NCBI GenBank assembly: GCA_023511915.1
Contig: JAIMAN010000004.1
Coordinates: forward strand, 7,881-71,880
Length of the DNA: 64,000 nt
Direction of reading: 5' to 3'
Source of the DNA: Armatimonadota bacterium
GTDB taxonomy: Bacteria > Armatimonadota > Fimbriimonadia > Fimbriimonadales > GBS-DC
The stretch's first letter is position 1, and each line of letters starts with the position of its first letter. This document shows positions 1 to 64,000 of this stretch, piece after piece. A program made the translations under genes and the position numbers. The notes under the pieces are model-generated. The model searched no databases. It saw only the letters and a list, made by a program, of their open reading frames with translations, and was not told where the DNA came from.

Positions 1-401
1 TTGTTGATGACGGGCACGATCGCGAGATTCTGGTTGTAGGCGAGGTTCGTGTTGGCGATGGTCTGCGCTTCCACCCCTTGCGCGGCGTCCACCACCAGAA
101 TCGCGCCTTCGCACGCGGCGAGGCTGCGCGACACCTCGTAGGTGAAGTCCACATGCCCCGGCGTGTCGATAAGGTTCAGTTGGTAGGTTTTGCCGTCTTT
201 GGCGGTGTACGACAGGCGCACGGCGGTCATCTTGATGGTGATGCCCCGCTCGCGCTCCAAGTCCATCGTGTCCAACACCTGCTCGACAGGCGTCCCGCGC
301 TGAATCGCGCCCGTATACTCCAGCAGGCGATCCGCAAGCGTGGACTTCCCATGGTCAACATGGGCAATGATACAGAAGTTGCGTATCAACGCCTGATTCA
401 T
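1..401 (-). CDS. lepA: Translation elongation factor 4 (LepA), N-terminal part; gene runs off the window start
   Basis: Absent from the ORF track because it is truncated. Reverse-strand translation from ATG (401-399) reads [33 protein letters not shown]...[39 protein letters not shown]. This gives GTPase motifs G1 (AHVDHGKST) and G3 (DTPGH) in the LepA-typical context. Confidence 0.9.
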
Positions 402-433
402 AGCGGCGGAATTGTACCTAATGGCAGCTTGTC

Positions 434-2749
434 TTACGACAGATGGCTCTCAACCGTCTGGGCCTCGGCTGCCCGAAGACGCCTCGGAGTCGCCACAAGG
501 TGGGCAAGAAACGGCGCCCAGATTAGGGGAATCCAGCCCAACCACAGAATCCACCAGTTGCGCGTTCGGAAATCCATCTGCACCACCGACTCGCCGGGCG
601 GGACGGGCACAGCGCGGAACGCGCCGTTCGCCTGCAGGATGGGCACAGGCTCGCGGTTCACTGTCGCACGCCAGCCGGGATACCAAGTGTCGGTAATCAG
701 CAGCCACGCGGTCTTCGGGGACGGGTTGATTACGCGCAGGCGCAGCCAGCTGCCGCCGTACTCTTCCCAGATCACCTGCGCGTTGGGCGCCAGCGCACCT
801 GCGCCGTACTCCTGAACAGCCTTCCGCGCCTCTTCGCCCCACACGGGAATGGCGTCGGGGAACGGGTTCGCTTGCAGGCGCGCCCAGACCGACTCCTCGT
901 CGGGCAGCACTTCGATGGGCTGCAGGCGCACGGGCGCAGGGGGCAACTCAACCCAGCCGTCGGGCGTCAGCACGGCGCGCACGCGCAGGTACGCCAACTC
1001 AGGGCGCGCCTGCTTCACGAACAGCATGTTGCCGTTTTCGGGCGGCGCGCTGTCCTGACCGTTCAGCAAGTCCAGAAAGTGTTTCGCGTGGCGGGGCAGC
1101 AGCGAGTCGTAGCCGCCGACTTCGGGCAGGCGATACATCGCGGCGGTGTTCGGCGGCATACGGGCAGGCGGCGGCGCGTAAAGGCTCCACTGCGTGTTCA
1201 GAATCGCGACGCGCTCGCCTGTGTTCAGCAGGGGCAGGTCGGGCAGCGGGGGGAACGCTGCCCGCAGCGGCGCCGTCCACGGGTAGCCCAGCGCGTAGAT
1301 AACCACGGGCGAAAGCGCCAGCAGGCTCAGCCACCCTGCGGGCGTCAGCGCGTTGCGTAGGCGCGGCAGCCCCAGCCACGCCAGCCCGACCGCCAGCGCA
1401 ACCGCCGCCAGCACAAGCGCGCTCGCGCCGATGCCCGCCCACAACGGCGCACGCGACACGCCCGCAGGCAGCGTCGTTAGAGTCAACAGCAGCGCGCCCG
1501 CCAGTACCGCCAGCCACACGCCTAACGCCGTCCGCCACGCGCGCGGCTCCTGCACGCCATACGCTGCCAGCGCTGCTATGCTGAACGCCCACAGGCACAG
1601 CACCCGCGCGGGCGACCCCGTCGCGCTGAAGCCAGGCAAGTAGAAATACAGCAGGCGCGTCAGCGGCGTGCCCAGCGCAAGCAGCAGCGCCAGCAGCCCG
1701 ACGCCCAGCCACAACGCCCCCTGCCCACGCCGACGCACACCCATCAACGCCAGCAGCCACCCGAACGCCCCCACCGACAGCGCGAGTTCCGCGTAATGCA
1801 CTGCGCCCCAGTATCCGCCCGCGCGCGGGTCGCCAAACGCCGTCGGGAAGTACGCCGTAATCAGGTGGAACAGCGGCAGCGCATTGCGCACATACGCCGC
1901 GTAGCCCGCCTCCGTCGGGGGCGACTGGCGGTGGCTGTAGCCCGCCAACTCCAGCGCAGGCAGCGCCTGCACCGACGCGAACACTCCGCCCCACAGATAC
2001 CCCAAGCCGACCGTCAGCCCGTACTGCCAAAGTTTGCCCTGCGCTCGCGTCTCGTAGCCCAGCCACAGCGCGTACAGCAGGCTCAACAGCACGCCGTAGA
2101 ACGCGAACTGCAAGTGCCCCGCCAGCAGCATCAGCCCAAGCGGCAGCCCGAACGCCGCAAATAGCCCCACCCCACGCGCCCGCACCATCTCCAACCCCCA
2201 CAGCAGCCAGCCGAACCAACTCAGCGTCGCGGGCACGGAACTCAGTGGCAGCCACGACACGAAAAACAGGCTCAGCATCCACAGCCCCATCCCGACGAAC
2301 GCGCCGACGCCCACCCCGCGCGCCCGCAGCCACAGTCCCATTCCCAGCCCTGCCCAAAACAGGTGGAAGTACGCCAACACGCCCACTGCCAGCCAAGTGG
2401 GCAGCAGCATCGCCAGAATGTGGGGCAAGTAGTACGGCGCGGATTGACTGTTCGCCAGCAGGGGCGTCCCGCACAGCGCGTAAGGGTTCCAACTCAACAC
2501 GCCCTCGCCCAGCCACGCCCCGCGAATCAGGTCGCGCCACACATAGAACTGCGCCACGCCGTCCCAGACCAGCACATCCCACGGGGGCGGCTGCGGCGCA
2601 CTGGGCAGGCTCCGCCACGGCTCGAAATGGTACAGCAACTTCAGCGGCGCGAAGACCACCTCGCCTTGCAGCCAGCCGCGCACAAACGGCGCGCACGCCA
2701 ACACCGCCGCAACCAGCACCAGATGCTTGACCTTCGGGGCGCGTTGCAC
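434..2749 (-). CDS. YfhO-family polytopic membrane protein (putative glycosyltransferase)
   Basis: 771-aa ORF with many hydrophobic helices followed by a soluble C-terminal domain. The segment [26 protein letters not shown] resembles the YfhO-family signature. GTG start is preceded by TAGACT-N6. Confidence 0.6.
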
Positions 2750-2785
2750 AAAAATAGTCTACCGCATGCCGATAATCCTGCGAGG

Positions 2786-3820
2786 ATGGCAGACGAGGAA
2801 CGCACAGAACAGGCGACGCCGCGCAAGCGGCAAGAGGCGCGCCAGAAGGGGCAGGTTGCCCGCTCCACCGAAATCAACGGCGCGGCGATTTTCCTCGCGC
2901 TGGTGCTGACGCTGCCGCTGGCGATGCGCTGGGGCGGCGAACGGTTCCTCGCCGCGTTCCAGCAGCAGATTCTGCAGGCGGGCGTGGGGCGACTCTCCGA
3001 CGCAATCGGACTCAGCGCGCTGATGGTGCTGGCGCCCCTGATGGCGGCGGCGTTCCTGACCGCGCTGGTCGCCAACGCGATGCAGGTCGGCATCTACTTC
3101 ACGGCGCAGCCGCTGCAGCCCGACCTGAACCGCATCAATCCCGTCAAGGGCTTCCAGCGGCTCTTTTCGCAGCGCTCGGCGGTGGAGTTGCTGAAAGCCG
3201 TCCTCAAGTTCGGGCTGATTACTTGGGTCGCATGGCGCACGCTGCAGGCGGAGACCGAACGGCTGGTCGCCGCGTCGCAGTTGCCGATGCCGCACGCGCT
3301 CGCGCCGATGACCGACGCGCTCTACCAAGTCGGGCTGCGCGTGGGCGCGCTGTGGCTCGTGCTGGCAATCTTGGACTACCTGTACCAGCGGTGGGACTTC
3401 GAGAAGACGATTCGCATGTCGCGCTACGAACTCAAGCAAGAGTTCAAGCAGACGGAGGGCGACCCGTACTTGCGGGTACGCATACGACAGCGGATGCAGG
3501 AAGTGGCGCGCCAGCGTTCGATTCGCGATGTGCGCCGCGCCGATGTGGTGGTCACGAACCCCGTGACCTACGCGGTGGCGTTGCGCTATGACCGCGCAAC
3601 GATGAACGCCCCGCGCGTGGTCGCCAAAGGCAAGGGCTGGCTCGCGCAGCGTATCCGCGAGGAGGCGCTCAAATGGCATGTGCCGATTGTACCAAACCCG
3701 CCACTGGCGCGCAGCCTGTACGCACAGGTGGAGGTCGGGCAGGAAATCCCCAGCGCGCTCTATCAAGCGGTCGCCGAGGTGCTGGCGTATGTGTACCGCC
3801 TGCGGCGCGGCAGGCGGTAG
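2786..3820 (+). CDS. flhB: Flagellar/type III export apparatus switch protein FlhB
   Basis: ATG at 2786 lies inside ORF 2363..3820. N-terminus is MADEERTEQATPRKRQEARQKGQVARS, followed by four TM helices. C-terminal blocks are VVVTNPVTYAVALRYD, APRVVAKGKGWLAQRIREEA and VPIVPNPPLARSLY. The upstream part of the ORF is Arg/Gln-rich junk. Confidence 0.85.
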   Translation: MADEERTEQATPRKRQEARQKGQVARSTEINGAAIFLALVLTLPLAMRWGGERFLAAFQQQILQAGVGRLSDAIGLSALMVLAPLMAAAFLTALVANAMQVGIYFTAQPLQPDLNRINPVKGFQRLFSQRSAVELLKAVLKFGLITWVAWRTLQAETERLVAASQLPMPHALAPMTDALYQVGLRVGALWLVLAILDYLYQRWDFEKTIRMSRYELKQEFKQTEGDPYLRVRIRQRMQEVARQRSIRDVRRADVVVTNPVTYAVALRYDRATMNAPRVVAKGKGWLAQRIREEALKWHVPIVPNPPLARSLYAQVEVGQEIPSALYQAVAEVLAYVYRLRRGRR

Positions 3821-3842
3821 ACGGCGGGGAACCCTCAAACCC

Positions 3843-3872
3843 TTGACAATCGGGCGCGAAATGTGGTACAAT
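3843..3872 (+). promoter_or_regulatory. Sigma70-type promoter for tRNA-Asn (TTGACA-N18-TACAAT)
   Basis: TTGACA at 3843-3848 and TGgTACAAT ending at 3872; the tRNA starts 15 nt downstream. Confidence 0.6.
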
Positions 3873-3886
3873 ACACTCACCGACGC

Positions 3887-3962
3887 TCCTGGGTAGCTCA
3901 ACTGGCAGAGCGGGTGGCTGTTAACCACCAGGTTGCAGGTTCGAGCCCTGCCCCAGGAGCCA
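3887..3962 (+). tRNA. tRNA-Asn (anticodon GTT), CCA encoded
   Basis: Manual cloverleaf: acceptor TCCTGGG/CCCAGGA, D arm GCTC/GAGC, anticodon stem GGTGG/CCACC with loop CTGTTAA, T arm GCAGG-TTCGAGC-CCTGC, discriminator G, then CCA. Total 76 nt. Confidence 0.9.
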
Positions 3963-3972
3963 TACGCATTTT

Positions 3973-4740
3973 ATGGAACCCCTGCGCTTGCAGAAGTGGC
4001 TGGCGCACTGCGGCTACGGCTCCCGACGCGCCTGCGAACAGCTCATTCAGCAGGGGCGCGTGGCGGTGAACGGCGCGCCCGCCGCGCTCGGCATGAAAGT
4101 TGACCCCACGCGCGACGCTATCACAGTGGACGGCAAGCCCGTGCAACCGCCGCAGGGCGCGCCTGTGTACCTGATGCTCCACAAGCCGCGCGGCTATGTC
4201 ACGACCCGCAAAGACCCCCATGCCCCGCGCACCGTGATGGAACTGCTCAAGGACGCGCCTGCGCCCGTGTTCCCCGTCGGCAGGCTGGACGCCGACTCGG
4301 AAGGACTGCTGCTGTTCACCAACGATGGCGCGTTCGCCAACCGCCTGATGCACCCACGCTACAAACTGCCCAAGACCTACCGCGTGTGGGTGGCGGGCGT
4401 CCCCTCCGAGCGTGCGCTTCGGCAACTCCGCGAGGGCGTGCCGCTGGACGACGGCATCACCGCGCCCGCCCAAGTGAAACGCCTGCGCGCCGAACGCGAC
4501 CGAACCCTGCTCGAAATCGTGCTGCACGAAGGGCGCAAACGCCAAATCCGACGCATGTGTCAAGCCGTCGGGCATCCCGTGCAGCGGCTTGTGCGCATCG
4601 CGATTGGCGACCTGCGCCTCCCGCACGACCTCAAGCCTGGGCAGTGGCGCGCGCTCACTGACGCGGAACTCGCGCAGCTTGCCCCCACCAAACGCCTGAA
4701 CCAATGCGGGGCAGGTTCCCACAAGTGCGATGGGGTATAA
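3973..4740 (+). CDS. rRNA pseudouridine synthase, RsuA/RluB family (S4 domain + catalytic domain)
   Basis: N-terminal S4-like LRLQKWLAHCGYGSRRACEQLIQQGRVAVNG, then YLMLHKPRGYVTT and the catalytic motif VGRLDADSEGLLLFTNDG. Confidence 0.85.
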   Translation: MEPLRLQKWLAHCGYGSRRACEQLIQQGRVAVNGAPAALGMKVDPTRDAITVDGKPVQPPQGAPVYLMLHKPRGYVTTRKDPHAPRTVMELLKDAPAPVFPVGRLDADSEGLLLFTNDGAFANRLMHPRYKLPKTYRVWVAGVPSERALRQLREGVPLDDGITAPAQVKRLRAERDRTLLEIVLHEGRKRQIRRMCQAVGHPVQRLVRIAIGDLRLPHDLKPGQWRALTDAELAQLAPTKRLNQCGAGSHKCDGV

Positions 4741-4749
4741 CCTCCCGCG

Positions 4750-6150
4750 ATGCAGACCTACACGATTACCCTCATCCGCGGCGACGGGATCGGTCCCGAA
4801 ATCGCCGAGAGCGTGCTGGAGGTGTTCGCCGCCGCCGAAGCGCCCATCCGCTGGGAAGAGGCAGACGCGGGGCTGGCATGTCTGGAACGGCACGGCACGC
4901 CCATCCCCGAAGCGACGCTGGAGTCCATCCGACGCAATCGCGTCGCGCTCAAGGGTCCCACAACCACGCCCGTCGGCGGCGGGCACAGGAGCATCAATGT
5001 CGCCATCCGCAAGGCGTTCGAACTGTTCGCCAATGTGCGCACCGCCCGCTCCATCCCCGGCGTGCAGACCCGCTACAACGACATCGACCTGATCCTGGTG
5101 CGCGAGAACATCGAGGACACCTATGCGGGCGTAGAATACTGGCAGACGCCCGATGTCGCCGAGTCGCTGCGCCTGATTTCGCGCCCAGGCTCGGCGGCAG
5201 TGATCCGCTACGCCTTCGACTTGGCGCGGCGGCTGGGCAGACGCACGGTCACCTGCGTCCACAAGGCGAACATCCAGAAACTCTCCGACGGGCTGTTTCT
5301 GGAGTGCTTCCGCGCGATTGCCGCCGAGTACCCTGACCTCGAAAGCGACGATATTCTGGTCGACAACGCCTGCATGCAGTTGGTGATGCGCCCCGAGCGG
5401 TTCGATGTGCTGGTGCTGCCGAATTTGTTTGGCGACATCGTGAGCGATTTGTGCGCGGGGCTGATTGGCGGGCTGGGCGTCGCGCCAGGGGGCAACATCG
5501 GCAACGGCTACGCGGTGTTCGAGGCGGTGCATGGCTCCGCGCCCGATATTGCGGGCAAGGGGATTGCCAACCCGACGGCGTTTCTGCTCTCGGCGGTGCA
5601 GATGCTCCATCATCTGGGGCTGCACGGGGACGCGGAGCGCATCGAGCGTGCGCTGCGCTACACGCTGGTGTCGGGCATCCGCACGCGCGATTTGGGCGGC
5701 AACGCGAACACGCGCGAGTTCACCAAAGCGATTATCAGCAACCTGCCCCCGCGCAGCCAAGTGCAGGCGCGCAACGAACCCGTCGGCGAGCCGTACCGCA
5801 CGCCGATGCTGCTCCCGCGCAGCACCGACGCCGACGGCTGGCAGACCGTCGGGGTAGACCTGTTCTTCCACGCGCTTGCCCCGCCGACCGACCTGCCCGC
5901 GCAAATCGGCGCGGCGCGCCTGCAGGCGATTTCGAACCGCGGCGTCGCGCTGGAGCCAAGCCACGCCAGCGACCGCTACCTGCTCAACTGGTTCCGCGCG
6001 CGGTATGTGTCCGACACGCCCCTGAGCGAGGCGGAGGTCGGGGCGATTCTGGAGACGCTCGCCCCGCGCCTGCACTGGACGACCCTGCAACGGCTCTACC
6101 GCACGCGCGACGGGGTAAACCTGTTCAGCCCGATTCAGCAGGAGGAGTAA
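4750..6150 (+). CDS. icd: Isocitrate dehydrogenase (beta-decarboxylating dehydrogenase family) with C-terminal extension
   Basis: Motifs GDGIGPEI, LKGPTTTPVGGGHRSINVAIRKAFELFANVR, LVRENIEDTYAGVEY and NLFGDIVSDL. About 120 extra C-terminal residues, as in Thermus-type IDH. Confidence 0.8.
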   Translation: MQTYTITLIRGDGIGPEIAESVLEVFAAAEAPIRWEEADAGLACLERHGTPIPEATLESIRRNRVALKGPTTTPVGGGHRSINVAIRKAFELFANVRTARSIPGVQTRYNDIDLILVRENIEDTYAGVEYWQTPDVAESLRLISRPGSAAVIRYAFDLARRLGRRTVTCVHKANIQKLSDGLFLECFRAIAAEYPDLESDDILVDNACMQLVMRPERFDVLVLPNLFGDIVSDLCAGLIGGLGVAPGGNIGNGYAVFEAVHGSAPDIAGKGIANPTAFLLSAVQMLHHLGLHGDAERIERALRYTLVSGIRTRDLGGNANTREFTKAIISNLPPRSQVQARNEPVGEPYRTPMLLPRSTDADGWQTVGVDLFFHALAPPTDLPAQIGAARLQAISNRGVALEPSHASDRYLLNWFRARYVSDTPLSEAEVGAILETLAPRLHWTTLQRLYRTRDGVNLFSPIQQEE

Positions 6151-6156
6151 GCGAAA

Positions 6157-6182
6157 CGCCCCGCCGCTTTGTCGGCGGGGCG
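6157..6182. terminator. Bidirectional intrinsic-terminator hairpin between convergent icd and PEP-CTERM genes
   Basis: Perfect 10-bp stem CGCCCCGCCG/CGGCGGGGCG with a 6-nt loop, followed by cggtctttc on the + strand. Confidence 0.7.
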
Positions 6183-6223
6183 CGGTCTTTCGCAGCGTCG
6201 CTCAGAACGAGAAATTCAAGGCA

Positions 6224-6907
6224 TCACTTCTTTGCGCGTCGGCGTAGCAGCAGTCCCGCCAGCCCTGCGCTCAGTGCGAGCATGCTCGCAGGCTCAGGCA
6301 CCCAGTCCTGCTCCACCAGCAACAGCGATGCGGTGGAAGTGCCCGGTGCGGTCGCGCCGTCGATATGCACGATGAAGGTCTCGATGACCTGCACATTCGC
6401 GGAAGGCGCAGCGAGCGGAATGAAGTTGGCGAAGCCGACAATCCCGTTGCCGCCGCCTGAGTAGCCAGCCCCACTGAACACGCCGCTGCCATTGTACAGC
6501 ACCTGGCTGGTGTTGATGTCCACCACCTTCTTCGTCCAGATGATTTGCCCCAGATCAAAGACAAACCCACGCAAGACGAAGTTGAATCCGGTCAGTTGTG
6601 GACCGCCTGTAATCGTGTAGGCAGCGGTGTAGGTGCCGCCTGTAAACGAAGTGCCGTCGCCCGCGATAATCGGGTGCGGGTTGCCCTGAGCCGTCAGGAA
6701 GGTCACCTGTGGCAGGTTGTTCACGACCACTGTCGCTGGCGAGAACAGCGGACCCGATGTGTTGATAATAAACGGCACATTCGTCGGCGTAGACGGCGGG
6801 AAGAACACGCCACTGCTCGTCGTGACGCTGACCGTCCAGCCACTGGCAAATGCTGCTGAGACCGCTGCTATGGACAGCGCGATACCGAAAAGTTTAAGCC
6901 CTTTCAT
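6224..6907 (-). CDS. PEP-CTERM sorting-domain secreted protein
   Basis: Start moved to the ATG at 6907, which has a GGAGG SD. Signal peptide MKGLKLFGIALSIAAVSAAFA. C-terminus VPEPASMLALSAGLAGLLLRRRAKK has the PEP motif, a TM helix and a basic tail. Confidence 0.8.
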   Translation of the reverse strand: MKGLKLFGIALSIAAVSAAFASGWTVSVTTSSGVFFPPSTPTNVPFIINTSGPLFSPATVVVNNLPQVTFLTAQGNPHPIIAGDGTSFTGGTYTAAYTITGGPQLTGFNFVLRGFVFDLGQIIWTKKVVDINTSQVLYNGSGVFSGAGYSGGGNGIVGFANFIPLAAPSANVQVIETFIVHIDGATAPGTSTASLLLVEQDWVPEPASMLALSAGLAGLLLRRRAKK

Positions 6908-7107
6908 CCTGTTGTACCTCCGAGTGAGATTAGATGCCGTGTGTGCCCGCCATGCCATGACAGGCATCGGTTGCTTCGGCATCCACACTTAAAGACTCAA
7001 AAACCCTCGCAAAGCGGACAGGTTCTAAAGCGATTTCTGCAGTTTTTGGGGCAAATTGGCAGATTCTTGCAGGTGTGGGCGTGGTGTATAATTGGGGTGT
7101 ATCCCGC

Positions 7108-7183
7108 GCCCCCGTAGCTCAATGGACAGAGCAGCGGCCTTCTAAGCCGTTGGTTGTGGGTTCGAGTCCCGCCGGGGGCGCCA
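7108..7183 (+). tRNA. tRNA-Arg (anticodon TCT), CCA encoded
   Basis: Manual cloverleaf: acceptor GCCCCCG/CGGGGGC, D arm GCTC/GAGC, anticodon stem GCGGC/GCCGT with loop CTTCTAA, T arm GTGGG-TTCGAGT-CCCGC, discriminator G, then CCA. Total 76 nt. A perfect TATAAT (7087-7092) lies upstream. Confidence 0.9.
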
Positions 7184-7285
7184 GTCGTGGAGCACGCCCA
7201 CCCACACCACTACCGATTGCGGTTTTGTGCGACTGCAGCGGCGAAGAGAGGGCGTGAAGACCAGTGGCCTCGAAGGGCTGTCTGT

Positions 7286-9148
7286 TCACACAACGGGCAT
7301 CCACACGCGCATTGGGCACGGGCGGCGGTGATCCCACGCATAGTAGGGGATGGCGCGGAAGGACATCAGGGCGCGCTCGCGCAACGGGCGGTACAGCGCA
7401 CTGCCCCACGCCTCGTCGCCGTCCAACACCTCCGCCATCCCCTCCAGCGCGACGATGCCGCCCAGCAGTTCGGGTTCCCACACGCTCTGAATCGGCTGGT
7501 CGCGCCGAATTGCCATGCGCTCCAGCGGCGCGGGCTGGTCGCACTCCTCGAGGCAGTAGACGATGGGTCCGCGCTGCAGGGCGACCTGCCAGCGGTCGGC
7601 TGCCACGCGCGGGTGCGCCTCCATCAGCACAGGCGTCATCGGCAGGCGCAGCTCCAGCACATCGTCGGGCGCCCAGTCGCGCTCAACGACGGCGTAGCCG
7701 CTCTCGCGCTGCAGCGGGAGGGGGCTGCCGTTGATGCGCAGTTCGGGCGCGTCGCACCATGCAGGAAGGCGCAGCATCAGGCGCAGGCGTCGCGGCGCGC
7801 CTTCCAGAAGGCGTATCGCCACCGTCTCCTGCCACGGGTAGCCGGTGCGCAGCTCCAGCGTCAGCGGCGCGTCGCCCAGCGTCGTGCGTACGCGGCTGCC
7901 GATGTACAGGTTCACATACAGCGCGTCGTCGCCCTGCGCGTAGATATAGTCGCCCAGCGAGGCAATCAGCCGTGCGATGTTCGGCGGGCAACAGGCGCAG
8001 CCGTACCACGCCTTGCGGTGGTGCGTCCCGTCGCTCTCCAGCGGGTTCACATAGAAAAAGCGTTTGCCGTCCAGCGAGACGCCCGCCAGTGCGCCGTTAT
8101 ACAGCGCGCGCTCCAGCGCGTCGTAAAACCGCGCCTCGCCCAGCAGCAGCCCCAGCCGATGCGCCCAGAACATCAGCGCAATCGACGCGCAGGTCTCCTG
8201 ATACGCCGTGCGGTTGGGCAGCTCGTAGTCGGCGGTGAAGCCCTCGTGCTTCGGCTCGTTGCCGATGCCGCCCGTGATGTAGGCGCGCCGCTGGGTCGTG
8301 TTGTCCCACACGCGCAGCAGCATCTGCACCAGTTGCTCGCGCAGGGCGGGGTCGTCGGTCTCGGCGGCGAGGTCGGTCGCGCCCGCAAACAGGTACGCCG
8401 CGCGCACCGCGTGCCCCACAATCTCCCGATGTTCCAGCAACGGCAGGTTGTCCTGCCAAATCGAGCCGTCGTACTCCTCCAGCGGAATGTTGTGCTCCTG
8501 CGCGAAAATCTTTTTGCCGCGACTGAGCAGGAAAAACTCGGCAAGTCGCTTGTAGCGCGGTTCGCCTGTTGCGCGGTACAGCCGAAACAGCGCGAGTTCG
8601 ATTTCGGGATGCCCGCAGTAGCCCAGTCGCTTATCGGGCGCGTCGCCGAAGACCGAGGCGATGTAGTCGGCGAAGCGTCGGGCGACCGCCAGCAGTCGCT
8701 CGCTGCCTGTGGCGTAATAGTGGGCGACTGCTGCCTCGATGAGATGCCCCGCGCAGTAGAGTTCGTGCCAGTCGCGCAGGTTGCTCCAGCGTTTGTCGGG
8801 CGCGACCACTTGGAAGTAGCTGTTGAGGTAGCCGTCGGGCTGCTGCGCCCGCTCCAGGATGTCAATCACCTCGTCCACGATGGCGCGGATGGGGTCGTCG
8901 GGGTGCTGCTGTAGCACATACGCCGCCGCCTCCAACGCCTTGTAGAGGTCGGAGTCCATGTAGACGGGTCCCTGATAGCCCTCGCGTTTGCCTTCGGCGG
9001 CGAGGCGCAGGTTCGGGATGTTGCCCGCGCGTTCCAGCTCGGCGAACAGGTGGGGCAAGGTCGCCGTGCGGTTGGTCTGCTGGCGCGGCGTCCAGAAGGC
9101 GTCGTCAATCGCCACTTGCGCGAACGAGATCGGGCGTAGCCGTTTCAT
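7286..9148 (-). CDS. Glycoside hydrolase family 127 (beta-L-arabinofuranosidase-like, DUF1680)
   Basis: Start moved to the ATG at 9148. N-terminus MKRLRPISFAQVAIDDAFWTPRQQTNRTATLPHLFAELERAGNIPNLRLAA, then YMDSDLYKALEAAAYVL, QQPDGYLNSYF and the Cys-rich WYGCACCPPNIARL. No signal peptide. Confidence 0.75.
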   Translation of the reverse strand: MKRLRPISFAQVAIDDAFWTPRQQTNRTATLPHLFAELERAGNIPNLRLAAEGKREGYQGPVYMDSDLYKALEAAAYVLQQHPDDPIRAIVDEVIDILERAQQPDGYLNSYFQVVAPDKRWSNLRDWHELYCAGHLIEAAVAHYYATGSERLLAVARRFADYIASVFGDAPDKRLGYCGHPEIELALFRLYRATGEPRYKRLAEFFLLSRGKKIFAQEHNIPLEEYDGSIWQDNLPLLEHREIVGHAVRAAYLFAGATDLAAETDDPALREQLVQMLLRVWDNTTQRRAYITGGIGNEPKHEGFTADYELPNRTAYQETCASIALMFWAHRLGLLLGEARFYDALERALYNGALAGVSLDGKRFFYVNPLESDGTHHRKAWYGCACCPPNIARLIASLGDYIYAQGDDALYVNLYIGSRVRTTLGDAPLTLELRTGYPWQETVAIRLLEGAPRRLRLMLRLPAWCDAPELRINGSPLPLQRESGYAVVERDWAPDDVLELRLPMTPVLMEAHPRVAADRWQVALQRGPIVYCLEECDQPAPLERMAIRRDQPIQSVWEPELLGGIVALEGMAEVLDGDEAWGSALYRPLRERALMSFRAIPYYAWDHRRPCPMRVWMPVV

Positions 9149-9168
9149 CGCCCCGCATGATACCCCGC

Positions 9169-10320
9169 TCAGCGCAGCACGGTACGCACGGTTCCGACCG
9201 CCAGCGTGCCGCCGTCGCGCAGCGACAGGGCGCGTATGGTCGCCACATCGTGCGCAGGCGGGCGCGTGCGCGGCACGAACACGGCAATCTCCACCAGCGC
9301 CGAGCCGTTGGGCGCAACGATGGGCGTGGTTGCAGGGCGCGCCTCTGTACGCCACTGGTTGCCCGAAACCAGAATCGCGTACTGCTGCGGGTAGCGGCTC
9401 TTGTTGCGCACAAACAGCCGATGCACCAGCACGCGCGGGGTCGGCGTGTAGCGAATCGTGTAGTCAGGCTCCAGCAGGATGCCCGACTCGGCGGTCAGTT
9501 GAATCAGCGGGTCTTTGCGCACGGCGTCGCCCCACACCCAGTCCCACGCCGCCAAGTCGCCGCGCAGGTACAGCTCGAAAAACGCTGTCAGCAGGCGGCG
9601 CGTGAGTTGGAGTTGCGTTGCGCGGGGCAACGACCCGCTGTCGCAGCCGAAGATGGAGGTGTCTTGGAAGCCGCAGTGCCAGCCGCCCTGAATGACGGGC
9701 AGCAGCTTCGGCGCGAAGCCCGCGGTATACATGCGCAAGCCGTTGCTACTCAGCGGCGTGATGGTATCTGCACTGCCCGAAATCAGGCTGTGGGGCACGG
9801 TGACATTCGGCGACGCCTGAATCGCCGACGGGTTCGTCTCCGCCGCGGCGAGGTTCGCCACCACCTTGATGCGGGCATCCGCTGCTGCCGCGAGGATGCT
9901 CGCCCCGCCGCCCATCGAGTGCCCCGAAACGCCGAACTGCGCGGTCGCCACCTGCCCGAACAGCCACGAAGCAGGGTCAGCGTTCTGCGCCTCCAGATAG
10001 GTCAGGCAATAGCGCATGTCTTCCGAGTAGGCGCGGTGGTTGGGGAACAGCTCCAGCCCCGACTCGGTCGCGATGGCGAGGTAGCCCCAAGTGGCGAGGT
10101 GTTCCAGAATCGAGCGGTAGCGCTCAGGCGGCTGCAGGAAGCCGTGCCCGAACGAGACGGCAGGGTAGGGCGCGCCGCTGCCGTCGTAGGGCGTGTTGTC
10201 GCCCGTCGCCGTCGCGGGGTAGTAGAGTTGCGCGGTGAAGGTCGTGTTGTTCGGGCGGCGCACCGTCACGCGGCGTCGCCCCACGCGATAAGCTCCTGGC
10301 GCGGCATAGTCGGTTTGCAT
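9169..10320 (-). CDS. Alpha/beta hydrolase of the cutinase/PETase (dienelactone-hydrolase-like) fold with an extra C-terminal beta-rich domain
   Basis: ATG at 10320 has a GGGAGA SD and a TATACT -10 (10344-10349). The sequence is collinear with polyesterases. It has LYYP...PAVSFGHGF, the nucleophile elbow GHSMGGG (Ser codon 9916-9918), the acid GSADTITP and the His motif GGWHCGF. About 110 extra residues follow. No signal peptide. Confidence 0.65.
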   Translation of the reverse strand: MQTDYAAPGAYRVGRRRVTVRRPNNTTFTAQLYYPATATGDNTPYDGSGAPYPAVSFGHGFLQPPERYRSILEHLATWGYLAIATESGLELFPNHRAYSEDMRYCLTYLEAQNADPASWLFGQVATAQFGVSGHSMGGGASILAAAADARIKVVANLAAAETNPSAIQASPNVTVPHSLISGSADTITPLSSNGLRMYTAGFAPKLLPVIQGGWHCGFQDTSIFGCDSGSLPRATQLQLTRRLLTAFFELYLRGDLAAWDWVWGDAVRKDPLIQLTAESGILLEPDYTIRYTPTPRVLVHRLFVRNKSRYPQQYAILVSGNQWRTEARPATTPIVAPNGSALVEIAVFVPRTRPPAHDVATIRALSLRDGGTLAVGTVRTVLR

Positions 10321-10351
10321 GGTAGTGTCTCCCTTCACGGGGAAGTATACA

Positions 10352-10993
10352 TCATGTTTGCTGTTCCTGCAGGGCTTGGTAGACGCTGGCGAGGGTGTTT
10401 TCCAGCTCCTTCTGGGCGATGGTGAGGGTCAGGTCGGCGCGGGTGCGCTCCAGCACGGCGCGCAGCGCGTCGCAGGCGCGTCGCAAGCCGCTGGTAACCG
10501 CGTCGGGGTAGTCGAAGGTGACCAGCTCGTCGTAGATTTCGTCCATCACGCCCAGCAGGGTTTCGGCGTGCGCGAGTTCGCCTGCGCGCAGCAAGTCCAG
10601 CACATAGCGTCGGCACTCAGAGGCGGCTTCGGCGACGCCGTTGAGGTACGCGCCGACATCGACGCCCAGTTCGTCGGGTTCGGGCAGCGCGTCGCCCAGC
10701 ACGATGGCGTACAGCGTCTCGCCTTCCACGAGTTCCTTCTCGGCGTCTTGCAGGAAGCCCGCGTGGTAGATTTGCGGGAACGGGCGCAGTTGCTCGCGGG
10801 CGTGGCTGATCTCGCGGTATGCCTGCGTCAGCAGTTCGCGGCAGGCGTCGAACTCGTGGCGGTGCAGGCTGCGGATGGCGCGGGCGCAGAGTTGGGTCGC
10901 TTTACGGCAGGCTTGGAGCCCCTGCTCACGCGCGTGGTGGCGCGCGTCCACCTGCTGGCGCAGCTGCTCGGCGATCTCGCTCCAGTGGTTCAT
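10352..10993 (-). CDS. Translin-family (COG2178-like) predicted nucleic-acid-binding protein
   Basis: 213-aa all-helical protein starting MNHWSEIAEQLRQQVDARHHAREQ. The block YLNGVAEAASECRRYVLDLLRAG...MDEIYDELVTFDYPD matches the translin pattern as I remember it. Start is preceded by TATAAT-N6. Confidence 0.5.
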   Translation of the reverse strand: MNHWSEIAEQLRQQVDARHHAREQGLQACRKATQLCARAIRSLHRHEFDACRELLTQAYREISHAREQLRPFPQIYHAGFLQDAEKELVEGETLYAIVLGDALPEPDELGVDVGAYLNGVAEAASECRRYVLDLLRAGELAHAETLLGVMDEIYDELVTFDYPDAVTSGLRRACDALRAVLERTRADLTLTIAQKELENTLASVYQALQEQQT

Positions 10994-11070
10994 GGCGGGA
11001 TTATACCCCGCGACATTCTCAAGGGGCGCAGGTGAACGACGGCACGGGGCGTCCTTACCAAGGGCGTATA

Positions 11071-11094
11071 GGGGCAGACCGCAGTGCCTGCCCC
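11071..11094. terminator. GC-rich hairpin downstream of the lipoprotein gene; copy 1 of a 2-copy 26-nt element
   Basis: GGGGCAG...CTGCCCC stem. The element TAGGGGCAGACC-nnn-GTGCCTGCCCC recurs at 44873-44898. Confidence 0.5.
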
Positions 11095-11114
11095 GCTCCC
11101 ATAACTCAGGGGGT

Positions 11115-11300
11115 TTAGTTGCCGCCCGCTTTGCGCTCTTCGGCGGCGGCGCCTGATGTGTCGGGCGCGGCGGGTTGCCCCATCGGGTTCGTAGTGGTGG
11201 GCGCAGCCGCCTCACCCTCGCCGCCTCCCTGATTGCCGCACGCCATCAGGTTCAGCGCGAGCGTCAGCATCGTCAGGCTCATTAGAATCCAGCGCTTCAT
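11115..11300 (-). CDS. Small lipoprotein
   Basis: MKRWILMSLTMLTLALNLMAC carries a lipobox (LMAC), followed by a low-complexity Gly/Ala/Pro/Thr tail. 61 aa. Confidence 0.6.
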   Translation of the reverse strand: MKRWILMSLTMLTLALNLMACGNQGGGEGEAAAPTTTNPMGQPAAPDTSGAAAEERKAGGN

Positions 11301-11311
11301 CGGTCGCTCCT

Positions 11312-12139
11312 TTACGGCCAGGTCTGGTTGTCAGGCAGGTTCAGACGAGTAATCGCAGGCGAGATGGCGAAGCGCCCCTGCGGCGAGTAGAACCATTCGT
11401 AGCGCACCCACTTCGCATGCCCGTCCGCGAAAATGGCGTTCGTGCCGCCGCTGTGCCGATCGGAGATCATCAGGAACACCTCGTTCCAGTTGGTGCCGCC
11501 GGGCTCGATGTAGGGGTACAGGTCGAACGGCAAGGCAGAGGTTCCGAAGACGTTGCGCAATCGCTCGGGCACGCCCTCACTCTGCGCCCGCGACTCGGTC
11601 ACCAGAATCACATCGGCGGTCGTCTCCCAGCCTGCCTCGTTATGCTCCAGTCCGCTGTAGGTCGTGCGGTTGTAGCCGTAGTTGGCGATGAACTCCTCGT
11701 TTTTGGCGTAATGCCCGTAGATGCGCGGGGCGACTTTGGAACAGCCGCGCGCGGTGATGGCAGCCGGCGCGTTCGTCGGGAAGGCGCCCACCAGCAGCGA
11801 GCCGGGGCTGTCGTCGTTCGCGCGGCAGCCGTCGGCGGCGGTATACTCCACCAAGCGCGGCTTCGGCGCAGACGACTGCGGACACACGAAGATGTCCCAG
11901 TTCTTAATGTAGGGGTAGAGCGGGATATGCCACTCCCACCACATATACACATGGTAGCCGTCGTAATCCTGGGCGTACATGCGCATCGATGTGCCGAGTT
12001 GACGCATGTTGGATAAGCACGAGGTCTGACGCGCTTTGGCGCGCGCCTGAGCAAACACGGGGAACAAGACTGCCGCCAGTATCGCGATTATCGCGATGAC
12101 CACAAGCAACTCGATAAGCGTAAACCCTCGTTTGTGCAT
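11312..12139 (-). CDS. Prepilin-type N-terminal cleavage/methylation domain protein (DUF1559-like pseudopilin)
   Basis: Start moved to the ATG at 12139, which has a GGAGG SD. N-terminus is [49 protein letters not shown]; C-terminal part contains FADGHAKW. Confidence 0.85.
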
Positions 12140-12259
12140 GGTTGCCTCCGCCCTACAGTATGAACTCTCGGAAGTTAAGATTGCGTTAATTTCGCCCCGA
12201 AACGCCACCAATTGCGCTATGATTTGGCGGGCGCGCCTACGGCTGGTATAATTTTCCTA

Positions 12260-13144
12260 ATGGCGCAGCAGCCCAAGAGCCTTTCGGAGCGGTTGGCGCA
12301 AGCGTCAAGCGTGGAAGAGCAGGCGCAACTGATGCTTGAGTGGCTGGAGGAGCGTCCCGACCAGAAACTGCTGTTTCGCCTGCGGTTCCTGTACGGGCGC
12401 ATGCACCGCTGGGGCACGGTGCTGTTTCTGAACTATCCGCGCGTGGCGGACTTCCTGCTGGAGTTGTGCGCGGCGGCGATACGGCTGCGCGGGGTGTGCA
12501 ACCTCGCGCTGTCGGGGGGCAGCACGCCGCTGACGCTGTACCGCATCTTGGCAGGGCGTTGTATCCGCCCCACAGTGAACTGGCACAAGGTGCATCTGTT
12601 CTGGGGCGACGAGCGGTATGTGCCGCACGACGACCCGCGCAGCAACTTCGGGCAAGCATACGCAGCGTGGCTGCACAACGCGCCCATCCCGCGCGAGAAC
12701 ATCCACCCGATGCCGACCCACTACGCCGACCCCGACGACGCCGCGCGCGCCTACGAAGCGACCCTGCGTGCGCACTTCGGCGACGCGAAACCGTACCCCG
12801 CGTTCGACTTGGTGCTGCTGGGGCTGGGCGACGACGGGCACATCGCCTCGCTGTTTCCAGGCGACCCCGCGCTGGAAGAGACCGAGCGCTGGGTTGCGCC
12901 CAGCCGCGCGCCCGCCGAACCGCGCCAACGACTGACCCTCACCCTGCCCGCGCTGCAACCAAACCCCATCTGGTTCTTGGTCGCAGGCGAATCCAAAGCG
13001 CCCATCATCGAGCAACTGTTCGCGGGTACGCCCGACCCGACGCTGCCGATTGCCATGCTGGGCAACGATAGCCTGCACTTCTGGTGGCTCAGCGCGGAAC
13101 TCTACGCACGCGCCGCACCCCACACGAAACCGTGGTGGGTGTAG
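12260..13144 (+). CDS. pgl: 6-phosphogluconolactonase
   Basis: Motifs LALSGGSTPLTLY and HLFWGDERYVPHDDPRSN...LGLGDDGHIASLFP. The ATG at 12260 sits 7 nt after TGgTATAAT (12244-12252). An internal ATG at 12401 is an alternative start. Confidence 0.8.
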   Translation: MAQQPKSLSERLAQASSVEEQAQLMLEWLEERPDQKLLFRLRFLYGRMHRWGTVLFLNYPRVADFLLELCAAAIRLRGVCNLALSGGSTPLTLYRILAGRCIRPTVNWHKVHLFWGDERYVPHDDPRSNFGQAYAAWLHNAPIPRENIHPMPTHYADPDDAARAYEATLRAHFGDAKPYPAFDLVLLGLGDDGHIASLFPGDPALEETERWVAPSRAPAEPRQRLTLTLPALQPNPIWFLVAGESKAPIIEQLFAGTPDPTLPIAMLGNDSLHFWWLSAELYARAAPHTKPWWV

Positions 13145-13237
13145 GAACATGGTAAAATCTTCAGGCGTCTAATACAACAAGGAGGGACGGGATACCGTGG
13201 GGGAACTTTCTCCGTCGCTGCTGCGTAAACCTCAGTA

Positions 13238-13849
13238 ATGGAGACGGCGATGACCCACACGGCAGTCGCACAGAGTATGGACGATCGCTTACAGCGCGAG
13301 TTTGACGAGCTGGTGTATCGCCACTACCAGCAGGCATACAACCTTGCGTACCGCCTGACGGGCAACGCCGTCGACGCGGAAGACCTGGTACAGGAGGCGT
13401 TCCTGCGCGCCTACCGATTCTTCGAACGCTACGACCGCAGCATGCCGTTTATGAACTGGTTCAGCCGCATCCTGACGAACCTGTATATCGACGAGTATCG
13501 TCGGCGCGGGCGGCTGCGCACCGTCTCCATCGACGAGGTCTACAGCGGCGAGGACGGCGAGGAGGGCACGACGATGGATCTGCCCGACACCGCGCCTAAC
13601 CCGCTGGAGCTCGCCCTCAGCAACGAATACATCCACGCCATCCACGAGGGGCTCCAGTACCTCTCGCCAGAGTTCCGCATCGCCGTCGTATTGGCTGACC
13701 TGGAGGGCCACTCCTACGAGGAAATCGCCGAAATCACCAAGACCTCCATCGGCACGGTGCGCTCGCGCATCCACCGCGGGCGCAAACAACTGCGCGACCA
13801 AATCAAAAAACGCCATCCCAATCTTTTCGAGCGAGGTGACCTGAAATGA
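13238..13849 (+). CDS. ECF-type RNA polymerase sigma factor (sigma-70 family, group 4)
   Basis: Region 2 DAEDLVQEAFLRAYRFFERYD and region 4 SYEEIAEITKTSIGTVRSRIHRGRKQL. The ATG at 13250 has a GGAGA SD and may be the true start. An extended -10, TGgTAAAAT, lies at 13150-13158. Confidence 0.9.
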   Translation: METAMTHTAVAQSMDDRLQREFDELVYRHYQQAYNLAYRLTGNAVDAEDLVQEAFLRAYRFFERYDRSMPFMNWFSRILTNLYIDEYRRRGRLRTVSIDEVYSGEDGEEGTTMDLPDTAPNPLELALSNEYIHAIHEGLQYLSPEFRIAVVLADLEGHSYEEIAEITKTSIGTVRSRIHRGRKQLRDQIKKRHPNLFERGDLK

Positions 13850-14457
13850 ATTGCCGCTATGTGCAGTCTCGCCTTTCCGCCTATCTGGATTTTGAACTGT
13901 CGGGCGACGAGCAACAGTTGATAAGGAGCCACTTGGAGGAGTGTATCGAGTGTTCATGCGAGTTTGAAAGTTTGCGCAGAACAAAACAATTACTAAGGCA
14001 AATGCCCATCGTTAAGCCCCACACAGGTCCCGAGCAGGTGTTGGTGCGCGTGCGTCATGCGCAACCTGCCGCACCGCGTCCTGCGCGTCCTGCATGGGGG
14101 ATTCGATGGCATCCGCCGCGCGCGTGGCAGTACGCAAGCGGGTTCGCGCTGGTGGCGGCAATCCTCTTTTGGGGACGCTCCGAAGACACCCAAACGCCGC
14201 CCCTAACCACCGCCAGCCCCACACCAAGTTATTTCACCCCCGTCTCCAATCCGCTCTTCCCAACTGTTGCTCCCGAACTCTCCACCGTGTACCGACCCTA
14301 CGCTCCCAACCTGTTCAGACGCGCTTCCTACCCCATGAGTGAACCTCCCCTGATGCCCAGCGTCTCTTATCTGATGGATCCCATGCTGGGCTACCAACCT
14401 GTAAGCGAGTGGAACAGCATCCCCTCGCAACCGAAATTCATCGAGACGCCGCGATAG
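13846..14457 (+). CDS. Anti-sigma factor, zf-HC2 type, single-pass membrane protein
   Basis: ATGA overlap with the sigma gene. N-terminal HLEECIEC (H-x3-C-x2-C) motif, a central TM helix (FALVAAILFW) and a Pro-rich C-terminal part. Confidence 0.8.
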   Translation: MNCRYVQSRLSAYLDFELSGDEQQLIRSHLEECIECSCEFESLRRTKQLLRQMPIVKPHTGPEQVLVRVRHAQPAAPRPARPAWGIRWHPPRAWQYASGFALVAAILFWGRSEDTQTPPLTTASPTPSYFTPVSNPLFPTVAPELSTVYRPYAPNLFRRASYPMSEPPLMPSVSYLMDPMLGYQPVSEWNSIPSQPKFIETPR

Positions 14458-14469
14458 GAGGTTGAGACA

Positions 14470-15951
14470 ATGGTGAAGCGTTGGCAACTGATTCTGGGTT
14501 TGGGTGTGCTGATTGGCGCAGCGATTACCTATGTCGCGCTGCAGGGGGGCGCGGTCGCGCAAGAGCGCGCCGTGGTCGCCTTCACCCCGCAAGAGCGCGC
14601 GACGCTGACCAGTCTGGAGTCTGCGCTCACACGCGTGGCGGAGACCGTGCAGCCGACCGTCGTGCACATTCGCGCCACGCGCCGTGTCGTGACGCGCCCG
14701 CGCGACGAGAACGACCCGATGAACGAGTTCCTGTTCGAGTTCGGACGCGGACGGTTCCAGATGCCCCAGCCGCGTGTAGAAGGGCAAGGCTCTGGGGTCA
14801 TCGTTCGCAGCGACGGCTACATCGTTACGAATGACCATGTGGTGGACGGCGCGACCGATGTGGAGGTGACCTTCTACGACGGCACGAAAACGAAGGGCGA
14901 GGTGCTGCGCGCGCCCAGCGCGGACATCGCTGTCATCAAGGTAGACCGCAAGAATCTGCCCGCTGCCGTGTTGGGCGACTCGTCGACGGTCAAACCAGGA
15001 CAGATTGCCTTCGCGATTGGCAGCCCGTTCGGGCTGGAGAACACACTCACGATGGGCGTGATTAGCGCGACGGGACGGCGCGAGGTCATCCCTGGCGCAG
15101 GGCGCGTCCGCACCTATCCTGACCTAATTCAGACCGACGCCGCCATCAACTCGGGCAACTCGGGCGGACCGCTGGTCAACGCACGCGGCGAGGTCATCGG
15201 CATCAACACCGCCATCGTCGCGGGCGGGTTCATAGGCGGCAATGTCGGCATCGGCTTCGCCATTCCCATCAACCGCGTGAAGACCGTCGTGCAGCAACTC
15301 ATCGAGAAGGGCGCTTACCGACGCGGCTATTTGGGCGTTTGGTTCTCTGACATCCCCGCCGACATGAAGGACGAACTCCAAGCAACGCAGGGCATCCTAA
15401 TCCGCTCCGTCGAGCAGGGCACACCCGCCGAAAAAGCAGGCATCGAAGCGGGCGATGTGGTCGTTGAAGTGGACGGTACACCCGTGCGCAACGAGAGCCA
15501 CTTCCGCGAGATGATTGCCGACAAGGGTCCCGACGCATCCGTCACGCTCAAGATTCTGCGCGAGGGCAAGCCGATGACCGTCAAGGCGACCTTAGGCGTT
15601 CATCCCGAGGATCTGCAGGCGCAAGAGACTGCCCGCGCAGACTCGTCCCGCGCGCAGGGCGTGCTGGATCGGTTGGGCATCACGGTCGGCGAAATCCCCG
15701 CGGCGCTGCAGCGCGAACTGGGCAGCGTGCAGGGCGTCTATGTGCAGCGCGTTGCCCCCGACAGCCCCGCCGCCGACGAACTGCAAGCGGGCGATGTGAT
15801 CCTTGCGGTGAACCGCACGCCCGTCAAAACCGTCGCCGAACTGGAGCGCGCACTGCAGGCGGTTCCGTCGGGACGCGCCGTGCGCATGCGCGCGCTGCGC
15901 CAAGTGGACGACCGCACGATGGAAGTTCTCGTGATGTTTCGGATGCCCTGA
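14470..15951 (+). CDS. htrA: HtrA/DegP-family periplasmic serine protease with two PDZ domains
   Basis: AGGAGG SD and an N-terminal anchor. Catalytic triad context TNDHVV, DIAVIKV and GNSGGPLVNARGEVIGINTAI. Two PDZ-like segments follow. Confidence 0.9.
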   Translation: MVKRWQLILGLGVLIGAAITYVALQGGAVAQERAVVAFTPQERATLTSLESALTRVAETVQPTVVHIRATRRVVTRPRDENDPMNEFLFEFGRGRFQMPQPRVEGQGSGVIVRSDGYIVTNDHVVDGATDVEVTFYDGTKTKGEVLRAPSADIAVIKVDRKNLPAAVLGDSSTVKPGQIAFAIGSPFGLENTLTMGVISATGRREVIPGAGRVRTYPDLIQTDAAINSGNSGGPLVNARGEVIGINTAIVAGGFIGGNVGIGFAIPINRVKTVVQQLIEKGAYRRGYLGVWFSDIPADMKDELQATQGILIRSVEQGTPAEKAGIEAGDVVVEVDGTPVRNESHFREMIADKGPDASVTLKILREGKPMTVKATLGVHPEDLQAQETARADSSRAQGVLDRLGITVGEIPAALQRELGSVQGVYVQRVAPDSPAADELQAGDVILAVNRTPVKTVAELERALQAVPSGRAVRMRALRQVDDRTMEVLVMFRMP

Positions 15952-15963
15952 CGGGCGCAGGGG

Positions 15964-16117
15964 TTGACATCCGCGCCCGCCATAGGGTATAGTTAAGATG
16001 TCGTCAGGAGGACGACCTTTGTGGAGGGTACCATAGGCCACCTCTACGAAGCATCCGGGACACGGAGGTCCCACCGCATTTTCGGGGCGAGCAGAAACGC
16101 TTGCCCCGATTTTGTTT
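15964..16117 (+). ncRNA. Candidate small RNA: orphan promoter + four hairpins + intrinsic terminator (family unassigned)
   Basis: TTGACA (15964-69)-N18-TATAGT (15988-93). Hairpins at 16000-16016, 16021-16047 and 16057-16072. Terminator stem at 16083-16108 followed by ATTTTGTTT. Confidence 0.3.
16083..16117 (+). terminator. Intrinsic terminator (10-bp stem + U-tract); the U-tract overlaps the upp stop codon
   Basis: CGGGGCGAGC-agaaac-GCTTGCCCCG (one G-U pair) followed by ATTTTGTTT. Confidence 0.7.
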
Positions 16118-16742
16118 ACCGCGCCCCTGTGCCGTAGAGCCGATCCCCGAAGTCGCCTAAGCCTGGCAGGATGAATTTTCGGTCGTTCAGTCCGCGATCT
16201 ATAGAGGCGGCGACGATGCGCACCTGCGGGAACCGCTCGTTGAGCAGGCGCACGCCTTCGGGCGCGGCGACCACGCACACATGCACGATGTCCTGCGCGC
16301 CCGCTTTCAGCAGCACTTCAATCGCCTGCGCCGCCGAGCCGCCCGTCGCCAGCATCGGATCCAGCAGCAGCACGCGACTTGCGCCGATGGGGGGCAGTTT
16401 ACAATAGTACGCGCGGGCGACGGCGGTTGCTTCGTCGCGCTCCAGCCCGATGTAGCCAACGCGCACATCGGTGAACAGCTCCGTGATAGCTTCCAGCATG
16501 CCCAGCCCCGCCCGCAGAATCGGCACGGCGACAATAGGCTGCGCCAGCGAGTGTCCTTGGGTCGGCTCCAGCGGCGTCTGCACGGTGTGCTCGCGCACGG
16601 GCAAATCGCGCGTGGCGTCCACCGCCAGCAGCAGGGTCAACTGCCGCGCCAGCGCACGGAACTGGGCTGGCTCCGTCGAAGCGTCGCGCAGGCGCGTGAG
16701 AATGTGCTTCACCAACGGGTGCTGTACGACCTCAATCTGCAT
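16116..16742 (-). CDS. upp: Uracil phosphoribosyltransferase
   Basis: MQIEVVQHPLVKHILTRLRD...ILRAGLGM...LLLDPMLATGGSA...IDRGLNDRKFILPGLGDFGDRLYG. Confidence 0.9.
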   Translation of the reverse strand: MQIEVVQHPLVKHILTRLRDASTEPAQFRALARQLTLLLAVDATRDLPVREHTVQTPLEPTQGHSLAQPIVAVPILRAGLGMLEAITELFTDVRVGYIGLERDEATAVARAYYCKLPPIGASRVLLLDPMLATGGSAAQAIEVLLKAGAQDIVHVCVVAAPEGVRLLNERFPQVRIVAASIDRGLNDRKFILPGLGDFGDRLYGTGAR

Positions 16743-16769
16743 CCATGCTCACCGCCACGATTGTACCCG

Positions 16770-17159
16770 CTATGGCGTCTCGGCATACTGGAGGATGAGG
16801 GCAAGCGCGGCGTAGTCGTCGTAGGGTTCGGGCGGGATGCGCATGCCTTTGGGCAGCAGGCGTCGCCAGCCGCGCGGGGGATGGTACTGAAAGTAGAGTT
16901 CGCGGGCGCGCAGCGTGGTGTCGCGCTCGGCGACCGTTTCCCACGCGGCGTTCGGGAACCACTCGCGCAACTGCGCCCGCAGCCGTTTCGCGCCCGTGCC
17001 CGCGCCCACCAGCAAGCGGTCGGGCGCATAGTCGGTAAGCAGGCGCTGCAGTGTCGCGTGCAACTGCTCCAGCGCGACCACCGCGCGATACAGCACGCGC
17101 CACTCGCCGCCTGCCCGCTCGGCGAGGGCAATCCCCACCTTGTGGCTGCCGGGGTCAAT
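16770..17159 (-). CDS. YqgF/RuvX-like RNase H-fold nuclease (start codon uncertain)
   Basis: LAIDPGSHKVGIAL...DRLLVGAGTG...AERDTTLRARELY...DDYAALALILQY is collinear with RuvX/YqgF. The only canonical start (GTG at 17138) lies after the DPG motif. The upper coordinate given here is an in-frame ATT. Confidence 0.5.
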   Translation of the reverse strand: MDPGSHKVGIALAERAGGEWRVLYRAVVALEQLHATLQRLLTDYAPDRLLVGAGTGAKRLRAQLREWFPNAAWETVAERDTTLRARELYFQYHPPRGWRRLLPKGMRIPPEPYDDYAALALILQYAETP

Positions 17160-17161
17160 CG

Positions 17162-18184
17162 CTAAGTATCGGATTCGGTCGTCTCACCTCGCAGCGTGCA
17201 GAAGGTCGCAGGGTCTAAAAAGGCGTCCACGACCTGCGGGTCGAACTGCTTTTCGCGTTCAGCGCGGAGCGTCTCGATGGCTTGCTCGTGCGACAGGGCG
17301 GGTCGGTAGGGGCGGTCGTTGGTCATGGCGTCGTAGGCGTCCACGACGGCGACGATGCGTCCCCAGAGGGGGATGTCTTCGCCGCGCAAGCCCTGCGGAT
17401 AGCCCGCGCCGTCCCAGCGTTCGTGGTGCGTGAGGGCGATTGTGCGCGCCATCAGCACCACAGGATTCGTGCAGCCCTCCAGAATCCGCGCGCCGATTTC
17501 GGTGTGCTGCTGCATCACTGCCCACTCCTCGCGGGTAAGTGGCGCGGGCTTGCGCAAAATTGCGTCGGGCACGCCGATTTTGCCGACATCGTGCAGCGGC
17601 GCGGCATGGCGCAACTCAAACAGCCGCTCCTCGTCCAGCCCCAGCACGCGCCCAATCTGCTCGCTGAGCCGCCCGACGCGGATAATGTGCTGCCCTGTGG
17701 TGTCGTCGCGGTACTCGGCGGCGCGCGCCAGTCGCTCCAGCGTCTCCAATCGCGCCAACTCCAACTCGCGCTCGCGCGTCTGATACAAACGACGCATCTC
17801 CAAGTAGTTCCGAATGCGCAGCAACGCCTCCGTGATGTCGAACGGCTTGTTCAAAAAGTCCGACGCGCCCGCCGCCAACGCGCTGTGCCGAATCGCAGGC
17901 GCGATGTCCGCCGTCAGCACAATCACAGGGATAATCTCGTCCGCATGGGTCATGCGCAGGTGACGAATGACATTCGCGCTATCATCAGCCCCTAAATGCC
18001 AGTCCAACAGCACCAAATCAGGACGCGCCGAGTCCAGACGCAGAATCGCTTCGGCGACACTGCTTGCCGTCAACACGCGTTCGAATCCCGCCTCGCGCAA
18101 CAAAACCGATAAAAACTCCAACGCGCTCGGCTCATCGTCCACGATCAAGATTATCGAGTCATGATACCGTTGACTCTTGAGCAT
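17162..18184 (-). CDS. Response regulator receiver domain fused to an HD-GYP domain (c-di-GMP phosphodiesterase type)
   Basis: REC domain: ILIVDDEP...DLVLLDWHLG...LNKPF. HD-GYP domain: HIIRVG...PLHDVGKIGVPD...HHERWDGAGYPQGL. Confidence 0.85.
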   Translation of the reverse strand: MLKSQRYHDSIILIVDDEPSALEFLSVLLREAGFERVLTASSVAEAILRLDSARPDLVLLDWHLGADDSANVIRHLRMTHADEIIPVIVLTADIAPAIRHSALAAGASDFLNKPFDITEALLRIRNYLEMRRLYQTRERELELARLETLERLARAAEYRDDTTGQHIIRVGRLSEQIGRVLGLDEERLFELRHAAPLHDVGKIGVPDAILRKPAPLTREEWAVMQQHTEIGARILEGCTNPVVLMARTIALTHHERWDGAGYPQGLRGEDIPLWGRIVAVVDAYDAMTNDRPYRPALSHEQAIETLRAEREKQFDPQVVDAFLDPATFCTLRGETTESDT

Positions 18185-18364
18185 ATGCCCACCAACCCAA
18201 TACTGAGCCTGCGCGCATCCTGCACTGGATTGCTCCTTGCGCTCAGTGCCCTTAATTAATTATACCGATGCCGATTCCTGCTACTTTTGGGGGGAATCGG
18301 GGGCAAAATTGGGGTATTTTCTCTCAAGAGGCGCCACGAAGCACGGACACAGACAGAATCCCAG

Positions 18365-19291
18365 TTAGCTCACCTCGCCCTTCGTGATTTGCATAAACAC
18401 ATCCTCAAGGTCAAGCGACTCCTCGCGGAAGGCGGCGATGCGGAACCCGTCGCGAATCAGCGCGGCGAGTAAGTCTGCCTGCTCTTCCAGCCCGCCCGCG
18501 AAATGCACATACAGACTGCCGTTGCGCGTTTCGACGCCATGCACATGCGATTCGCGCTCCAGCCGCTGGATGAGCGCGTCGGGCTCGCCGAGTGGTCTAA
18601 TCTCCAGCACGCGGTTCGCCTGCAGCTGCGCCACAATCTCGTCCACCGCGCCCCACACAAGCAGCTCGCCCTTCTCGATGATGCCGATTTTGTTGCAGAA
18701 GTCCGCCAGTTCGGGCAGGATGTGCGAGGAGACCAGCACGATTTTGCCCATCGCGCCCAGCTCGCGGATGAGTTCCTTGATCTCGATGCGGGCGCGCGGG
18801 TCTAACCCCGACGCAGGCTCGTCCAACAGCAACAGAATCGGGTCATGCACGAGGCTCTTGGCAAGGCACAGCCGTTGCTGCATCCCCCGCGAGAGCGTCT
18901 CCACATAGGCGTCCTTTTTGACCGTCAGGTCGGTCAGCTCCAGCACATTGTCGATAATCGCCGCGCGCTGCGCTTTGGGGATTCGGTACGCCGCCGCGAA
19001 GAACTCCAGATACTCGGTCACGGTGATGCCCTCGTACAAGCCGAAGAAGTCGGGCATATAGCCCAGCAGCGGGCGCACCTCTTCGGGATGACGCACGATG
19101 TCGATGCCGTTCAGCGTCGCCGTGCCCGCCGTCGGCTCCAGCAGCGTCGCGAGCATCTTGATGGTCGTCGTCTTGCCCGCGCCGTTCGGTCCAATAAAAC
19201 CGAACACATCCCCAGGATAGAGCTGGAACCGAATATCGCGCACGGCGACCAGCTCCCCATACTCCTTGCGTAGCCCTTGCACATCCAGCAT
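18365..19291 (-). CDS. ABC transporter ATP-binding protein (ABC-2 subfamily partner)
   Basis: Start moved to the ATG at 19291. Walker A GPNGAGKTT, signature LSRGMQQRL and Walker B LLLLDEP, plus a C-terminal domain of about 90 aa. Confidence 0.9.
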   Translation of the reverse strand: MLDVQGLRKEYGELVAVRDIRFQLYPGDVFGFIGPNGAGKTTTIKMLATLLEPTAGTATLNGIDIVRHPEEVRPLLGYMPDFFGLYEGITVTEYLEFFAAAYRIPKAQRAAIIDNVLELTDLTVKKDAYVETLSRGMQQRLCLAKSLVHDPILLLLDEPASGLDPRARIEIKELIRELGAMGKIVLVSSHILPELADFCNKIGIIEKGELLVWGAVDEIVAQLQANRVLEIRPLGEPDALIQRLERESHVHGVETRNGSLYVHFAGGLEEQADLLAALIRDGFRIAAFREESLDLEDVFMQITKGEVS

Positions 19292-19302
19292 AGCCAACTC
19301 CC

Positions 19303-20175
19303 CTACTTCCGCCAAGAGATTTTGACGCCGCGATAGGCGAATCCTGCAAATAGCGCCGCCAGCCCCAGATACATCGCGCTTTGGGCAAAGCCCCAGAGCA
19401 TGTAGCGCAGCGCGTTCGCATAGGCGTCCCAGCCTTCGGCGTTCCACCACCATGCGGGAACCGCAGCCATATACTCCAGCTGTGCTGATGCATAAAAAGG
19501 ATTGGCGTAGATGATGAGCGAGCCGTTCAAAAGGGAAATGACCCACGCGAGGAAGCCGTCCCTGTAGTTCTGCACCCACTCGATGGCGCTTTGCCCTGGT
19601 CCCATTTCTCCTCCGCTAAACAGCGCGTAGAGGAACGGGAACAGCATCAGCACGAACACCTGCCCCGCATACAGCGTGGCGGCGGTCGTGAGCGTGCGCT
19701 TGAGCTTGAACGAGAGCCACAGTCCAACCGACACGAGCAGCGCGCCCCAGCTAAACAGCACGATGAACGCCGCCACGATGACATAGGTCGTTGCACGGTG
19801 CGTGGTCAGCAAAAACGGCGCGAACAGCAGCGTGGTCAGCGCGACCCGCGCGAGCGCCGCGCCGTACTTGCCCCAGAAAATCTCGCGCGCCGTCAGCCGC
19901 GTGAGCGCAAGCGACTCCCAAGTCTGCTTCTCGTACTCCAGCGAGAACAGGTTGTACGCCATCAGCGGCGCAGCGATACACATTACAAACAGCGCGAGTC
20001 CCAGCGTGGTAATCATCCCCGCCTCGTTGAAAACCGTCAGCTGCAGCACGAGCAGGTACACCAGCCCTATCCCCAGCACCGCCGCGCCGTACAGCCACGG
20101 TTGGCGTCGCCAGCGGTGGCGCGTCGCGCCCAGCAGGTGATAGCGCAGCAGCGGGTTCTCGCGGAGCGTTCTCAT
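19303..20175 (-). CDS. ABC-2-type transporter permease
   Basis: 290 aa with about six hydrophobic helices. Sits immediately upstream of the ATPase gene and overlaps the upstream gene by ATGA. Confidence 0.6.
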   Translation of the reverse strand: MRTLRENPLLRYHLLGATRHRWRRQPWLYGAAVLGIGLVYLLVLQLTVFNEAGMITTLGLALFVMCIAAPLMAYNLFSLEYEKQTWESLALTRLTAREIFWGKYGAALARVALTTLLFAPFLLTTHRATTYVIVAAFIVLFSWGALLVSVGLWLSFKLKRTLTTAATLYAGQVFVLMLFPFLYALFSGGEMGPGQSAIEWVQNYRDGFLAWVISLLNGSLIIYANPFYASAQLEYMAAVPAWWWNAEGWDAYANALRYMLWGFAQSAMYLGLAALFAGFAYRGVKISWRK

Positions 20176-22130
20176 AGCGCATCGCCCTCCAACGGCAGGT
20201 TCACGATGTAGACCACCTCCGCCGCGCGTTCGGTCGCCTCGCCCAGTTCAGGCGGCAACACAGGCTCCGACGCGCGGGCAATCAGCAGCGCGCAGGGCGC
20301 GTCCTTGCGCTCCTCCAGCATCAGTTGCGCCAGCTGGTCAGGCGACAGCGCAGCGACAAGCTCCCAGCCGTTGCCCCCGAATGCGCTGAACGGCGGGGCG
20401 GGAATCAGCGGCTCGTTGCGCAGCGTTTGTGCCCCGCGCGCCCCCAGCGAACCGATGTTCACGGAGCCATACGGGGTCAGCACCCGCGCCTCGCGCAACT
20501 CGTAAGGCAGGCGGTTGCGCACCGTGCCCGATAGTCGCCACTCCCCGTTGCGCTGCGTCAGGCGCAGGCTGCCCTCAATCTGCCCCTGCAGCTGCACCGT
20601 GCGTGTGTAGCGGAACCACTGGAAGCTCAGGTTCGACACGCGGTAGCCGTCCACGCGCTTCGGGTCGCCCTCAAGCGTGCGCACGACGGTCGTCTGCCCG
20701 AATCCCGCGCCGCGCTCGTCGGCGACGCCCGCCTCGACCATGTCGCTCTGGTCGAACTGCAGGTCAAACACCCCAGCGCGGGGGAAGAAGAAGAGCGCGC
20801 TGTTGACGGCGTAGGCGTCGGGGCTGCCCGCCTGCGCAATCAGCACGGTCTGCACCTTGCTGGAGAGCGACTTGCGGTACAGCCCGCCCGCCAACTGCCA
20901 CAGCACGCCCACAAAGACCAACGCAATCAGCGGTGTGGTCAGCCACGCCCAGTCCAGCGCACGCAGCCGCTTCAGGGTCCAGTAGTTAATCGGCACGACC
21001 AGCATAAAGTACGCGCCCAGCAGCGCCACAATCAGCAGTACGCTGGGCGGGTCGATGTCGGCGTCGATGTCTATCGTTGCCTGACCCGACCATCGGTCTA
21101 CGGCGTAGCCCGACTGACCCATGTGCAGGGCGGCGATGTTGAAACTGGGCGGGTAGCCCGCCGTAGCGTTCACCAGTTGCTGCCAGAATCGCACGCGGGC
21201 GTCGTAGGCGTTCATCGGTCGCTCCAGCGGGTTGAACGCCAGAAAGACCACCGCGCCCAGTCCGTAGGGGCGCACAGCAATCAGCGGCTGCCCGTCTTGC
21301 TGCAGGAGGGCGTTGCCTGCGGTTAGGCGCGCCTGCGTGAGGGTTGCGCCGCCTGTTGGGGGGCGCACGCCCAGCCAGTTGCCCAGCGCGGTCAGCTGCG
21401 CCACTTCGCGCGTGCCTTGCGGCTGGATGGGCAACAAATCGCGCAGCGCGGGCGACTGCAGGTAGACCGCGCCCGCGCCGCCCGAAGCGACCAGCGTGCC
21501 GCCCATCAGCGCCCACTGGCGCAACGCCGCCCACTGCTCCGCCCGCAGCCGCTCCGCCCCCGAAGTCAGCACAATCAGCTGCGCCCCGCTCAGCGCAATC
21601 GCCTGCTCGGGGAACAGCTCAGGCGTGCAGTAGGCGACCTCGTACACGCCCTGCATCGGGCGGTTCGTGCGAAAATCGAGCATGAACGGGTTCCTGACGC
21701 CGCGCACCTGTTTGAGCACCTGCAGCCCGCCAATCGCGTCGCCGACCACCACCGCCAGCTGATCCACATCCAGCACGCGCTCGATGGGCAGGCGCGTCTC
21801 CACGCCGACGCCGCGCGCCTCGAAGCGGATGACCGCCAAGTCGCCGTAGCGCCCCACAATCGGCGTGGCGACCACCACCTTGCGCGAGCCTGCGGGCAGG
21901 TCAATCGGATACAGGTACTCGCGCCTGCTGCCGAACCCGCCGACCGACACGCGCAGGATGCCCTGATAGTTGCCCCGCCGCGACTCAAGCTGCACAGCAA
22001 TCGGGAACGCGCCGTTGGCGGCTGGCGCCCTGCCCAGCAGCGGCGTCGCCTTAATCTCCACGGGCGGTTGCCCCCACGCGCTTAGCAGCAGCGCCCCCCA
22101 AAGCCCCAAGCGAACTACCCAACGCCTCAT
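20172..22130 (-). CDS. Hypothetical signal-anchored protein with a central TM pair, co-operonic with the ABC-2 transporter
   Basis: Signal peptide MRRWVVRLGLWGALLLSAWG. The segment LIVLTSGAERLRAEQWAALRQWALMGGTLV is reminiscent of GATase1-like ABC-auxiliary or ThuA-type domains. Two TM helices lie near residues 375-430. Confidence 0.4.
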   Translation of the reverse strand: MRRWVVRLGLWGALLLSAWGQPPVEIKATPLLGRAPAANGAFPIAVQLESRRGNYQGILRVSVGGFGSRREYLYPIDLPAGSRKVVVATPIVGRYGDLAVIRFEARGVGVETRLPIERVLDVDQLAVVVGDAIGGLQVLKQVRGVRNPFMLDFRTNRPMQGVYEVAYCTPELFPEQAIALSGAQLIVLTSGAERLRAEQWAALRQWALMGGTLVASGGAGAVYLQSPALRDLLPIQPQGTREVAQLTALGNWLGVRPPTGGATLTQARLTAGNALLQQDGQPLIAVRPYGLGAVVFLAFNPLERPMNAYDARVRFWQQLVNATAGYPPSFNIAALHMGQSGYAVDRWSGQATIDIDADIDPPSVLLIVALLGAYFMLVVPINYWTLKRLRALDWAWLTTPLIALVFVGVLWQLAGGLYRKSLSSKVQTVLIAQAGSPDAYAVNSALFFFPRAGVFDLQFDQSDMVEAGVADERGAGFGQTTVVRTLEGDPKRVDGYRVSNLSFQWFRYTRTVQLQGQIEGSLRLTQRNGEWRLSGTVRNRLPYELREARVLTPYGSVNIGSLGARGAQTLRNEPLIPAPPFSAFGGNGWELVAALSPDQLAQLMLEERKDAPCALLIARASEPVLPPELGEATERAAEVVYIVNLPLEGDAL

Positions 22131-22169
22131 GGCGACCGTAGTATACGCAACAGGCGAAGGGATTCCTGC

Positions 22170-22742
22170 TTAATTCGCGGGCGCGTCGGCGGTTCCGAAA
22201 CGGCTATACAGCCACGCGACGCCAATCAGCGCAAGCCCCAGCCCCGCGAAACTCAACGCGCGGTAGGGCATCTGCAGGAAGCCCAAGTCGTACAGGAACA
22301 GCTTGCAGGTCGTCAGCGCGAGCATGCCCAGCCCCATCAGCAGCGCGCCGCCCACATAGCCCAGCGTCAGGCGACCTGCAGGCGAAAGCTGCGTCCACGC
22401 CCAGCCCAGAAAGAACGCCGTCGCCAAAAACAGCAGCGTCAGCCCCGTATAGAGCGCGACCTTGCCGCCCAGCACCCGCTCGAACGATTGCGCCTCTTCG
22501 TCCAGCGGCGTCGCTGGGGGCGGGGGCGCAAGGGACAGCTCAGGGCGGACGCGGGTCGCGGCAGTCGGTTCAGGACGAATGGGGGTCTCGGCGGTCGGTT
22601 CAGGGCGAACACGCAGGTTCGCCCCCACATCGGGTTCACGCGATTCGCGCGTCAGTTGCTCCTCCAGCGCGCGCACGCGATAGCTCAGCCGATACAGCTC
22701 CGACTTAATCGCCTCCAGCTCGCGGCGAGTCTCGTCAGTCAT
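22170..22742 (-). CDS. Short DUF2339-like membrane protein with tandem Pro-rich repeats
   Basis: AGGAGG SD. N-terminal coiled coil (ELEAIKSELYRLSYRVRALEEQL), repeats RVRPEPTAETPIRPEPTAATRVRPE, then hydrophobic helices ending in KLFLYDLGFLQMPYRALSFAGLGLALIGVAWLY. Confidence 0.45.
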   Translation of the reverse strand: MTDETRRELEAIKSELYRLSYRVRALEEQLTRESREPDVGANLRVRPEPTAETPIRPEPTAATRVRPELSLAPPPPATPLDEEAQSFERVLGGKVALYTGLTLLFLATAFFLGWAWTQLSPAGRLTLGYVGGALLMGLGMLALTTCKLFLYDLGFLQMPYRALSFAGLGLALIGVAWLYSRFGTADAPAN

Positions 22743-22828
22743 GATGTGCCTCCTGAATCGAGATACTGTCTGCCCGCGTCGCCTGTTGCGGGACTTAAGT
22801 CCCGATTCGGCGCACGCGCCCGCACCCC

Positions 22829-22858
22829 TTGACGCGCTGAACGCCGAGTAGGTATACT
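22829..22858 (+). promoter_or_regulatory. Candidate sigma70 promoter of the atp operon (TTGACG-N18-TATACT)
   Basis: TTGACG at 22829-34 and TATACT at 22853-58. A GAAGGAGA SD and the GTG start of atpB follow. Confidence 0.5.
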
Positions 22859-22894
22859 ATGGGCGTCTAAGGACGGCGAAGGAGACGCGCATCT

Positions 22895-23650
22895 GTGGAC
22901 GGACAGCTGAACGCGCTTTGGGTATGGACGCAGACGGGCATAGGGGCGAATATACCGCCGCCCGTTTTTTCTGTGCTATCGGGTATCGCGGCGCTCGCAT
23001 TGCTGCTGGTTGCTCTCGCAGCAACCCGCAACATGCAGCGTCGTCCAGGATGGTTGCAAAACCTTGCGGAGATTACCTACGAATTCTTTGACAACCTCGC
23101 CGTCAGCGTCGTGGGCGAACACGGACGCAAGTATGTGCCGCTCGCAGGCACGATTTTCCTGTTTATCCTGTTCAGCAACCTCATGGGCTTGATTCCGCCA
23201 GGAATTGCCCCCACCGCCAGCCTGAACACCACAATCGCCCTTGCGCTGATTGTGATTGTGTATGTGCAGTATGAGGGTATTCGTGCGCGGGGGCTGGGCG
23301 GCTACTTGAAGCACTTCGCGCGCTGGGGCGAAGTGCCCGTGCTGCTGTCGCCGCTGCTGTTCGTCATCGAAATCGTCAGCGAGTTGGCGAAACCCGTCTC
23401 ACTCTCGATCCGTCTGTACGCCAACATGTTCGGCAAGGAGCAGGTCACGATGGCGCTGATTACCGCGCTGGCGATGCCCCTGTTCAAGGCGACCTTCATC
23501 CCCTTGCCGATTCAGTTCCCTGTGCTGCTGTTAGGCGTTCTGGTGGCAGGCGTGCAGGCGTTTGTGTTCTCGATTCTAACGCTGATTTACCTCGCGTTGG
23601 CGACAGAGCATCATGAGGAGCATCACGGCGAGCATGCGCATGCGCACTGA
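22895..23650 (+). CDS. atpB: F0F1 ATP synthase subunit a
   Basis: LSIRLYANMFGKEQV contains the essential Arg motif. Polytopic membrane protein, first gene of the atp cluster. Confidence 0.9.
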   Translation: MDGQLNALWVWTQTGIGANIPPPVFSVLSGIAALALLLVALAATRNMQRRPGWLQNLAEITYEFFDNLAVSVVGEHGRKYVPLAGTIFLFILFSNLMGLIPPGIAPTASLNTTIALALIVIVYVQYEGIRARGLGGYLKHFARWGEVPVLLSPLLFVIEIVSELAKPVSLSIRLYANMFGKEQVTMALITALAMPLFKATFIPLPIQFPVLLLGVLVAGVQAFVFSILTLIYLALATEHHEEHHGEHAHAH

Positions 23651-23720
23651 GACGCTTTCCTCTGCTACAGAGGAGCCGCCGCAGGGAGTTGCGGCAATAC
23701 ACTAAACAAGGAGGAACACT

Positions 23721-23984
23721 ATGGAAGTAGGTACTGGGCTGTATCTGATGGGACTGGCGTTAGCCGTCGGCTTGGGCTTGCCGCTGGCAGTCATCGGCGC
23801 GGGTCTGGGTCAAGGGCGCGCGGTCGCGGGCGCGATGGAAGGGATGGCGCGACAACCCGAAATGGCAGGGCGCATCCAGACGGGTATGATCATCGGTCTG
23901 GCGTTTATCGAGTCGCTCGTGCTGTTCTCGTTCGTCATCTTCTTCCTGCTGCAGGGTCGCTTGCCGACCGTTAGCGGGCAGTAA
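23721..23984 (+). CDS. atpE: F0F1 ATP synthase subunit c
   Basis: 87-aa hairpin proteolipid: [22 protein letters not shown]...[27 protein letters not shown]. Confidence 0.9.
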
Positions 23985-23993
23985 TCACGGCGT

Positions 23994-24018
23994 CGGGAGG
24001 GGCAGTCCGCCTCTCCCG
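23994..24018 (+). promoter_or_regulatory. Intercistronic stem-loop between atpE and atpF
   Basis: 10-bp stem CGGGAGGGGC/GCCTCTCCCG (one G-U pair) with a 5-nt loop and no U-tract. It sits directly before the atpF SD. Confidence 0.5.
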
Positions 24019-24035
24019 CAGGAGGTTCACGGACA

Positions 24036-24596
24036 ATGCTCCAACTGTACCCGTATCTACCGAACCTGATCGGCGCGGCGGAAGGCGGCAAGGGCGGCGG
24101 ACTGCTCGAGCTGCTCGGAATCGACTTCAACATCTTGATCATTCAGCTGGTCGGCTTCCTCGTGCTGCTGTGGTTTATGACGCGCTATTTCTGGAAGCCG
24201 ATTAATGCGATGCTGGAGGCGCGCCGCCAAGACATCAACGCGACCTATGATAAGATTGAAGCTGACCGACGCGCGATGGAGCAGCTGCGCACGGAGTACG
24301 AGGCGCGTCTGGCGCAGATTGAGGCGGAGGCGCGTGAGCGCATCCAGCAAGCCGTCGGCGAGGCGCAGCAACTGCGCGACCAAATCGTCGCCGACGCGCG
24401 CCGCCAAGCCGACGACATCGTCGCACGCGCCCAAGAGCAGGCGAAACTGGAAAGCGAGAAACTGCGCAGCGAACTGCAAACATATGTCGCCGACCTGACG
24501 CTCGCGGCAACCGAACGGCTGCTGCGCGAGGCGATGACCGACGAACGCCACCGCCGACTGGTGCAAGAGTTCATCGAGACTGCGGAGGTGCGCTAA
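24036..24596 (+). CDS. atpF: F0F1 ATP synthase subunit b
   Basis: One N-terminal TM helix followed by a long charged helix (EARLAQIEAEARERIQQAVGEAQQLRDQIVADARRQADD). Position in the operon supports the call. Confidence 0.85.
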   Translation: MLQLYPYLPNLIGAAEGGKGGGLLELLGIDFNILIIQLVGFLVLLWFMTRYFWKPINAMLEARRQDINATYDKIEADRRAMEQLRTEYEARLAQIEAEARERIQQAVGEAQQLRDQIVADARRQADDIVARAQEQAKLESEKLRSELQTYVADLTLAATERLLREAMTDERHRRLVQEFIETAEVR

Positions 24597-25172
24597 ATGA
24601 CCGACCTGCGTGTCGCTCGACGCTACGCCCGCGCCCTGTTCGAAGTCGCGCTGAAGCAGGGACAACTGCAAGCAATCGCAGACGACTTGCGCAACCTACG
24701 CGGCATCATGCGCGAATCGGATGAGCTGCGCGCCTTCTTCTACAGCCCGCTCATCCCGCGCGACCGCAAGCGCGACCGCCTGCGCGAGGCGTTCCGCGAG
24801 CGCGTCCAGCCCCACACAATGCGCATGCTCGAACTACTCGTCGAAAAGCGACGCGAAAAAATGCTCGACGCCGTCTGCGACGAGTTCCAGAAACTCCAAG
24901 AGGCGCATCAAGGCATCGCACGGGCGCATATTCAGTCGGCGACCCCGCTCACCGACGCCGAACAGAACGCGCTCGTGCAGAAACTCCAGCAAAGCACGGG
25001 CAAGACGATTATCCCGACTTTCGAGACAAACCCCGAACTGATTGGCGGCGTGCGCGTGCGCATCGGCGACTACCAAATCGACGGCACGCTGCGCGGCGCG
25101 TTAGACCGCCTGCGCGACCACATCACGCTCGAAATCGAACGGCGCGGCGCACGCGCCACCAGCACAGAGTAA
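24597..25172 (+). CDS. atpH: F0F1 ATP synthase subunit delta (OSCP)
   Basis: [14 protein letters not shown]-terminus and the C-terminal [22 protein letters not shown] motif. Confidence 0.85.
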
Positions 25173-25185
25173 GCGAGGTGCAATC

Positions 25186-26730
25186 ATGGCTATCCGACCC
25201 GAAGAGATTACCAGCATCTTAGCGAAGGAAATAGAGACCGCCGACGGCAAGCCGACCGCCGAAAGCGTCGGCACGATACTGCAGGTCGGCGACGGTATCG
25301 CCCGCGTGTACGGGCTGCCCGACGCGCAGATGGGCGAACTGCTGGAGTTCCCGCACGAGGTGATGGGCATGGTGCTGAACCTCGAAGAGGACAGCATCGG
25401 CGTCATCGTGCTTGGCTCCGACGAGGAACTCAAGGAGGGCGACCCCGTCAAGCGCACAGGGCGCATCGCCGAAGTGCCCGTCGGCAAGGCACTCTTGGGG
25501 CGTGTGGTGGACGCGCTCGGACGACCCCTCGACGGCAAGGGTCCCATCGTCGCCGACGAGTACCGCCGAATCGAGGTGATTGCGCCTGGCGTCATCACCC
25601 GCCAGCCCGTCAAGCAGCCCCTGCAAACGGGCATCAAAGCCATCGACGCGATGATCCCCATCGGGCGCGGGCAACGCGAACTCATCATCGGCGACCGCTC
25701 CACAGGCAAAACCGCCATCATTCTGGACACCATCATCAACCAGAAATACACGCACGAGACCGAAGGCGAGAAGCCTGTGTACTGCATCTATGTCGCCGTC
25801 GGGCAGAAGATGGCGGCAGTCGCGCGATTCATCGACACGCTGGAGCGCTACGGCGCGATGCAATACACCACCGTCGTCGTGGCGTCGGCGAGCGACCCGA
25901 ACAGTCTGCAGTACCTTGCGCCTTACGCAGGCTGCGCAATGGGCGAATACTTCCGCGACAACGGCATGGACGCGCTGGTGGTGTACGACGACCTGTCGAA
26001 GCACGCGCAGGCGTACCGCGCGGTGTCGCTGCTGCTGCGCCGACCGCCTGGACGCGAGGCGTATCCTGGCGATGTGTTCTACCTGCACTCGCGCCTACTG
26101 GAGCGCGCGGCGAAGATGTCCGACGCCTACGGCGGCGGCTCGCTGACCGCGCTGCCCATTATCGAGACGCAAGCGGGCGATGTGTCGGCGTACATCCCCA
26201 CGAATGTCATCTCCATCACCGACGGGCAGATTTACCTTGAGCCGAGCCTGTTCTACGCGGGTATCCGCCCTGCGATTAATGTGGGCATCTCGGTCAGCCG
26301 CGTGGGGGGCGACGCTCAAATCCGCGCTATGAAGCAGGTCGCGGGACGCCTGCGCCTGGAGATGGCGCAGTTCCGCGAGGTGCAGGCGTTCGCGCAGTTC
26401 GCCTCGGACTTAGACCGCGCCACCCAGCTGCAGCTGGCGCGCGGACTGCGCCTGCAAGAGGTTCTCAAGCAGCCGCAGTTCACCCCGATGCCCGTCGAGG
26501 AGCAGGTGATGATCATCTTCGCGGGCACACAGGGCTACATGGACGACATCCCCGTCGAAAAGGTACGCGCCTTTGAGGAGGGCTTCCACCCCTACATGCG
26601 CGAGAAGTACCCTGAGCTGGGCGAGAAAATCCGCCGCGAGAAGAAGCTCGACGAGGACACCGAGCGCACGCTGCGTCAAGCGATTGAGGCGTACAAGCAA
26701 CAGTTCCTGAAGGAGCACGGGCTGGCATGA
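25186..26730 (+). CDS. atpA: F0F1 ATP synthase subunit alpha
   Basis: [19 protein letters not shown] (P-loop), [44 protein letters not shown]. Confidence 0.95.
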
Positions 26731-27593
26731 GAACGCTGCGAGGCATGCGCGCGCGAATCCGCGCGGCGAAGAGCATCCAGCAAATCACGCGGGCGATGAA
26801 GTTGGTCTCGGCGGCGCGCCTGCGTCGGGCGCAAGACCGCGTGCTGGCGGCGCGCCCCTACGCCCAGCGCATGCACGAGGTGCTGCAGGAACTCGGACGC
26901 GCAGGCGAGCTGCCCGACCATCCCCTGCTGCAGAAACGCGAGCCGCGCACCGTCGGCTTCGTGCTGGCGACCTCCGATCGCGGGCTGTGCGGCTCGTACA
27001 ACATGAATCTCATCCGCACGCAGCAGACCGCTATCCGCGACATGGGGCTGACCCCAGAGCAGGTGAAACTCATCTGCGTGGGGCGTCGCGGGTATCAGTT
27101 TTTCAGCAAGCGCGCCTACCCAATTGCGCTCTACCGCTCGATGCCGACCGCAGGCGCGGGGCTGGACGACGCGCGCGCCGTCGCCGACGCCGTGCAGGAG
27201 ATGTTCGTCAGCGGCGAGCTGGATCGCGTGTACCTCATCTACTCGCAGTTCATCAACCCCGTGACGCAGCGTCCGACGGTGCTGCCGCTTCTGCCTATCG
27301 AACCGCCCGCGGGCGAGGACGACGGCGCACACTACGACTTTGTGTTCGAGCCGTCGGCGGAAGAGCTGCTGGCGCGCCTGCTGCCCCGCTACCTGCTGAC
27401 CGAAGTGCTGCAGGCGCTACTGGAAGCCAGCGCGAGCGAACACGGCGCGCGCATGACCGCCATGTCGATGGCGAGCGACAACGCAGGCAAGATGATTCAA
27501 GAGCTGACGCTGACCATGAACCGCCTGCGCCAAGCCGCCATCACCAAAGAGATTGCCGAAGTGGTCGGCGGCGCGGAGGCGCTGAAGGGCTAA
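26727..27593 (+). CDS. atpG: F0F1 ATP synthase subunit gamma
   Basis: ATGA overlap with atp[27 protein letters not shown] ... [21 protein letters not shown]. Confidence 0.9.
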
Positions 27594-27621
27594 TCGTCGC
27601 ACAATCAGCAGGAATCGCATT

Positions 27622-27643
27622 GCGCCCGCCGAATCGCGGGCGC
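27622..27643 (+). terminator. Perfect 8-bp GC hairpin directly after atpG (terminator-like, no U-tract)
   Basis: GCGCCCGC-cgaatc-GCGGGCGC. It ends 1 nt before the ATG of the next gene. Confidence 0.4.
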
Positions 27644-28537
27644 ATGCGACGACGAACCACAGTGCAGGAGTGGCAGCCCAAAACGCAAGAGAAGCTGCTG
27701 ATTATCCACGCCGACGATATGGGCATGTCCCACTCGGCGAACCGCGCGACCATCCGCGCCTTCGAAACGGGCGCAATCAGCAGCGCGAGCTTGATGATGC
27801 CCTGCGCATGGGTCGCGGAAGCCGCCGACTGGATTAAGCGCAACCCCACTGCCGATGTCGGACTGCACCTGACGCTTACCAGCGAGTGGGGCACGAACCG
27901 CTGGCGTCCCGTCGCGCCCGTCGACAAGGTGAAGGGGCTGCTGGATCCGCAGGGCTACATGTGGCGCAGCGTGGAGGATGTCGTGCGCCGCGCCAGCCCC
28001 CAAGAGGTGGAGACCGAAATCCGCGCCCAAATCGAACTCGCGCTGCAGATGGGGCTTAAGCCGACCCACCTCGACTCGCACATGGGCACGCTGTACGCCG
28101 ACGCGCGGTTCTTCGAAGTGTTTCTGAAGGTGGCGATGGAGTACCGCATTCCGCCGATGGTGTTCAGCCCAACGCCTGAGATGATGCTGATGGCGGCGAC
28201 GCGCGGACTGAACTACCGCGAGGTGTTCCAGCGCATCGAAGCGGCGGGACTGCCCCGCATCGATTACCTCAACCCGCAGTACGCGCCCGGCGAAAGCAAG
28301 GAGAAGCACCGCCAACGCCTGCACGACTACCTACGCACGCTCAAGCCCGGCGTCAACGAACTGATTGTGCATCTGGGCATGGACGACCCCGAAGGCAACG
28401 CCATCACGGGCGGCTGGCGCTACCGCGTGCAGGAACTCGAAATCCTCCAAGAGCCTGAGTTCAAGCGCGTCTTGCAAGAGCAACAAATCCGCCTCTTCAC
28501 CTACCGCGAGCTGGCGAAGATGTATAATTATGGGTAG
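27644..28537 (+). CDS. YdjC/ChbG-family carbohydrate deacetylase
   Basis: LLIIHADDMGMSHSANRATIRAFETGAISSASLMMPC...DVGLHLTLTSEW...THLDSHMG. The start codon is uncertain. Confidence 0.7.
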   Translation: MRRRTTVQEWQPKTQEKLLIIHADDMGMSHSANRATIRAFETGAISSASLMMPCAWVAEAADWIKRNPTADVGLHLTLTSEWGTNRWRPVAPVDKVKGLLDPQGYMWRSVEDVVRRASPQEVETEIRAQIELALQMGLKPTHLDSHMGTLYADARFFEVFLKVAMEYRIPPMVFSPTPEMMLMAATRGLNYREVFQRIEAAGLPRIDYLNPQYAPGESKEKHRQRLHDYLRTLKPGVNELIVHLGMDDPEGNAITGGWRYRVQELEILQEPEFKRVLQEQQIRLFTYRELAKMYNYG

Positions 28538-28661
28538 CGTTCGTGCGCAGCGTTGCCCAGATGCAACATGCCGTTCCGAGCAACAGAACACAAGAGAGTA
28601 CATTTCGTCTAAAGCAGACATACAGTTCTAACAAGTAGTATTTGCAGGAGGTAAGCGTGAT

Positions 28662-30326
28662 ATGGAAGCGTATCGTGAGGGTCAAGCAGACCTTCGGCGC
28701 TACATGCGTGCGATTGCGCGTGCGCGGGAACGCATGCGTGCGGGCGGTGGGGCGGCGTCAACGCCCTGCTATACAGATGTGTGTCTGGGGCGCGATACAG
28801 AGCTGCACGCGCTCCAGCAGTGGTTCGAGACGCCCAACGCGCCGTTGCTAACGCTGGAGGGTCCGTCGGGGATTGGCAACGCGCCCCGCAATCCCGCCCC
28901 TGAGCAAAGCGCAGCGACAAGTGGTGATGGATCGATTGCGCGTTTACTACAAGAATTGCCTACAGCCCTGTACGCCACGCAGTCTGCACGGCAAGTACGC
29001 GAATGGTGCTTCCAGGAAAGGAACATGCTACAAAGCGTGTTGGACGACTTGGCGGAGCGGGGGCTGCACGCGGAACTGGCAAGCTTTGTGGAGCTGTTGA
29101 CCATCGCCAACGCGCACCGCCCGCCTGCGAATCTGCTGGATTGGTGCTTAAAGTATGCCGTGCACGCAACGCACATGCCCGACGAGTCGCGCGCCGCGCT
29201 GGCACACGCCGTGTTTGTGGCGCTGGTGGACAGCGGCGAGAACGCGAAGGCGAAGCAGTTGGCGCCCATCCTGGAAGGCTCACCGCGCTATGCGCCCGTC
29301 GTGGCGCGATTTTGGCACAACATCGGCGAAGGCGACCGCGCCCGTCGGCACTACGAACAGGCGTTTATCCATGCGGAGTCCGACGGCGTGCGCGAAGAGG
29401 CTGTGCGATACGCGGCAGAACTTGCAGAGAGCGAAGCGGTCGTCGGCAACCTGCACGAAGCAGAGACTATCCTGCGGGACATCGAACGCCGCCATCCCGT
29501 CTGGCGCATGTCGGAAGCGGTGCGCAGCTGGTTTCTCTATGTGGGCGGCTACCTGAACTACCAGCGCGGGCGGTTCCGCCGCAGCCGTGAACTGTACGAG
29601 AAAAGTGCGGCGCTGGGCGTACACGCCAACAACGCCTCCCGCGAACTGAGCCGCGTCTACTTGGAACTGGGCGACTACGCCCGCGCCGAACAGTACGCCC
29701 TCGCAGGGCTCCGACATTTCGAGGGCGACCCTGAACCCGTGCAGCCCACGCTGCACGCGCTAAACGCTTGCTTGGGCGACCTGTACGCCGTGCTGGAGTG
29801 CTACGACGATGCGCTGCAACGGCGCCTGCCCGCGCTGGACTTCTGGCGCAACGAGGAGCAGCCGCGCTGGATTTGCTGGAGCCTCAACCGCGTCGCCGAA
29901 ATCGAGCTGCTGGCGCGCGACGCCAATCACCCGTGGCGCTTGACGCACAGAATCGAGCGCGACGCGCATGCCCTGCTGCACGAAGCGTGGGTAGTGATTG
30001 AGCCGACCTACATGAATCTGCCCCACAAGTCGCGCACGCTGCACAATCTCGGCTGGCTCGCCTGGCACGAAGGACGCTCGGACGAGGCGGAGCAGTACCT
30101 GACCCGCGCGCTGGACATCCGTCGGGACTACGGCAACGAGTACGGCGTCGCCCGCACGCTGGAGCTACTCGCGCGGCTGCGCTTTAGTCAACACCGCTAC
30201 GCCGAGGCGCGCGCCCTGTTCCAGCAAGCCAGCGACATCCGCTTGCGACTGGAGGCGAAACCCTACCCCGCCGTGAAACGCGCCAACCTCTCGGTGCATC
30301 GAAAACTGCAGACTCTCCGAGATTAG
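28662..30326 (+). CDS. TPR-repeat protein with a remnant STAND/AAA-type N-terminus (degenerate P-loop)
   Basis: AGGAGG SD. N-terminus LGRDTELHALQQWFETPNAPLLTLEGPSGIGNA resembles the lead-in to a Walker A, but Lys is replaced by Asn and no NTPase domain follows. The remaining ~400 aa are TPR-like helical repeats. Confidence 0.55.
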   Translation: MEAYREGQADLRRYMRAIARARERMRAGGGAASTPCYTDVCLGRDTELHALQQWFETPNAPLLTLEGPSGIGNAPRNPAPEQSAATSGDGSIARLLQELPTALYATQSARQVREWCFQERNMLQSVLDDLAERGLHAELASFVELLTIANAHRPPANLLDWCLKYAVHATHMPDESRAALAHAVFVALVDSGENAKAKQLAPILEGSPRYAPVVARFWHNIGEGDRARRHYEQAFIHAESDGVREEAVRYAAELAESEAVVGNLHEAETILRDIERRHPVWRMSEAVRSWFLYVGGYLNYQRGRFRRSRELYEKSAALGVHANNASRELSRVYLELGDYARAEQYALAGLRHFEGDPEPVQPTLHALNACLGDLYAVLECYDDALQRRLPALDFWRNEEQPRWICWSLNRVAEIELLARDANHPWRLTHRIERDAHALLHEAWVVIEPTYMNLPHKSRTLHNLGWLAWHEGRSDEAEQYLTRALDIRRDYGNEYGVARTLELLARLRFSQHRYAEARALFQQASDIRLRLEAKPYPAVKRANLSVHRKLQTLRD

Positions 30327-30381
30327 CCGCCCCAAAACGCTTAATTCCCTTTTCACTGCACCGATTCAGGGGGATATTTTG

Positions 30382-30582
30382 TGGACATCCTCCTGACGCG
30401 CCCCATATAATTTAGAGTGTAGCGCGTGCGGAATAGGGACTTGAAAGTTCGTTAGTGCCCCGCGACGGGCAAGTAAGTCTGGCTCTTAACAGTGGAACGG
30501 GAAAGCGACACGCAAAGCCTTATCTGCCTGCCTATATCTGCCCCTCGGGGCGTCCTGACCTCCGCCTCGAGGGGGCTTTTTT
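30382..30582 (+). ncRNA. Candidate structured RNA or riboswitch-like leader (family unassigned): promoter, ~165-nt body, strong intrinsic terminator
   Basis: TGGACA (30382-87)-N18-TATAAT (30406-11). Internal helix pairs 30468-84 with 30516-28. Terminator has a 12-bp stem (30541-52 with 30563-74) followed by T6 (30577-82). No credible ORF. Confidence 0.35.
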
Positions 30583-30610
30583 GGTTTGCCCCTGCAGGTA
30601 CAATTCGCGC

Positions 30611-31741
30611 GTGGCGGCTCAGACCCCTGCGCTTGGCTCCCTTGCGGAACGGCTGCGCCTGCGCCAGGTAGACGCGCCCCTGCTGCTGACGACGCTGCTG
30701 CTGATTGGCGTGGGGCTGGCGATGCTGTATAGCGCGACCTACCAGTGGTCGCCTGCGGTGTTTCGCAAGCAACTGGCGCTGCTGGCGGTGGGCGCGGCGG
30801 GCGCGATTGCGCTGGCGGCGATTCCCCCGCGCGTCTGGCTGCGCTTCTCCAAGCCGCTATACGCGCTGAATGTGCTGATGCTGCTGGGCGTGCTGGCGTT
30901 CGGGGCGGAGCGCAAGGGCGCACAACGCTGGCTGGAGTTGCCCGGCGGGTTCCAGTTGCAGCCGTCGGAATTCGCGAAACTGCTGCTGATTCTGACGCTG
31001 GCGGCGTGGCTGGCTCGAAACGGCGCGGCAATTCGCACGCCGAAGGGGTTTATGCTCTCCGCGCTGCATATGGCGGTTCCCGCGCTGCTGGTGTTCAAGC
31101 AGCCCGACTTGGGCACCTCGCTGGTGTTCGCGGCGGTGTGGTTCGCGATGGTCTATTTGGCGGGGGCGCGGGCGCGTTGGCTCTGGCTCACCGTCGTGGC
31201 GGGCGCGCTCGGCTTCGCGGGGCTATGGCACTTCGACATCCTGCGCGACTACCAAAAAGCGCGACTCGTGTCGTTCCTTGACCCCGAAGCCGACCCGAAG
31301 CAGAGCGGCTACCACATCCTGCAGGCGCGAATCGCCGTCGGCAGCGGGCAACTCACAGGCAAGGGCTACCTGCACGGCACGCAGAAGAACCTGCGCTACA
31401 TCCCCGAACAGCACACCGACTTCATCTTCGTGGTGGTCGCGGAGGAGTTGGGCTTTGTGGGGTCGGTCGGGCTGCTGGGGCTGTTCGGCGCGTTCCTTTA
31501 CGCCGTCTGGCGGATTATGATGACCACGCGCGACGAGTACCACCGCCTGCTGGCGGGGGGCATCCTGACGCTGTTCACCTTCCACCTGCTGACGAATGTC
31601 GGCATGACGATAGGACTGTTCCCTGTGGTGGGCATCCCGCTGCCGTTTATCAGTTATGGGGGCAGCATGCTGATTACTGCGCTGGCGGCGGTCGGGCTGC
31701 TGCTGGCGATTCGGCTGCACGAGTCGCCTGTGCGCCTGTAG
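30611..31741 (+). CDS. SEDS-family peptidoglycan glycosyltransferase (RodA/FtsW/SpoVE)
   Basis: GTG at 30611 sits 6 nt after TACAAT. LLLIGVGLAMLYSATY, FQLQPSEFAKLLLIL, PDLGTSLVF, IPEQHTDFIF and PLPFISYGGSML. Confidence 0.85.
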   Translation: MAAQTPALGSLAERLRLRQVDAPLLLTTLLLIGVGLAMLYSATYQWSPAVFRKQLALLAVGAAGAIALAAIPPRVWLRFSKPLYALNVLMLLGVLAFGAERKGAQRWLELPGGFQLQPSEFAKLLLILTLAAWLARNGAAIRTPKGFMLSALHMAVPALLVFKQPDLGTSLVFAAVWFAMVYLAGARARWLWLTVVAGALGFAGLWHFDILRDYQKARLVSFLDPEADPKQSGYHILQARIAVGSGQLTGKGYLHGTQKNLRYIPEQHTDFIFVVVAEELGFVGSVGLLGLFGAFLYAVWRIMMTTRDEYHRLLAGGILTLFTFHLLTNVGMTIGLFPVVGIPLPFISYGGSMLITALAAVGLLLAIRLHESPVRL

Positions 31742-31757
31742 CGGGTATCCTTTGGCT

Positions 31758-32654
31758 ATGGACTGGCAGGCGCGGCTGCAGGAGTACCTCGCCCCCCGAA
31801 CGGCGCAAGTGAACGCGGCGCTGGAACGCTACTTGTCGGAGTCGCCCCCGCTCCCGCGCGTTCTGCCCGACGCAATGCGCTACGCGGCGCTGACGCCAGG
31901 CAAGCGGTTGCGCCCGATTCTGTGCATCGCGGCGGCGGAGACGCTCGGCGGCACGGCGGAACAGGTGATGCCCACCGCCTGCGCCCTCGAACTCATCCAC
32001 GCTTTCAGCCTCGTGCATGACGACCTGCCCGCGATGGACAACGACCGCCTGCGGCGCGGGCAGCCCACCGTGTGGGTCAAGTACGGCGAGGCGATGGCGA
32101 TTCTGGCAGGCGATGCGCTGTTTGCCAAAGCGTTCGAACTGCTGGCGGAGCAGGCGCGCCTCAGCCCGCCTGAGCGCGTCGTGCAGGTGATTGAGCTGGT
32201 TGCGCAGGCGTCGGGCGTGCAGGGCATGTGCGGCGGGCAGGTGGAAGACATCCTGTGCGAGGGGCAAACCGTGTCGGCGGAGCAACTGCGCTTTATCCAC
32301 ACCCACAAGACGGGCGCGCTGATCCGCGCCAGCGTGCTGGCGGGCGCGTTGCTGATGGGCGCAGACAAGCCGACCCGCGACGCGCTGGACGCCTACAGCC
32401 GCGCGCTGGGGCTGGCGTTCCAAATCGCCGACGACCTGTTGGACGAAACCGAGTCTACCGAGCAGATGGGCAAGCCTGCAGGCTCCGACCGCGCCCACGG
32501 CAAAGCGACCTACCCCGCGCTTTTTGGCATAGAGGCGGCGCGCGCCCACGCCCAGCACGCCATGCAGGAGGCAATCGACGCGCTGCAGCCGTTCGATACC
32601 CGCGCCGACCCGCTGCGCTGGCTGGCAACCTTCGCCGTTGAACGCAGGTGGTAG
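31758..32654 (+). CDS. Polyprenyl diphosphate synthase (FPP/GGPP synthase family)
   Basis: First Asp-rich motif LVHDDLPAMDNDRLRRG and second motif FQIADDLLD. Confidence 0.85.
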   Translation: MDWQARLQEYLAPRTAQVNAALERYLSESPPLPRVLPDAMRYAALTPGKRLRPILCIAAAETLGGTAEQVMPTACALELIHAFSLVHDDLPAMDNDRLRRGQPTVWVKYGEAMAILAGDALFAKAFELLAEQARLSPPERVVQVIELVAQASGVQGMCGGQVEDILCEGQTVSAEQLRFIHTHKTGALIRASVLAGALLMGADKPTRDALDAYSRALGLAFQIADDLLDETESTEQMGKPAGSDRAHGKATYPALFGIEAARAHAQHAMQEAIDALQPFDTRADPLRWLATFAVERRW

Positions 32655-32674
32655 GGACGCGCGGTGGTGCGCCC

Positions 32675-33805
32675 CTACAACGCCAACGTGTATCGCGCCA
32701 CCGCCTCTTCGTCGATGTCCACGCCCAAGCCAGGTTTGTTGGGCACGGGCAGGTAGCCCTCGTGGTCGGGCACAATCGGCTCGGTCAGGAAGTAGTCGCG
32801 CGCGCGCAAGTCCCACCCCGGCGGCTCATAGGGGAACTCCGCCCACGCGCAGTTGGGGCACGCGCCCATCAACTGCAGGTTCGCCGCCAGCCCCAGCCCG
32901 CTCGTCCAAGTGTGCGGGGCAATCTGCTTGCCGAACGCTTCGGCGAGCGCGGCAATCTTCTTGCCCAACAGGATGCCCCCCGACAGCGCGACATCGGGCT
33001 GCAGCACATCCAGCGCGTCGCGCACCAGATACTCGCGGAACTCGTGCAGGTCTTGGTTCATCTCGCCGCTGGCGAGGGGCACGGGCGATTTCTCGCGCAG
33101 GCGTCGGTAGCCCTCGTAGTCGTGCTTGTCCAGCGGCTCCTCCAGCCAGCGCACGCCCAACTCGCCCAACTCTTCGGCGACGCGCAGGGCGGTTGCCAAG
33201 TCCCACTTCGGCGCAGGCGCCATCCCCGCCACGCGCCAGCCCATGTTCGCGTCCACCATAATCTCCATGTCGGGGTACTGCTCGCGAATCGCCCGCACGA
33301 CCGCCATATCCTCGCGCCAGTCCCAGTTGTGGAAGCGGATTTTGACGGCGCGGAAGCCCATCTCGCGGATGTGGGCGATGTATTCCAGCCGTGCGCTCGG
33401 CTCGCGCAACTCGCCCGTGCTGGCGTATGCCTTGACGCGCTCTTGGTAGCCGCCCAGCAGGCGGTACACGGGCTGCCCCAGCGCCTTGCCGATGATGTCC
33501 CAGAACGCCATCTCGATCCACCACAACCGCAAGCCGAGAAAGGTCGCCGAACGCGCGATTTGCACGACCTCTTCCACATTCATCGGGTCGCGCCCGAACA
33601 GAAACGGCAGCAGCAGGTCTTTCAGCCCCGCGCCCTCGCGCAGAAACGCCACGCCCGCCGCGTAGCCCTTGATGCCCTCGTCGGTCTCCAGCGTCAGCAG
33701 CAGCACGCGGTGCGCCGTCTGCGGATAGCCCGGCAGCCACGACGGGTAAAACGGCGTCTCCAGCGGGTACTCCAGCAGTCGCAGGTCAATATTAATGATG
33801 CGCAT
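32675..33805 (-). CDS. Enolase-superfamily enzyme (mandelate racemase/muconate lactonizing family)
   Basis: AGGAGGA SD. Size and overall layout fit an N-terminal capping domain plus a barrel, with segments RAVKIRF, IMVDANMGW, WLEEPL and IAPH. Substrate is unknown. Confidence 0.65.
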   Translation of the reverse strand: MRIINIDLRLLEYPLETPFYPSWLPGYPQTAHRVLLLTLETDEGIKGYAAGVAFLREGAGLKDLLLPFLFGRDPMNVEEVVQIARSATFLGLRLWWIEMAFWDIIGKALGQPVYRLLGGYQERVKAYASTGELREPSARLEYIAHIREMGFRAVKIRFHNWDWREDMAVVRAIREQYPDMEIMVDANMGWRVAGMAPAPKWDLATALRVAEELGELGVRWLEEPLDKHDYEGYRRLREKSPVPLASGEMNQDLHEFREYLVRDALDVLQPDVALSGGILLGKKIAALAEAFGKQIAPHTWTSGLGLAANLQLMGACPNCAWAEFPYEPPGWDLRARDYFLTEPIVPDHEGYLPVPNKPGLGVDIDEEAVARYTLAL

Positions 33806-33817
33806 CGTTGCGTCCTC

Positions 33818-34906
33818 CTATTCTGCCGTGCTGTATGCTCGCACGATAGACCCTGCGCCCAGCACGGCGTTGCGCAGGCGCACATGCGGCTCGATGACCA
33901 CCTCGTCATCCAGGATGCAGTCGACCAGATGGCAGCCGTCGCCGATTTGCACGCGCTCGCCCAAGATGCACCCGTGCAGGCGACTGCCGCCGCCGATTGC
34001 GCACCCTGCGCCGACGACTGTGTAGCCGCTCAGTTGCACCCGCGCTTCGATGCAGGCGTAGTCGCCGATATGGCAGCCTGCTTCGATTTCGGCGTCGGGT
34101 TCAATTTCGGTCTCCGCGCCGAGCCAGTAGCCATGTTCGGTACGGCGTCCTGCGGGGGGCAGGGCAGTTTTGACCTCGCCGCTGAGCAGGGCGCGGGTGG
34201 CGCGCAGGTACTGCGCGGGGCGACCGATGTCCAGCCAGAAGCCGCGCCCCTCTATGCCATACACCCGCTCGCCTTCTGCCAGAATCTGCGGGTAGAACTC
34301 GCGCTCAATCGAGCAGGGGCGCAACGGGATGCGGGCAATCACCTCTGGTTCCAGGATGTAGATGCCCGCGTTGATGAAGTCGCTGCCTTCCATCGGTTCG
34401 CCCCGATCGGCGGCGCGTTTCTGCTCTTCGGTGGGTTCAATAAACGCCTGCACGCGCCCGTCGTCGGCGACTTGGATGACGCCATACGGGTGCGGGCGGT
34501 TCACGCGGTACAGCGTCAGGGTGACCGCCGCGCGGTTTTCGAGGTGCTGGCGCACAATCGCGCCGATGTCGAAGTCGGTCAAGATGTCGCCGTTGAACAC
34601 AATCGCGCGGTCGGGGGGCAATCCCTCAACGGCGTTGCGGATGGCGCCTGCCGTGCCCAGCGGCTCGGTCTCCACCGCATAGCGCATGCGCACCCCGAAG
34701 CGGCTCCCGTCGCCGAAGTGCGCCTCGATGCGCTCTGCCAAGTAGTTGGTCGCGAACACAATCTCGTCCGCGCCCGCCGCTTTGAGTTGGGCGACCTGAT
34801 ACTCCAGAAACGGGCGGTTCGCTACAGGCATCAGCGGCTTCGGACGCCGCAAGGTCAGCGGTCTCAGGCGCGTGCCAAACCCTCCTGCGATAATGACGCC
34901 TCGCAA
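33818..34906 (-). CDS. NDP-sugar pyrophosphorylase (mannose-1-P guanylyl-/glucose-1-P nucleotidyltransferase type) with C-terminal left-handed beta-helix
   Basis: GVIIAGGFGTRLRPLTLRRPKPLMPVANRPFLEY...EPLGTAGAIRN. Hexapeptide-repeat-like C-terminus. Confidence 0.8.
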   Translation of the reverse strand: MRGVIIAGGFGTRLRPLTLRRPKPLMPVANRPFLEYQVAQLKAAGADEIVFATNYLAERIEAHFGDGSRFGVRMRYAVETEPLGTAGAIRNAVEGLPPDRAIVFNGDILTDFDIGAIVRQHLENRAAVTLTLYRVNRPHPYGVIQVADDGRVQAFIEPTEEQKRAADRGEPMEGSDFINAGIYILEPEVIARIPLRPCSIEREFYPQILAEGERVYGIEGRGFWLDIGRPAQYLRATRALLSGEVKTALPPAGRRTEHGYWLGAETEIEPDAEIEAGCHIGDYACIEARVQLSGYTVVGAGCAIGGGSRLHGCILGERVQIGDGCHLVDCILDDEVVIEPHVRLRNAVLGAGSIVRAYSTAE

Positions 34907-34940
34907 AGTGCCTACCTCCTCTCGGTGTAGAGTGTACCCG

Positions 34941-36692
34941 CTAACGGGGGCGCGGGAAACTCAGCGTCGCAATCGTCTGCCCGTCGTGGCTGACCATCGT
35001 GAACTTGCCGCGCAGCGTGCCCCGCGTTAGGTTGTCGATAATCTTCAGCCCCAGCGTGTTGCTCTTGCTGGGGTCGAACTCTGGGGGCAGCGGCGCGCCG
35101 TCGTTGGACACAATCAGCGTCACCTGCCCGTCCGAGTCCTGCACCTGCACGCCGATGTGCCCCGACTCCTGCCCGCGAAAGCCGTGTTCAATCGCGTTCT
35201 GGATGAGTTCGTTCAGGATGAGCGCGACGGCGGTCGCCTGCTGCAACGGCAGCAGCACATCGTCGCCCTCCACGCGCGAGTGAATCTGCTTGCCTGGCGG
35301 GGTCAGCGCCTGCTTGGTGTTGTGCAGGATGCCCGACGCGATTTTGCGCAGGCTCACCATGTCCAAGTCCTCGCGTGAGAGCAACTCGTGAACCTGCGCA
35401 ATCGCCAAGATTCGGCTCAGGCTGTCGTGGATGACCTCCTCGATGGTCTTGTAGCGCGAGTAGTGCATCTGCAAGCGCATCAGGCTGGCGATTTGCTGCA
35501 GGTTGTTTTTCACGCGGTGGTGCATCTCTTGTAGGATTGCGCTGCGCACCATGAGTTTGGCGTGGTCAATCGCGAGCGCGGCTTGGCTGGCGACCGCTTC
35601 GAGGGCGCGTAGTTCCTCGTCGCTGAACAGGTGCGGGCGGTCGGTGTAGCAGTTCAGCACGCCGATGACCTTCTCGCGCACGCGCATCGGCACGCAGACC
35701 ATCGAGTGGAGTCCCTCGCGCTGGGCGAGGTCGGGGAATCGGTAGTCGGGGTGGGCGCGCACATCGGGCACGACGACGATGCGGTCTTCGGCGACGGCGC
35801 GTCCCGCGATGCTCTCGCCGATGCGCAGCGGCGGCTTCTTGCGGTACTCCTCGCTCTCGGCTTGCGTCGCCTTGACCTCCAGCACGCCGCGCTCCTCGTC
35901 CAGCAGCATCACCGTCACGATTTTGTAGCCCATCGTGCGCGCGGTCATATGCACCAACAACTGCAGCACCTCCTCCAGGTACAGGTTGCCTGTGAGCGTG
36001 CGGCTGATTTCAGAGAGCGTGGCGACCTGCGTGGCGGTGCGCTCCAGTTGCTCGATGCGGCTGAGTTGGTTCAGCGCGCCCGCCAAGTGGCTCGCAATCC
36101 CCGACAGCAGGCGGATTTCGTCCTGCTGGTACTCTTTGGGCGCGCGGGTGCGCACGCTGATTACGCCGAACACCTCGTTGCGCGCCAACAGCGGCACGGC
36201 GAGCATGCTCTCGTACTCCTCCTCGCGCAGGTCGGGATAGAGTTTGAAGCGCGGGTGTCGGTACGCTTCACGGGGGATGGCGACGGGCTTGCGCTCCTGC
36301 GCGACCCAGCCGACGATGCCCTCGCCCGGCTGGAGCCGTATCTGGTTGATGAATCGCGCGTCGTCGCCTGTGGCGGCGCGCAGCACGAGTTCGGTGCGCG
36401 TCTCGTCGTACAGGAAGATGTGGCAGATGTCGGTCTCGGTGATGCGCGTGGCGATTTCGGCGATGGACTGCAGCATGCTCTCGGAAGCGAGCGCGCTGCC
36501 CGTCGCCTCGCTGATACGGCGCAGCGCTTCAATCTCCGCTTCGCGGTCGGCGAGCCGATGCTCCAAGATGTGGATGGCGCGTCGCGCCTCCTGCAGTTCC
36601 AGTTCGCGTTGCTGGAGCGCGAGCTGGAGCGCGTTCGGGTCGTCGATATTCAGCGGCGTGCGCCGCCGCTTCCACGAGCGCAAGTATCGCAT
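34941..36692 (-). CDS. Cytoplasmic sensor histidine kinase: coiled coil + two GAF domains + HisKA_2/HWE-type kinase core
   Basis: H-box EMHHRVKNNLQQIASLMRLQ and ATPase blocks ILNELIQNAIEHGF and NTLGLKII. No TM segments. TATACT-N7-ATG. Confidence 0.8.
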   Translation of the reverse strand: MRYLRSWKRRRTPLNIDDPNALQLALQQRELELQEARRAIHILEHRLADREAEIEALRRISEATGSALASESMLQSIAEIATRITETDICHIFLYDETRTELVLRAATGDDARFINQIRLQPGEGIVGWVAQERKPVAIPREAYRHPRFKLYPDLREEEYESMLAVPLLARNEVFGVISVRTRAPKEYQQDEIRLLSGIASHLAGALNQLSRIEQLERTATQVATLSEISRTLTGNLYLEEVLQLLVHMTARTMGYKIVTVMLLDEERGVLEVKATQAESEEYRKKPPLRIGESIAGRAVAEDRIVVVPDVRAHPDYRFPDLAQREGLHSMVCVPMRVREKVIGVLNCYTDRPHLFSDEELRALEAVASQAALAIDHAKLMVRSAILQEMHHRVKNNLQQIASLMRLQMHYSRYKTIEEVIHDSLSRILAIAQVHELLSREDLDMVSLRKIASGILHNTKQALTPPGKQIHSRVEGDDVLLPLQQATAVALILNELIQNAIEHGFRGQESGHIGVQVQDSDGQVTLIVSNDGAPLPPEFDPSKSNTLGLKIIDNLTRGTLRGKFTMVSHDGQTIATLSFPRPR

Positions 36693-36737
36693 CGGTTAAA
36701 GTATAGCCGATGGGGGCGGTCTGTGTCTTTTGGGAAC

Positions 36738-37343
36738 CTAATCCCCCTCAATCCCCCACTCAGGCACGAGGTTCTGCTCGACGCCAAGCGCCTGAAGCGT
36801 GCGGGCGACGACGGTATCCACCGCCTCTTCCAGCGTCTTGGGGCGGTTGTAGAACGACGGGTTCGCAGGCAGGATGACCGCGCCCGCCTCTGCCGCCTGC
36901 ACCATGTTGCGCAGGTGAATCAGGTTGAACGGCGTCTCGCGCACGACCAGGATCAGCGGGCGTCGCTCCTTGAGGCACACATCAGCGGCGCGGGTCATCA
37001 AGTCGTCCGAGATGCCCTGCGCAATCCGCCCCAGCGCGCCCATCGAGCAGGGAATCAGCACCATCCCGTCGTGGCGGAAGCTGCCGCTGGCGGGCGGCGA
37101 GAAGTAGTCGCGTGGGTGCAGCACCTTCAGCCCCGCCCACGAGTAGCCCAGCAGCGTCTCCGCAGAAAGCGTCTCGCGCGTGACCTGTAGCCCCAACTCG
37201 GTCTGCATCACCTGAATCGCCTGCTCCGAGCAGATGAGGTAAATCTCCTGGAAGTGGCGCGTCGCCTGCTTGAGGAACCGATTCGCATATATCCCGCCGC
37301 TGGCGCCTGTGATGCCCACCACCAGCCGACCTGTGCGCGTCAT
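36738..37343 (-). CDS. ubiX: Flavin prenyltransferase UbiX
   Basis: LVVGITGASGGIYANRFL...LIPCSMGALGRIAQGISDDLMTRAADVCLKERRPLILVVRETP. Confidence 0.85.
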   Translation of the reverse strand: MTRTGRLVVGITGASGGIYANRFLKQATRHFQEIYLICSEQAIQVMQTELGLQVTRETLSAETLLGYSWAGLKVLHPRDYFSPPASGSFRHDGMVLIPCSMGALGRIAQGISDDLMTRAADVCLKERRPLILVVRETPFNLIHLRNMVQAAEAGAVILPANPSFYNRPKTLEEAVDTVVARTLQALGVEQNLVPEWGIEGD

Positions 37344-37432
37344 GGCAGGATTCTACCTCGCGTCGGGCGACCCGCTCCGTGATTCGTATCACGCAGGCAG
37401 GAAGCGCGGGCGAGGGCGCGAATCGGCATGGT

Positions 37433-38830
37433 ATGCAGGTCACCGATGTCTCGTTCGCGCGGTTCATCTACCCGTTCGTGTTCAAGGACGCCGACGCTTC
37501 GTCGCTGCAGGCGATTGTGCATCAGCTCAAGGAGAAGGGATGGGAGGCAGGCTCATTCCCCGAAGGCGACCTGTTGCCCCATGTGCGCGATTACCTCAAC
37601 CCAGGCGACGACGGGGAAGCGACCGCGTACCTGCTGACGCTGGCGCAGGCGAATCTGGAGAGCCTTGCCCAGCAGACCCTGTGCCCCGCGCATCCAACGC
37701 TCCCGCAGTGGCAGATTGACTTACCGGACCGCTGCCTGCCTTTCGTGCTGCAGGGAGCGCAGCTGGCGATTTTTCGCGGCGGGATTGCCTTGCTCACGCT
37801 GGACGCGCGCCCCGAAAGCACCGCGCTCAGCGACTGGCTGGACTTCGTGTACCATTTTCGCGCCTTCGCAGGCGAGGCTGGCGAAACGCAAGACCTGAGC
37901 GCGCCCACCCTCCACTGCGGCGACGCCACACTCAAGGGCGTCAAGCCACTGATTGACCATCTGCTCGAACCCGCGCACCCGCACGCCGCCGAAGACCTAT
38001 TCATGCGCAACCTGATGCTGCCGTTCACCGCGCTGTATGTGGAGGGCGAGCTGTCCGAAGCCGAAAAGTATCGGCTGCTGTACCGTGTGCGCCTGTGTTT
38101 CAGCAGTCAGCACGAGCTGTGCCCGCCCTACGCCGAGTTGCGCCCCGACCATCCCTGCCTGCTGGAGTACGCGCAGGACATGTGGTTCACCTTCGCGCAG
38201 CAGGCGGCGGGCTTCGTGGCGTTCAACGCGCCGAGCGACCCCAAAAGCTTCTTTCGCGCCGACCTGCCCCGACGCCTACGCAACCGCTACTTCCTACTGT
38301 ATCAGCTCGCGTTGCACCAGAAGTTTATGCTGATGCACCTGTCTGACCAAGTGTCCGAGTCGTGGCTGCGGGGCGACGAGGCGACGCGCATGGCGACCTT
38401 CACGCGCATCCGCGACGCGCTGCTGGAGTTCACGGCGCGCGGCTACTTCGCGCAGGTGATGCAACTGGAGCAGCACCACCGCTACTATTGCCGCTGGCGC
38501 GAGACGCTGCAACTGGAGACGCTCTACCAAGAGGTCAGCGACGAGGTGCGCGAGATGCACGACTACCTGCAATTGCAGCTGGAGCGTCGGCGCGTGGAGC
38601 AATCGGAGGAGTTGAACCGCACAGTGCTGCGGCTAACAGGAATCACGGTCGGGTTCGCGCTGCCCAACCTGTTCGTCAGCTTTCTGGGCGCGAATGTGAA
38701 GACGCTGGAGCAGTGGGACAACGCATGGCATCCATATTGGTGGACGGCGGGGCTGTTGGCGTTTATGCTGCTGGGCATGCTGATCGTGGCGGCGATTGTG
38801 CTTGCATTAGCGCGCACGAAACAGAGGTAA
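37433..38830 (+). CDS. CorA-architecture membrane protein with non-canonical GAN pore motif (function unknown)
   Basis: Soluble N-terminal part of about 380 aa with long helices, then EELNRTVLRLTGITVGFALPNLFVSFLGANV, a short loop and a second TM helix. Collinear with the CorA ...LTIxxxIFxPLTFIAGIYGMNF end. Confidence 0.5.
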   Translation: MQVTDVSFARFIYPFVFKDADASSLQAIVHQLKEKGWEAGSFPEGDLLPHVRDYLNPGDDGEATAYLLTLAQANLESLAQQTLCPAHPTLPQWQIDLPDRCLPFVLQGAQLAIFRGGIALLTLDARPESTALSDWLDFVYHFRAFAGEAGETQDLSAPTLHCGDATLKGVKPLIDHLLEPAHPHAAEDLFMRNLMLPFTALYVEGELSEAEKYRLLYRVRLCFSSQHELCPPYAELRPDHPCLLEYAQDMWFTFAQQAAGFVAFNAPSDPKSFFRADLPRRLRNRYFLLYQLALHQKFMLMHLSDQVSESWLRGDEATRMATFTRIRDALLEFTARGYFAQVMQLEQHHRYYCRWRETLQLETLYQEVSDEVREMHDYLQLQLERRRVEQSEELNRTVLRLTGITVGFALPNLFVSFLGANVKTLEQWDNAWHPYWWTAGLLAFMLLGMLIVAAIVLALARTKQR

Positions 38831-38835
38831 TATCA

Positions 38836-39816
38836 TCAACTCTCCGACGGGTAGCGCACGCCCCACTGCGCCCGCAGCGTGTCCAGCACACGCATAATCG
38901 CCAGCGTCTCGTCCAGCGGCATCCATGGGCTCTCGGTCAGCCCCTGACGCAGGCAGTCATGCACATGGCGGATTTCGAACTGCAGTCCGTCGCCTTCGTA
39001 GGGGTACAGCAGGTGTTCCGTTGTGCCGTCGTTGCGCACGAGGTAGGCTTCCGACGGCTTCCACCACGGGGCGGGCATGTGGATCCGCGCCAGTGTCCCG
39101 CAGATGTTCGCCTGCTTGGGCATCTCCACCTGCAGCGACGCGCTCAAGACCGCCTGCGCGCCGTTGTCGTAACGGAACAGCACGCTGCACAGCTCATCCA
39201 CGCCCGTTGCGCCGAGCGTCGCGTGCGAAACGATTTGGGCGGGCGCACCCAATACCAGAAACGCCAGCGCGACAGGGTAGACGCCGACATCGAGCAGCGC
39301 GCCGCCGCCCAACTCAGGCGCGAACAGCCGACTGGCGGGGTTGAACGCTGGGCGGAAGCCGAAGTCCGCCTGCAGATAGCGGATTTCGCCCAGCTCGCCC
39401 GCTTGGATGCGCCGCACGATCTCGCGAACGACGGGGAAACAGCGCGTCCACATGCCCTCCATCACGAACTTGCCCGACGCACGCGCCGCCTGAATGACTC
39501 GCTCCGCCTGCTGCGCGTTGACCGTGAACGGCTTCTCGCACAGCACATGCTTGCCCGCCTGCAGCGCGGCAAGGGTATTCTCGGCGTGCAGGGTGTGTGG
39601 CGTGGCGACATACACGATCTCCACTTCAGGGTCGCTGGTGAGGGCGTCGTAGCTGCCGTAGCGTTTGGGCACGCCAAACTGCGCACCGAACTGGTCGGCG
39701 GTGTGCTGCTCGCGCGAGCCGACGGCGACCACCTGCGCTTCGGGCACATAGAACGCCGCCTGCATAAACCGCTTGGCGATTTTGCCCGTGCCCAGAATAC
39801 CCCACTTGACTGGCAT
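38836..39816 (-). CDS. Gfo/Idh/MocA-family NAD(P)-dependent oxidoreductase
   Basis: WGILGTGKIAKRF Rossmann start and HVLCEKPF motif. TATCCT-N7-ATG. Confidence 0.85.
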   Translation of the reverse strand: MPVKWGILGTGKIAKRFMQAAFYVPEAQVVAVGSREQHTADQFGAQFGVPKRYGSYDALTSDPEVEIVYVATPHTLHAENTLAALQAGKHVLCEKPFTVNAQQAERVIQAARASGKFVMEGMWTRCFPVVREIVRRIQAGELGEIRYLQADFGFRPAFNPASRLFAPELGGGALLDVGVYPVALAFLVLGAPAQIVSHATLGATGVDELCSVLFRYDNGAQAVLSASLQVEMPKQANICGTLARIHMPAPWWKPSEAYLVRNDGTTEHLLYPYEGDGLQFEIRHVHDCLRQGLTESPWMPLDETLAIMRVLDTLRAQWGVRYPSES

Positions 39817-39837
39817 AGCGTAGAGGATACCCGTTGC

Positions 39838-41163
39838 TTATCCTTGCCATGCCCCCACCAGATAGAATGACCCCGTAATTAGCACGAGGTCGTCGGGTTC
39901 GGCGAGGCTGAGGGCGCGTTGGAAGGCGTCTTGTGGGTGCGCGGCGACGAGCAGCGTGCGCGGGGCGCGGGTCGGCTTGCTGGCAATCCACGCCTGCGCG
40001 CTTTGCAGCAGCGTCTCCGCCGTGTGCGTGCGCGGGTTGTCGATTGGGGTGAAGACGGCGCTATCGGCGAGCGGCAGCAGGTGGCGCAGCGTGTCGGCAG
40101 GCTCGTGCGGGGTGAGCATGCCCAGCACGAGGATCAGTCGCTGGTACTTGAACAGGCGGGGCACGGCGCGCGCCAGCACGGCGGCGGCGTCGGGGTTGTG
40201 CGCGCCGTCCAGCACCACGCGCGGCGACTCGGCGACCACCTGCAGCCGTCCGGGCAGGCGCGCCTCGCGGATACCCTGCTCAATCGCCGCGTCGGGGATG
40301 GCGTAGCCGCGCTCGCGCAGCAGCGTCGCCGTCGCCGCCGCGCATGCCGCGTTATGCCGCTGGTAGTCGCCAATCAGCGCGGGCTGCAGCGCAAGCTCCC
40401 AATCGCCCCGCCGCACGCGCACCGCCGAATCGGTCGGCGAAGGCAACGGCGTGTACACGAAGTCGTCAGCGGGCGAGTCCTTGTCAGGCTCCGCGCGTAT
40501 GACCCGATAGAGCGGCGCGCCTTGCGCATCGGCAACCCGCGCAATCATCTCAATCGCGTCGGGGTGCGTCGCGCCGCTCACCACAGGACGACCTGGCTTG
40601 ATAATCCCCGCCTTCTCGTAGGCAATATCGCGATGCGTTGGTCCCAAGCGGTCTTGGTGGTCTAACCCGATGCTCACGATGATGCTCGCTTCGGGCGTGA
40701 TGACATTCGTGGCGTCCATGCGCCCGCCGACGCCAACCTCCAGTACGGCGATGTCTACCTGCGCCTGCGCGAACGCCCAGAACGCCAGCGCGGTCTTGAT
40801 TTCGAACTCGGTGGTCTGCCCGTACTCGGTGTCCGCCAGTCGCTCAATATGGGGGCGCAAGTAGGCGACGCCTTCAGTGAACGCCTCGCGGCTAATCGGC
40901 TCGCCGTCGATGACAATGCGCTCACGGATGTCGAACACATGGGGCGAGGTGTAGGTTCCCACGCGATAGCCTGCCGTGCGCAGGATCGCGCTCATCATCG
41001 TCGTTGTGGAGCCTTTGCCGTTTGTGCCCGTGATATGGACGCAAGGATACTGCACATGGGGGGAGCCAATCTGCTCCAAGAGCGCCTCGAAACGGGCGTT
41101 GCCCAGCCGCCAGCCCTGTATCGAGAGGCTCTCGATATACCGCACCGCACTCTGGAAGTCCAT
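39838..41163 (-). CDS. folC: Bifunctional folylpolyglutamate synthase/dihydrofolate synthase
   Basis: HITGTNGKGSTTTMMSAILRTAGYRVGTYTSPHV, EVGVGGRMDATNV. Alternative start ATG at 41190. Confidence 0.85.
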   Translation of the reverse strand: MDFQSAVRYIESLSIQGWRLGNARFEALLEQIGSPHVQYPCVHITGTNGKGSTTTMMSAILRTAGYRVGTYTSPHVFDIRERIVIDGEPISREAFTEGVAYLRPHIERLADTEYGQTTEFEIKTALAFWAFAQAQVDIAVLEVGVGGRMDATNVITPEASIIVSIGLDHQDRLGPTHRDIAYEKAGIIKPGRPVVSGATHPDAIEMIARVADAQGAPLYRVIRAEPDKDSPADDFVYTPLPSPTDSAVRVRRGDWELALQPALIGDYQRHNAACAAATATLLRERGYAIPDAAIEQGIREARLPGRLQVVAESPRVVLDGAHNPDAAAVLARAVPRLFKYQRLILVLGMLTPHEPADTLRHLLPLADSAVFTPIDNPRTHTAETLLQSAQAWIASKPTRAPRTLLVAAHPQDAFQRALSLAEPDDLVLITGSFYLVGAWQG

Positions 41164-41206
41164 CGCCGTGCCCCATGAATTATAGCGCATGTGCCATAAT
41201 AGAGGC

Positions 41207-42673
41207 ATGCGGGTCTTCGGGCTTTTGGTACTGGTGTTGTGGCTGGGGTGCGCATCGGCGCAGACGACGATTCGTTCCGTGCAGTTGGCGGGCGTGTCGG
41301 TCGCCGCGCCCGAGCAGGTCGGCGCGTCGCTGTACGCGCTGATAGGAACCGCCCCGACCGACGAGCAGTTGCGTGCGGCACTTGAGGCGGTAGAGGCATG
41401 GTATCGGCAACGCGGTTATACCCTCGCGCGGGTGGCGGACTACCGTCTGGACGAGTCGGGCGCGCTGACTGTGCAGGTTGCCGAAGGCGTGATTGAGCAG
41501 ATTGAGGTGCGCGGCAACACGCGCACGCGCACGGAGGTGCTGCGCCGCTTGCTGGGCGTGCGTCCGGGCGAGGTCTACAACGAGGAGCGGCTGCAGCGCG
41601 TGCGCCAGCGCATCGGGCGGTTCCCGTTCCTGCGCGACGCCAAACTGGGCGCGGAGCCCGGCGAGCGCGTCGGCGCGACGACCCTGCTGCTGCAGGTGGA
41701 GGAGGAGCAGTCGCTCGATTTCGCGGTCGCGGCGGGCTACAGCAGCGAGCAGGGGTTTGTGGGCTACGCCGAGCTGATAGAAACAAATGTGGGCGGGCTG
41801 GGGCATCGCGCGCGGGTACAGTGGCAGCGCGAGCAGGTGCGCAACCCCGCTACCGGCGAGTACGAGGCGTTGCGCCCGTCCTACTCGCTGAGCTACGAAG
41901 CGCCCCGCGCGCTGCCTAGCGCGTTCAACTTCGGCGTCGAGCTGTACGACCGCGCGCCGTTCTACCCCGTGTTCTACGCTGACCTTGACACCGTGCGCCG
42001 CTACGAGCGACGGCGCGGGGTCGCCGCCTATATCGGCTTCGACTGGCGCGAGCTGTTCGAACTGCGCCTGCGCTTTCGCGCCGATCGGGTGGACTACGAC
42101 GACGCGCCCGACGCGCTGCTGACGCCGACCCTGCGCGCCGCCAATCGCGGGCGGTTCGACGCGCTGGGCGTGCAGGTGATTTACGACACGCGCGAGGGAC
42201 GCTTCCCGCGCACAGGAGTGTACGCCAGCGTGCTTGCCGAGCGCGCGTTGTCGGGCGACTTCCGCTTCACCCGCGCGGTGGGCGAGGCGCGCTACTACAT
42301 CCCGCTGCGCCGCGAGCAGACGCTTGCCCTGCGCGGGGTTGCGGGCGTCGCCTCCGAAGACGCGCCGCTGAGCGAACTGTTCTGGGCGGGCGGCTACGAC
42401 CTGCTGCGCGGCTACGCCCAAGATGAGTTTCGGGGCAACCGTCTCGTGGTCGGCAGCGCAGAGTACCTGTTCCCCGTGCTGGAGGCGGTGCAGGCGGCGG
42501 TGTTCGTGGATGTCGGCGCGGTCTGGAGCAGCGGCACGGAACTGTCCGATGTGCCCGTGCGGGCAGGCGTCGGCGCGGGACTGCGCTTCGCCTCGCCGAT
42601 TGGACTCATCCGCTTCGACCTCGCCTACGGCAAGCGCGGGTTCGTCTACCTGAGCCTCGCAGGGGTCTACTGA
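41207..42673 (+). CDS. Omp85/BamA-family outer-membrane protein (POTRA + surface-antigen D15 barrel)
   Basis: Signal peptide MRVFGLLVLVLWLGCASA. POTRA-like VQLAGVSV...GVIEQIEVRGNTRTRTEVLRRLL. Barrel ends ...RFDLAYGKRGFVYLSLAGVY. TGcCATAAT-N6-ATG. Confidence 0.7.
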   Translation: MRVFGLLVLVLWLGCASAQTTIRSVQLAGVSVAAPEQVGASLYALIGTAPTDEQLRAALEAVEAWYRQRGYTLARVADYRLDESGALTVQVAEGVIEQIEVRGNTRTRTEVLRRLLGVRPGEVYNEERLQRVRQRIGRFPFLRDAKLGAEPGERVGATTLLLQVEEEQSLDFAVAAGYSSEQGFVGYAELIETNVGGLGHRARVQWQREQVRNPATGEYEALRPSYSLSYEAPRALPSAFNFGVELYDRAPFYPVFYADLDTVRRYERRRGVAAYIGFDWRELFELRLRFRADRVDYDDAPDALLTPTLRAANRGRFDALGVQVIYDTREGRFPRTGVYASVLAERALSGDFRFTRAVGEARYYIPLRREQTLALRGVAGVASEDAPLSELFWAGGYDLLRGYAQDEFRGNRLVVGSAEYLFPVLEAVQAAVFVDVGAVWSSGTELSDVPVRAGVGAGLRFASPIGLIRFDLAYGKRGFVYLSLAGVY

Positions 42674-42688
42674 AGGTACAATTGCGCT

Positions 42689-43207
42689 ATGCAGGAGCGT
42701 CTGTGGGCGCCGTGGCGAATGCAGTATGTCAGCGAGGCGGGCAAACCGAGCGCGGAGTGCATCTTCTGCGCCAACCCTGCCGCCGACGAGGACGCCCGCA
42801 CCCTCATCGTCTGGCGCGGGCAACTGTGCTTCGTGATGCTGAACCTGTACCCGTACACCAGCGGACACCTGATGATTGCGCCCTACCGCCACACGCACGA
42901 CTTGGCGAGCCTGACCGACGCGGAGTGGCACGAGTTGGGCGCGCTGACGCGCCTATGCCTGCGTGCGCTGCAGCGCGAGTACCGCCCCGACGGGTTCAAT
43001 GTCGGGTTCAACTTGGGGCGCGCGGCGGGCGCAGGCATCGAAGCGCACCTGCATATGCACATCGTGCCGCGCTGGCATGGCGACACAAACTTCATGGCGA
43101 CCCTCGGCGAAACGCGCGTGCTGCCCGAAAGCCTGGAGCAGACCTACACGCGCATCCGCAACGCCCTGCAGGAGGTGAGCGCGTCCGATGATGGAACAGC
43201 CCGTTGA
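42689..43207 (+). CDS. HIT-family nucleotide hydrolase/transferase
   Basis: LWAPWRMQYV...CIFC...LNLYPYTSGHLMIAPYRH...HLHMHIVPRWHGDTNFM contains the histidine triad. TACAAT-N6-ATG. Confidence 0.8.
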   Translation: MQERLWAPWRMQYVSEAGKPSAECIFCANPAADEDARTLIVWRGQLCFVMLNLYPYTSGHLMIAPYRHTHDLASLTDAEWHELGALTRLCLRALQREYRPDGFNVGFNLGRAAGAGIEAHLHMHIVPRWHGDTNFMATLGETRVLPESLEQTYTRIRNALQEVSASDDGTAR

Positions 43208-43859
43208 GGAACTCTTGGCGGCGGTGGAGGCGCGCGCGAAGCAGTGCGTCGCCTGCCCGCTGGCGCAGACACGCACGAATGTCGTGTTCGGCGAGGGCAA
43301 CCCGCGTTCGCCGTTGGTCATCGTCGGCGAGGGTCCTGGCGAGCAGGAAGACGCGACGGGGCGTCCCTTTGTGGGCAGGGCAGGCGCGCTGCTCGACAAA
43401 GCCCTGCGCGAAGCGGGCATGCTGCGCCGCCATGTGTATATCTGCAACATCGTCAAGTGCCGCGCCTGCGTCGTCGAAAACGGGCGCGCGCGTAACCGAC
43501 CCCCGACCCAAGACGAAATCCAGGCGTGCTACCCGTGGCTCGACCAGCAACTGTCGCTGATTAAGCCGCTGGTGATTGTGTGTCTGGGCGCGCCTGCGGC
43601 GTCCACGCTGATTCACAAAAACTTCAAGATTATGCAGGAGCGCGGGCTGTGGTTCAGCAACCGCTACGCGCCTGCCGTGATCGCCGCGTTGCATCCTGCG
43701 TATATTTTGCGTCAGGCGGGCGAGGCATATGAGCGTGCGTACCGTTCGCTGGTGGACGACCTGACCGCCGCGCGCGAGCGCGCCCGCGAACTGCGCCGCC
43801 TGCAAGAGCAGATGCAGCCCCTGCAGCCCGAAGGCGACGACCAACTGCGCCTGTTTTAG
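43188..43859 (+). CDS. Uracil-DNA glycosylase, family 4
   Basis: CVACPLAQTRTNVVFGEGNPRSPLVIVGEGPGEQEDATGRPFVGRAG...HPAYILR. Confidence 0.85.
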   Translation: MMEQPVEELLAAVEARAKQCVACPLAQTRTNVVFGEGNPRSPLVIVGEGPGEQEDATGRPFVGRAGALLDKALREAGMLRRHVYICNIVKCRACVVENGRARNRPPTQDEIQACYPWLDQQLSLIKPLVIVCLGAPAASTLIHKNFKIMQERGLWFSNRYAPAVIAALHPAYILRQAGEAYERAYRSLVDDLTAARERARELRRLQEQMQPLQPEGDDQLRLF

Positions 43860-43908
43860 CCCCCGCGCTGTCCGCTTTCGCCCCGCTTTCGAGTCTTATG
43901 CATGCGGT

Positions 43909-44868
43909 ATGCATAGGAGCAGGCTGTTTTGGGCGATTCTTGGCGCGGTAGGGGCGTTGCGCCTCGCACCTGCGCAACTGTACGACTTTAATGTCGTCGC
44001 GCCGCCGAGCGGAATCAGCGGCAACCTCGCCATCTCCGCCCGCACGCAGGGCACCCTAATCGGCAACTACGACCCCGACACCAACCCCAACGGCACGCGC
44101 ACCAAGCCAGGACTGTTCGGGTCGTTCGATCCGACGGAGAATGTGCCTGTCGAGGTGAGTATCGGCGCGGCGATTGGCGGCGCCATCAACCGTCAAGCGA
44201 GCGGAACCTTCCGCGCAACAGTAGACGGCGGCAACAACACAATCACCTTCGAGAACCTGTCGCTGAACTTTCTGGCGAACGGTCCCGCCGTGCTGCCCGT
44301 GACGATTACCTTAGCGGGGCAGTCGTTCCGCACGCGCAACCCGAGCTCGACCTACATCCTGCCGTCGCAGGGGATTAGTTTCCCGATTGGCACGGTGAAC
44401 CTGAGCCAGTTCACGGCGGTGCAGACGGGCGTCGGCGCGGGCGTGCTGACCCCAGCGGGCGCAGGCACCTACGACTTCACGGCGGGCGTGCTGGTGGACT
44501 TGACCCTCGCCGCCAACCTGCTGGGCAACCCGCTGGCGCAGACGATACCGTTCGTGCTGCCGTTGCAGGGGCAGGTCGTCGTGCAAGGCAACTCGGCGGT
44601 GATTACCTCGCTGCAGCCACTCAACTTCTCGCAGTCGTTCAACCCCAACTTGGACTTGCCCGCCTTCGAGTTCGGCTTGCCGACCATCCTGCCGCCTGGC
44701 TCGACAGCGAACCTCATCTTCGACCTGACGCTGGAGGAGATTGGCTTCGAGGTGGACTTGGACATCAACCTGCGCGCGGAGGGGACGCTGGTGCCTGAGC
44801 CTGCGAGCCTGAGCGCGTTGGGGCTGGGGCTGACCGCGCTGCTGCTGCGCCGTCGCCGTCGGGCGTAA
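43909..44868 (+). CDS. PEP-CTERM sorting-domain secreted protein
   Basis: Signal peptide MHRSRLFWAILGAVGALRLAPA. C-terminus VPEPASLSALGLGLTALLLRRRRRA. Confidence 0.8.
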   Translation: MHRSRLFWAILGAVGALRLAPAQLYDFNVVAPPSGISGNLAISARTQGTLIGNYDPDTNPNGTRTKPGLFGSFDPTENVPVEVSIGAAIGGAINRQASGTFRATVDGGNNTITFENLSLNFLANGPAVLPVTITLAGQSFRTRNPSSTYILPSQGISFPIGTVNLSQFTAVQTGVGAGVLTPAGAGTYDFTAGVLVDLTLAANLLGNPLAQTIPFVLPLQGQVVVQGNSAVITSLQPLNFSQSFNPNLDLPAFEFGLPTILPPGSTANLIFDLTLEEIGFEVDLDINLRAEGTLVPEPASLSALGLGLTALLLRRRRRA

Positions 44869-44874
44869 AATGTA

Positions 44875-44898
44875 GGGGCAGACCTCTGTGCCTGCCCC
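44875..44898. terminator. GC-rich hairpin between convergent genes; copy 2 of the 26-nt element seen at 11069-11094
   Basis: TAGGGGCAGACC-tct-GTGCCTGCCCC. Identical to copy 1 except for the 3 central loop nucleotides. Confidence 0.5.
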
Positions 44899-44909
44899 CA
44901 CACAGCGAT

Positions 44910-45487
44910 TTAGCACCTGCCGAAGTTGAACAGTACCGTCAGCAAGTCCGCGTCGTCCACAATCCCGTCGCAGTTGGTATCCTCGCGGATGCCCCGCTCC
45001 GTGCTACCGAAGTTGAACAGCACCGCCAGTAGGTCGGCGTCATCGATGCAGCCATCTCGGAATAGTAGAACAGTATCGGACGCCACTGTCCCGTGGAGAT
45101 GGTGTATTCCGCCATCGCGAAGGTGTTGTGCGAGAAGACCACCTTGTCTCCATCAGGGTGAATAGCAATCCCATGGGGGCGCGAAAAGCGCGAGGTCATC
45201 GTGCGCAAACAGTTCCCATCGAGGTCCAGTATATCGATACGGTTGCGCAGCACATTGCAGACCCAGATTTCGCCGCGTTCGTGGTGGATGGCGATGCCGT
45301 AGTAGAAGTCGTAGGCGATCGGCGACGGGTCGCAAATGCCCAGTGCGCCGAAATTGCCCGACGGATAGTCGTAATACAGCACGCCGCGCTCCGCGTCGCG
45401 GTCGCCAATCAGCACGCGATACTGATAGTGCTGCCCGTGCGCTACAGCAGCCCAAGCAAGCAACCCAGCGATGAGCACTCCTCTCAT
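44910..45487 (-). pseudogene. Secreted protein with C-terminal dockerin-type repeats, interrupted by a frameshift (or assembly indel)
   Basis: ORF 44939..45487 has a signal peptide (MRGVLIAGLLAWAAVAHG) and an NHL-like body. The dockerin repeats DGCIDDADLLAVLFNFG...DTNCDGIVDDADLLTVLFNFG read in a different frame, which ends at TAA 44910-12. That frame is open only below 45153. Confidence 0.6.
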
Positions 45488-45569
45488 AGGCGATACCTCC
45501 TATATGGGCAATTTAGACAGAGCTGTAGGGCAAACTTTTCGGAACAATGCGCACGCTGGGCTAACGAGA

Positions 45570-45908
45570 TTACTCGTGTGCCAGCCCCTGTGCGCAGTCG
45601 CTGCACTCCAGCCACTGCTCGCGCGGGAGATGCGGCAGGGCTTGCGGGGCGCGCCCCTTGCGGAACACAGGGCGATAAAGCGTCTCGCCAGGCTCGAAGT
45701 GGCGGTGGCAAATGTGGCACTCGGCGTCGTTATCGACTTCAACGGGCACGAACCCCGCAACGACCCAGCCTTCGTGCCCCAAGTGCGCTGCCAGCGACTC
45801 AACCGCTGCCCGCACCGCCAGCGACTTGTTGCCGTGATAATACTGCTCGGCGATTCGGTACAGCAGCGCAATCGTTTCGTCATCCAGCGTGAAGTTCAAC
45901 CGTTTCAT
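45570..45908 (-). CDS. Ribbon-helix-helix (CopG/Arc-like) domain fused to a four-Cys zinc-ribbon-like domain
   Basis: MKRLNFTLDDETIALLYRIAEQYYHGNKSLAVRAAVESLAAHL fits an RHH pattern. It is followed by CHIC...(27 residues)...CSDC. TGcTATAAT-N7-ATG. Confidence 0.55.
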   Translation of the reverse strand: MKRLNFTLDDETIALLYRIAEQYYHGNKSLAVRAAVESLAAHLGHEGWVVAGFVPVEVDNDAECHICHRHFEPGETLYRPVFRKGRAPQALPHLPREQWLECSDCAQGLAHE

Positions 45909-45932
45909 GGTGTGTATTATAGCATACCGAAA

Positions 45933-47459
45933 TTATTGCCCCGCCGCTTTCGCGCCCATCTGCCGCGCGTAGGGCTTCGTCCACTCCTGCGCGGCGCGCT
46001 CCATCGTCTGGGTGAGGCTGATGGGGCGCACGCCGATCCAGAAAATCAGCGCAATCAGCGGCAGCAGCAGCGCGAGTTCCGCAGGGCGCAGGTCGGGCAG
46101 TTCGCGCCAGCGCGTCGGCGTCGGTCCGTAAAACACACGCTGGAACATCCACAGCATGTAGACCGCTGCCAGCACCGTGCCCAGCAGCCCCAGCACGACC
46201 CACCCCATCGGATACGCGCCCGCGTGCGCCGACTGGTACGCCCCCAAGAGGCACAAAAACTCGCCCACGAAGCCGTTCGTGCCAGGCAGCGCGACCGCCG
46301 CCAGCATCACCACCAGAAACAGCGCGGCAAACAGCGGCATCTGCTGTTTGAGACCGCCCAGCTCGGCAATCTGCAGGGTGCGCGTGCGCGATTCCAGCAT
46401 CCCCAGCAGCAGGAACATCGCGCCCATCGTGACGCCGTGATTGACCTGCTGCAGCGCGCCGCCCACGAACCCCTGCGCCGTCAGCGAGAACAGCCCCATG
46501 ACGATGAACCCCGCGTGGCTGACCACCGCATACAGCGCGAGCCGCCGAATCTCGCTCTGCATCGCCGCCACAATCGCGCCGTACACGATGGAGATTGCCC
46601 CCAGCGCGACGAAAAACTCCGCGAACGCCTGCGCCGCGTCAGGAAAGAGCGGGATTGCAAAGCGCATAAAGCCATACGCGCCCGTCTTCAGGAACACCAC
46701 CAGCAGCGGCATCGGCGCCGCGCCCATCGCCTGCGGCCACCAAGTGTGCAGCGGAACCAACGGCAACTTAATCGCGAACGCCAGCGCGAAGCCCAAAAAC
46801 AGCAGCGTCTCCAGATTGCCAGGCAAGCCCCGCTCCCACACGAACGCCTGCAGGCGCGGTACCTCGAAGGTCAGAACGCCCATCGCCTTCTGATGCTCGA
46901 ACGCCAGCACAATCGCCGCGATGAGCATCCACAGCGAGCCGAAAAAGGTGTACAGGAAAAACTTCAGCGCAGCTGCCGCCCGATCGCGCCCGCCCCACAG
47001 ACTAATCAGAAAGTACGACGGCACAAGCGTCAGCTCGAAAAACACATAGAACAGAATCACATCCAGCGCCATAAACACGCCCAGCAGCGCGCTCTCCAGC
47101 GCCAGCATCCAAATCAGGAACTCGCGCACGCGCTCTTGGATGTTGAATGACAGCGCGACGGCGAACACGCTCAGCAGCGCGGTTAGCCCCACCAGCCACA
47201 GGCTCACCCCGTCGATGCCCAGCAAGTAGCTGACGCCGTAGTCGGGCAGCCACGCGAACCGCTCCACGAACTGGTAGCCGACGATGTTGGGGTTGAAGCC
47301 CAGAAACAGCACGCCCGCCATGCCCAGCGTAATCAGCGTAATCGTGAGCGCGACCGCGCGGGCGACTAACTCCTGCCCCTTTGGAACCAGTATCAGCAGC
47401 ACCGCCCCGATTAGGGGCGTCCAGAGCGTCCAGCTCAGCGCCAGCGATGTCCAATCCAT
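45933..47459 (-). CDS. nuoM: NADH-quinone oxidoreductase subunit M / NdhD-type antiporter-like subunit (isolated copy)
   Basis: GIDGVSLWLVGLTALL...DVILFYVFFELTLVPSYFLISLWGG...ALKFFLYTFFGSLWMLIA. 508 aa, polytopic. Confidence 0.85.
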   Translation of the reverse strand: MDWTSLALSWTLWTPLIGAVLLILVPKGQELVARAVALTITLITLGMAGVLFLGFNPNIVGYQFVERFAWLPDYGVSYLLGIDGVSLWLVGLTALLSVFAVALSFNIQERVREFLIWMLALESALLGVFMALDVILFYVFFELTLVPSYFLISLWGGRDRAAAALKFFLYTFFGSLWMLIAAIVLAFEHQKAMGVLTFEVPRLQAFVWERGLPGNLETLLFLGFALAFAIKLPLVPLHTWWPQAMGAAPMPLLVVFLKTGAYGFMRFAIPLFPDAAQAFAEFFVALGAISIVYGAIVAAMQSEIRRLALYAVVSHAGFIVMGLFSLTAQGFVGGALQQVNHGVTMGAMFLLLGMLESRTRTLQIAELGGLKQQMPLFAALFLVVMLAAVALPGTNGFVGEFLCLLGAYQSAHAGAYPMGWVVLGLLGTVLAAVYMLWMFQRVFYGPTPTRWRELPDLRPAELALLLPLIALIFWIGVRPISLTQTMERAAQEWTKPYARQMGAKAAGQ

Positions 47460-47485
47460 GACGGGCGAATTGTACCTGACGCGCC

Positions 47486-48535
47486 TTAGACCTCGCCTAC
47501 CTGCGCCGCGAGCGCGTTCAAGATGCGCCGACGGTAGTCCAGATAGGCGTCCTTCTCGCGCGTGTAGTAGACATGGTTGGTGAGCAGGATGACCGCCATC
47601 TCCACCTGCGGGTCGAACAGCAGCACCGTGCCCGTGAAGCCTGAGTGCCCGACGCAGCGCGCGGGGAACAGGTCGCCGCGTGGCAGCAGCGGGTTCGGGT
47701 GCGCGAACAGCGCAAGCGTGTGCATGCTGGGCGGCTGGTTGCCCACCTGCGCTTGGGGCGTCAGGAACAGCTGCACGGCATAGTACGACAGCAGGGGGCG
47801 CCCGCCGCTGAGAATCATCCGCGCGAAGCGGATAAGGTCGTCCAGCGCGCCGAACAGCCCTGCGTGCCCCGCGACGCCGCCCAGCGCATAGGCGTTCTCG
47901 TCATGCACCTCGCCGCGCAGGCGGGCGCCCGTGCGACTCTCGGAGTGCGCGGTGGGGGCAATCCGCTCGCGCCATTCGGCGGGCGGGCAGTAGGCAGTGG
48001 ACTGCAGCCCCAGCGGCTCGGCAATCTTCGCGCGGAACAGCTCCGCCAGCGACCCCTCGTACACCTGCTCCAGAATCGCGCCCATGAGGATGTAGCCGAG
48101 GTCGCTGTAGGTGTAGCCCTGCGCGGGCGGGCGCGTGCGCGGGATGTTCAGCACCGCTTGCAGCACCGCCTCGCGCGTGTCGGCGTTTTTGTAGAGGGCG
48201 CGCCACGCGGGCAGTCCCGCAGTGTGCGTCAGTAGGTGCTTGACCAGCACGCCCTGCAGGTGCTTCGCGTCGGGGAAAAAGCGCGTAATCGGCGTCTCCA
48301 GCGTCAGTTTGCCCTCCTCCAGCGCGAGCAGGGCAAGCGTCGCCGTGCTAAGGGGCTTGGTCAGCGACGCGAGGTCGTACACCGTGCTGGGGCTGGCGGG
48401 GTCGTCGCGTTCGGGGTCGGGCTTGCCGAACGCGCCCTGATACTTCACGCGCCCGCCCAACAGCACGGCGCACACCGCGCTGGGGAAGATCTTCTGCTCA
48501 ATCGCTTCCTGAATCACGCGCTCTACGTTTGACAT
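47486..48535 (-). CDS. Serine hydrolase of the beta-lactamase/transpeptidase-like family (class C/esterase type)
   Basis: S-x-x-K motif YDLASLTKPL. LTHTAGLP and GHSGFTGT blocks. Confidence 0.8.
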   Translation of the reverse strand: MSNVERVIQEAIEQKIFPSAVCAVLLGGRVKYQGAFGKPDPERDDPASPSTVYDLASLTKPLSTATLALLALEEGKLTLETPITRFFPDAKHLQGVLVKHLLTHTAGLPAWRALYKNADTREAVLQAVLNIPRTRPPAQGYTYSDLGYILMGAILEQVYEGSLAELFRAKIAEPLGLQSTAYCPPAEWRERIAPTAHSESRTGARLRGEVHDENAYALGGVAGHAGLFGALDDLIRFARMILSGGRPLLSYYAVQLFLTPQAQVGNQPPSMHTLALFAHPNPLLPRGDLFPARCVGHSGFTGTVLLFDPQVEMAVILLTNHVYYTREKDAYLDYRRRILNALAAQVGEV

Positions 48536-49824
48536 AGCTCTCTTCGCTCCTTTGGGACCTGCATCAGCGCGCCGACACGCACGCGGTTCCCCTCGCGAAG
48601 CGGGGGGAACCTCAAGGAGGAGGGTAAAAAAGCTTCTGGATTCACCTCCCGCGCAATCTGTTGCAGGTAAGTTTCGCTGCCGCCGTTTTGGGTGATAGCG
48701 TCATACGAAAAGAGGCAGAATCCGCGTGCGCTTTGTTTGCGGATGGCGCGGATTTTGTTGACCGTGCTTTCGGGGCGGATGTGCCACGCGCCGACGCCGA
48801 CAATCACGGGTCGCCCTTGCGCCTGCTCCACTACGCGCGCCGCCTGCGCCTGCACGACGGCGGTGTCCTTGTCATACGCCATCGGCAGCACGGTATCCAG
48901 CCAGTCGCTGCGCAGCCAGTGCAGCCAGTCCTGCAATTTGTGGCGGGCGGCGAGGTGCGGCACGGGCCAGACCGCTGCCGACAGAATCAGGTTGGGGTTG
49001 ATGCGCCGCGACTGGCGGCTGAACGCCTGCACGAACGCGCTCACCTGCTCGCGTCGCCAGTCGTCCCACTCGGCGGGGAAAGCGTGTATCCACGCGAATG
49101 GGTTGCGCCCGGCGGTTTGCCTGTCCAGTTCCGCGCGGCGCGTGTCGGAAACCCGCTCCAGCATCGCTTGCCGAAACCGCGCCCGACAGCCCGCGCAGTA
49201 GCAGTAGCCCTCGTAGGGATAGCGCACATAGTCCAGGTGCAGCCCGTCCAGCGCGGGGTATCGCTCGGCGACATCGGCGAACACCTTCAGCAGGTGCGCC
49301 CGCACATTCGGGTTGCTGGGGCACAGGTAGACGCCCTCCACCTTGCCTGCGGTGGTCATCTGATAGCGGTTGCGCTGGTCGCGGGCAATCCACTGCGGGC
49401 TGCGGCTGACCACATGCCGACGGCTGCGCGGGGGCTGCGGCTGGCTCCACACATAAAACACATTCAGCCACGCATGCACTTGTAGCCCCGCGTCAGACGC
49501 GCAGCGCAGCAGGTAGCCAAGCGGGTCGAAGTCGGCGGGCTGGTCAGCCAGCGGCTCGGCGCGCGGCTCGTAGCGCGAGCGGTAGTACGCATCGCCGCGC
49601 CCGCGCACCTGCGCAAACAGCGCGTTGAAGCCGTACCGCGCCGCCAACGCCACCGCGCGTTCAATCGCCTGCGGTGAGACCATCGAAGTGCGCACCACCC
49701 ACAGGGCGCGCGTCTCGTCGGGCAACCGATACCGTGCGGAAATGTGCATCGGGGGCATAGTTCGGCGCGGGGCGGGGAGGTTCCTGCTGTGGCGCCCGTC
49801 AAGACTGCGCCCACCTATCCTCAC
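48523..49824 (-). CDS. Glycoside-hydrolase-like family 10 (GHL10/DUF187) protein
   Basis: RALWVV...GFNALFAQVRGRGDAYYRSRYEP...DPLGYLLRCASDAGLQVHAWLNVF...GLHLDYVRYP. GTG start overlaps the upstream stop (GTGA). An ATG at 49758 is an alternative start. Confidence 0.55.
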   Translation of the reverse strand: MRIGGRSLDGRHSRNLPAPRRTMPPMHISARYRLPDETRALWVVRTSMVSPQAIERAVALAARYGFNALFAQVRGRGDAYYRSRYEPRAEPLADQPADFDPLGYLLRCASDAGLQVHAWLNVFYVWSQPQPPRSRRHVVSRSPQWIARDQRNRYQMTTAGKVEGVYLCPSNPNVRAHLLKVFADVAERYPALDGLHLDYVRYPYEGYCYCAGCRARFRQAMLERVSDTRRAELDRQTAGRNPFAWIHAFPAEWDDWRREQVSAFVQAFSRQSRRINPNLILSAAVWPVPHLAARHKLQDWLHWLRSDWLDTVLPMAYDKDTAVVQAQAARVVEQAQGRPVIVGVGAWHIRPESTVNKIRAIRKQSARGFCLFSYDAITQNGGSETYLQQIAREVNPEAFLPSSLRFPPLREGNRVRVGALMQVPKERRELCQT

Positions 49825-51797
49825 TGCGCAGTGATGCTTATGGGGATTGCCGTCCCCGCGCCGCCGCGCTGAATCGGGAGAGTCAGCCGCTCCTCATGCA
49901 GGTAGCATAGCCCCTCCTGTCCCTCGCGGCAGTGGTAGACCAGCAGGTGCAGGGTGAGCGTCGCGCGGTCGGCGGTCAGCTGCAGGGGCAGTGTGGTCTC
50001 CAGCGACTGCACGGGCGCGACGAGTTCCGTCTTGCCCTGCACGGTCGCGCCCTCCGCTGTGATGCGCAGTTGTGACTGCGCGTTCGGGTTCAGTTTGTGT
50101 CCCTGTGGCAGGCGCAGGGTGAGCGTGAGTGTGGGCGCGTCTGCGCCGACGGCGACAGGCTCCAGCCGACGGCTGGGCGGCTCGCGATGCAGCGCGGGCG
50201 GCGGCGCGCTCTCCAGACCCCGCAGCACGAGCGTCTCCACACGGCGCGCCTTCAGGTCGGCAACGCGAATCAGATGGTTGTTCGTGTCGGCGATGTAGAG
50301 CTTGCCGTGCGCGTAGGTGATTCCGCCTGGCTCGTCGAAGGTGGGGGCGTCGCCGTCGCGTGCGCCCGCCGCGCCCGTGCCGAACACGGTCTCAATCCTG
50401 CGCGTGCGAGGGTCTAACCGCTTGATTTTGTTGTTGTAGGTGTCGGCGACATAGAGCATGCCGTCCACATAGACCACGCCGAGCGGGTGCTGCAGGCGCG
50501 CCTCGCGCCCGAAGCCGTCCACATCGCCGAACTCGAACAGGTCGCCCCCAACAAGCGTCTCCAGCGCGCCGTTGGGGTCAATATCGGCGGCGCGGATGCA
50601 ACTGACCTCGCTGTCGGCGAAGTAGAGCTTCTTGCCGTCGGTCGCTATGCCCGACGGTTGGGCAAGCGCGCAGGTGCGCAAGCTGCCGTCGATGCACGCC
50701 TCGCGCCCTGTGCCCGCGTGTGGCTCCGCCTCCAGCGTCTTCAGGTTCAGCCGCCAGAGCTGGTGCGAGCCTGCCATCGCGATGTAGAGCGTATCGCCGA
50801 GCAGCACCAGGTCCCACGGCGAGTTGAGCGCGACCTCGCGTCCCTTGCCCGCGCGCGGGGGATAGGCGCGACTCTGCTCGCCCGTGCCCGCGAGCGTCTC
50901 CACCGTGCGCTTACGCAAGTCCGCCTTGCGTATCGCGTGGTTGTCTGTGTCGGCGATGTAGAGCGCGTCCGCGTCGGGGTCATACGCCATCCCTTGCGGG
51001 TCGTTGAACTGCGCCGCCTCGAACGCGCCATCGCGCAAGCCTGGCGTGCCTGCGCCGATGACCATCTCCACGCGGTTGTCCTTCAGCGAGACGACCAAGA
51101 TACGGTGGTGGTTCGAGTCGGCGATAAACAGTCGGTTCGTGCGCTCGTCCGCCAGCACCTTGCCAGGGAAGCGCAGGGCGGTACGCGGCTCTTTGTCGCG
51201 CTCCAGCCGAAAGTTGGGCGCGCCGCGCTTAAGCGTGCCTTTCGCCTCCGCCGTGCGAATCACGCCCTCAATCGCGCGGTCGAAAATCTCGTAGATGCCC
51301 TCGCCCGAATGGTAGCCGACAATCTTGCCGCTGGGGTCAATCAGCACGAGCGTTGGCCATGCCCGCACCGCGTACTGCTGCCACACAATCATCTGATTGT
51401 CGTTCACGACGGGGTGTTCGATGTCGTAGCGCAGAATCGCTTGGCGGATGTTCTCGGTCTCCTGCTCCGTGAAAAATTTGGCGGAGTGGACGCCGATGAC
51501 CACCAGCGAGTCGGCGTACTTGCGTTCCAGCCGTTTCAGGTCGGGCAAGATGTGCATGCAGTTGATGCAGCAGTAAGTCCAGAAATCGAGCAGCACGACC
51601 TTGCCGCGCAGTTCGCGTAGGCTGAGCGGGCGGTCGGTGTTGAGCCACTGCAAGCCTTCGGGGAAGTCGGGGGCGTTGATTGTGCCTTCCATCGGTTGAC
51701 CCTCCTGCGGGAGGCGCGGGTTCGTGCGCCAGAACAGTTGCCACAGCGCGAGGATAGCAATCCCTATGAACGCTATCAGCGCAACGCTGGTTTTCAT
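49821..51797 (-). CDS. Membrane-anchored thioredoxin-fold (TlpA/AhpC-like) + NHL-repeat beta-propeller protein (NHLRC2-like)
   Basis: N-terminal TM helix. GKVVLLDFWTYCCINCMHILPDL carries the CxxC. Repeated NHL signatures follow (ADSNHHRILVV, ADTDNHAIRKA, ADTYNNKIKRL, ADTNNHLIRVA). Confidence 0.75.
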   Translation of the reverse strand: MKTSVALIAFIGIAILALWQLFWRTNPRLPQEGQPMEGTINAPDFPEGLQWLNTDRPLSLRELRGKVVLLDFWTYCCINCMHILPDLKRLERKYADSLVVIGVHSAKFFTEQETENIRQAILRYDIEHPVVNDNQMIVWQQYAVRAWPTLVLIDPSGKIVGYHSGEGIYEIFDRAIEGVIRTAEAKGTLKRGAPNFRLERDKEPRTALRFPGKVLADERTNRLFIADSNHHRILVVSLKDNRVEMVIGAGTPGLRDGAFEAAQFNDPQGMAYDPDADALYIADTDNHAIRKADLRKRTVETLAGTGEQSRAYPPRAGKGREVALNSPWDLVLLGDTLYIAMAGSHQLWRLNLKTLEAEPHAGTGREACIDGSLRTCALAQPSGIATDGKKLYFADSEVSCIRAADIDPNGALETLVGGDLFEFGDVDGFGREARLQHPLGVVYVDGMLYVADTYNNKIKRLDPRTRRIETVFGTGAAGARDGDAPTFDEPGGITYAHGKLYIADTNNHLIRVADLKARRVETLVLRGLESAPPPALHREPPSRRLEPVAVGADAPTLTLTLRLPQGHKLNPNAQSQLRITAEGATVQGKTELVAPVQSLETTLPLQLTADRATLTLHLLVYHCREGQEGLCYLHEERLTLPIQRGGAGTAIPISITAQ

Positions 51798-51840
51798 AAC
51801 AGCGCAATTCTACCCCAGCGAGGGGGTATCCTAATCGCGC

Positions 51841-52818
51841 ATGTCCGAGTTGCGCTGGCATCCGCTGCTGCAGGAGTGGGTCATCACGGCGACGCACCGT
51901 CAGGAGCGCACTTTCCACCCGCCGCCTGAATATTGCCCGCTGTGCCCCACGCGCGACGACGCCTACCCGACCGAAGTGCCTGAGCCGACCTACGAGATTG
52001 TGGTGTTCGAGAACCGCTTCCCGTCGCTGGTGCGCGAGCCGCCTGCGCCTGCGGTTGCGCCGACGCCGTTCTCGCCCGTGATGCCTGCGCAAGGCGTATG
52101 TGAAGTGGTGCTGTATACGCCTGACCACCACGCCACGCTTGCCGACCTGCCGTTGGAGCGCATCGAGCAGCTCATCTATGTCTGGCGCGACCGCTACGCC
52201 GAACTGGGCGCGCGCCCCGAGGTGCAGTATGTGTTCATCTTCGAGAACAAGGGGCGCGAAATCGGCGTGACGCTGAGCCACCCACACGGGCAGATTTACG
52301 CCTACCCGTTCCTGCCGCCGAAACTGGAGCGCGAGTTGGACGCGATGCGCCGCCACTATGCCGCGACGGGCGGCAACCTGCTGCTGGAGATTCTGCAGCA
52401 TGAGGTGCAGGACGGCAGGCGCATCGTGCAACGGATGGACGGCTGGGTGTCGTTCGTGCCGTTTTTCGCGCGGTATCCGTATGAGGTCTACCTCGTGCCC
52501 GAACTGCCCCGCCGCGACCTGCTGGACTTGACCGACGACGAACTCGCGGGGCTGGCGCGGATTCTCAAGGACACCCTGCAACGCTACGATCGCCTGTGGG
52601 GGTTCTCGATGCCCTACATTATGGCGCAGCACCCGCGCCCGACGGACGGCGCGCCGCACCCCTACTGGCAGTTCCACATCGAGTTCTACCCGCCCTATCG
52701 CACGCGCGACAAGTTGAAGTACCTGGCAGGCTCCGAGTCGGGCGCGGGGGTGTTCATCAACGACACCCTGCCCGAAGCAACGGCGCAGGCGTTGCGAGCG
52801 ATTGAGGTCTCGTTATAG
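51841..52818 (+). CDS. galT: Galactose-1-phosphate uridylyltransferase
   Basis: CPLCP zinc motif, FENRFPSL, FENKGREIGVTLSHPHGQIYAYPFLPP (HPH active site). Confidence 0.85.
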   Translation: MSELRWHPLLQEWVITATHRQERTFHPPPEYCPLCPTRDDAYPTEVPEPTYEIVVFENRFPSLVREPPAPAVAPTPFSPVMPAQGVCEVVLYTPDHHATLADLPLERIEQLIYVWRDRYAELGARPEVQYVFIFENKGREIGVTLSHPHGQIYAYPFLPPKLERELDAMRRHYAATGGNLLLEILQHEVQDGRRIVQRMDGWVSFVPFFARYPYEVYLVPELPRRDLLDLTDDELAGLARILKDTLQRYDRLWGFSMPYIMAQHPRPTDGAPHPYWQFHIEFYPPYRTRDKLKYLAGSESGAGVFINDTLPEATAQALRAIEVSL

Positions 52819-52824
52819 CCGCGA

Positions 52825-53391
52825 TTACTCGCCAATCTCGGCGAACAGTTCGCTAAGGGGCAGTTGGAAGTCGGGCAGCACGGGGTCGCCCGTGAGCGTG
52901 TCGCCCTCGCGCAGCACGCGAATCGGCGCGTTCGGCTGGAACACCTCCACCGTGCGCCGCTGCGGATCCACCACCCACACCACCTGCACCCCCGCCTGCA
53001 GCCACTCGTCCACCTTGTCGCGCAACTCGGTGTAGGCGTCGTTGGGCGAGGCGATTTCGACCACGAGGTCGGGCGCGAGGTCGGCGAAGGACTGCGGCAA
53101 CGGGCTGGGCAGGCGTTCCGTGCGGATGAACGCCACATCGGGGGCGCGTACCGACTCGCCCAACGCCGTGCGCAACCGAAAGCCCGTCTCGGCAGCGACG
53201 GTAATCCCGCGCCTGTACTCGGACGCGACCGTGTCGATTCGTCGCCCCAGCCGCATCGCGAGTAGTCCGTGAATCAGCCCTGCAGGCATGCGTTCCTTGA
53301 CCTCCCCGCGCACGAGTTCGTAGGGCTTGCCCGCGTACTGCTGCCAGAACTCTTCTGCTGTTAGTCCGCGCTGCGTCGCTACGGCTGGCAT
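52825..53391 (-). CDS. Uma2-family (DUF820) restriction-endonuclease-like protein
   Basis: Start moved to the ATG at 53391. YELVRGEV...APDVAFI...PDLVVEIASP...VQVVWVVDP pattern. Confidence 0.75.
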   Translation of the reverse strand: MPAVATQRGLTAEEFWQQYAGKPYELVRGEVKERMPAGLIHGLLAMRLGRRIDTVASEYRRGITVAAETGFRLRTALGESVRAPDVAFIRTERLPSPLPQSFADLAPDLVVEIASPNDAYTELRDKVDEWLQAGVQVVWVVDPQRRTVEVFQPNAPIRVLREGDTLTGDPVLPDFQLPLSELFAEIGE

Positions 53392-53417
53392 ACGCTCACC
53401 CGCCTGTAGGATACCCG

Positions 53418-55250
53418 CTACTCCACCGTTACGCTCTTGGCGAGGTTGCGCGGCTGGTCGATTTCGCACCCGCGCAGGCGGGCGACATGGTAGGCGAACA
53501 GTTGCAGCACGGGGATGCTCACCAGCGGCGAGAGTTCCTCCAGCGGCGGCTTGGGCACGAACACCGTGTAGTCCGCCTCTTGGGGCAGCAGGTGGTCGTC
53601 CTCGGTGGTCACGAGGAACACCGTGCCCTGTCGCGCCTTGATCTCTTTGAGGTTGCCCAGCAGTTTCTCGCGGGTGCGCTCCTGCGTGGCGACGAACACG
53701 GCAATCACGCCAGGCTCCACCAGCGCCAGCGGTCCGTGCTTCATCTCGCCTGCGGGCGGCTCTTGGGTAGGCACATAGGCGATTTCCTTGATTTTGAGGG
53801 CGCCCTCCATCGCGACATAGGCGTCCACCCCACGCCCCAAGTAGAACGCCAGCGGCGTGCGGTAGAGTTGCTCGGCAATCTGGCGCACCTGCGGCTCGGT
53901 CTCCAGGCTGCGGGCAATCAGCGAGGGCGTCTGCATCAGCCCCTTGACGCCCTCCGAGTAGGTCTGCATGGGCAGCGTGCCGTTGATTGCCGACAGGTAC
54001 AGCCCCAACAGGTACAGCACGGCAATTTGCGTGCTGTATGCCTTTGTGGAGGCGACGGAGATTTCAGGTCCCGCTTGGGTGTAGATGACATGGTCGCACT
54101 CGCGGGCGATGCTGCTGCCGACCACATTCACGACGCCCAGCGTAGTGTAGCCCGCCTCGCGGCACAAGCGCAGCGCGGCGAGTGTGTCCGCCGTCTCGCC
54201 CGACTGACTGATGAACACCGCCAGCGTGTTCGGCTGCAGAATCGGGTCGCCGTAGCGGAACTCGGACGAGTAGTAGACCTCCACAGGGCGGCGCAGCCAG
54301 CGTTCCAGCGCGTGCTTGCCGATTAGCCCCGCGTGGTACGCCGTGCCGCACGCCACAATCAGAATGCGCCGAAACTTCTGCCAGTCCTCCACTTCCAGTT
54401 TCAGTTCAGGGAACTGGATGCCGCCGTTGGGCTTGAGTCTGCCGCGCAGGGTGTCGCGCACCGCTTCGGGCTGCTCCAGAATCTCCTTAATCATGAAGTG
54501 TTCGTGTCCGCCCTTTTCGGCGGCTTCAGAAGACCATGTGATTTCGACGGGCGGTCGCTCGACGGGCGCGCCGTCCAAGCGCATCAGGCGCACGGCGTCG
54601 CGCGTCACGACGCCCACATCACCGTTCTCGAGCAGAATCACGCGCCGTGTGTAGGGCAGCAGCGCGGGGATGTCGGAGGCGATAAAGTTTTCGCCTTCGC
54701 CCAGCCCAATCACCAGCGGCGAGTCGTTGCGGGCAATCACCACGCGGTCGGGGTAGTCCATAAGCAGCACGGCGATGGCATACGAGCCGCGCACGGGCTG
54801 CAAGGCGCGGCGCACCGCCTCTTCGGGCGCGTGCCCCTGCGCGAGTTGCTCCTCGATCAGGTGCGCCAGCACCTCGGTGTCGGTTTCCGAACGGAACTGG
54901 TGCCCGCGTGCAAGCAGCTCCTGCTTCAGTTCGAGGTAGTTCTCGATGATGCCGTTATGCACGACGGCGACGCGCCCTTGCTCGTCGGTATGGGGGTGGG
55001 CGTTCGGGTCATTCGGGATGCCGTGCGTTGCCCAGCGCGTGTGCGAGACTGCCAGCCCGTGCGCCTCTATGCCGTTAAGCATCTCGCTCAGGTGCTGGAT
55101 TTTGCCCGCGCGCTTCATCACCTGCAGTTGCTCGCCGCCCCAGAAGGCGACGCCTGCCGAGTCGTAGCCGCGATACTCCAGCCGTTTGAGTGTATCCAGC
55201 GCGACCTCCAGCGCGGGGCGCGCACCGATGTAGCCTGTGATGCCGCACAT
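53418..55250 (-). CDS. glmS: Glutamine--fructose-6-phosphate aminotransferase
   Basis: MCGITGYIG N-terminal nucleophile, two SIS domains, C-terminal LAKSVTVE. Confidence 0.95.
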   Translation of the reverse strand: MCGITGYIGARPALEVALDTLKRLEYRGYDSAGVAFWGGEQLQVMKRAGKIQHLSEMLNGIEAHGLAVSHTRWATHGIPNDPNAHPHTDEQGRVAVVHNGIIENYLELKQELLARGHQFRSETDTEVLAHLIEEQLAQGHAPEEAVRRALQPVRGSYAIAVLLMDYPDRVVIARNDSPLVIGLGEGENFIASDIPALLPYTRRVILLENGDVGVVTRDAVRLMRLDGAPVERPPVEITWSSEAAEKGGHEHFMIKEILEQPEAVRDTLRGRLKPNGGIQFPELKLEVEDWQKFRRILIVACGTAYHAGLIGKHALERWLRRPVEVYYSSEFRYGDPILQPNTLAVFISQSGETADTLAALRLCREAGYTTLGVVNVVGSSIARECDHVIYTQAGPEISVASTKAYSTQIAVLYLLGLYLSAINGTLPMQTYSEGVKGLMQTPSLIARSLETEPQVRQIAEQLYRTPLAFYLGRGVDAYVAMEGALKIKEIAYVPTQEPPAGEMKHGPLALVEPGVIAVFVATQERTREKLLGNLKEIKARQGTVFLVTTEDDHLLPQEADYTVFVPKPPLEELSPLVSIPVLQLFAYHVARLRGCEIDQPRNLAKSVTVE

Positions 55251-55317
55251 AGCGTTCCCTCTCCTGCATCCGCGCGGCGGCGGACGCCTACAGGGGTATT
55301 ATACCGCTGGGCGGGGG

Positions 55318-56559
55318 TCAGCCCGCGCGCTGGCTTTCCAAGTAGCTGGCGACGGCGGGCTGCACGACGCCGTAGGGCAACGCCACATCGCGCCCAACGC
55401 GCTCGAACAGGCTGGCGTAGCTTTGCCCGACCCTATGCCAGCTCAGCCCCGCCGCCTTGCGCTGCGCGACCAGCTTGTGATAGCGCATCAGCACAGGGTC
55501 GGACAGCAGCTGCAGCATCGCGTCCGCAATCGACTGCGGGTTCTGGAACTGCGCCAGCATCCCGCCGCCGTCCGCCAGCACCTCCCGTGCGTACAAATAC
55601 GGCGTGGAGATGACCACGCACCCTGCCGCAATCGCATACGCCAGCGTGCCGCTGGTAATCTGGTCGGGGTTCAGGTACGGCGTGATATAGATGTCGGTCG
55701 CCCGCAGGTACAGCCGAATGTCGTCCAGCGTCAGGTAGCGGTTCTCGAAGATCACATGCTCCTGCACGCCCAGCCGCTGGGCTTCCTGCATCAGGAACTC
55801 GCGATACGCCTCGCCCTCGTGCGCGCGCACTTTGGGGTGCGTCTCACCCAGCACCAAGTAGACCAGGTTCGGGAACTGCTCCACGACGGCGGGCAGGGCG
55901 CGAATCACATCCTCGATGCCCTTGCCGCGGCTGACCAGCCCGAAGGTGCTGATGACCGTGCGCCCGCTCATGCCGATTCGCGCTTTGGCGTCCTGCGGGG
56001 CAATCGGCAGCGGCTCAGGCGCGCCGTGCGGAATCACATACACATGGCGCGTCGGGGCGTTGTAGACAGTATCCAGCAGGCGTACCGCTGTGCCCGCCAT
56101 CACCACCACCGCGTCGGAGGCGCGCACAATCGCCTGCAGAATCTCGCGCATCGGCTCGCTGGGGCGCGGCACAACCGTGTGCAGGGTCGTCACCACGGGC
56201 ACGCGCAAATGCTCCAGAAAAGTCAACACATGTGCGCCCATCTCGCCGCCGAAGATGCCGTACTCGTGCTGCAGGCTCACCACGCGCACATCCGATCGGT
56301 TCAGCAGGCGCGCGGCTTCGATGTAGTCGCCCTCCTCTTCGCGGCGCAACTGATACATCACGCGGGGGTCAGGATGATGCTCAAGGCGCGTCTCGTGGTC
56401 TGCCGAGACCACTACGCCGTCCCAGCCGTGCCGTTCCACCGCCTGAAGCACATCCTGCGTGAAGGTCGCCAATCCGCACTCCGTGGGCGGATAGGTACTC
56501 ACGAACGCGACCTGCGGTCGGCTCTTGTGCAAACCGTTTCTTAATGTCATCATAATCAC
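55318..56559 (-). CDS. Glycosyltransferase, GT4 (group 1) family
   Basis: VAFVSTYPPTECGLATF N-terminus. C-terminal GT-B half with the E-x7-E-like region (YLNPDQITSGTLAYAIAAG). Confidence 0.75.
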   Translation of the reverse strand: MIMMTLRNGLHKSRPQVAFVSTYPPTECGLATFTQDVLQAVERHGWDGVVVSADHETRLEHHPDPRVMYQLRREEEGDYIEAARLLNRSDVRVVSLQHEYGIFGGEMGAHVLTFLEHLRVPVVTTLHTVVPRPSEPMREILQAIVRASDAVVVMAGTAVRLLDTVYNAPTRHVYVIPHGAPEPLPIAPQDAKARIGMSGRTVISTFGLVSRGKGIEDVIRALPAVVEQFPNLVYLVLGETHPKVRAHEGEAYREFLMQEAQRLGVQEHVIFENRYLTLDDIRLYLRATDIYITPYLNPDQITSGTLAYAIAAGCVVISTPYLYAREVLADGGGMLAQFQNPQSIADAMLQLLSDPVLMRYHKLVAQRKAAGLSWHRVGQSYASLFERVGRDVALPYGVVQPAVASYLESQRAG

Positions 56560-56857
56560 CTCCCGATCGGGTATGCGCCTTCTGCGAGAAAGCGTCAGCG
56601 TAGGCGGCGCGTCAAAAGTGCGCCAAATCGCGGATGCAACTTCGCAAAACCAGCAGGTTCAATCCAACTCGCCGTTGATGTTTCGGGCTGTGCCCAAAAC
56701 CAAAGCGACACTGCTGGCTTCCTTGCCTGCGGTGTGTGGGGCTCCTCTAATCCTCTCCTCAGCCATATGATACCCGATTAAGGTTATCGGAGTCAAGTCT
56801 TTCCACACCACAGCGGCGCATGTTCATGGGGATTGTCGGCATCGGGCTGGAAATTCT

Positions 56858-58417
56858 TTAGGGGGTTCGGCGGCGATTATCGGCGATTGCCAGCGCAATC
56901 AGGGCAACGCCCACCCCGACTGCCCAATCGCCCCAGCGCACATACGGGGTCTGAACCGTGCGCGGGTGGACGGGCGCGTCCAGCACGGTTTCGGTGAAGG
57001 CGGGCGCGCGGGCGCGAATCGCGCCTGTTGGCGCAACGAACGCTGTAATCCCTTCGGGGGCGCACCGCGCGACCCAGCGGCGCGTCTCGATCGCCCGCAG
57101 CACGCAGAACGCCAAGTGCTGCTCCAACGCCGCCGTGCGCCCGAACCACGATTCGTTGGAACCGACTGCCAGCAGGGTCGCGCCCGCGTTTGCCAGCCCG
57201 CGCGCCACCCACGGGTAGGTGGACTCCATGCAAATCACCGCGCCGATACGCATATCCCCCGCCTGCAGGGGTTGCAGCGTATCGCCCGCGCGCAGGTCGC
57301 CCTCTACCACGCCGAAGATGCGCAGGAACGACAGCCACTCGCGATAGGGCACATGCTCGCCCAACGGCACAAGTTGCACCTTGTCGTGGTAGCGCCACTC
57401 GCCGTCGGGCAGGAACAGGAACATCGTGTTGGCGGCTTGGCGCGTGTCGGGGTCAGCGACGCGATAGCCGCCCACCAGCAGCGCGACGCCCGTCTCCCGC
57501 GCCAGCGATTGCCAGAACCGCAGCGCGTCGCGGGCGTCGGGCATCGGGTACGGCTCAATCACTTCGGGCAGCACAATCAGGTCGGGGCGCGGGGGCAGGC
57601 TGTGCGTGCGGCGCCAGTCGGGGCTAAGTGCGCTGGCGCGGCGCACTTGGTTGCCGATGCGCTCGCGAATGGGCGTCCACTCGTCGGGGGTGTAGGCGCG
57701 CGCGAGGTTCACATTCGGCTGCGCCAGCGCAATCAGGCGCGTGCGCTCGTCCAGACGCGCGTCGATGAGTTGCCACGCGCCGTAGCGGTTCGCGCTCCAC
57801 GCCAGCAGCGCGCCCGCGCCCAGCACGGTCGCCAGCGCGACGCCGACCGCAGGGCGATGCCGTCGTTGCGCCGCCAGCCACGCGCCATACGCCAGCAGCC
57901 CGTTCCACAGCGCAAGCAGCAACTCCACGCCCCACGCGCCGACCAGTTCCGCGGGCTGCAGCAGCATGGGCGCAGGCGCAAGCGCGACGCTGAAGTGCCC
58001 CCACACCAGCGCGAACGGCCCCAGCCCGCGCAGGTACTGCGTCAGTGCCCACGCGCCCGCCGCGCCCAGCACCCCCAGCGGAGTGCGCCCCATCTGCGAC
58101 GCCAGGATGCCGAACAGCCCCCCGAACAGCGCGCTCAGCCCCGCCGCCAGCGATAGCCCGACCACGCTCAGCGCGACGCTGCCTGTCTGCAACTCAATCA
58201 GGTACAGCAGCGGATGCCCCAGCGTGAGATAGTAGATGAAACTCCACAGCCAGCCGTAGGCGAAGCCCACTCGCGCTCGGGTCGCCAGCGTCAGCCCAAA
58301 CAGCGCGGCGGGCGCACACAGAATCAGCCCCCACGCGCTCAGCGGCGGATGCGCCAACCCGCTCGCCACCGCGCTCGCACAGAGAAGCCCTACCCGCAAA
58401 CCGCTTATGCGCGTCAA
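56858..58417 (-). CDS. lnt: Apolipoprotein N-acyltransferase
   Basis: N-terminal polytopic part, then a CN-hydrolase domain (LIVLPEV..., GAVICMESTYP with catalytic Cys). Start set to the in-frame TTG at 58417. The ORF-track extension to 58648 is Arg-rich and overlaps the divergent gene. Confidence 0.75.
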   Translation of the reverse strand: MTRISGLRVGLLCASAVASGLAHPPLSAWGLILCAPAALFGLTLATRARVGFAYGWLWSFIYYLTLGHPLLYLIELQTGSVALSVVGLSLAAGLSALFGGLFGILASQMGRTPLGVLGAAGAWALTQYLRGLGPFALVWGHFSVALAPAPMLLQPAELVGAWGVELLLALWNGLLAYGAWLAAQRRHRPAVGVALATVLGAGALLAWSANRYGAWQLIDARLDERTRLIALAQPNVNLARAYTPDEWTPIRERIGNQVRRASALSPDWRRTHSLPPRPDLIVLPEVIEPYPMPDARDALRFWQSLARETGVALLVGGYRVADPDTRQAANTMFLFLPDGEWRYHDKVQLVPLGEHVPYREWLSFLRIFGVVEGDLRAGDTLQPLQAGDMRIGAVICMESTYPWVARGLANAGATLLAVGSNESWFGRTAALEQHLAFCVLRAIETRRWVARCAPEGITAFVAPTGAIRARAPAFTETVLDAPVHPRTVQTPYVRWGDWAVGVGVALIALAIADNRRRTP

Positions 58418-58634
58418 TTGTCTGTCTCCCACACAACCAAGTTTTTGGAGTGCTGAAGCGGCAGCTTCAGCGTCGGGCAGTCGCTGCGCTTCTGCAGTCT
58501 CCCCACACCTCCGCAGAAGAGGGATAAGCCAAGCAAGCCTACGATTCACCCCCACATGCGCGTTCCCTGCCCTCCGCAGGCGGCAGGAATTCCGTGCGTC
58601 GGTGCGAATCTGTTCTGCACAGGGGGAGGTTTGT

Positions 58635-60635
58635 ATGCGACCGTGCATTTATAGCGTGCTGTTGGGTGCGTATATGGGTGTGCCGTTGTTTGCACAGCCT
58701 GTCGAGCCGCGCAGTTTTCCCGCGCAGAAACTGAGCCGTCCGCCCGTCATCGACGGCGTCGTCAACCCTGATGAGTGGGCGGAGGCGTACCTTGTGGAGC
58801 GGTTCTGGTCGCCGTCGCGTCAGCAGTGGGGCGCATTCCCCACACGCGCCTACATCGGCTACGACTCGGAAGCGGTCTATGTCGCCTTTATTTGCGAAGA
58901 CCCCGACCCCAGCCAAATCCGCGCGCAGGAGACCAAGCGCGGCGGCTCTCTGGAGAACGACGACACCGTGCTGGTGCTGCTGGAGCCGCAAGCGCGCGGG
59001 CTGGAGCCGTACAGTTTCACGGTGAACGCGCGCGGCGCACAAGCGGACGAGTTCCCCGCAGGCACGACCGAAAACATCCGCTGGCGCGGCGACTGGCAAG
59101 CGGCGACGCACTCGTTGCCGAACGGCTGGAGCGCAGAAGTGCGCATCCCGTTCCGCATCCTGCGCTACCCGCCCAAGCAGACGCGCTTCGGGGTGATTCT
59201 GGAGCGGTACATCCCGCGCCTGAACGAGATTTACACCTTCCCGAACATGGGCGCGTACTACTCCACGCGCCGTCAGAGCCTGTGGACGGGGCTGGAGTTG
59301 CCCCCGCCGCGCTACCCCGTGATCCTGCTGCCGTACTTCACGGGCGACAGCGACCCCGACCGCACGCACGGGCGCGGCGGACTCGATGTGCGCTATATCG
59401 CGGGCGACCCGCTGACCGCGCTGCTGACCGTCAAGCCCGACTTCCGCAACATCGCCGCCGATGTCGCCCGCGTGGACTTTTCGTACACCGAGAAGGTGCT
59501 GGCAGAGACGCGCCCGTTTTTCCAAGAGGGCAGCGAGTTCCTGCCAGGGCGGGCGATGTTCTACAGCGTGCGCGTGCAGGACTTGAACGCGGGGCTGAAG
59601 GCGTTCGGCGCGCTGGGCGACTGGCGCTACGGCGCGACAGTCGGCGAGTACGAACACAACGGTCGCTTGCGCCAGTTCGGGGTCGGGCGCATCCGCTACC
59701 AGTTCGCCGAGCGGTCGTTTGTGAGCCTGCTGGGGGTGCGCCTGCAGGGCGATGTGCAGGAGGATACCCTCGGCGCGCTGCTGGACACGCAACGCATCAC
59801 GGGCGAGGGCGAACTGCGCCTGACCGCAGCGTACTATCGGCTCAGCGGCGACCGTGAGGGCGTCTACCAGCAATACACGCTGTATCGCAACGCGCCCGAA
59901 CGCCGCCCCAACTACCTGCTGCAATACACCGACATCGAGCCGAACTACCGCCCGCGCCTGGGCTTCGCGCCCGAAACGGGCTATCGCGGCTGGCGCGTCG
60001 GCGCGCTATGGTTCGACCGACCCAACAGCGAGCGACTGCTGTATACCGAGACGCGCCTCGAAGCCACCCAGCGTACACGCTACGGCGGCGACCGACTCGA
60101 CGAGGGCGTCGCGATTACCCAGCAGTGGCTGTTCACCTCGCAGAATCGGCTGACGCTGAGCGCAGACTACCTGAACCGCCCGCCGAACATCGATCGCACG
60201 CTGGGCATTGAATATGCGTGGAATGTGCTGGACATCTATCGCACGGGCGCGCTGAGCGTGCGTGTCGGCGAGCAGAACGGCGGGCGCAGCCTGTACGCGC
60301 TGCTGACACAGGCATACGAACTCGCGCCGCGCCTGCGACTCCGACTCGAACTGGAGAGCCTCGACATCGACTACCCCAGCGACCCGACCGACCGCGCTCG
60401 ACAACTGATTTTCACCCTCAACTACGAGATTGACCCCGAACGCGCGGTGGGCGGCAGGCTGGTGCTGAATCGGCTGGAGTTTGGTGGTGAGACGGAGACC
60501 ACGCGCAATTTCTACCTGACCTACCTGCAGCGCGTCAGGCGCGGGTTCGATCTCTATGTCATCTACGGCCTGCCGAACGCCACCCGCGCCCAGAACCGAC
60601 TTGCGGTCAAAATCATCACCCCGCTGGAGTTGTGA
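58635..60635 (+). CDS. Outer-membrane protein with N-terminal CBM9/DOMON-like domain and DUF5916-type beta-barrel
   Basis: GGGGGAGG SD and ATG at 58635, with a signal peptide. [17 protein letters not shown]...[21 protein letters not shown], followed by a long region of alternating beta-strand pattern. Confidence 0.55.
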
Positions 60636-60685
60636 AACGCAAAAACCACACGGCTATGTGCTATAATACAGGCTGGAGGTACACC

Positions 60686-61516
60686 ATGCAACGGCGAAGA
60701 GGCTTTACGCTGATTGAGCTATTGGTCGTCATCGCGATTATCGCGATTCTGGCGGCGATCCTGTTCCCCGTGTTCGCCCAAGCGCGCGAGAAGGCGCGCC
60801 AGACGACCTGCACCAGCAATCTCAAGCAGATTGGCACGGCGTTTATGATGTATGTGCAGGACTATGACGAGACCTACCCGCCCTGGACGGGGATGTGCCC
60901 AGATGCGAACCTGCGCTGGGCGCTGCGCTATATGTTCCCTGGATTAGTTGACCCCTACATCAAAAACGGCGCGAATGTGCAAACAGGCGAGCTGAAGGAT
61001 GTGTGGGCGTGTCCGTCCTCTAAGGCAGGGCTGGGCGCGGTGAGCAACACCTACGCTTACAACTTCTGGACTTTCGGCGGCTACAGCACCTGTATGTGTC
61101 TGCCGAATCAGGCAGCATGTACGCGCGACCCAGGCGCGTTTGCCCAGTTCGCCAGCTCGGCGTACAACACGCCCGCGCCGCAGGCAGCGATTCAGTTCCC
61201 TGCGGAGACCATCATGCTTTCCGACGGAGCGCAGCTGAGCCGACCGCCGCAGTTCGCGATTGGCTTCAACGGCGATATCTACTTCGTCGGCGTGTGGGGG
61301 GCACACCAGCGCGGCAACGGCAATGTGAACACCACCGCCACCAGCAACCAGTTCATCAAGACGCTCATCACCGGGCGGCTGACGAATGTGCTGTATGCCG
61401 ACGGGCATGTGAAGACCACGCCCACCACGCGCTGGTACCACCGCAACTACGCCTCTATCGACGGCTCGTGGCGCGGCGAGGCGACCGACAATCGCTACTG
61501 GGCGCGCGAGTGGTAA
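60686..61516 (+). CDS. Prepilin-type N-terminal cleavage/methylation domain protein (DUF1559-like pseudopilin)
   Basis: TGcTATAAT (60659-67), [57 protein letters not shown]...YADGHVK. Confidence 0.85.
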
Positions 61517-61624
61517 CCCCCCGATTCCCGTAGTTGCTTGCGGAGACCCGCTCGATCGCGCATCGAGCGGGTATACTTTATTGTCAGGCAGGACGCACTT
61601 TGTGGGCAAGGAGGACTGGCACTT

Positions 61625-62935
61625 TTGGAGAGCTACACCATTACGGGCGGGATGCCCCTTCGGGGCGCGATAACGATTAGCGGCAGCAAGAACGCCGCCT
61701 TGGCGCTGATGGCAGGCGCGCTGCTCATCGAAGGCGAGGTGATTCTGCACAACACGCCCCAGATTGAGGATGTGTTCACCATGCTGGCGCTGCTGGAGGG
61801 GCTGGGCGTGCAGACGCACTGGGAAGGCGCGCACACGCTGTATCTGGACACGCGCGACATTCACCACGCCGAGCCGAACCCGCAGTTGGTCAACCGCATG
61901 CGGGCGTCGTTCTACATCTTCGGACCCCTGCTGGCGCGGCTGGGCTACGCGAAGATGCCCCACCCCGGCGGATGCCAAATCGGCAGCCGTCCCGTGAACT
62001 TCCACCTCAACGGGCTGCGTGCGCTGGGGGCAAGCATCACGGAGAACGGCAGCCACACCTACACGGCGCAGACGCTGGGGCTAACAGGCGCGCGCATCTA
62101 TCTGGATATGCCCAGCGCGGGCGCAACGCAACAACTGATGACCGCCGCCGTGTACGCCAGCGGCGTCACCACCATCGAGAACGCCGCAGTGGAGCCTGAG
62201 GTCGTGAACCTCGCGAACTTCCTCAACGCGGCAGGCGCACGCATCGAAGGCGCAGGCGCCAGCACGCTCTATATTCAAGGCGTGTCGGAACTGAAGCGTA
62301 CAGTGGAGTACACGGTCATCCCCGACCGCTTGGAGGCGGGCACCCTCGCGCTGGCGGCGGCAATCACGCGCGGCGAAATCACGCTGCAACGGGTCATCCC
62401 CGAACACCTGCACGCGCTGCTGGCGAAACTGCGCGAGGCGGGCGTGCAAGTGCGCGAAACTGAAGACGCCGTCACCGTGCGGGCGACCGAGCGACCCAAG
62501 CCCCTCGACATCCGCACAATGCCCTATCCGGGCTTCCCGACCGATTTGCAGCAGCCGATGTGCGCCCTGCTGACGCTCGCCGACGGCGCGTCCAAAGTGC
62601 TGGAGACCATCTACGAGAACCGCACGCAGCATGTGCCCGAACTGCAGAAGATGGGCGCGGACATCGTCGCCGAGGGGCGCACAATCCTCATTCGCGGGGT
62701 GGAGCGGCTCAAGGGCGCGCGCATGCGAGCGACCGACCTGCGCGGGGGCGCAGCGTTGGTGCTGGCAGGCTTAGCCGCGCACGGCGAAACCACCATCGAG
62801 GAGATTGTCCACATCGATCGCGGCTACGAACAGCTCGAGGGTAAACTTCAGGCGTTGGGGGCGCACATCCAACGCGTCGTGCCGTACACCTACGCCGCGA
62901 CGCACGCCAACGAGGAGGTATCGCAAAGCCCGTGA
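61625..62935 (+). CDS. murA: UDP-N-acetylglucosamine 1-carboxyvinyltransferase
   Basis: AAGGAGGA SD 9 nt before the TTG at 61625. ITGGMPLRGAITISGSKNAALALMAGALL...GGCQIGSRPVNFH...YPGFPTDLQ. Confidence 0.9.
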   Translation: MESYTITGGMPLRGAITISGSKNAALALMAGALLIEGEVILHNTPQIEDVFTMLALLEGLGVQTHWEGAHTLYLDTRDIHHAEPNPQLVNRMRASFYIFGPLLARLGYAKMPHPGGCQIGSRPVNFHLNGLRALGASITENGSHTYTAQTLGLTGARIYLDMPSAGATQQLMTAAVYASGVTTIENAAVEPEVVNLANFLNAAGARIEGAGASTLYIQGVSELKRTVEYTVIPDRLEAGTLALAAAITRGEITLQRVIPEHLHALLAKLREAGVQVRETEDAVTVRATERPKPLDIRTMPYPGFPTDLQQPMCALLTLADGASKVLETIYENRTQHVPELQKMGADIVAEGRTILIRGVERLKGARMRATDLRGGAALVLAGLAAHGETTIEEIVHIDRGYEQLEGKLQALGAHIQRVVPYTYAATHANEEVSQSP

Positions 62936-63945
62936 GCATGTTTCGGCTGCACGCAGAACTGGGCGTGGATTTGGGCACGGCGAACCTGCTGGTCTACCAA
63001 CGGGGGCGCGGCATCGTGCTGCGCGAGCCGTCGGTGGTCGCCATCTCGCAGCCGACGGGCAGGGTACTCGCCGTCGGCGAAGAGGCGCGCCTGATGCTCG
63101 GACGCACGCCTGGCAACATCACAGCGGTCAAGCCCCTCGTGAACGGCGTGATCGCCGACTACACCATCACGCTGGAGATGATACGCTATGTGGTCAACAA
63201 GATTCTGGGCAAGCGGCGGCTGTTTTCGCCGCGCATGCTGGTGTGCGTGCCCTCCAGCGCAACCGATGTGGAACGGCGCGCCGTCATCCAAGCCGCCAAA
63301 GAGGCTGGCGCAGGCGAGGTTCACCTGATCGAGGAACCGATGGCAGCCGCTATCGGCGCAGGACTGCCCATCAGCCAGCCAGGGGGCAACATGGTGGTGG
63401 ACATCGGCGGCGGCACAACCGATATTGCTGTCATCTCGCTGGGCGGGATTGTGATTAGCCGCAGCATTCGCGTCGCGGGCAACAAACTCGACGAAGCCAT
63501 CGCCCGCCATGTGCGCCAACGCTACAACCTGATGATCGGCGAGCGCACCGCCGAGGAGATCAAAATCCGTATCGGCTCCGCCTACCCGCTGCAGCAGGAA
63601 CTCACGATGGAGGTGCGCGGGCGCGAACTGGTGGAGGGGTTGCCGCGCACAGTGGTCGTCCACTCGGAGGAAATCCGAAACGCGCTGACCGAACCCGTGA
63701 ACCAGATTGTGGAGAAGGTGCGCTCCGTGCTGGAGGAGACGCCCCCCGAACTCGCGTCGGACATCATCGAGCGCGGGATTGTGCTGACGGGCGGCGGCGC
63801 GCTGCTGCGCGGGTTCGACAAACTGCTCCAGCAGGCGACGGGCATCCCCGTCTACATCGCGGATGACCCGCTCTCCTGCGTGGCGATTGGCACAGGGCGC
63901 GCCCTGGAGGAGATGGACGCTATCAGCAAAGCCGCGCAGGTCTAA
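62932..63945 (+). CDS. mreB: Rod-shape-determining actin homologue MreB
   Basis: LGVDLGTANLLVY...VVDIGGGTTDIAVISLGGIV...GIVLTGGGALLRG. GTGA overlap with murA. Confidence 0.95.
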   Translation: MSMFRLHAELGVDLGTANLLVYQRGRGIVLREPSVVAISQPTGRVLAVGEEARLMLGRTPGNITAVKPLVNGVIADYTITLEMIRYVVNKILGKRRLFSPRMLVCVPSSATDVERRAVIQAAKEAGAGEVHLIEEPMAAAIGAGLPISQPGGNMVVDIGGGTTDIAVISLGGIVISRSIRVAGNKLDEAIARHVRQRYNLMIGERTAEEIKIRIGSAYPLQQELTMEVRGRELVEGLPRTVVVHSEEIRNALTEPVNQIVEKVRSVLEETPPELASDIIERGIVLTGGGALLRGFDKLLQQATGIPVYIADDPLSCVAIGTGRALEEMDAISKAAQV

Positions 63946-64000
63946 ATACGCACGAGGGTCAACACGGCATCGTCGGCGATTGTGAGTTGGTGCGCTGCCG

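Follow-up and report, generated by a model that had tools for sequence, protein, structure and literature searches.

The 284-bp gap upstream of rodA in a GC-rich genome of the Fimbriimonadales (Armatimonadota) holds a self-contained unit that runs from a near-consensus promoter to a strong intrinsic terminator, and we suggest, with a probability of about 0.5 and from comparison of sequences, that this unit is an independently transcribed, lineage-restricted sRNA gene of thermophilic Fimbriimonadales specifying an RNA of ~165 nt. We base this reading on a promoter that matches the consensus at 11 of 12 positions, a covarying terminator, five homologues, patchy conservation and the lack of a conserved ORF, as well as on the facts that rodA keeps its own promoter and that eight close relatives have no unit. 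The production of an RNA, its exact ends, a trans-acting mode and its targets are what we infer from these patterns. A preliminary description of this DNA had wavered between a riboswitch-like leader of rodA and, as a fallback, an independent sRNA; it is the fallback that fits the comparative data best, and all of the coordinates given there agree with the sequence. Throughout, "the window" is the whole 64-kb stretch of DNA that was analyzed; its features around the unit are listed in Table 1.

Table 1. Features of the window at and around the unit upstream of rodA
Feature	Position	Strand	Remarks
ATP synthase gamma	26727-27593		
YdjC-family deacetylase	27605-28537		
TPR protein	28662-30326	+	
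Gap holding the unit	between TPR gene and rodA		284 bp
Conserved block upstream of the -35 (…TTTTCACTGCACCGATTCAGGGGGATATTTTG)	30333-30381	+	T-rich, UP-like beside the -35
Sigma-70-type promoter TGGACA-N18-TATAAT	30382-30411	+	11/12 match; -35 TGGACA 30382-87, -10 TATAAT 30406-11, spacer 18 nt
Predicted noncoding transcript	30417-30582	+	~165 nt; covariance model R1 matches 30412-30585
Invariant 5' block AGCGCGTG	30421-30428	+	8 invariant columns
Fast-evolving central core	30434-30519	+	28/88 columns invariant
Small hairpin GCCCC…GGGC	30457-70		within central core
Conserved GGGCAAGTAAGTC	30467-79		within central core
GEMM-like 10-mer ACGCAAAGCC	30510-19		within central core; not conserved
Invariant C-rich 17-mer TATCTGCCTGCCTATAT	30521-30537	+	tandem CTGC; longest invariant run
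Intrinsic terminator	30540-30582	+	12-13-bp GC-rich stem, 10-nt loop, T6
rodA promoter and start GGTACAAT-N6-GTG	30597-30613	+	leaderless type; delimits the unit
rodA (SEDS family, FTSW_RODA_SPOVE)	30611-31741	+	Pfam PF01098, E = 7.5e-97
Polyprenyl synthase	beyond rodA		

Boundaries of the unit and the start of rodA

The 5' end of the predicted transcript was placed from the position of the -10 element and its 3' end at the T-run. Scanning the window with the consensus TTGACA-N16-18-TATAAT, we found three sites with 11 of 12 matches against 0.03 expected from Markov resamples, which bears out the earlier view of the promoter as near consensus. All three carry an 18-nt spacer, suggesting that this length is the optimum for strong promoters in the window organism. 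The promoter of the unit belongs to a rare class that also drives stable RNAs (tRNA) in this genome; the member at 3843 serves a tRNA, and the one at 15964 precedes another structured, ORF-poor unit. At 3843-3872 (+), TTGACA-N18-TACAAT lies directly upstream of the tRNA at 3887-3959.

The second promoter-to-terminator unit, at 15964-16118 (+), opens with TTGACA-N18-TATAGT (15964-93) and would yield an RNA of ~120 nt whose folding is much more stable than that of shuffled sequences (z = -5.5) and which ends in a terminator at 16082-16118. AGGAG and ACGGAG lie in its hairpin loops, and 15992-16118 gives a weak match, below the gathering score, to RsmW of the Csr/Rsm clan (22.9 bits, E = 0.039). 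This unit could encode a CsrA-sponge-like sRNA, the alternative being a small ORF preceded by AGGAGG-N8-GTG. An 8-nt complementarity between CGGAGGUC in the second unit (16000-16118) and GACCUCCG in the terminator loop of the unit upstream of rodA was dismissed as chance, as about 0.3 such matches are expected by our own estimate.

The terminator has a stem of 12 bp, one of them G-U, between 30541-52 and 30563-74, and its T-run, TTTTTT, occupies 30577-82. The preliminary description had ranked it among the strongest of the window, and it stands first: among 23 hairpins abutting a T-run of at least 5, the hairpin at 30540-76 has the lowest folding energy (dG -25.4 kcal/mol) and, with its T6, is the only clean canonical terminator. 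Across the six units known to us (see below), its 13 pairs are formed in 98.7% of alignment cells with three compensatory pairs, a covariation record drawn from six sequences in two tight groups, and these comparative data indicate that the stem is real. With an 11/12 promoter at one end and a top-ranked, covarying terminator at the other, the unit holds up as self-contained. The loop and 3' arm (CTGACCTCCGCCTC, 30555-68) form a run of 14 invariant columns that includes an anti-Shine-Dalgarno (anti-SD)-like CCUCC lying partly inside the stem.

Among the homologues, 9 to 16 nt separate the T-run from the rodA -10 element, 16 nt in the window. This spacing differs by 7 to 8 nt between the two sequence groups, which speaks against the idea that the conserved 3' blocks serve the rodA promoter as DNA sites of fixed geometry. 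The terminator plausibly also shields the leaderless rodA promoter from read-through.

The gene downstream had been described as having a start of its own, TACAAT-N6-GTG (30599-30613), and this was borne out: GGTAnAAT-N6-GTG precedes rodA in all relatives in which the rodA start was read (~30 loci), with or without the unit, and the sequence upstream of it differs among them. For a leadered transcript, rodA has no usable Shine-Dalgarno (SD) sequence. We take rodA to be independent of the unit, and the unit, as judged from these comparisons, to be dispensable for rodA, because the gene has its own conserved promoter and eight close relatives manage with no unit.

Starts of this type recur in the genome. 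Five copies of the motif GGTANAAT-N6-RTG are present in the window, where 0.07 would be expected (70-fold), and each lies at the start of an ORF of 172 to 376 aa. GGTAnAAT followed after 6 to 7 nt by ATG or GTG is seen at the start of long ORFs at 3677-3693(-), 10991-11007(-), 12260(+), 30597-30613(+), 37341-37357(-), 42675-42691(+) and 45908(-). Leaderless mRNAs with a -10-only, G-extended promoter thus appear to be common in Fimbriimonadales; a literature search on leaderless mRNAs or noncoding RNA in Armatimonadetes returned nothing relevant. In six loci (L002, L006, L014, L018, L019, and L021), a minus-strand extended -10 element, TGCTATAATAGAG, lies about 100 to 200 nt upstream of rodA, accompanied by the SD sequence GGAGAGGAG and serving a divergent upstream gene; this clade therefore has leadered genes that use an SD sequence as well as leaderless ones.

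Occurrence and conservation among relatives

A RodA-guided scan of species genomes yielded 24 Armatimonadota loci, and BLASTN of the gap against these matched only L001 (AP024673.1) and L003. An exact 18-mer scan of metagenome contigs returned two true matches (L056 and L061) along with 24 chance matches; it missed a further homologue, L087, through a single T-to-C change, and this one was added by contig look-up. The preliminary description had called for a search for homologues in related genomes, and the unit is present in these five Fimbriimonadales MAGs and metagenome contigs. A covariance model (CM), R1, built from five sequences scores the six units at 155 to 198 bits, with E <= 1e-40 for each of the five homologues. 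Beyond the six, the model detected no copy when applied to the window and 40 related loci; 30 other Armatimonadota loci lack the unit, and it was not found beside ydjC in genomes whose rodA lacks it. RodA has its best matches in MAGs of thermophiles and in metagenome contigs from hot springs, and the RodA label of the SEDS gene is also found in the sources of its homologues. BLASTN against phage and plasmid collections gave no match and hence no indication that the unit is of mobile origin.

In all six cases the unit lies on the same strand as rodA and directly upstream of it, and no other context was found; that it was never found away from rodA counts against the sRNA reading. The upstream neighbor varies, being the TPR gene in the window, L003, L056, and L087 and ydjC with no TPR gene in L001, where homology to the window starts at 30333, immediately past the TPR stop codon. 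In L061, the flank is unalignable and the break falls exactly at 30414, while the next 9.4 kb are 96.8% identical to the window; the junction may mark a site of recombination or a chimeric assembly. Beyond the break, which falls at the -10/transcription start of the unit, L061 carries G/T-rich low-complexity sequence (9403-9594, minus strand). The TPR protein has 554 aa in the window, and its counterpart in L087 (1-1219), called as 811 aa, has AAA_16 (STAND-type ATPase) matches; the copy in the window may lack part of its N terminus, and close relatives vary in this gene, which L001 does not have.

The promoter reads TGGAAA-N18-TATAAT in L001 and L003 and has TACAAT as its -10 element in L087. 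Together with the block of ~50 nt upstream, it is kept in four of the five unit-bearing relatives, all but L061, where the promoter region has been replaced and the -10 element is poorer (TATAAG), a further point against an sRNA gene. The block is nearly invariant in the window, L056, L001, and L003 and present in L087, and is possibly the site of a regulator.

Eight close relatives with RodA proteins 87 to 95% identical (L080 to L086 and L092) have no unit; in these, a divergent GH172 gene sits 38 to 125 nt upstream of rodA. A divergent GH172-TauE pair abuts rodA in many close relatives, replacing the ydjC-TPR-unit arrangement. Because the unit-bearing and GH172-type loci are interleaved on a neighbor-joining tree of rodA, repeated rearrangement or recombination at the rodA junction is suggested.

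Such a history bears on an explanation that we hold to be unlikely, namely, that the unit has no function at the RNA level and is junction DNA at a rearrangement-prone site, with a terminator that ends the ydjC/TPR unit and insulates rodA and a promoter that either is incidental or acts only via the process of transcription, which would occlude the rodA promoter or interfere with it. The interleaving of the two arrangements on the rodA tree, the changing upstream neighbor (a TPR gene, none in L001, another flank in L061) and the T-run only 9 to 16 nt from the rodA -10 element are consistent with it, and the window has few other canonical terminators, such that one placed before a leaderless gene makes sense. 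Divergence at or above the synonymous rate, with a core that evolves faster than 4-fold sites, points the same way. However, an 11/12 promoter is expected only 0.03 times per window, the promoter and the ~50 nt upstream of it are retained in four of five unit-bearing relatives, and a role for the terminator alone leaves the invariant 17-mer and 5' block unexplained.

The conservation at issue here is patchy. Identity of the unit to the window (82% in L056 and L061, 60% in L001, and 64% in L003) does not exceed the identity at 4-fold sites of rodA and ispA (61 to 95%), and that it is no higher overall than at synonymous sites speaks against the sRNA reading. The alignment indicates a kept 5' block, 17-mer, and terminator with its loop around a variable center: the core is 32% invariant, compared with 59% at rodA 4-fold sites (p = 3e-7), whereas the 3' third is 77% invariant against the same 59% (p = 0.003). 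GTAAGT is also among the conserved patches. The 17-column run has a permutation P of 3e-4, and no permutation produced two runs of at least 14; the 17-mer TATCTGCCTGCCTATAT occurs once in the window and is, judging from its invariance, a candidate seed or protein-binding site. Conserved ends with a variable center are the pattern of many trans-acting base-pairing sRNAs, such as OmrA/B.

A small protein as the product of the unit, whether from a leaderless or a leadered start, is highly improbable. Leaderless starts are common in the window genome and short ORFs exist in individual sequences, but no in-frame ORF is common to the six units, in which indels of 8, 2, and 1 nt occur (the 8-nt one separating the two sequence groups), and in the window TATAAT-N5-GTG runs into TAG at once. 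The frame that opens at GTG 30455 is in phase with rodA and extends it upstream, in line with the earlier statement that the region has no credible ORF; no conserved small protein spans the region in the six units, whose indels are not multiples of three.

Folding and alternative pairings

The consensus fold consists of a closing helix around small variable hairpins and a separate terminator. As a whole, the RNA folds no better than shuffled sequences (z = -0.86 and -0.63), which counts against the sRNA reading, as does the absence of covariation outside the terminator. The possible closing helix (helix 1, 30415-37 with 30518-40), whose 5' strand includes AGCGCGTG, comprises 20 pairs, 8 of them invariant, 7 with one-sided changes, 5 with unpaired cells, and none with a double change; double compensatory changes outside the terminator occur only in 2- to 4-bp helices in the badly aligned core. 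Covariation, to which the preliminary description had looked for confirmation of a structured RNA, is therefore present as three compensatory pairs in the terminator and missing from helix 1.

An earlier proposed pairing of 30468-84 with 30516-28 checks out, with 11 Watson-Crick pairs, 1 G-U, 1 mismatch, and a 4-nt bulge. Its GGCAAGUAAG (30468-77)/CUUAUCUGCC (30518-27) part is kept in all six units with one-sided changes only and is mutually exclusive with the closing helix; the 17-mer can thus pair with either the 5' block or GGCAAGUAAG. The duplication of TATCTGCC at 30521-28 and 30535-42, previously taken as a cue for attenuation, is found in the window only and not in relatives. Three similar GC palindromes (30457-70, 30540-51, and 30564-76) change in concert between the two groups.

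These alternatives raise the question of whether the unit is a cis-acting transcription attenuator, i.e., a leader of rodA, which we regard as improbable. In that model, 30456-62 would pair with the terminator 5' arm at 30546-52 while GGCAAGUAAG pairs with the 17-mer, and the strong promoter would feed rodA only when the terminator is overridden, with a protein, small RNA, or ligand choosing the state. The constant position directly upstream of rodA on the same strand favors it, as does the existence of two mutually exclusive conserved partners for the 17-mer. The antiterminator-like pairing itself (UGCCCCG with CGGGGCG) is possible in all six units, with one pair passing from G-C through G-U (L003) to A-U (L001); the same base covaries with its terminator partner, and this lone covarying pair could equally reflect the concerted change of the three GC palindromes.

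The energies divide the units. For a transcript ending before the 3' arm of the terminator, the antiterminator-like state is the minimum free-energy (MFE) structure in L001 and L003 and isoenergetic in L061, in support of attenuation, but it is 5.6 to 7.8 kcal/mol worse in the window, L056, and L087. At full length it is worse still, by 11 to 17 kcal/mol in the window, L056, L061, and L087 and by 3 to 5 kcal/mol in L003 and L001. Attenuation is further opposed by the conserved leaderless promoter of rodA 16 nt past the T-run and the want of a usable SD sequence, by the close relatives that manage with no unit, by a core that, at 32% invariant, is not fit for an aptamer, and by the lack of an Rfam match.

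A more elaborate form, in which a new protein- or ligand-responsive attenuator adds a regulated leadered rodA transcript to a constitutive leaderless one, seems to us quite doubtful; its switch would consist of the invariant 17-mer together with the three GC palindromes that change in concert. If true, it would represent an unrecognized class of cis-regulator for the expression of a SEDS cell wall polymerase in Armatimonadota.

Comparison with known RNAs and biological meaning

A search of the entire window at gathering score brought up two tRNAs as the only Rfam matches; a scan of 30300-30700 at E <= 10, with relaxed filters, gave only a terminator-like match to suhB/mmgR (E = 0.58). The cmscan check proposed in the preliminary description therefore yielded no riboswitch family, GEMM-I (RF01051) included. 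That lead had come from ACGCAAAGCC at 30510-19 and GGGCAAG at 30467-73, which resemble conserved GEMM-I segments, the comparison being with what we take to be the Vc2 sequence; the unit shares with GEMM-I the 10-mer, a GGGCAA-like segment, and a downstream terminator. However, there is no match to RF01051 or any other riboswitch either at gathering score or at E <= 10 over the 401 nt, and the 10-mer is present in the window and L061 and nearly so in L056 and L087 but becomes GCGCAAACGCC in L001 and L003. The consensus fold lacks two adjacent hairpins and a GNRA tetraloop-receptor, the two motifs are separated by an 8-nt indel and poor conservation, and rodA, unlike the target of such a switch, has its own promoter. 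With the CM failure, the loss of the motif, and the missing hairpin pair, a GEMM-I riboswitch is effectively refuted, and control of rodA by the unit as a riboswitch of the GEMM-I (c-di-GMP-I) class or another known class is extremely unlikely; GEMM-I and the small protein can be considered effectively excluded. More generally, an aptamer core more conserved than its surroundings and with covarying helices was sought in the six units and not found.

Two other known RNAs were considered and rejected. For 6S RNA, there is no Rfam 6S match at E <= 10, and the unit lacks a rod with a large central bubble; for a CsrB/Rsm sponge (clan CL00106), no clan match was obtained in 30300-30700, and the architecture is unlike.

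With attenuators of the type of the HMP-PP riboswitch, described in PMC6478431 as having a terminator-embedded aptamer, the unit has in common a strong terminator with an unusually conserved loop, a same-strand gene next to it, and an upstream segment that can pair with the terminator 5' arm. It differs in having no conserved sensor domain and a strongly favored terminator state; in addition, the neighboring rodA has a leaderless promoter of its own, and close relatives can dispense with the unit.

Closer parallels lie among sRNAs. The enterobacterial OmrA and OmrB have conserved 5' and 3' ends and a variable center, and the unit is like them in having its own sigma-70 promoter, a GC-rich terminator with a U-run, no ORF, a size in the class of ~100 to 200 nt, and a conserved 5' end combined with a 3' terminator module. 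It differs in that it belongs to another phylum, shows no sequence or CM relation to any Rfam sRNA family, and has an extremely narrow phyletic range (six sequences, one locus). Firmicutes sRNAs with C-rich loops (the UCCC motif of the Rsa family and RsaE/RoxS) pair with SD regions, and the unit is likewise C-rich in conserved segments (CUGCCUGCC and CCUCC in the terminator loop); by analogy, it is conceivable that CCUCC, the anti-SD core, pairs with GGAGG-type ribosome-binding sites. In contrast to the Rsa-type RNAs, CCUCC lies partly in a stem here, there is no homology, and no target pairing was predicted above background; when the first 90 nt of rodA were tried as its partner in RNAduplex, the energies were no better than those of shuffled sequences.

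If the unit is indeed an sRNA gene, a strong sigma-70-type promoter would start transcription near 30417, and a very stable intrinsic terminator would stop it at 30582, 16 nt before the rodA -10 element, with rodA being transcribed separately as a leaderless mRNA. The conserved C-rich segments of the RNA might then bind a protein or base-pair with purine-rich (SD-like) stretches of target mRNAs. The terminator would incidentally prevent leadered, SD-less rodA transcripts from arising from the ydjC/TPR operon and from the unit itself.

For the biology of this lineage, our analysis suggests that rodA, a core cell elongation gene, is expressed from a leaderless promoter and that promoters of the form GGTAnAAT-N6-start are common. 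In other respects the unit is unremarkable, a further candidate for an intergenic sRNA confined to one lineage and unconnected with c-di-GMP signaling. Armatimonadota are known mostly from MAGs, and almost no RNA biology is available for them; if expressed, the RNA would, as far as our literature search showed, be among the first candidate regulatory sRNAs for this phylum.
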